Virus record (IMG/VR): IMGVR_UViG_2778261085_000012
Span: 1 to 25,936 of that record
From: a virus
Lineage: Duplodnaviria; Heunggongvirae; Uroviricota; Caudoviricetes
DNA length: 25,936 bases
Strand: one strand, 5' to 3'
A model generated the notes under the pieces. It did no database searches and was not told the origin of the DNA. It saw nothing but the letters and a program-made list of their open reading frames with translations. The position numbers and the translations under genes were made by a program. Below are positions 1-25,936 of the stretch, in pieces; positions within the stretch are counted from its first letter, which is position 1; every line of letters starts with the position of its first letter.

Positions 1-570
1 CTATGCCGGAGGATATTTATTCATTCTTTCAGATATGTGAATGGAACGATTGTCGATTATATTTGTATCAAAAATAGTTACGGCAGGATGATTAAAACAG
101 ATAGAGTGTTTAGGTCTAAGTAAATGTAGTGTTTGCAATCTGGTTATCGCTGTGTTATCAAAATTTGAGAAGTCAACAACAAGATCTACATTCAGTTTTT
201 TTATCTTTGCTTTTAGTTCGTTAAATTTATTTTTCTCGTAAGATATAAAGGCATCCACGCCAACAATATCAGTAAAGAGGAATGATACTCTTGAAGGTGC
301 TATCACATATACCACCATACCGGATTTTTGAAGTTGTTTAATAAACCCTGAGGTAACGATGCCGTCACCAATGGCCTGCATGTGCATGAAAATGCACACT
401 GTTTTATAACTATCCGGCTGTAATGATGTTTTCCTTCTGTATCGCATTTTTAGAAATGCCAGTCTGGCCTTCGTCTTTATCTTTTTTGTTTTAATATTTC
501 GCTGTCTGTTAAGCTGTTTTAATGATGAAATAACATTCATAATGGTACCCTGAAATTCCAAATCACACAT
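1..570 (-). CDS. AT-rich cargo protein; resembles only the N-terminal domain of GT9 heptosyltransferase-type glycosyltransferases (possibly truncated)
   Basis: ORF 1..600 ends with a stop at 1-3; first codon of the track ORF appears to be TTG, first ATG about 570, start uncertain. Segment KTVCIFMHMQAIGDGIVTSGFIKQLQ...VVYVIAPS has the layout of a GT9 N-terminal Rossmann domain. GC content far below neighbouring phage genes. Occupies the P2 Z/fun cargo slot downstream of G. Confidence 0.4.
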   Translation of the reverse strand: MCDLEFQGTIMNVISSLKQLNRQRNIKTKKIKTKARLAFLKMRYRRKTSLQPDSYKTVCIFMHMQAIGDGIVTSGFIKQLQKSGMVVYVIAPSRVSFLFTDIVGVDAFISYEKNKFNELKAKIKKLNVDLVVDFSNFDNTAITRLQTLHLLRPKHSICFNHPAVTIFDTNIIDNRSIHISERMNKYPPA

Positions 571-634
571 GTCATCCGAAATGAGCAGGGTACTATACAA
601 AAAACTGGACTACAATGGTTTGAAATGAAAGCCT

Positions 635-1234
635 TTATGCTTGTTTACTCCTTGATTCCACTGGGGAAGCAGGCCACTCAATATCCGGTGCTCTTGATGT
701 ATCAACACGGTTCAGCAGCACTCGATACTTCTTCCATGCCACCAGTAACGATGTTTCTTCCTCTGTTGCAATATTCAAATCCACGGCATCCTGAAGTGGC
801 GAAATATGCTCACTGGCTACCTGCATGAGGCTGTTTTTTGTTTCTTCCGCCTCCCGTATCCGGAACACTTTTTCTGCTTCTGCATCTTTCACCCACGTTG
901 TGCCGTTCCACTTCTGAAACTCCCCTTCCGGGGATAACCAGGTGACATTTTCCGGTAATGGACCAAGTTCAGAAATAAATAACGCGCCCCCTGATGCCAC
1001 GTCATAAACCGTTTTACCACGATGATCTTCAACGAGATGCCAGGACGCCTTATCACTGTTGAAAATTGCCACGAAGCCAGCTGGAATATCTGGCGGAGCA
1101 ATATCAGTACTATTTGCAGGTAGACCTGTATGAGGTGGAATGTATGCATCACCTTCACCAATAAATTCATTAGTTCCGGCCAGCAGATTATAAATTGTTA
1201 TGGTCCGTGGTTGTTCACTCATTCTGAAATCCAT
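635..1234 (-). CDS. G: tail fibre assembly chaperone (Tfa, P2 gpG-like)
   Basis: N-terminus [48 protein letters not shown] and C-terminus [33 protein letters not shown] match enterobacterial Tfa proteins; track codon 1 appears to be GTG, ATG at codon 3 preceded by GAGG. Confidence 0.85.
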
Positions 1235-1242
1235 GTTCACCT

Positions 1243-2145
1243 CTACTTAATATCAGAGACAGAATATTGTTTATTGAGCGTATGGGTGTGAGCACCAATA
1301 ACGATGCTACTTCCGTGGCTATGTGCGCCAGAGATGACATTACCTACGGGATTTTCTGGATTAATCCGGTGTATATGCGAACCAGGGCGAAACCGGTTAT
1401 TAGCCTGATGTTGTATCAGTACATCATCAGCCTGATGTTCAGGGTTAATACAGACCTGCCCGGAACGGGAGCAATACGTCCGATAATCGCCGCATCCAAT
1501 ATATTTAGTATCCGCATAACGGCAAACAGAATTACCCGGACAGTATGCATATGTGCCAAATACTGCCGACTGGCGGGATTGTGCGTATTCCCAGTTAATT
1601 GATTCTGTTTTTTTATTAAAGTTATCCCATGCCTGCTTCATCTGCCGGGCAACACTTTCAAACGGAACCTGACCACATCCGGCTCCCATTGCAGGGAATA
1701 CCACCGTTTTTATTTTCCTGTCTGTCGTTGCGTGTTTATTGTGCTGAAAGATGGCAAGCAGAGCGGCCCAGGTTGCGTTATATACAGCGTCTGTTCCGTC
1801 AATTGTCAGCGGAACACGCATTGTTGGCGCATGTACCAGCCAGGGGTGATGATTATGCCCCGTTTCAATAACAAATGCAGAACCTACAGGCTGCTCGCCG
1901 AGATATTCACGAAGAATATGATTCTGAACGCGGGACTGTAACTGAGTACCGAAGAATGCGGTAATGGCGGCATCAACACCGCCATCCATCAGGCCGAAAC
2001 TGTTTGCCGCACTTACCATGCAGTCAAATTCCCTGATTGTTTCAAATGGCTTTCCGACAATATTCACATTATCTGCATTTGCGAATACCCGCTTAAATGC
2101 TTCAGCCATTTCTGTTACTGGTGCAGAAAGAATGAGCGTAATCAT
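1243..2145 (-). CDS. macro-domain (ADP-ribose binding/processing) protein with C-terminal HxH fibre-tip-like repeats
   Basis: Three macro-domain motifs: [65 protein letters not shown]-terminus SHIH...[18 protein letters not shown]. Start ATG overlaps the H stop codon (ATGA); stop lies a few nt before G. Confidence 0.7.
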
Positions 2146-4121
2146 GCAAGCCTCACAATATAGTTAAATGCGATGTTTTTGACGGTGTTTTCCGCGTTGC
2201 CATAAGCGGCAATGGTAATGGTGTGTGTATGCGAACCAATAGCGAGCGTATGTGTATGCGCACCTATTGCTACTGTGTGAGTATGAGCTCCTGCGCTTAA
2301 TACGCGATTACTTGCTGTCTTGCTTGTGTTAGTTGCATGCATTCCACCACCGGTACCGGGAGTTTCTGCGTATGCTGAAGTATTGTTGTAAGCAAAGTTG
2401 TGTGTATGTGCTCCGGTGTTATTTGTGGATTTAGTTCCGTAATCAAACGACGATGTGGTTTTCGTCCCCAAATCCGTACTGGATGCGCTGGCGCTGTGGG
2501 TGTGCGATTTAATGCCGTCCTGTTCCTGAGACAATACGGCTCGACCACTGGCAGGTTTGCCCTTAATCGTCCAGCCACGCATATCAGGGATCACGCCTGA
2601 CGGATAAGCGGCTGCAAGTTTCGGGTATGCAGATTTGTCAAAAGTCTGCCCCTGCATCAGGGCATAACCAGACGGAACGGTATCTGATGGCCACGGGATT
2701 GGTGCGCCAGGCGGATAAAACTGCTCTGATGGCGTATAGAGTGAATAAACTGTACCGTCCGTTAACCCTTCCGGCTTATTAGCAGAATATGCTGGTGACG
2801 TATGAATAGTCACGCTGGCATTACTGGTATAATCCCATTGAATATTTACACCAGTCGCATAATTTTCGATTGCAACGTAAATATCGTAAGTATCACCAGA
2901 TGTATTGACCCAGGCAAAATTTGTAAACCCTGTCGATGTGCGCTGCCATAAAGCACCAGTAATCCCCTTCGGATTACCATTACCTGCACGCAAAACAAGT
3001 TCAGATATACCTGCCTGTTGAGGTGAACCGACGTTATATCCAGCGCCACCAATCAACGTAATTGAAACAACAGAACTCGCCTGTGGCATGGTTACCGTTG
3101 CTAATTTGAACCAACCAGCACCACCGCTGAATGACATAGTTGTTGAGTTAAGCGTACCAATATCTTTCGGCGTCAGTGTAATATCCGCTGAAAGGGCCTT
3201 ACCATTCACCTTACGGGCAGAAGGTACCCGACCATTCGCATTGTCATTAGCTGCTTTCACTGCTTTCGGTGTCGCGGTAAGCGTTTCAGATGTGCTGTTA
3301 GTCGCGCTGCTTAGCTGGACAATCCCTTTTTGTGCTGTCGTAGCGTCCTGTGCAGTGTATTTCCCGTTAGCAAGGTCATACGCGGCCTTTACCGCTTTTG
3401 GTGTTGCGGCGAGCGTTTCTGAATCGCTGTTGGTGGCGCTACTGAGCTGGACAAGGCCTTTCCGCGCTGTAGTGGCGTCCTGCGCAGTATATTTCCCGTT
3501 AGCAAGGTCATATGCTGCCTTTACCGCCTTTGGTGTTGCAGCCTGTGTTTCAGACACGCTGTTAGTGTCGCTACTGAGTTGAACAAAGCCTTTTGCGGTC
3601 AGCGAGGCGTCCGGGTGACGTCGTGACTGTTCATGCTCTTTCAGTTTGTCATCCACGTAATCCACTGTGGCCATCACCATGGTGTTATCCACGGTAAGTG
3701 CCACAGTGGCAGTGCTGGATACGGTCAGAATGGTGCGAAATGTTTGTGCACGTCCTGATCCTTCGGCAACGGTAGGCTTGTAACTTTCGGCAGTATTGCC
3801 CACCGCGATTAAATCGCCGTGCTCATCAAACACACCAATTTCCCTGATCCAGAATCCGCCCGTTTCTGGAGGAATAACCAGCTCTGCAATAATGCGGTTT
3901 TGATGTGTTGCGTCCAGGATGACGCGATTAACAGTATGTCGCCACACCTCATGCACCAGACGGGTCTGCTTACTGTCTGGTGTGGGCAATGTACCGCCAC
4001 CGTCGCCCACGGCCATATGAGTCAGGCGGACAGGCTTACCATCTGGCGCGGCTGCCTGAGCTAATTTTTTGGCACCCGTATCGGTGATAACGGTTTTAAA
4101 TTTACGTGTTGTGGTACTCAT
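2142..4121 (-). CDS. H: tail fibre protein (P2 gpH-like)
   Basis: 659 aa; N-terminus [26 protein letters not shown]...HEVWRH...IAELVIPPE matches the conserved baseplate-attachment end of P2 H; three approx. 44-aa shaft repeats; C-terminal HxH repeats (AHTHN, AHTHT, AHTHT, SHTHT). Confidence 0.9.
3246..3593 (-). repeat. three tandem approx. 132-bp in-frame coding repeats in the fibre shaft of H
   Basis: Peptide repeat KG(F/L/I)VQLSS(D/A)TNS.SET(Q/L)(A/T)[25 protein letters not shown] occurs three times; the nucleotide repeats are visible directly. Confidence 0.75.
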
Positions 4122-4123
4122 GC

Positions 4124-4654
4124 TTAATCGTCCGGATAAATGGTAATGACTTCGCCGTCGTAAGTTGCTGCCGCCGCGAAAATATCTCCCTGAATCTCCT
4201 GAATGATATTCAGCCCTGTCATGTGGCGGCTGACCGGGCGGGCATCAGCAATCAACCGCTCCATTTCCAGATACATTTCCTCCGTCACGCCACTGTCCAG
4301 TGTGCCGACTTCAACGGTAAATGTTCCCGGTTCTCCGCCGAACTCCCACCACTCAGACACGCGAATGAGGTATCCCAGCGGCTCAATGGCCCTGCGCAGT
4401 GCGCTGATGGTCCCTTTGTGTCGGTGTATCAGCCATGCATCACGAATAACCTGTCGCTTTGTCTCTTCCGGCCAGTTGCGATCCCAGCGGTCAACGGAAA
4501 ATGCCCAGGCGAGATAGGGCAGCAGATGCACCGGGCAGGTATCCGGCGACCACAGTGTGTTGAGGTCTACCGGAATGTCTGTAATGCGTGTTCCGACGGC
4601 TTCGGCACAACGCATGAAATTGCTGGCTGATGGTGGTAACAGTGAATTACTCAT
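4124..4654 (-). CDS. I: baseplate protein (P2 gpI-like)
   Basis: MSNSLLPP...[25 protein letters not shown]...[19 protein letters not shown] collinear with P2 I; start taken at the internal Met of track ORF 4124..4687; short overlap with the J 3' end. Confidence 0.8.
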
Positions 4655-5543
4655 TGCGCCCACCTTCGCTGATGGTGAATGACTCACAGCGCGCCGCCTG
4701 TATGTCGCTGATGGCCATATTCTGTGTGGGTTCGATTATCTCCACGCGTTGCACACCGTGCACATGCAGTGCGGCAGCAATGGCGGACAACGCCACGTCC
4801 TGACCGATAAGCCCCTGCTCAGCCAGCCACTTCCTGAACGACGATTCCGCCGCAGTCAGAATAGGTTCGGATTCCGGACCGGGGTAAAAGTACAGTTTTG
4901 CATTCAGCCGCCATGTCACGATTCTGGCGCTCTGTACGGTCAGGCGGTCGGCCACCGGGCGGGTGTCCTCTGCATTCAGAACGGAGCGAACGGTATTAAG
5001 CAACGCCTCCGTTGCTGTGCCGTCGCCTTCAGTGGACAGAATGGAAACCGTCACATTTGCCGGAGACGGACTGATAGCCCGCGCATCACGCACCAGACCG
5101 CTGGCGCTGCGGGCAAAATACTCGTATGCACCTGACGGGCCAGCAACACTCAGGCCGTCGTACGCCCGCTGCGCCCGCAGTCTCAGCGAGGTGTCGCTCT
5201 CCATCACCGCGTCGGTGGTATCCGTTGCCGGAGTGATAACCAGGCGCTTTGTGTTCATATTGCCCGCGAGGTTGTCCAGGTCTGTCCCGGCGCTGTGGCT
5301 TAACATGCAGGCGCGTGCCCCCTCGTTAACCCGCTGGCGTAACAGCATTTCACGAAACGACATGGTTTGAGCGATAACGTTAAGGGGTTCCGATTCCAGC
5401 TCCAGCGCGGCGGAAACGGCTTCACGCTGTTCGGCGGGATAAGCCGCAATCATCATGGCCTTTGTGTCAGCCAGAATTGCCTCAAAATCAGGCTCCGCGA
5501 TGATGGCGGGTTCCGGTAACTGGGAAAGGTCAACAGCAGGCAT
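4647..5543 (-). CDS. J: baseplate assembly protein J
   Basis: 298 aa; size, position and sequence pattern consistent with P2 gpJ. Confidence 0.85.
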   Translation of the reverse strand: MPAVDLSQLPEPAIIAEPDFEAILADTKAMMIAAYPAEQREAVSAALELESEPLNVIAQTMSFREMLLRQRVNEGARACMLSHSAGTDLDNLAGNMNTKRLVITPATDTTDAVMESDTSLRLRAQRAYDGLSVAGPSGAYEYFARSASGLVRDARAISPSPANVTVSILSTEGDGTATEALLNTVRSVLNAEDTRPVADRLTVQSARIVTWRLNAKLYFYPGPESEPILTAAESSFRKWLAEQGLIGQDVALSAIAAALHVHGVQRVEIIEPTQNMAISDIQAARCESFTISEGGRNE

Positions 5544-5546
5544 GAT

Positions 5547-5897
5547 TTACTCTCTCAGCGTGATGGTTAATTCAACATTCTGCATGGTCTGCATGACAGT
5601 GCCCGACAGCGTCACCCCGGCGCGGCCTCCTGCCTTCCAGACAACGTCGATGGCGTCCAGGGCAATGCGGGGTTCCCATCGTGTCAGCGCAATCACGGCA
5701 GCACTCATGCATTGCAGACGAGTTGTGTTATTCATGGGTTCGTCAATCAAATCAGGCACAAGGCTGCCATATTCCCGTCGCATAACCCGGCTTGCCAGCG
5801 GGGTGATCAGGATGTCCCTGACTGACTGTTTCAGGTGCTCCATATCGTTCAGGTTTCCCGTCCCGTCCGGATTCATTCCTGTGTAGCGGGTTGTCAC
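5547..5897 (-). CDS. W: baseplate protein W (GPW/gp25 family)
   Basis: 116 aa; position between V and J, size as P2 gpW. Confidence 0.8.
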   Translation of the reverse strand: MTTRYTGMNPDGTGNLNDMEHLKQSVRDILITPLASRVMRREYGSLVPDLIDEPMNNTTRLQCMSAAVIALTRWEPRIALDAIDVVWKAGGRAGVTLSGTVMQTMQNVELTITLRE

Positions 5898-6475
5898 TGC
5901 GGGCCTCCTGTCGAATCGCTGCCGCCTTTCACGCCACCGTGTTTATGCGTATGCACGGTAATGCCGTTTGAGGTGAAGTTGCCGCCGCTGTGCGTGATAT
6001 TGCCGCTCATCTTTCCTCCTTTTGTGACGTCAAGCGTCGCCGTTCTCAGAAGGTTTGTGCATTCCACGACGGGCGTGTCCAGTTTCACGCTGACGGATGC
6101 CTGTAAAGTGGCCGTTTTCATGCCGCTGGCGCTCAGTGCGCCTGCGTCCGCGTCGTAGCGGAACACCGCGCCGTCCGGCGCGCTGATCACGATTTCTTTC
6201 AGGCTTTTGCCGGGGGCCGGATTGGCATCACTCCACAGGCTGCCAATTATCATGGCGGTTTCCGGGTTGCCGCCAATGCAGGCAATTACCACCTGTTCGC
6301 CTGGTGATGGCGGCAGCCACACATTGAAGGCTCCCGCGCGCGTGGTGTTCCAGCGCAGCCAGCCTGTTTCCAGTTCGCCGCTGCGAACGCGCACGCGCCA
6401 GGACTTCTCATCAACTTCAGAGATGATCCCGGTGCGGATGATATTGCTCAGCAGTCGCATGAGTTCTGCGCTCAC
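5894..6475 (-). CDS. V: baseplate spike/assembly protein V
   Basis: 193 aa; N-terminus MSAELMRLLSNIIRTGIISEVDEKSWRVRVRSGELETGWLRW typical of gpV; overlaps W start by 4 nt. Confidence 0.8.
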   Translation of the reverse strand: MSAELMRLLSNIIRTGIISEVDEKSWRVRVRSGELETGWLRWNTTRAGAFNVWLPPSPGEQVVIACIGGNPETAMIIGSLWSDANPAPGKSLKEIVISAPDGAVFRYDADAGALSASGMKTATLQASVSVKLDTPVVECTNLLRTATLDVTKGGKMSGNITHSGGNFTSNGITVHTHKHGGVKGGSDSTGGPQ

Positions 6476-7116
6476 CGTACAGCCTCCGCAATCCGGCCCA
6501 GCACCGTGTTATAAATCAGGCGTTCATCTGCCTGACTGATGCCCAACAGCTCACGTACCGGGTAATCGGTGAAAATGCCCGGCGCAACCTGATCGCGCTC
6601 ACCGAACTGATGAACGCGGGCAATACGTGCGGCCACGCCGCTGTAACCCACCGTCACACCGGAAGCATCTGCACGGGCTTTCAGGTAGCGGGCGGTGCGC
6701 AGTTTTACGAACATGGGGACGCGCTTTGTGCTGTCCTGGTTGATGCGCCGGGTGCGTATTTCCAGAAAACGGTCGATGTCATCCCGGTAAAACGTGCGGA
6801 TATTGTTTTTATCCTCATCCCACCCGGTAATGGTTCGCCCGTATTTCCCCGTGTCGTGATGCCAGTTTTTCAGCGTGCGTGCTTCGTTATTCCAGATAAA
6901 GCGAATGCGTTCCTGTATCCGGGTTACACGGCGTTTGCGTGGTGTCCATGCGGTCCCGTCCGGCGCTTTCTGTGACCGGATTCGTGCCTGCTGGGCGCGA
7001 CGTAAATCCTGTGCCAGCTTTCTGGCGATGTTATTGATGGCCTGCTGATTCAGGCTGTCGCGGATGGCCTCAAAGGTTTCATCCACGCGGGTGAATGCCT
7101 TATCCATCGCTTTCAC
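6472..7116 (-). CDS. S: virion morphogenesis / tail completion protein (gpS-like)
   Basis: 214 aa basic protein in the P2 S position; start may be at the internal Met of MKAMDKAF; overlaps R 3' end. Confidence 0.7.
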   Translation of the reverse strand: MKAMDKAFTRVDETFEAIRDSLNQQAINNIARKLAQDLRRAQQARIRSQKAPDGTAWTPRKRRVTRIQERIRFIWNNEARTLKNWHHDTGKYGRTITGWDEDKNNIRTFYRDDIDRFLEIRTRRINQDSTKRVPMFVKLRTARYLKARADASGVTVGYSGVAARIARVHQFGERDQVAPGIFTDYPVRELLGISQADERLIYNTVLGRIAEAVR

Positions 7117-7567
7117 CCCACGTCACATCCTGGAATACATGCGACCAGTCGCCTTCGGAAGATGGCAGGCGGGGTTTTGGCTCCGGCAGGTGTTCTGCCT
7201 GCGGTGTGCCCTGACTGCTGCGCGTGATGCGAACGCGTTCCCGCAGGGGGAGCGTAAACAGGAGATCGGCGCTGTCATCGTCATTGATAACGGCGGAAAA
7301 TTTGATGTCCTGATTACGCTCCGGATTGAGCAACAACTGTGGCTGATTTTCGGATAACCACGCCAGCAGCGGCAGCGTGAGGTCGTCCAGCTCTCCGGCG
7401 TAATCCATGACAAACATCACCATCTGATAGCGGTAAACAAACGAGGGCGTTTCTCCGGTCGTTTCAATGTTGCCGCTCTCCACGAAAATGGTGAATTTTT
7501 CCGGGTTGGCCTGACACCATCGGCATGAACGGGTCATGGCTTCACGCAGGGAATCAGTTTTCAGCAT
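7100..7567 (-). CDS. R: tail completion protein R
   Basis: 155 aa; MLKTDSLREAM...FVMDYAGELDDLTLPLLAWLSENQP collinear with P2 gpR. Confidence 0.85.
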   Translation of the reverse strand: MLKTDSLREAMTRSCRWCQANPEKFTIFVESGNIETTGETPSFVYRYQMVMFVMDYAGELDDLTLPLLAWLSENQPQLLLNPERNQDIKFSAVINDDDSADLLFTLPLRERVRITRSSQGTPQAEHLPEPKPRLPSSEGDWSHVFQDVTWGESDG

Positions 7568-7844
7568 GGTTGTTGTCCTCGTTGTTCAGTCGTTGCAGCC
7601 GGCGCTGTTCCAGTAATTCAATGGCCCGTTTATCCGCGTTACAGGTTTCCAGTGCATCCAGAAGGCGGTCGCCCCATATACCGAGATTTCCCCATGTGGG
7701 AGTATCAGGGAAGGGGGGAGGCATTACCGGTATGGTCAGCGTCTGCGGTATAAGCCGGACTGACGGCGCTGGCCGTGGCGCGTTCTGCGTGCCTGCGCAA
7801 CCTGTCAGTAAAACGAGCGTCAGGCAAAGCGTGGGCGCATTCAT
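7554..7844 (-). CDS. lysC: o-spanin lipoprotein (LysC/Rz1-like), overlapped arrangement
   Basis: Signal peptide with lipobox MNAPTLCLTLVLLTGCAG, proline-rich mature part; starts inside lysB in another frame and extends past it into the R start, as in P2. Confidence 0.65.
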   Translation of the reverse strand: MNAPTLCLTLVLLTGCAGTQNAPRPAPSVRLIPQTLTIPVMPPPFPDTPTWGNLGIWGDRLLDALETCNADKRAIELLEQRRLQRLNNEDNNHAEN

Positions 7845-8112
7845 CTTTTGCAATATCGTTGCGTAGCTGTTCACGTCTGGCCTCTCCGTCCTGATTGCGT
7901 TGCTGATTTTCCACGCGGAGTTGCGCCAGCACCTGCTGCATATCCTGCACCCCGGTGCTGATGATATTCAGGGTGTCGGCGGTACTTTTCAGGGCGCTGG
8001 CCTGCGCTTCGTTTCTGGCGTTCTCCCGGCCCAGCGACCACGACAGACGCATGGATGTTCCCCATGCGGCAATCAGAAGGAAAGCGACGCCCAGCGTGGG
8101 CCAGAGCTTCAT
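7705..8112 (-). CDS. lysB: i-spanin (LysB/Rz-like)
   Basis: Start taken at the internal Met MKLWPTLGVAFLLIAAWG (N-terminal TM) followed by a charged coiled-coil-like region; ATG overlaps the endolysin stop. Confidence 0.7.
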   Translation of the reverse strand: MKLWPTLGVAFLLIAAWGTSMRLSWSLGRENARNEAQASALKSTADTLNIISTGVQDMQQVLAQLRVENQQRNQDGEARREQLRNDIAKDECAHALPDARFTDRLRRHAERATASAVSPAYTADADHTGNASPLP

Positions 8113-8501
8113 GCCGGATAGGCTCCGTGTGGTAACTGAAAATGCGGTCCGTCTTTCAGGGTCTTCCAGTCGCCGCCCCATTCCACCGGAATATTCAGCT
8201 CCCGGCTGGCCTGTCTGAATGCTGCTGCGATTTTTTCGTACAGCGGCCATTCCCATGACACCTGGCTGCCGATATAAGCCACAACATCCACGGCATGTCC
8301 CGTAAGGTGGCGGCTGTTCATGGTCTGGCTCTTACCCGTGGCCACCAGTTGCTTCTGGCGGTAACGGCTGCGCAACCCTTCGGTGATACCAAAATCCACT
8401 TCCGAGATTTCCAGTGCCCGTCGGGTCACTTTCACCAGATCAGGATTTACGCCCTGCAAATTCTTTTCGCTCCGGCTGCTGAATTTAAATGTGTTGCTCA
8501 T
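8109..8501 (-). CDS. endolysin, peptidase M15 (L-Ala-D-Glu / DD-peptidase type)
   Basis: 130 aa; SRHLTGHAVDV and HFQLPHG zinc-ligand motifs typical of M15 endopeptidase endolysins. Confidence 0.8.
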   Translation of the reverse strand: MSNTFKFSSRSEKNLQGVNPDLVKVTRRALEISEVDFGITEGLRSRYRQKQLVATGKSQTMNSRHLTGHAVDVVAYIGSQVSWEWPLYEKIAAAFRQASRELNIPVEWGGDWKTLKDGPHFQLPHGAYPA

Positions 8502-8821
8502 TCGTCCTTCTCCTTCACCCTGCGATTAAAGGCCGCAATAACCTTGTCGCGTGCTTTCTCTGCCCCCATAAAACCGATTGATGCGCCGATAAACGTCACG
8601 GCATCTTCAGGAAACCCGAAGAAGCGCAACGACCCGGCCACGGCCATGGCAAGAACGCCGCACGCCAGCGATCCCGTTACGGTCTGAACCAGTGTTCGTC
8701 CGTCATAAAGACTCATCAGCGCGGAAATGCTGACTGCCGCGCCTACTGCATACACCGTTGGCAGGTGGTCAAAGAGCCACGCAATAACCTGCTCTGTGAT
8801 CCCTGTTTGAATGGTGCTCAC
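8498..8821 (-). CDS. holin (putative, GTG start)
   Basis: Track ORF 8498..9040 overlaps X; the plausible product starts at an internal GTG preceded by GGAG right after the X stop. Predicted TM segments with a charged C-terminal tail (KARDKVIAAFNRRVKEKDE). Confidence 0.6.
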   Translation of the reverse strand: MSTIQTGITEQVIAWLFDHLPTVYAVGAAVSISALMSLYDGRTLVQTVTGSLACGVLAMAVAGSLRFFGFPEDAVTFIGASIGFMGAEKARDKVIAAFNRRVKEKDE

Positions 8822-8823
8822 TG

Positions 8824-9024
8824 CTACTCCCCCCACAACTGAATCATTTCTCGTTTCTTCTTCTCCGGCTCCGGCATCTCCACTTCCTGCCCGGCGTCCA
8901 GAAATACCTGCTGACAGAGTCCGGGGTTGGCATCCAGCACCTTTTCGGTGACGCCCTGCGTCGTGCCGTAGTACCGGAAACAGAGCGAATCCACGGTGTC
9001 GCCTTCCAGTGCCTTCACTTTCAT
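8824..9024 (-). CDS. X: tail protein X
   Basis: MKVKALEGDTVDSLCFRYYGTTQGVTEKVLDANPGL matches P2 gpX; ATG overlaps the L stop. Confidence 0.8.
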   Translation of the reverse strand: MKVKALEGDTVDSLCFRYYGTTQGVTEKVLDANPGLCQQVFLDAGQEVEMPEPEKKKREMIQLWGE

Positions 9025-9527
9025 CAGCACAGCTCCGCAAAGATTCGCGGGCGGCGCAGAATGTCAGAGATGGCCCAGCTCACATCGCGCCACAAATCCG
9101 ATGTCTGTATATCCAGTGCGTCCGCGCGGCGGTCGCCCTTATCCGTTGTGTCCGCATCGCGGTAACGCTCCAGAATCAGGGCGCGTGTGGCGGTATAAAC
9201 GGCATTGCGCCAGTGCCAGAGATTGACGCTTTCTCCGTTAATTACGGGTGCCGGAACATCGGCCAGCGTCTGATGGCCAGCCGCCTGTTGTTCCTGCTGC
9301 CACGCTTCCAGCTCGCGGGTAACGTGTGCCACGGCCCCGGTGGCGGTATGCAGCAGGCGGGAGGTGGTCACACGGCCCGGCAGTCGTATCGCCAGACGCA
9401 GCTCACGCAGCACAATATCCGGCCAGAATGCGCCCGCTGAAATACGGGTATCACCATCATCGGTATCGGTGATGTCGTCCTCTGCGGGTCCGGGGTTGGT
9501 TCTGGCAACCATACTCATGGGGTTCAC
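9024..9527 (-). CDS. L: head completion/stabilisation protein L
   Basis: 167 aa; position and C-terminal pattern (DLWRDVSWAISDILRRPR) as P2 gpL. Confidence 0.8.
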   Translation of the reverse strand: MNPMSMVARTNPGPAEDDITDTDDGDTRISAGAFWPDIVLRELRLAIRLPGRVTTSRLLHTATGAVAHVTRELEAWQQEQQAAGHQTLADVPAPVINGESVNLWHWRNAVYTATRALILERYRDADTTDKGDRRADALDIQTSDLWRDVSWAISDILRRPRIFAELC

Positions 9528-9620
9528 TCCTGAAAAAAATCGGGCGGTGGGTGCGCGGTGTAAACGGTCACGGAGTCAAACCGGAACACCGCGCACGCCG
9601 CCCGCTGACGGGGTCAGTCG

Positions 9621-10421
9621 TTAACCGCGCTTCGCCTTCTGCGTCGCGGTGGTTTTTCGTGTTGCAGGCTTCCGCGTTGTCTTTTTACTTTTGCTGCTTT
9701 CGTCCTGCGCCTGCTGTGCGCTGGCGTCTTCTGGTTCGGCTGCGGAATCGGCTTTTTTCAGGGCGCGGGAAAGGGTTGCAATCTCGCGTTTCACACCTGC
9801 GTTCGGGTTCAGGTGCATCGTTTCGCGCAGCAGCTTCAGTGATAAGGCCATGTTGTCTGCATCGGTCAGACCACGACGGGCAAAGGCGCACGCCTTGCAT
9901 AATTTGGCGCGCACTTCGTCCGGCATGTCCTGGTCGGTGACAATCTCCCGGAGGGTATCCAGTGGTTCGATAAAGGCGGACAAATCCGCGTCAGCATCCG
10001 TCCCGGCCTGCGTCAGTACCGGGTTGCAGATTTCTTCGGTCAGCACTGTGGCAGCCGTACGGCCAAAGTTATCAGGCATAATGAGGTTATGACGGACCAC
10101 ATACGCACCAATACGCAACGCCAGTGGAAGATCGCCGCAGTCAATCGCCCACACCATCAGCGTGGCAATCACTTCGTCCTGCTGCCCGCCGTCAGCCTCC
10201 AGCGTTCCCTCAATCCAGCCGGAAAAGTCCGGCAACAACTCTTTTTTGATGGCGGCTTTCGCGCTTCTGGCCTGTACGCCCTTAAGCCGGGCCTGTGCCA
10301 GACGCAGACGATACAGCACCTCTTCATGCGCGGTACGCGCGGCGTGGTCCACGCCTTCATTCGCCCGGCCTGCGCGCTGTGCCATCACGTTCTGCCAGTG
10401 TTGCTGTGCAGGAGTAATCAT
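9621..10421 (-). CDS. M: terminase small (endonuclease) subunit M
   Basis: 266 aa; MITPAQQHW...ELLPDF...MPDEVRAKL and basic C-terminal tail collinear with P2 gpM. Confidence 0.85.
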   Translation of the reverse strand: MITPAQQHWQNVMAQRAGRANEGVDHAARTAHEEVLYRLRLAQARLKGVQARSAKAAIKKELLPDFSGWIEGTLEADGGQQDEVIATLMVWAIDCGDLPLALRIGAYVVRHNLIMPDNFGRTAATVLTEEICNPVLTQAGTDADADLSAFIEPLDTLREIVTDQDMPDEVRAKLCKACAFARRGLTDADNMALSLKLLRETMHLNPNAGVKREIATLSRALKKADSAAEPEDASAQQAQDESSKSKKTTRKPATRKTTATQKAKRG

Positions 10422-10466
10422 TTTTTCTCTCCGTTACAGGCGGGCATGATGCCCGCCGTGAGTTGA

Positions 10467-11519
10467 TTAGCTGTCGGCGAACTTCAGGCCAGTGACCATC
10501 GCGCACTTGCCATAGTCTTCAACGACATAAGCGTCATTGATGGACTGGTAGGTGGCGATGCGGTTGTATTCCGGTTCGTCTTTCATCAGACGACGCATTG
10601 AACCTTTCTGCCAGTAAATCGACAGGTTGTTGAACGAGGTGATCAGCATCGTTGAATCCGGGAAGAACGGCGCAAGGAACACGCCCAGCCCGCCAATGGT
10701 GCGCGATGACAGAATGAGCTGCCCGGCGAGTAATTCCGCATTGGGATTCTGGCCGCTGATGCTGTTCAGCACGGGCAGACGCAGCGAGTTAAACAGGTTG
10801 CGCCCCATAATCACCACGAGGTCGTCAGCTTCCTTGTGCCATTCATCCAGCAGGGATGAGCGCGCGTCCTGTACCAGTGCATCAGCGTTCGCATACTTAC
10901 CCGCGTGCGCCACGGTGTTGTCCATGTTACGGGAGGTCAGCGTCACGTCATTCATAACGCGTTCGCTGGCGTCGGTTCTGATGTGCTCCAGCCAGCCCAC
11001 GTTAACGTCCTGAAGCAACTTGTTGGTGCTGAAGTTGGACTCATCCGCGTGAGACGTGCCGTTGAAACCGATCATGATGCGGTCAAGTGCCACCTGTCGG
11101 GCAATCTGTGCGCTGATGCGGGACTGAAAATCAGGGTGTGCCGCCCAGGTATCAAGCTGCGGATATGAAATAAACGTGTCGTAGTTCACCTGTTCGCACT
11201 GGTATTTGCGGTTTTTCAGATCAACCACGTTATTCGGGTTACGGCGTTTTGTGCCGTCATAACTGGTATTCGTGCGCGCAATCGGCCCGGTGGTATCCGG
11301 GAGGATTTTTTCGCCTTTCTGGTCTGTCACGCCGATCACGTTAATTCTTTTTGTAAATTCGGTGCTTTCCTTTGAGGCGTTTTCAAAACGCTGCTGTACC
11401 GAGGGTTCCACGGTAAATCGCGATACCAGTGCGGAAACCGGGATATTGTTAAGCGACGCCTGCTGCGCCATATAGCAACCCAGCTTGTTGCGGGTAATAT
11501 CTGACATCACCAGATTCAT
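10467..11519 (-). CDS. N: major capsid protein N
   Basis: 350 aa; FTVEPSV...GEKI...MIGFNG...LQDVNVGWL...LVVIMGRNL...LSIYWQ...YVVEDY pattern as P2 gpN; AGGAG upstream of the ATG. Confidence 0.9.
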   Translation of the reverse strand: MNLVMSDITRNKLGCYMAQQASLNNIPVSALVSRFTVEPSVQQRFENASKESTEFTKRINVIGVTDQKGEKILPDTTGPIARTNTSYDGTKRRNPNNVVDLKNRKYQCEQVNYDTFISYPQLDTWAAHPDFQSRISAQIARQVALDRIMIGFNGTSHADESNFSTNKLLQDVNVGWLEHIRTDASERVMNDVTLTSRNMDNTVAHAGKYANADALVQDARSSLLDEWHKEADDLVVIMGRNLFNSLRLPVLNSISGQNPNAELLAGQLILSSRTIGGLGVFLAPFFPDSTMLITSFNNLSIYWQKGSMRRLMKDEPEYNRIATYQSINDAYVVEDYGKCAMVTGLKFADS

Positions 11520-11542
11520 AAAAAATTTGCTCCTTTGTCTTA

Positions 11543-12379
11543 TCAGAAGTCAGCCAGCTGGTCGGAGGCTGCGCCCGTTGCGGTGAACCGGTTTTGCGGA
11601 TCGCCGTCCTGCGTGCGCAGTTTTTCCTTCAGTGCTGCCAGCTCTGTGGTCAGTGAAGTGATTTTCTGGCTGTCCTGCTGATGGCGGGTTTCCAGCGCAT
11701 TAAAACGGTCGATAATGTCGGCCTGTGACGTTGCGACGCCTTCCACCGCTTCCTGAATGCGGGAGAAACTGGCGTCATCCGCTTTGCGGCCACGGCCAAT
11801 AATCCCCATTACGCGGTTAAACCACTGGGTGCCTTCTTCCTGGCGTTGTTCTGCCATTTCGATGATTTCAGACTCGATGGCTTCGGAGATAAGCGGTGCT
11901 TCACCCTGGATACTGTTGAACGTCATCACCGCCTGACGTTGCTGTGCCGTGAATTTCAGGCGCTCAGTGCCCAGGCTTGCCGGGGTGTCGGTCATCGCCA
12001 GCCCGACCAGATAGGCGCGCCCGTTAACGGAGAACTGCGGGTGCAGTTCGATACTGGAATAGATTTTCTTGCCGTCAGCGACAAGCTGCTTCATGCGCTC
12101 GGTCGGTTCGATTTCTGCATACAGCGCAGTACGTCCGGCCAGCGGGCCTTCCGTAATATCTTCCGTACTCAGCGCGGTGACATCGCCCATTGCGGAAAAT
12201 TCGCTTGACGGGCATGGCGAGAGATAGTGCTCAACGTTCACGCGGGCAGCGTAAACATCCGGGTTGAAGTTCTCGGCGGCTTCACGCAGATGTACCGGAC
12301 TGATTTCGCGGCCATCAACAGTTGATCCGGAGACAGCCACGCGAAACTTTTTGCGGGATGTCTTTTTTTCATTAGCCAT
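11543..12379 (-). CDS. O: capsid scaffolding protein O
   Basis: Start taken at MANEKKTSRKKFRVAVSGSTVDGREISP preceded by GAGGGG; collinear with P2 gpO. Track ORF begins 11 codons further upstream. Confidence 0.8.
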   Translation of the reverse strand: MANEKKTSRKKFRVAVSGSTVDGREISPVHLREAAENFNPDVYAARVNVEHYLSPCPSSEFSAMGDVTALSTEDITEGPLAGRTALYAEIEPTERMKQLVADGKKIYSSIELHPQFSVNGRAYLVGLAMTDTPASLGTERLKFTAQQRQAVMTFNSIQGEAPLISEAIESEIIEMAEQRQEEGTQWFNRVMGIIGRGRKADDASFSRIQEAVEGVATSQADIIDRFNALETRHQQDSQKITSLTTELAALKEKLRTQDGDPQNRFTATGAASDQLADF

Positions 12380-12533
12380 AGTTTTTGCCCCTCTGACTGG
12401 TTCTTCAGTCATGATGGCAAAGCGTAACAGGCTGATACAAAGGGCTTTTGTTGTAAGAAAACGGCCAGAACAGGCGGTTAAGGAGAACAGTTTCGCGCGC
12501 GGGTAATCTTCCTGTAATTACTCAGGGGGAGCA
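12380..12533. promoter_or_regulatory. divergent late promoter region between O and P
   Basis: Intergenic region between divergently oriented O and P, as in P2 where Ogr-activated late promoters lie here. Specific -35/-10 elements and activator half-sites were not resolved by eye. Confidence 0.4.
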
Positions 12534-14285
12534 ATGATTCAGGACGCTTTTGTGCGCCAGCGTGCGCGGCAACTTTACTGGCAGGGTTATCCGCCCGCAG
12601 AAATATCACGTCTGATGGGAATAAACCCGAACACGATTTATGCGTGGAAAAAACGCGACCAGTGGGATGAAACACCACCCGTGCAGCGTGTCACGCAGTC
12701 CATCGATGCGCGCCTCATCCAGCTTACTGAAAAACAGAATAAAACAGGCGGTGACTTTAAGGAAATAGACCTGCTGACCCGGCAGCTTAAAAAGCTGCAT
12801 GATGGCCAGCCGGATGTGATGGCCGCAGGAAAGAAAGGCCGGGCGAAAAAACTCAAAAATCATTTCACGCCGGAACAGATTGCCGCACTGCGGGAAAAAA
12901 TCATCAGCAGGCTGGAGTGGCATCAGCGGGGCTGGTTTGACTCCCTGACCCTTTGCAGGGAAGCCGGGATACGTAACAGGATGATCCTGAAATCCCGACA
13001 GATTGGGGCGACCTGGTATTTTGCACAGGAAGCACTGCTGATGGCGCTGCGTGACGATGTGGCGCAACCTTACCAGCGTAACCAGATTTTTTTGTCTGCG
13101 TCGCGTCGTCAGGCGTTCCAGTTTAAAAGCATTATTCAGAAGGCCGCGGCTGAAGTTGATGTGGAGCTGAAAGGGGGCGATAAAATCATCCTCTCCAACG
13201 GCGCAGAGCTGCATTTTCTCGGCACTTCTGCTGCGTCGGCACAGTCCTATACGGGCAATTTTTATTTTGATGAATTTTTCTGGGTCAGTCGCTTTGCTGA
13301 ACTGCGCAAGGTGGCTGGCGCTATGGCAACCCTCAGCGGACTGCGGCGCACCTACTTCTCCACGCCATCCACCGAAACGCACGAGGCATACGCCTACTGG
13401 AACGGCGACCGCTGGAACGAGAAAAAGGCCTCGCATAAACGCCAGCGTTTTTCTGTGGACTGGAAAACGCTGCATAACGGGCTTATCTGCCCTGACCGGA
13501 CGTGGCGGCAAATTGTCACGCTGGAAGATGTGGTTAATCACGGCTGGAAACACACCGATATCGACGAAATTCGTGATGAAAACACCGAAGACGAGTTCCT
13601 CAATCTCTATATGTGTGAGTTTGTCCGCGAAGGGGAATCGGCATTTAACCTGAATATCCTGATTGGCTGCGGTGTTGACGGATACGACGACTGGAAAGAC
13701 TGGAAACCTTTTGCTCCCCGCCCGATGGGAAATCGTCCGGTATGGATTGGGTATGACGCAAACGGCAGCAGTGGCAACGGCGACAGCGGCGCTGTGTCCG
13801 TGGTGGTTCCTCCGGCTGTTCCTGGTGGCCGTTTTCGAACGGTGGAGACGCGACGCGTTCAGGGGCTGGAGTTTGAAGAACAGGCCAGAGTCATTGAAGA
13901 GTTCACGTGTCGCTACAACGTGGAACACATCGGCATTGATGTGACGGGCGGGAACGGGGAGGCTGTTTATCAGATAGTGAAACGGTTTTTCCCTGCTGCT
14001 ATTCCGTACACCTTCACGCTGTCATCAAAACGGTCGCTGGTACTGAAAATGCTGCAAATAATGCGTGCCGGGCGGTGGGAATACGATCGCGCCGAACGCG
14101 AACTGGTCGCGGCCTTTAACGCCGTGCGTAAGGTGAAAACACCGGGCGGCTTTATCACTTACGAAACGGACCGCGCGAGGGGGATCAGCCACGGCGACCT
14201 TGCGTGGGCGACCATGCTTGCTGTCATTAACGAACCAATTGGCGGCGAAGGAGAAAACGAGCGTTTCACGGTTATGGAGTTCTGA
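12534..14285 (+). CDS. P: terminase large (ATPase) subunit P
   Basis: 583 aa; RBS AGGGGGA; N-terminus MIQDAFVRQRARQLYWQGYPPAEISRLMGINPNTIYAWKKRDQWDE typical of P2-family terminase. Confidence 0.9.
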   Translation: MIQDAFVRQRARQLYWQGYPPAEISRLMGINPNTIYAWKKRDQWDETPPVQRVTQSIDARLIQLTEKQNKTGGDFKEIDLLTRQLKKLHDGQPDVMAAGKKGRAKKLKNHFTPEQIAALREKIISRLEWHQRGWFDSLTLCREAGIRNRMILKSRQIGATWYFAQEALLMALRDDVAQPYQRNQIFLSASRRQAFQFKSIIQKAAAEVDVELKGGDKIILSNGAELHFLGTSAASAQSYTGNFYFDEFFWVSRFAELRKVAGAMATLSGLRRTYFSTPSTETHEAYAYWNGDRWNEKKASHKRQRFSVDWKTLHNGLICPDRTWRQIVTLEDVVNHGWKHTDIDEIRDENTEDEFLNLYMCEFVREGESAFNLNILIGCGVDGYDDWKDWKPFAPRPMGNRPVWIGYDANGSSGNGDSGAVSVVVPPAVPGGRFRTVETRRVQGLEFEEQARVIEEFTCRYNVEHIGIDVTGGNGEAVYQIVKRFFPAAIPYTFTLSSKRSLVLKMLQIMRAGRWEYDRAERELVAAFNAVRKVKTPGGFITYETDRARGISHGDLAWATMLAVINEPIGGEGENERFTVMEF

Positions 14286-15331
14286 TGAGCAGAAAAAATA
14301 AAAAAGTGCGCATGAGTTCACGCATTGATCTCGCTGATGCGCTCAGGAAAGAATCATCGCTCAGTGCATTCACATTTGATGGTCCTTATCGCCTGACCGG
14401 GCATGACCTGCTGGACAATATGTACTGTGCTGATAACGGGCGGTGGTATGAAACCCCGGTGGACTGGTACGGTCTGGCAAGAGCTGCCCGGCAAACGTCC
14501 TGGCATCAGTCTGCGCTTTACTTTAAGCGCAATGTATTACTCGGTTGCTACATCCCGCACCCGCTGCTTTCCCGGCAGGATTTCTCGGCGCTGGCGCTGG
14601 ACTGGTTTGTGTTCGGTAACGCATTCCTTGAGCTTCGAAGCAATATGCTCGGCGAACCGCTTAAATTACGGCACGCCCTGGCGAAATACATGCGACGCGG
14701 AAGCGATCTTGAATCATGGTGGTATGTGCAGGATGGCAAGGACGCGTTCCAGTTTCGCCCTGGCAAAGTGTGCCACCTGATGAATCCGGATATTAACCAG
14801 GAAATCTACGGCATGCCGGAATATCTCGGCGCATTACTCTCGGCCAGCCTGTCTCATTCGGCGGACATGTTCAGAAAACTGTATTACGACAACGGATCCC
14901 ACGCCGGGTGCATCATCTACATCGGTGCAGCGCAGGTAAACCGCGAAAGCATGGACTCCCTGAAAGAAACGTTACAGGGTGCACGTGGTGGTGGTGCGTT
15001 TAAAAACGTGCTCATTCATGCGCCCAACGGGGGCAAAGAGGGGGTGCAAATTTTGCCGTTCCAGCAGATCACCGCAAAGGATGAGTTCATGAATGTTAAG
15101 GCGGCATCCCGTGATGATGTGCTGGCTGCGCACCGTGTCCCGCCGCAACTGATGGGGGCGATGCCGGGTGAAAAAAGTGCGTTTGGTGATGTGGAGAAGG
15201 CCGCGCGGGTTTACGCAATTAACGAGCTGATGCCCGTCATGGAGGCCATGAAGCACATCAATGACTGGCTTGGCGAAGAGGTGATCCGCTTTAACCCTTA
15301 TGCACTGCTGGACACCCAGCCCACATCCTGA
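14285..15331 (+). CDS. Q: portal protein Q
   Basis: 348 aa; start MSRKNKKVR overlaps the P stop (TGATG); size and position as P2 gpQ. Confidence 0.9.
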   Translation: MSRKNKKVRMSSRIDLADALRKESSLSAFTFDGPYRLTGHDLLDNMYCADNGRWYETPVDWYGLARAARQTSWHQSALYFKRNVLLGCYIPHPLLSRQDFSALALDWFVFGNAFLELRSNMLGEPLKLRHALAKYMRRGSDLESWWYVQDGKDAFQFRPGKVCHLMNPDINQEIYGMPEYLGALLSASLSHSADMFRKLYYDNGSHAGCIIYIGAAQVNRESMDSLKETLQGARGGGAFKNVLIHAPNGGKEGVQILPFQQITAKDEFMNVKAASRDDVLAAHRVPPQLMGAMPGEKSAFGDVEKAARVYAINELMPVMEAMKHINDWLGEEVIRFNPYALLDTQPTS

Positions 15332-15354
15332 CGCGCTTCGCTTGTCTGCTGCTT

Positions 15355-15385
15355 CGCCGGGGCATAAAAAATTTATGCCCCGGCT
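15355..15385 (+). other. perfect 13-bp stem-loop immediately 3' of Q (terminator-like hairpin without U-tract)
   Basis: GCCGGGGCATAAA aaa TTTATGCCCCGGC. Confidence 0.4.
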
Positions 15386-15784
15386 CTCCAGCTCCTGTAT
15401 CAGTCAGATAATTTCACGACGCTTTCCTGCTTATTGCCATCATCGACGGTCAGACTCTTACGCAATCCCACCGCGTTAACTGCATGTTCTCGCCGCCTCA
15501 GTGCGATTTTGACGGCCTTACCTTTCACCCCATCAAATCAAAAGCCCTCACGTCTTTTTCACGCTCAGCGTGAGAAATACAGCCATTCTGTTGTGTTGCT
15601 GCGACATCGTTCAGGGGATGCTATTTACCCCCTGAAACGCGGGCTGTTCCCCCGTCACCTGCGCGCAGAAAAAGCGCGTTTTTTTGTGCACGTACGGATC
15701 CTTGACGGATCCAGCCACCACGCGGGCCGGAAGTACAAAAAGTCGTTCAAAAAAATTGTGCAAACTTGTGCACTATCGTGCAAA

Positions 15785-15815
15785 CAAAAAAAAGCGCCTT
15801 ATCGGCGCTTCAAAA
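15785..15815 (-). terminator. Rho-independent terminator (minus strand)
   Basis: On the minus strand: AAGCGCC gataa GGCGCTT followed by a T9 run; sits just 3' of the 15819..16088 ORF. Confidence 0.6.
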
Positions 15816-15818
15816 GTA

Positions 15819-16088
15819 TCAATTGTTGCTGTGTATTAATCGCCAACCACGAACATATGCTTCATAGGCATCTCTGTGCCTTACAGTTCCAGCCTGGCTA
15901 AACGGAATGTTAGCTAAAACTAAATCATTCTGAGCCATAGCGCGTCCTTCAAGCGCATCTTTTATGCCTAGCTCAAAAGCACAGGCAGCGCATTTGTGCC
16001 GACCTTCTTGTCCTTGATATTCAGGGAGAGACAGAAATGTTGGGTTATAACGATGAGGGTTCTTGCAAATACCTGTTTTAGCCCGCAC
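15819..16088 (-). CDS. hypothetical 89-aa Cys/His-containing protein in the cargo slot
   Basis: GTG start preceded by GAGGT; intrinsic terminator directly downstream; contains CxxxH...HxCxxC. Overlaps a probably spurious plus-strand ORF. Confidence 0.35.
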   Translation of the reverse strand: MRAKTGICKNPHRYNPTFLSLPEYQGQEGRHKCAACAFELGIKDALEGRAMAQNDLVLANIPFSQAGTVRHRDAYEAYVRGWRLIHSNN

Positions 16089-16111
16089 TTTATTTACCTC
16101 ATAGGAAAAAT

Positions 16112-16250
16112 ATGCGTGCCTTTACAGAGGTGCGTGTAAGCAATAAAATATACGACGCACATTTTGATTTACTTCGGAAGGCACGCATATCAGGTTAAGT
16201 GAGTCCGACCGAGTTTTACGCCCCAATAGTTGCTGCTATTGGGGCGTTTT
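16112..16250 (+). other. candidate small transcript (sRNA or 28-aa peptide) ending in an intrinsic terminator
   Basis: Promoter-like TTTACA-N17-TAAAAT; 13-bp long-range inverted repeat ATATGCGTGCCTT/AAGGCACGCATAT; possible 28-codon ORF with RBS AGGA; terminator hairpin at the 3' end. Confidence 0.25.
16219..16250 (+). terminator. Rho-independent terminator (plus strand)
   Basis: CGCCCCAATAG ttgctg CTATTGGGGCG followed by TTTT. Confidence 0.6.
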
Positions 16251-16452
16251 GCATGGACAATGCCGCGCAATTATCTTGTCGCTCACAATGCGAACGATCT
16301 TACAAAAAGGCACATTACTGTCAAGATAATTGATCGTTTTAATCGATAGATAATATACAATCTATTTGTTTAACAGATCGATTATTGAAGTAAGTGTGCC
16401 AAATGGAATGATACTGTTTCTATAAACGTGAGCATTTTTCGCGCAGATGCTT

Positions 16453-16764
16453 TTACTCAGGAAATAACGCCCGGATATTCCCAGCCATCTGGCTGGTTAT
16501 TTTAGCCACTGGTGCAGACTGTGCTTCAAACTTTTTTGAGCTGATTTGTGTCACAGGTAACATCTCATCATCAGCCCATGCGGCCAGTCGGTAAGCCTCT
16601 GCCGGATTCGTCTTCAGAAGTGCCAGCCCGGCCAGAAAAGCCACGCGTTGGCCGCTTTTGCGGGCTTCTGGTGTAAGGCTGTCCAGCCAGGCGCATGCTT
16701 CTCCTTCGTTCTTGACGGCAGCTGGCTTCAGATAGAAACTTATCCGTCTGGTTGGTGTCGTCAT
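16453..16764 (-). CDS. parR: ParR-like centromere-binding protein (plasmid R1 ParR/StbB family)
   Basis: 103 aa; RRISFYLKP...AWLDSLTPEARKSGQRVAFLAGLALLKTNP parallels the R1 ParR N-terminal region; located immediately downstream of the ParM-like gene. Confidence 0.65.
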   Translation of the reverse strand: MTTPTRRISFYLKPAAVKNEGEACAWLDSLTPEARKSGQRVAFLAGLALLKTNPAEAYRLAAWADDEMLPVTQISSKKFEAQSAPVAKITSQMAGNIRALFPE

Positions 16765-16768
16765 TGGT

Positions 16769-17728
16769 TTACTCCTTGTTCATTGCGTACAGCCCATTAA
16801 CCAGAGCAAACTGTGGCACCCCGTCCGCGATGAAAGTCGCATTAACTCCGCAGGCTTCGCGGATAGCGGGTGCCACAATCTCCGCTCCTCCACCGACAAC
16901 CATCACCCGCCCGTAACCCGAAAAACCCGCCAGCGCGCGGATCACGCGTTGTTTCAGTGTTTCCTCCTTTTCACGAATAACTGCCATCAGGCTGGCGTAA
17001 TGCGCGTCATTGTGGATGTGCTGGCGCAGCCAGGCTTCATCGTGGCGATGTTCGATAATGGTACTGGCGATGTGGTGACTGGTGCGCATACCGTTGGTGG
17101 CCATCACCGACAGCACGGCATCGGCCATCAGAGAAACGCCTACGTGTGGATCGCAAAACACCTGGCTGATACCTGCCAGTTGCCCCTGAACCTTTGCCAC
17201 ATCCAGCGTGGTTCCGCCCAAATCCACAATCAGCAGGGATTCAAACGGACTCATGCCAGCCAGTGCTTTAAAGCCAGCCGGAATGGATTCAGGCATAACC
17301 CGCACGTTACGGATAGTGAATGCCTCGCCGTTCTGGTACTCCACCGGGCGCATGACGTTCGCTTTTTTGCGGTTGATGTTGGCCATGTCCGGCTGTGCGT
17401 TTGTGTCGAAATACTCGCTCAGTGGCAGGGTGACAACCACATCCACTTCCTGTGGTGTGATACCTGATTTGACCAGCGCATGATGAATGGCAATCACATT
17501 CACATCGCTGTACTGGTATTGCGTGTCAGTTGTCTGAACAAAGCGATCGCTGACCGGATCAAAATCATAGCGCACGCCATCAATCATGTAGTTTGCGGGT
17601 TGCGTGCCACCGAACGGCGCAGACCATTCCGACTTGAAGCTGTTCGGGCTGATGGCGTTGCGACGTTCGCCGTTCTCAGTCCATGCCAGCTTGATGTTGG
17701 TGGAGCCGTCGTCGATACAAATTTTCAT
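16769..17728 (-). CDS. parM: ParM/StbA-like actin-family ATPase
   Basis: 319 aa; MKICIDDGSTNIKLAW..., YSDVNVIAIHHAL, MPESIPAG, LIVDLGGTTLD and VMVVGGGAE are collinear with plasmid R1 ParM. Confidence 0.85.
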   Translation of the reverse strand: MKICIDDGSTNIKLAWTENGERRNAISPNSFKSEWSAPFGGTQPANYMIDGVRYDFDPVSDRFVQTTDTQYQYSDVNVIAIHHALVKSGITPQEVDVVVTLPLSEYFDTNAQPDMANINRKKANVMRPVEYQNGEAFTIRNVRVMPESIPAGFKALAGMSPFESLLIVDLGGTTLDVAKVQGQLAGISQVFCDPHVGVSLMADAVLSVMATNGMRTSHHIASTIIEHRHDEAWLRQHIHNDAHYASLMAVIREKEETLKQRVIRALAGFSGYGRVMVVGGGAEIVAPAIREACGVNATFIADGVPQFALVNGLYAMNKE

Positions 17729-17759
17729 GTCGATTTTCCTTATGTTGATTAATTAATCG

Positions 17760-17870
17760 TTTACGGGATTCTGAAATCCCGTTTTTGCCTGTTTTGTGTG
17801 CGCTTCATATATCGCGGCGCGTTTTTTGCTCATTTACGGGATTTGTGAATCCCGTTTCTGTCTGTTTTTT
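17760..17870. repeat. two copies of an approx. 40-bp repeat, each with a perfect hairpin, spaced about 71 bp
   Basis: TTTACGGGATTcTGAAATCCCGTTTtTGcCTGTTTT and TTTACGGGATTtGTGAATCCCGTTTcTGtCTGTTTT; copy 1 is in the A/parM intergenic region, copy 2 is inside the A 3' end. Confidence 0.7.
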
Positions 17871-20627
17871 GTTTCCACTGGTCAGGCCACCCCGCAGCAG
17901 GTCTGCTTTGCGGCGGGCGCGTTCAGTGGTTTCACTGATTCTCAGTGCGTGCTCTGCGTCGCGGATGGCGCGCAGCATGTCAGAAAGCACGGTAACGGGT
18001 GTTTTCATGGTGTTCTGGTCTTGCTGAAGTGTGGATGCCAGGCGTGCGGCGGCTTCGGGGTCTGATGCCCCCAGCTGTTCCAGATAGCTGGCGACCGGGT
18101 TATGGCGGATCTCCGTGCTGCTTACGCCGTGATTACGGCTCAGGCGCTGCCAGAGCTGCGTGATTCGGCTGTCCGGTCGGGTATCTGGTTTGCGTACAAT
18201 TTCAAATCCCTGCGGTGCAATGATGCTGCCGTCAACGTACAGACTGCCGCCCCGTAACAGGTGCAGCATCTGTTGTTCACCGATATGCAGGCCGAGAGAT
18301 TCGGCAGACTCCCGCCATTCTTTAGCGAGTAACTCGTGGTTATCAGGCAAAGGTCGCGGCTGTTTGCGGCTCTGTGTCCAGTTCTGCATTTCATCGCTGC
18401 TGTTTTTTGCCTGTTTGTCACGAAGCGAACGCATCAGCGCTCGGCGTTCGTGCCGTTTCAGTGAGCGCATCCATTCATTTACTTCAACGCCGTCAGGAAG
18501 CTGCGGCCACGGTGCTGGCCGTTCTTCCGGCTGTTCTGTTCCGTTGTTGCTCGTTTCCTGTACACGGGGACAGTTATTGCCACGAGTCCAAGGGGCGGCA
18601 GGGCCGCCCTGAAGGTCAAAACCATTTTCGCGGGCGCTGTCTTCCGTTTCCGGTTTACGTCTTACCAGTTTCCAGTTATCCGGATGCGTGCATACACGGG
18701 AGGATTCCCCGATGAGTGGTGACCAGATCCCGTAAATCTGTACGCTCTGTTCGCCGTAATCATTCAGCTCATCTGCGAGGTCGTAGGCGGTGCGAATCAG
18801 GTAGTCTTTGCGTGGAACAAGTACGCCGCCCTGTTTTTCAATGTAGGTGGCAAAACACCCGGCATCGGCGGCAGCGAGTACCGCATCCATTGCGTCATCT
18901 TTCAGTCGTTGCGGGCCTTCCGGGTTGCGTGCCATCTGGCTGGCAAGGCGGCGCAGTTCACGCCACACCTGACGGGAGGGGATGCCAAAGAACTGGAACT
19001 GGCGGACCCGATGAAGGCGCGCCCAGCCGATGGCGCGCTCCACACTCTCGGCCATTGATTTTCCGGTTTCGTGGTCAACGCGTGGCTTGCCCGTTTTCGG
19101 GTCGATGCCATCCACGGCGCGGCTGTCCAGGTTCTTTCCGATGTAGGTCGCGATATAGCTGGTTGGTGTGCCTTTTGAGCCGTCGACATACTCCGCCTTA
19201 AAGCGCGGAGTAATATCATTGCCCAGCTCGTGGCGGTCTTCCTGAATGGCAATATCGCGGGTGATGGCCACGATGCTGTCGATTTCTTCCGGATGAGCAA
19301 AGACCATCATATGCCAGTGCACGGTGCCGTCATGGTGAGGCTCCACCGTGCGGATGCCATACCAGCGCAGACCGTCGCGGTTCAGTTTTTTGCGGACTGC
19401 CGCAAAAAACGTGTTAACCAGGTAATCGCTGGAGTCGCGCATGGTGGCCCCGTTCCATTTGGGATTCGGATTACCGTTCTCTGTTGTGGCGTGGTATTTT
19501 GACGGGCAGGTGACAGTCAGAAACACCGCTCTGTCGCCACGGGCTTCGGCCAGAAGTTCCAGCCCCTTCATGGTGGCCATCATTTCTGCCTTACGGTGAA
19601 CCGGGTTACTTACTCCCGCGTAATACACTGTCTCGAGATCAATCGTGAACCCGTCTTCGTTTTCCAGCATGAAACTTTTCAGGAAATCGCGTGTTTTCTC
19701 GCGCTGCGCGCGAAACTCGCTTAATGCGTCCTGACTCAGATAGGGCGATGTTTTTCTGGAAACCAGACAGGCGGCGCGGAGTTGTTCTTCCCGCCACTCG
19801 CAACGTAACAGCCACAGTTTGCGTTTCCACCATTCCGCACAGGTCAGGCGAAGGATTGCACCCGGCAGCAGCTCCGTGTCCGGTTCGTTCCTCCGGTCTT
19901 TGTCTGTTGTCAGTGCGTCATAATGTGGAGGCATGGCGTGCAGGTGTAACGCCATGCGGGCCAGCATCTGATACGCCTTCAGCGTTACATCCATGGTCAG
20001 CTCGCCATCGGTCGCGCCAAAGCCATCGCAGAGTTTTTCGAAAGTGCTGCTGAACATCGCCGCCGTCATGGTGGCCAGCGTCTGTATCTGGTGTTTGTTG
20101 AGCTGCGGCAGGTAAAGCAAATCATCCAGGCGTTCGCGTCCGGCAAGGGAGCGATAACCCGGTGTCAGCCAGCGGTGGTCGGTGCGGTCCAGACGTTCGA
20201 ATATTTTGCGCAGGGTTCCGCGTGCATAGCGTTCCGCCTGCCAGCTCTTTTTGCCTTTCCGGCGATCGGCTTCCTGTTTTTTGCGCAGGAAGGAGAGGTG
20301 GCGAATAAGCGGATCGCGCAGATAGGACGGCAGCAGGCGCAGCGAGGCCATGGCTTCATCCACCGCGCCGCGTGCCTGTTTTCTGGCGTCTCCTGCCAGT
20401 GTGATGGTTTTGTCCTGTTTTTCCTGTGCGTCCAGGTTTTTATTAATCAGGTTGCCCAGCGGCGTGGCGGAGAACGCCGCATCAGCCATTTCCTGGCGGC
20501 GCTCGTTCTCTACCCGGTAGGCATCCAGCCAGGAGGAAAGCGCGGATTTAGGAGCGGGGATCCCCGTTCCTTCACGCCCCACTGCGTGGCGCGGTTGTTG
20601 CCAGTCCCTGATGTACTCTGCCGTCAT
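17805..20627 (-). CDS. A: replication initiation endonuclease A (rolling-circle, P2 gpA-like)
   Basis: 940 aa; conserved core ...LTVTCPSKYH...WYGIRTVEPHHDGTVHWHMMVF...YIATYIGKNLD...; longer than P2 A (about 760 aa as remembered). Confidence 0.9.
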   Translation of the reverse strand: MTAEYIRDWQQPRHAVGREGTGIPAPKSALSSWLDAYRVENERRQEMADAAFSATPLGNLINKNLDAQEKQDKTITLAGDARKQARGAVDEAMASLRLLPSYLRDPLIRHLSFLRKKQEADRRKGKKSWQAERYARGTLRKIFERLDRTDHRWLTPGYRSLAGRERLDDLLYLPQLNKHQIQTLATMTAAMFSSTFEKLCDGFGATDGELTMDVTLKAYQMLARMALHLHAMPPHYDALTTDKDRRNEPDTELLPGAILRLTCAEWWKRKLWLLRCEWREEQLRAACLVSRKTSPYLSQDALSEFRAQREKTRDFLKSFMLENEDGFTIDLETVYYAGVSNPVHRKAEMMATMKGLELLAEARGDRAVFLTVTCPSKYHATTENGNPNPKWNGATMRDSSDYLVNTFFAAVRKKLNRDGLRWYGIRTVEPHHDGTVHWHMMVFAHPEEIDSIVAITRDIAIQEDRHELGNDITPRFKAEYVDGSKGTPTSYIATYIGKNLDSRAVDGIDPKTGKPRVDHETGKSMAESVERAIGWARLHRVRQFQFFGIPSRQVWRELRRLASQMARNPEGPQRLKDDAMDAVLAAADAGCFATYIEKQGGVLVPRKDYLIRTAYDLADELNDYGEQSVQIYGIWSPLIGESSRVCTHPDNWKLVRRKPETEDSARENGFDLQGGPAAPWTRGNNCPRVQETSNNGTEQPEERPAPWPQLPDGVEVNEWMRSLKRHERRALMRSLRDKQAKNSSDEMQNWTQSRKQPRPLPDNHELLAKEWRESAESLGLHIGEQQMLHLLRGGSLYVDGSIIAPQGFEIVRKPDTRPDSRITQLWQRLSRNHGVSSTEIRHNPVASYLEQLGASDPEAAARLASTLQQDQNTMKTPVTVLSDMLRAIRDAEHALRISETTERARRKADLLRGGLTSGNKKQTETGFTNPVNEQKTRRDI

Positions 20628-20633
20628 AGTGAT

Positions 20634-20999
20634 TTACTTCGTCATGCCATTCAGGGTGTCGCGGCAGACTGTAGCCAGCCGCTGAATTTCCAGCACGGTG
20701 TCTTCTGTGTCGGTATGGCGATGTGTGATGCGGATGCTGTCGGCAATCACATCGACGATTGCAGAGGATGGGCGCTGGTAAATGCCAATAACGGACGGGG
20801 TGCCACCTTCAATGCGGTAAAGCCTGTAATTTCCCTCGTGGCTGTCAATCATGTAGCGACCATCAATAACAATCTTTCCGTCAGCGAGCTGCGGTACAGG
20901 CAGGGATTTCAGGTACATGTCATAACGATCACGCACGCGAGCGGCAAGATCACGCTCTGTGTTGAGCAGGTATTCAAGAAAGTCGTTGGCGAGAATCAT
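20634..20999 (-). CDS. hypothetical early protein (121 aa), coupled to A
   Basis: Stop 7 nt upstream of the A start codon, same strand; no recognisable family. Confidence 0.5.
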   Translation of the reverse strand: MILANDFLEYLLNTERDLAARVRDRYDMYLKSLPVPQLADGKIVIDGRYMIDSHEGNYRLYRIEGGTPSVIGIYQRPSSAIVDVIADSIRITHRHTDTEDTVLEIQRLATVCRDTLNGMTK

Positions 21000-21071
21000 T
21001 GCGGCAATCCTCTTGTTACAGATGTGCGAAGGCCTCCCGCCGCAAGGTGCAGGAAAGGCCCGGAACAGGAA

Positions 21072-21302
21072 TTAATGGAGTTTGTTTTGCTGCTGGATGA
21101 GCTGTTGAAGCTCGTGCAGATCATCCGCCAGATAGCTGAAAACAGAGGCGGAATAAATGTTTGATAGTGCGTGGCTGCGCTCATGCAACATATTGATGTG
21201 CATGATTTGCGCGACGCGTGTTGCGCGAAAAAGTCTGCGGTTGATTTCGCTGCGGATGTGAATACGCTCAGCGCGGGCGCGCTGTTGCATGCGGTTTGCC
21301 AT
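21072..21302 (-). CDS. hypothetical basic protein (76 aa)
   Basis: ORF downstream of the structured intergenic region, same strand as A; GAGG about 9 nt upstream of the start; overlaps long spurious ORFs, so uncertain. Confidence 0.3.
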   Translation of the reverse strand: MANRMQQRARAERIHIRSEINRRLFRATRVAQIMHINMLHERSHALSNIYSASVFSYLADDLHELQQLIQQQNKLH

Positions 21303-21486
21303 GACGTGGCCTCGTGTATAGTAAGTTTTGAAAACTCACCATCCAGAGTTGAGAATCTCGGGGTGGCGAGACGTACGGGGTTCTCAACACCGGCTACACA
21401 CGATCCCGGCCCGACCGAAGTCGGCCCCGTACGCCCCGCCATAATTCTGACGCGAAAAAGACGTGGCAATACAGTACGCACAAAAA

Positions 21487-21502
21487 AACCGCTGGCGCGG
21501 TT
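21487..21502 (-). terminator. candidate intrinsic terminator (minus strand) inside the early operon
   Basis: On the minus strand: AACCGC gcca GCGGTT followed by T7; short 6-bp GC-rich stem. Confidence 0.35.
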
Positions 21503-21599
21503 GTGCGCGTGTGTAGTCAGCGGGTTGAGAATCCCGGCACCCGTTTTATGAGGTGCAGCGGAAATGTAACCCGACTCAACGAGCGCTGGCAAGCGGTTT

Positions 21600-21627
21600 T
21601 TGTGTTGCGTGCTGAAGTATGTATAAT
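21600..21627 (+). promoter_or_regulatory. sigma70-type promoter for the antisense cargo gene
   Basis: TTGTGT - 16 nt - TATAAT, with TG immediately upstream of the -10; 60 nt upstream of the ATG at 21689. Confidence 0.55.
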
Positions 21628-21688
21628 CGCGGCGCAAAAATGGAATGCGCCGAAGGATAGCGGCGTTTATTAACAATGGAGGTTGTTT

Positions 21689-22156
21689 ATGCCTGTTGCT
21701 ATGGAGCAAGCAGACAAGAAGATTTTTTTCCATCTGTGGTACAGCTACTGGCTGGAAGAGATGGTTTTCATACTCAACAACAAGGCCGCTTTTGTGCTGC
21801 GCTCTGGAGCCTTGATTGCTGCGGTGTTGTCTTTTCTTCTGATTGAGTTCCCTGCCCTGATGAGTCTTTGCGGACTGGTGTTTTTTGGTTTTTCCTGGTT
21901 TTGCAGCAAGTGTGAATTCGTCGCCGAACTGGCGTGCTGGCAGAAACAGAGCTATCTGCGTCTGATTACGCAAAGGGATTTTATGACCACTGAACGCCTC
22001 ACTGAGCGCATTCTGCATCTGGAAGAAACGAACAGCGCATACATGAAAGCGATTGTCAGGCCCGCAAAAAACAAAGCGAGTGCATCTGTTGGGTTGTCTG
22101 CCAGCGAACATTTGCGTTACTCCGAAAGGTTAATTTGCTGGTTGTGCAGTTTCTGA
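21689..22156 (+). CDS. predicted membrane protein (155 aa) encoded antisense within the early operon (moron)
   Basis: Strong RBS GGAGG with 6-nt spacer; own promoter; hydrophobic stretch AFVLRSGALIAAVLSFLLIEFPALMSLCGLVFFGFSWF (about 2 TM helices); opposite orientation to all flanking early genes. Confidence 0.65.
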   Translation: MPVAMEQADKKIFFHLWYSYWLEEMVFILNNKAAFVLRSGALIAAVLSFLLIEFPALMSLCGLVFFGFSWFCSKCEFVAELACWQKQSYLRLITQRDFMTTERLTERILHLEETNSAYMKAIVRPAKNKASASVGLSASEHLRYSERLICWLCSF

Positions 22157-22221
22157 ACTGTGAAGAGCCTGTTGGCATCTCGGAAATGATGATGGATGTA
22201 ATTCCTGGTGGTTGATGGTGC

Positions 22222-22488
22222 TCATGCTCTGGCTTCCTTCAGTAGCTGGTTAAACATGTGAGTAAGTGGATTGCTACACCCGAACGGCATCGGGTTTACG
22301 TGGTAAGAAGCCTGGCCTCCTGTTTTGCGAGCGCGACCACCTGTGCTGCGGTTTGTTCTGATGACTAAGCCGCCGCGCCAAAGTTGGCGTAACTCAGCAT
22401 TAATGGCTGTGGTTGGAGTATTCAGTGCTGCGGCGATCTCTCCGCCGCTACACCCCGGATGAGTAGCGATGTAGTCCAGAATGGTCAT
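22222..22488 (-). CDS. winged-helix DNA-binding early protein (FaeA-like)
   Basis: 88 aa; TILDYIATHPGCSGGEIAAALNTPTTAINAELRQLWRGGLV resembles FaeA/PapI-like wHTH proteins. Confidence 0.55.
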   Translation of the reverse strand: MTILDYIATHPGCSGGEIAAALNTPTTAINAELRQLWRGGLVIRTNRSTGGRARKTGGQASYHVNPMPFGCSNPLTHMFNQLLKEARA

Positions 22489-22688
22489 CTACGTGGCTCC
22501 TGTACTTGTCGGATAAGATTCACCCGCGCCACGTTGGTGGCGCAGAAATAAGTGCCGTCAGTGAGGTAGATGTGGTGTGCATCCTTTTCCGAACGATGTT
22601 TGTCGATAGTGGTAATCAGGCGTTCGTCGACCTCGTATTCGCGCCCTCTGGAGGTAAAGCGAACGACGGAAAAATGCTTAATTGCCAT
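22485..22688 (-). CDS. hypothetical early protein (67 aa)
   Basis: Stop overlaps the next gene's start; same strand as the early operon. Confidence 0.5.
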   Translation of the reverse strand: MAIKHFSVVRFTSRGREYEVDERLITTIDKHRSEKDAHHIYLTDGTYFCATNVARVNLIRQVQEPRR

Positions 22689-22711
22689 TGCGCCCCTTTT
22701 GTCCAGTAACC

Positions 22712-23122
22712 CTATGCGTTAAATACGGCACGTTGCGCGTCATCAATGAATACAGCTTGAGAGCGTTCTATCAGGCGGAGATTTGTCAGAAGCGCTGATT
22801 CCCTTATGGGGTGAGGAGTGATCAGGTATTTGTTCTGTAATCCGGCGATAATGGTGTATCGCTGTGGCTCCGAGCCAATAGTGTAAATAAGGCGTCCGGT
22901 GTCAGATAAATCCAGTCCGGTGACTGGTTTAGTTTTGAGAAGCGCAAGTTCCACACCCTGTTCTTCGATGATTTTGGCAGCTTCTGCCGTGACTTTTGCG
23001 ACTATCATTGTGTGGGTTGCGACGTCCATGTGAGCATTGGCCACGGCTTTTTTCGCTACTTCGTTTTCTGTCTTTGAAATTTCTTTCAGTGCTCTGATGA
23101 TACCTTCTTCTTTTGCGTGCAT
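22712..23122 (-). CDS. hypothetical early protein (136 aa)
   Basis: ORF in the early operon, correct strand and spacing; family not recognised. Confidence 0.55.
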   Translation of the reverse strand: MHAKEEGIIRALKEISKTENEVAKKAVANAHMDVATHTMIVAKVTAEAAKIIEEQGVELALLKTKPVTGLDLSDTGRLIYTIGSEPQRYTIIAGLQNKYLITPHPIRESALLTNLRLIERSQAVFIDDAQRAVFNA

Positions 23123-23211
23123 TTTTGTATCTCCGTTATTTGCGTGTGCGAATACCTCCGTTAATACGGATGGTTTTCACGTTTTCTTATTTAATTTGAT
23201 GCTTTATTTGT

Positions 23212-23319
23212 ATCGTTATTCACCAGTGAAAAAGCGTTCAATCTTTTTTACTGAATGAATAATTCGCATAATCCCAATGGCGCAGGCCACCGAAATAATC
23301 AGAACAAGCCATGAGATAA
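23212..23319 (-). CDS. candidate 35-aa hydrophobic peptide (not in ORF track)
   Basis: Read by eye: MSIFISWLVLIISVACAIGIMRIIHSVKKIERFFTGE; single TM then basic tail; GGGG about 8-11 nt upstream; starts a few nt after the preceding gene's stop. Confidence 0.3.
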
Positions 23320-23325
23320 ATATAC

Positions 23326-23568
23326 TCATGCAATATTCCCCAGCTTATACGGTTCAATATGTTCCCCGCATTCTGCGGCACAGATCAGCTCGGAAAGTTC
23401 GTTAAGTGCATCCAGATCATCAGCGTAAAAAGCCACGTCATACAGACTCCGGATTGCCCTGGTCAATGAGTCACGGGCTGCACGTTCAGCATGAGCGCCT
23501 GATGCACTTAAGCGAAAATAAAAACGCTCAAGTGCTTTGTTAATGAGAGTTTTATATTCTTTGCCCAT
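23326..23568 (-). CDS. hypothetical early protein (80 aa)
   Basis: ORF in the early operon; acidic protein, no recognised family. Confidence 0.55.
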   Translation of the reverse strand: MGKEYKTLINKALERFYFRLSASGAHAERAARDSLTRAIRSLYDVAFYADDLDALNELSELICAAECGEHIEPYKLGNIA

Positions 23569-23579
23569 CGCAACGCCCT

Positions 23580-23867
23580 TTAATCTGCTTTCTGAATTTC
23601 AGTTTCTGAATCCATACAAATAATTTCGATATAGGGTTCATCGCCATTAGCCAGGCGTGCCTTTTCAGCTTCACTAATGATTTCTCGTACGGTCTGGTAC
23701 GGAAGTTCCACAAGCAGTCGCGTGCCGTTCAGATAAACGTAAGTGGCTTCGTCGGCTCCGTTTTTACCCGCCGGAGCCACTCCATCAATAGCGGATGCGC
23801 GTAATAACAGTTCACCGCGAAAATCAATAAAACGGATAAATACACCTTGTGCATGCTCTTTGGTCAT
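23580..23867 (-). CDS. hypothetical early protein (about 96 aa)
   Basis: Start taken at the internal MTKEHAQ, directly after the upstream gene's stop; track ORF extends to 23927. Confidence 0.55.
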   Translation of the reverse strand: MTKEHAQGVFIRFIDFRGELLLRASAIDGVAPAGKNGADEATYVYLNGTRLLVELPYQTVREIISEAEKARLANGDEPYIEIICMDSETEIQKAD

Positions 23868-23877
23868 AAAGCACCTG

Positions 23878-24216
23878 TTATAAATCAGCCCGTTTAATAA
23901 AACTTTGCCCGCGAAGCAGACGATCAACCGTGCGAAGTGCTTCGTATAATGTGAAATCCTGTCCGAAGTGATTGTCGCCGCAGCTCAATGCAAAAATGCG
24001 GTTTCCGGTAAACGGATTGCGTGGGCATTTGTGGACCACGATTCCAGCTTTCTCAATCAGCCAGGTATGCTCGCCGATTTGTTTTACAGCGTGGCCATCC
24101 GGTGTTGCGTGTGTTTCGCTCAGGCTGTAGCGGATGTTGCTGCGTGATGCGCTGGTAGCGAAACGGTTAGCTTGGCGTTCCGTTTCGGTGCGAAAATTAC
24201 GGCGTTGCTTCAGCAT
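23878..24216 (-). CDS. hypothetical early protein (112 aa)
   Basis: Second gene of the early operon; basic N-terminus; family not recognised. Confidence 0.55.
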   Translation of the reverse strand: MLKQRRNFRTETERQANRFATSASRSNIRYSLSETHATPDGHAVKQIGEHTWLIEKAGIVVHKCPRNPFTGNRIFALSCGDNHFGQDFTLYEALRTVDRLLRGQSFIKRADL

Positions 24217-24230
24217 AAAATGACACCTCG

Positions 24231-24509
24231 TTATTTTGTCATCTGCACGTATTTCTCTGCGTTTCTGATGGTTTTCAGGAAAATTGCGAAGAGATTTACT
24301 GTACGTTTTGAGTTTTTTTCTTCTTGGTTGATGGGAAGGGCTGCTCTGTCAGCCTGCCTTTTCACTGCATTAACAGTTTGATTGGTACGCTTCGCGTAAT
24401 CTTTCAGGCTTTCTTCGAGTACCGGTAATCCATGCTCATCGCGGTATGGGTAGAACGCCGCCAAACGCTCAAAATCCGCTTGCTCGTATGTGTTCAAGAG
24501 CTTTGTCAT
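24231..24509 (-). CDS. cox: Cox-like early regulator/excisionase (first gene of the early operon)
   Basis: 92 aa; position equals P2 cox; C-terminal half YAKRTNQTVNAVKRQADRAALPI fits the Cox-type HTH pattern (P2 Cox FAKLIGKSTGAVRRMIDKGKLPV). Confidence 0.55.
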   Translation of the reverse strand: MTKLLNTYEQADFERLAAFYPYRDEHGLPVLEESLKDYAKRTNQTVNAVKRQADRAALPINQEEKNSKRTVNLFAIFLKTIRNAEKYVQMTK

Positions 24510-24600
24510 GATGTGATAACCTGTTCAGTCTGTGGTTATTTGTTGCTAAAAGTCGTCTCTAGGCGACTTTTAGGGTTAATTTAGTCGTCTGGAGACCACC
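24510..24600. promoter_or_regulatory. immunity switch region with divergent promoters and operator repeats
   Basis: Direct repeats AGTCGTCT (about 24551 and 24583) plus inverted repeat AAAAGTCG...CGACTTTT between the divergent cox-like and C genes; RBS GGAG before the C start. Confidence 0.5.
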
Positions 24601-24912
24601 ATGTCAAGTGGGTACGAAAAAAAACTGAAAGAGATACGGAAAAGTGAAGGGTTAACTCAAGCTGAGTTTGCAGATGTTACTGGGATAAATCTCGGAACTA
24701 TAAAGAATTATGAGAGCGGTAAAAGAGAGGTTGGTTTAAGCGTTGTTGATCGCGTAATTAATTCTAAGGATTTCGAAAAATACACTATATGGCTTATGAC
24801 GGGAAAAACAAATGAGGCTGCTGGGCAGATCAGTCCCTCTCTCTCCCCTGATGGGCCAGAAAACACATCGTCTTTTCAAAAATCCCGCAAGACTGGTACA
24901 CAGCCCGGCTAA
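24601..24912 (+). CDS. C: immunity repressor, P2 C-type (HTH)
   Basis: 103 aa; LKEIRKSEGLTQAEFADVTGINLGTIKNYESGKR...KYTIWLMTGK parallels P2 C (VLMRKSEYLSRQQLADLTGVPYGTLSYYESG...KYTLWFMT). Confidence 0.85.
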   Translation: MSSGYEKKLKEIRKSEGLTQAEFADVTGINLGTIKNYESGKREVGLSVVDRVINSKDFEKYTIWLMTGKTNEAAGQISPSLSPDGPENTSSFQKSRKTGTQPG

Positions 24913-24961
24913 TCATGGAACGCTGGGGGCATGGTGGTCTTGTAACGCTGGGGTTTCACGA

Positions 24962-25936
24962 ATGAGCATAAAATCAATTCCGGGAGGGTATCTTCTTGAC
25001 ATGCGCCCTGAGGGGCGTAAAGGCAAACGCATTCGCAAAAAATTTAAAACGAAATCGGATGCAGTTTTATATGAGCGGTGGGTGCTGGCGCAACAGCATA
25101 ACAATGAGTGGAAAGGAAACTCCATTGATCGCCGTCCGCTGTCGGTGCTTATTGACTTGTGGTGGAAATACCACGGCCAGCTAATGAAGTCAGGGCATAA
25201 CACGCGCCTTAAATTGCTGCGCTTGAGTGAGGCAATGGATGACCCGTGCGTGCATAAACTTAATACAACGATGCTCACCGAGCTACGTGTGTCCAGGATA
25301 GAGCAGGGGATACAGCCCAGCACCATTAATCGAGAGATTGGGGCGTTAAGCGCGATGTTTACCGCACTCATCTCATCCGGCCATTTTCTTAACGATAACC
25401 CCGTTCAAGGCCTTAAAGGAATGAAGGTTAACGAGCGCGAAATGGGATATCTGAGTAAGTCTGAATGTGTTCAGTTGCTGGATGCACTGGCTGAAAATCC
25501 CGATGAACGGCTGGCTGTCGAAATCCTTCTGTCGACCGGGGCGCGATGGGGCGAGGTAGCGGCACTGGAGCAGCGCCGTGTTCTTCATTGTCGAATCACT
25601 TTTTCAAAAACGAAGAACAGCAAAAACCGTACCGTTCCTATTTCTGAAAGCCTGTTTGAAAAGATCAAAAAACGGGGCGGGAAACTGGTGTTTCCGACGC
25701 TGGATTATCCATTGGTTCGCGATGTCATCAAAACGGTCGCACCTGATGTTCCTGACGGCCAGGCTGTTCATGCGCTGCGCCACACCTTCGCCAGTCATTT
25801 CATGATGAACGGCGGCAATATTCTGACGCTCCAGAAAATTCTGGGGCACGCAAAGATTCAGACAACGATGATTTATGCCCATCTTGCGCCGGATTACTTG
25901 CAGGATGCGGTGAGATTTAATCCTATTGCTGGGTAA
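24962..25936 (+). CDS. int: tyrosine integrase
   Basis: Start taken at MSIKSIPGGYLLDMRPEG; C-terminal catalytic motifs HALRHTFASHFMMNGGNILTLQKILGHAKIQTTMIYAHL; stop codon is the last triplet of the window. Confidence 0.9.
   Translation: MSIKSIPGGYLLDMRPEGRKGKRIRKKFKTKSDAVLYERWVLAQQHNNEWKGNSIDRRPLSVLIDLWWKYHGQLMKSGHNTRLKLLRLSEAMDDPCVHKLNTTMLTELRVSRIEQGIQPSTINREIGALSAMFTALISSGHFLNDNPVQGLKGMKVNEREMGYLSKSECVQLLDALAENPDERLAVEILLSTGARWGEVAALEQRRVLHCRITFSKTKNSKNRTVPISESLFEKIKKRGGKLVFPTLDYPLVRDVIKTVAPDVPDGQAVHALRHTFASHFMMNGGNILTLQKILGHAKIQTTMIYAHLAPDYLQDAVRFNPIAG

Follow-up and report, generated by a model that had tools for sequence, protein, structure and literature searches.

A conserved gene for a predicted small membrane peptide, overlapping a DUF4754 gene in the early operon of P88-like prophages

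A very short open reading frame (ORF) in the early region of a P2-family prophage raises two questions: whether it is a gene, and what a membrane peptide of such a size could do for the phage. The DNA analyzed here, referred to as the window, is a stretch of 25,936 nucleotides (IMG/VR virus record IMGVR_UViG_2778261085_000012) that is identical to a prophage of the P2 family in E. coli O103:H2 strain 12009 and extends from the tail-fibre genes to the integrase beside btuC. Among named phages, P88 (genus Xuanwuvirus, Peduoviridae) is the closest. A first-pass annotation of the window described an unannotated ORF of 35 aa at positions 23212-23319. The frame has 37 codons, however, and its product of 37 aa, MSIFISWLVLIISVACAIGIMRIIHSVKKIERFFTGE, is given in the ORF list as the minus-strand translation of 23216..23329, TAA stop included (coding part 23219-23329, stop codon 23216-23218); the earlier interval left out the first 10 nt of the gene together with the ATG. 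Nor is the gene unannotated in public records. RefSeq holds it as ECO103_RS31410 (WP_000021656.1, "hypothetical protein"), gp07 of phage P88 (YP_009113050.1, labeled "membrane protein") is 100% identical to the window peptide, and the UniRef names include "Prophage membrane protein." The exact sequence is part of a 183-member cluster. The protein of the Xuanwuvirus prophages and that of the window are the same, in the same place after the DUF4754 gene of the early operon, with no difference between them.

The gene belongs to an early operon that is read on the minus strand from a candidate early promoter, Pe (TTGACA-18-TAAATT, 24578..24607), a sigma-70-like element with 10 of 12 matches in a consensus scan. 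Facing Pe on the plus strand is a gene for a C-repressor-like helix-turn-helix protein of 103 aa (HTH_3, 24601..24912), a layout shared with the switch regions of P2 and 186. From Pe, the order is a Cox-like gene, the DUF4761 gene (23878..24216, minus strand; Pfam PF15958, E = 1.1e-67), a 95-aa gene, the DUF4754 gene (23326..23568, minus strand, 80 aa; Pfam PF15946, E = 2.8e-54), the 37-aa ORF, a 93-nt spacer, and a series of mosaic small genes, after which come an insert with the C4/IsrK RNA and a derepression protein and then the gpA replication endonuclease. Within this early block, the DUF4761 gene usually precedes the DUF4754-peptide pair. The description of the ORF as tightly packed against its neighbors holds for the upstream side, where its start overlaps the DUF4754 stop codon by 4 nt, but not for the downstream side, where a gap of 93 nt precedes the next gene (22712..23122). 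A separate observation concerns the region between the -10 element of Pe and the Cox-like gene, which contains an inverted repeat (24546-24573, CTAAAAGTCGTC-TCTA-GGCGACTTTTAG) with arms of 12 bp and a spacer of 4 nt, found in a scan that permits G-T pairs. This repeat might serve as an operator or, in the early transcript, as a hairpin of the 5'-UTR.

That the ORF is more than a chance frame follows from its hydrophobicity, which exceeds that of every other ORF among the 179 window ORFs of 30 to 60 aa; in shuffled sequence, an average of 0.12 ORFs reach the same level. Its start codon and the TGA stop of the DUF4754 gene share the tetranucleotide ATGA (23326..23329, minus strand), and a Shine-Dalgarno-like GGGG (23338..23341, minus strand) is placed 8 nt upstream of the ATG, within the DUF4754 coding sequence. 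In divergent loci, the position of the GGGG is taken by the purine-rich equivalents GGGAG, GAGGAG, GAAGGGG, and GAGGTGG. Frame disruption in relatives, a check suggested with the first description of the ORF, was examined in 174 related loci comprising those from IMG/VR, those from E. albertii, and contigs reached via divergent partners. All 174 preserve the start codon (ATG in 173 loci and GTG in 1), the -4 start/stop overlap, and the full transmembrane part.

The substitution pattern points in the same direction. For the peptide gene, close relatives give an in-frame pN/pS ratio of 0.21 and the wide set one of 0.31, compared to 0.97 to 1.74 for the other two forward frames and 0.13 to 0.41 for the DUF4754 gene. 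Variable sites fall on codon positions 1, 2, and 3 in a ratio of 10, 5, and 19 (chi-square p = 0.012). The peptide frame is the only one of the six that is open in all 44 distinct sequences; the other five contain stops in these 44, except that one antisense frame is free of stops in 12. Among distant relatives, the peptide retains an identity of ∼55%, compared to <35% for its 80-aa DUF4754 partner. The ratios indicate purifying selection on the peptide gene. Together with the outlying hydrophobicity, the ATGA overlap with its GGGG, the intact frame in 174 of 174 loci, and an identity above that of the partner, they establish a genuine, conserved protein-coding gene, to which the RefSeq and P88 records assign no function.

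Alternative coding frames were considered and rejected. A 47-aa ORF starting with GTG in the +1 frame (23238..23381) contains stops in all relatives; some database proteins enter this frame through a frameshift. The alternative forward frames give pN/pS values of about 1 or higher. One apparent piece of counterevidence, the prophage of E. coli O111:H8 strain 02-3334, in which most of the ORF is absent, is uninformative on selection, since this prophage is decayed and carries an IS3 element. Likewise, the apparent match of 57% identity in phage 503458 (NC_049341) comes from a frameshift-ridden record and was left out of the evidence. The O111:H8 copy (NZ_CP077557.1, 2441895-2447192) is a decayed version of this prophage at the shared btuC site, with the IS3 element in place of the stretch from the peptide gene through the N-terminal part of gpA. 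The record of phage 503458 (28227-31194) shows multiple frameshifts in the DUF4754 gene and the peptide gene, which look like low-quality sequence rather than real pseudogenes.

The C-terminal tail is less constant than the rest of the peptide. Alleles in which a homopolymer indel replaces or truncates the tail make up about 6% of the loci, all with the change in the tail-coding part (23219-23260). Loss of one T in a T5/T6 run gives a 45-aa allele in 8 of the 174 loci, a form that is also present in many NCBI genomes, and gain of one A in an A6 run gives a 30-aa allele in 3 of the 174. These may be real alleles or sequencing errors. The extreme C terminus of the peptide may therefore be dispensable, or the prophages carrying an altered tail may be in decay.

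Directly downstream of the gene, the 93-nt spacer contains a conserved RNA stem-loop (23148..23180, minus strand) with the core UCCGU-AUUA-ACGGA at 23157-23170, followed by GG. The consensus UCCGY-ANNN-RCGGA plus GG recurs in every module examined, irrespective of the gene that lies downstream. Over 28 distinct sequences, the stem is 99.3% paired and includes one covarying pair, C-G to U-A; the G.U wobbles fit the sense strand only, and the z score of the minimum free energy fold is -2.1. An extended form of 13 bp has weaker support. The hairpin matches no family in Rfam and lacks a U-tract on the sense strand. Its position matches that of the early-operon terminators of P2 and 186: in P2, a putative terminator stands after the first early gene block, and here the hairpin stands after the DUF4754-peptide pair. 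In the early operon of 186, the mutually overlapping genes fil and dhr come after apl and cII and ahead of an intergenic terminator, a position equivalent to that of the DUF4754-peptide pair before the hairpin. The correspondence does not extend to sequence, as hhalign gives a probability of 0.8% for homology of the peptide with Fil and 0.3% for homology of DUF4754 with Dhr. Fil and Dhr, as well as CIII of lambda, are not transmembrane peptides, in contrast to the product predicted here, and the peptide matches no Pfam family, Lambda_CIII included.

The adjacency of the hairpin fits an explanation in which the ORF is translated but is without function or purely regulatory. According to this, only the act of translation would matter, for example, by holding ribosomes on the mRNA as far as the hairpin or by setting downstream expression, and the peptide sequence would be irrelevant. 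The existence of alleles with an altered C terminus is compatible with this idea. Nevertheless, it is very unlikely because of the constraint at the level of amino acids: a pN/pS of 0.2 to 0.3, a peptide that is better conserved than the neighboring protein, and residues of the membrane span that are nearly invariant.

The features of the product itself are those of a small membrane protein, as the original description of a hydrophobic helix with a basic tail had stated. The mean Kyte-Doolittle hydropathy over 19 residues reaches 2.68 at residues 3 to 21 of the window peptide. Across the family, the 19-residue maximum is 2.7 to 3.0, located at residues 3 to 21 in the window peptide and in three of the four other variants tested. 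The tail of the window peptide contains 4 K/R against 2 D/E residues. AlphaFold2, used with the family alignment, models one helix from residue 2 to residue 34 with a mean pLDDT of 86.5. The C-terminal flank is amphipathic in the family variants, with a helical moment of 0.4 to 0.7 and a net charge of +1 to +3, and the N-terminal flank consists of two residues only. The positive-inside rule is the established basis for predicting membrane topology. By this rule, the two-residue N-terminal flank and the positive tail predict that the peptide is probably a bitopic inner-membrane peptide with the N terminus outside and the C terminus inside. The sequence, the pN/pS ratios, the hydropathy, and the AlphaFold2 model together bear out the claim of a real and conserved gene for a single-pass membrane peptide in the Pe-driven early operon of a temperate phage. 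With the coordinates and the length corrected, and with the exception of the word "unannotated," the observation made in the first-pass annotation is essentially right and may be regarded as partly confirmed.

An alternative assignment as a lipoprotein was rejected. There is no K or R ahead of the hydrophobic core and thus no basic n-region, and the lipobox ([LVI][ASTVI][GAS]C) is not preserved, since C16 becomes M, I, F, or Y and position -1 becomes V, L, I, or F in family members. An assignment as a holin or antiholin fares no better. The genes annotated as holin, M15 peptidase, DUF2570, and LysC form part of the late region about 14 kb away, the peptide is encoded in the early operon, and it has no match to a holin family in Pfam.

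The peptide family is divided into two length classes, one of 37 aa ending in KKIERFFTGE and one of 41 aa ending in K.IESLFTG[DE]KRRK. Both classes share the motif M-[SN]-[IV]-F-[ILM]-S-W-x-x-L-I-x-[SA]-x-x-x-A-[IV]-G-I-[MV]-[RK]-I-I-x-x-x-K-x-I-[ED]-x-[FL]-F-T. In the family alignment, several residues inside the membrane span are near-invariant, and the conserved positions are S6-W7, S/A13, A17, and G19. This intramembrane conservation exceeds the needs of hydrophobicity and suggests a specific face for helix-helix packing.

An exhaustive phmmer search with the peptide against 1.84 billion cluster representatives recovered 9 clusters, all of one family, and 149 relatives were recovered by a profile search at E ≤ 0.01, from Escherichia apart from a few Salmonella, Shigella, and Citrobacter members. 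Profile searches with the peptide or with DUF4754 gave no members beyond these four genera. A scan of genome contigs for the peptide locus returned at least two loci. This E. coli prophage region, with a DUF4754 protein of 98% identity, is also carried by NZ_JBQPOM010000071.1, a 226-kb contig of a genome labeled Vagococcus sp. WN89Y, probably through contamination or mislabeling of the assembly. No family of Pfam-A, PHROGs v4, NCBIfam, or the PADLOC profile HMMs is reached at E ≤ 0.1, sequence and profile searches of the PDB give noise only (profile E = 1.2), and there is no homology to toxin or inhibitor families in Pfam, PHROGs, NCBIfam, PADLOC, or the PDB. The only family to which the peptide can be assigned is, by these searches, the uncharacterized P88 gp07 family. 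It is confined to Escherichia and close relatives, and this narrow range limits the depth of conservation that can be read from the alignments. Within this range, the region is widespread, being present in 1,387 of 5,426 complete E. coli genomes (about a quarter), including the EHEC and ST131 lineages.

The constant upstream partner of the peptide gene is the DUF4754 gene. An 80-aa DUF4754 or DUF4754-like gene lies directly upstream with the 4-nt overlap in every context retrieved, and the pair stays joined while the other genes of the P2-like early operon vary. The ATGA junction has the classic architecture of translational coupling, which would imply that the two proteins are made together. 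DUF4754 has a range as narrow as that of the peptide and possesses no membrane segment of its own. Its AlphaFold2 model is a long helical hairpin with an additional short helix (pLDDT of 88.8). A Foldseek comparison of this model with the PDB gives no match at E < 1 and returns generic helical bundles only; the sequence and profile searches of the PDB with DUF4754 give only noise, and those with DUF4761 and the 95-aa protein yield noise without a neighbor.

This arrangement can be read in a way that makes DUF4754 the active component. The peptide would then serve as a membrane tether, its cytoplasmic tail binding the DUF4754 protein and holding it at the inner membrane. Membrane-anchored early proteins of other phages organize replication or exclusion in a comparable manner. 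The adjacency and ATGA overlap of the two genes in 174 of 174 loci between mosaic flanks, the confident model of a small helical protein that lacks a membrane segment, and the conserved motif in the peptide tail all agree with such a function. On the other hand, a single peptide allele is paired in one case with a DUF4754 protein 82% identical to the copy in the window and in another with one of 40% identity. The two genes therefore recombine independently and are not obviously coadapted, which argues against tight coadaptation. No covariation between peptide and DUF4754 is evident, and alleles with a changed or truncated tail persist. A tether is considered rather unlikely.

The reading preferred here, to which we give slightly better than even confidence, is that of an early-expressed inner-membrane peptide that is co-made with DUF4754 and modulates or inhibits a membrane partner during early lytic development. 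In the lysogen, the operon would presumably be silent under the C repressor. Upon infection or induction, transcription would start from Pe, by analogy with P2 and 186, and ribosomes ending the translation of DUF4754 would reinitiate at the overlapping ATGA, so that both products are made together. Residues 3 to 21 would span the inner membrane with the two-residue N terminus outside, and residues 22 to 34 would form an amphipathic, net-positive tail on the cytoplasmic face. The conserved residues of the span make it probable that the peptide works by packing its helix against a membrane partner, whether an inner-membrane protein of the host or another copy of the peptide. A cytoplasmic factor, for example, the cotranslated DUF4754 protein, might dock at the conserved tail motif K-x-I-E-x-F-F-T-G-E. 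Of this account, the reality of the gene, the purifying selection on it, its ATGA link to DUF4754, and the prediction of a membrane helix are shown by the present data, and translation, topology, and the action on a partner are inferred.

Peptides of this kind are known from the host. E. coli and Salmonella have a class of small bitopic inner-membrane modulators, among them MgrB, AcrZ, MgtS, MgtR, and PmrR, that is reviewed in PMC12648545. Like these, the phage peptide has fewer than 50 aa, one transmembrane helix (predicted in its case), and a short charged flank, and its presumed mode of action, like theirs, is the binding of a larger membrane protein. It differs from them in showing no sequence similarity and in being encoded in a phage lytic operon instead of a host stress regulon.

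Single-pass membrane inhibitors are also found among phage proteins. PhiX174 E targets MraY, and LysM of the levivirus M targets MurJ. In both, the transmembrane helix carries the specificity for the host inner-membrane protein. LysM and the peptide described here are of equal length, at 37 aa. In contrast to the peptide, which is a predicted early product of a phage with a complete holin-endolysin-spanin cassette elsewhere, PhiX174 E and LysM are lysis proteins of small single-stranded DNA and RNA phages, and no homology to either was detected in the Pfam and PHROG scans.

The suggestion that small membrane peptides of this sort act as host-protein inhibitors or toxins is plausible by analogy, and the second of these options calls for separate consideration. 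A membrane-damaging toxin of the type I or Hok/TisB kind would form oligomers that dissipate the proton-motive force, serving early host shutdown or abortive or addiction killing. The type I toxins Hok/Gef, TisB, Ldr, Ibs, and ShoB are small proteins with a single hydrophobic helix and a charged tail, and the peptide, with 37 aa, has the same size and shape; the recurring small residues S13, A15, A17, and G19 would be compatible with self-association. The genetic setting is different. Searches of Pfam, NCBIfam, and PADLOC place the peptide in no known toxin family, the gene lacks a promoter that would serve it alone, no convincing gene for an antisense RNA accompanies it, and Rfam gives no match here. 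Instead, the ORF is embedded in the long Pe operon and translationally coupled, by its ATGA, to the gene before it, and the wobble pairs of the adjoining hairpin fit the sense strand and not an antisense RNA. A type I toxin-antitoxin arrangement was rejected on these grounds. Strictly speaking, a novel and unrecognized antisense RNA could still lie at this locus. Moreover, a potent depolarizer at the start of the lytic cycle would hinder the replication of the phage. Because of the embedding in the operon, the lack of an antisense RNA, and the lack of a family match, a toxin is regarded as improbable.

A more specific form of the modulator reading treats DUF4754, the peptide, and the hairpin as an early host-takeover cassette of P88-like phages. 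In this scheme, the transmembrane helix would inhibit one host inner-membrane protein, with DUF4754 as a cytoplasmic cofactor. Candidate targets are a divisome enzyme or an enzyme of cell wall precursor synthesis, or the FtsH/HflKC protease that controls lysis-lysogeny factors. The cassette is a doubtful proposal, although, if true, it would provide an inhibitor of phage origin that is new and that could serve to probe an essential membrane target. Time and again, small membrane peptides of phages have been found to inhibit essential membrane proteins of the host in a specific manner.

As it stands, the gene is an ordinary small hypothetical gene that is already annotated. The first block of the early operon in P88-like prophages, consisting of DUF4761, DUF4754, and the peptide, is without an assigned function or literature despite its presence in about a quarter of E. 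coli genomes. The literature searched contains no mention of the peptide, DUF4754, or DUF4761, and the papers on P88 and PhiSM are without functional information. Since the peptide is conserved, easily synthesized, and encoded by phages that grow on K-12 (P88 and PhiSM), it is a cheap and tractable target.

Several further features of the window were recorded beside the peptide gene. In the insert ahead of gpA, Rfam identifies the C4 antisense RNA (21359-21446) and IsrK (21482-21556), both on the minus strand, and directly downstream of the two lies the gene of a 76-aa protein of the "Derepression" family (21072-21302, minus strand; PF25738). The entire segment (21072-21556, minus strand) looks like an RNA-controlled antirepressor module similar to c4-ant of P1/P7, placed within a P2-like early region. 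Between this module and a MarR-like gene, an ORF of 157 aa (155 aa in the RefSeq version) occupies 21683-22156 on the plus strand, opposite to the early operon; it has no match in Pfam or PADLOC and may be a moron or cargo gene. Just downstream of gpA, plasmid segregation genes for ParM and a ParR-like protein (16453-17728, minus strand) form an odd cargo for an integrated P2-like prophage. At the tail-fibre end, positions 693-891 (minus strand) give a full-length match to the Rfam RNA IS009 with 184.9 bits.
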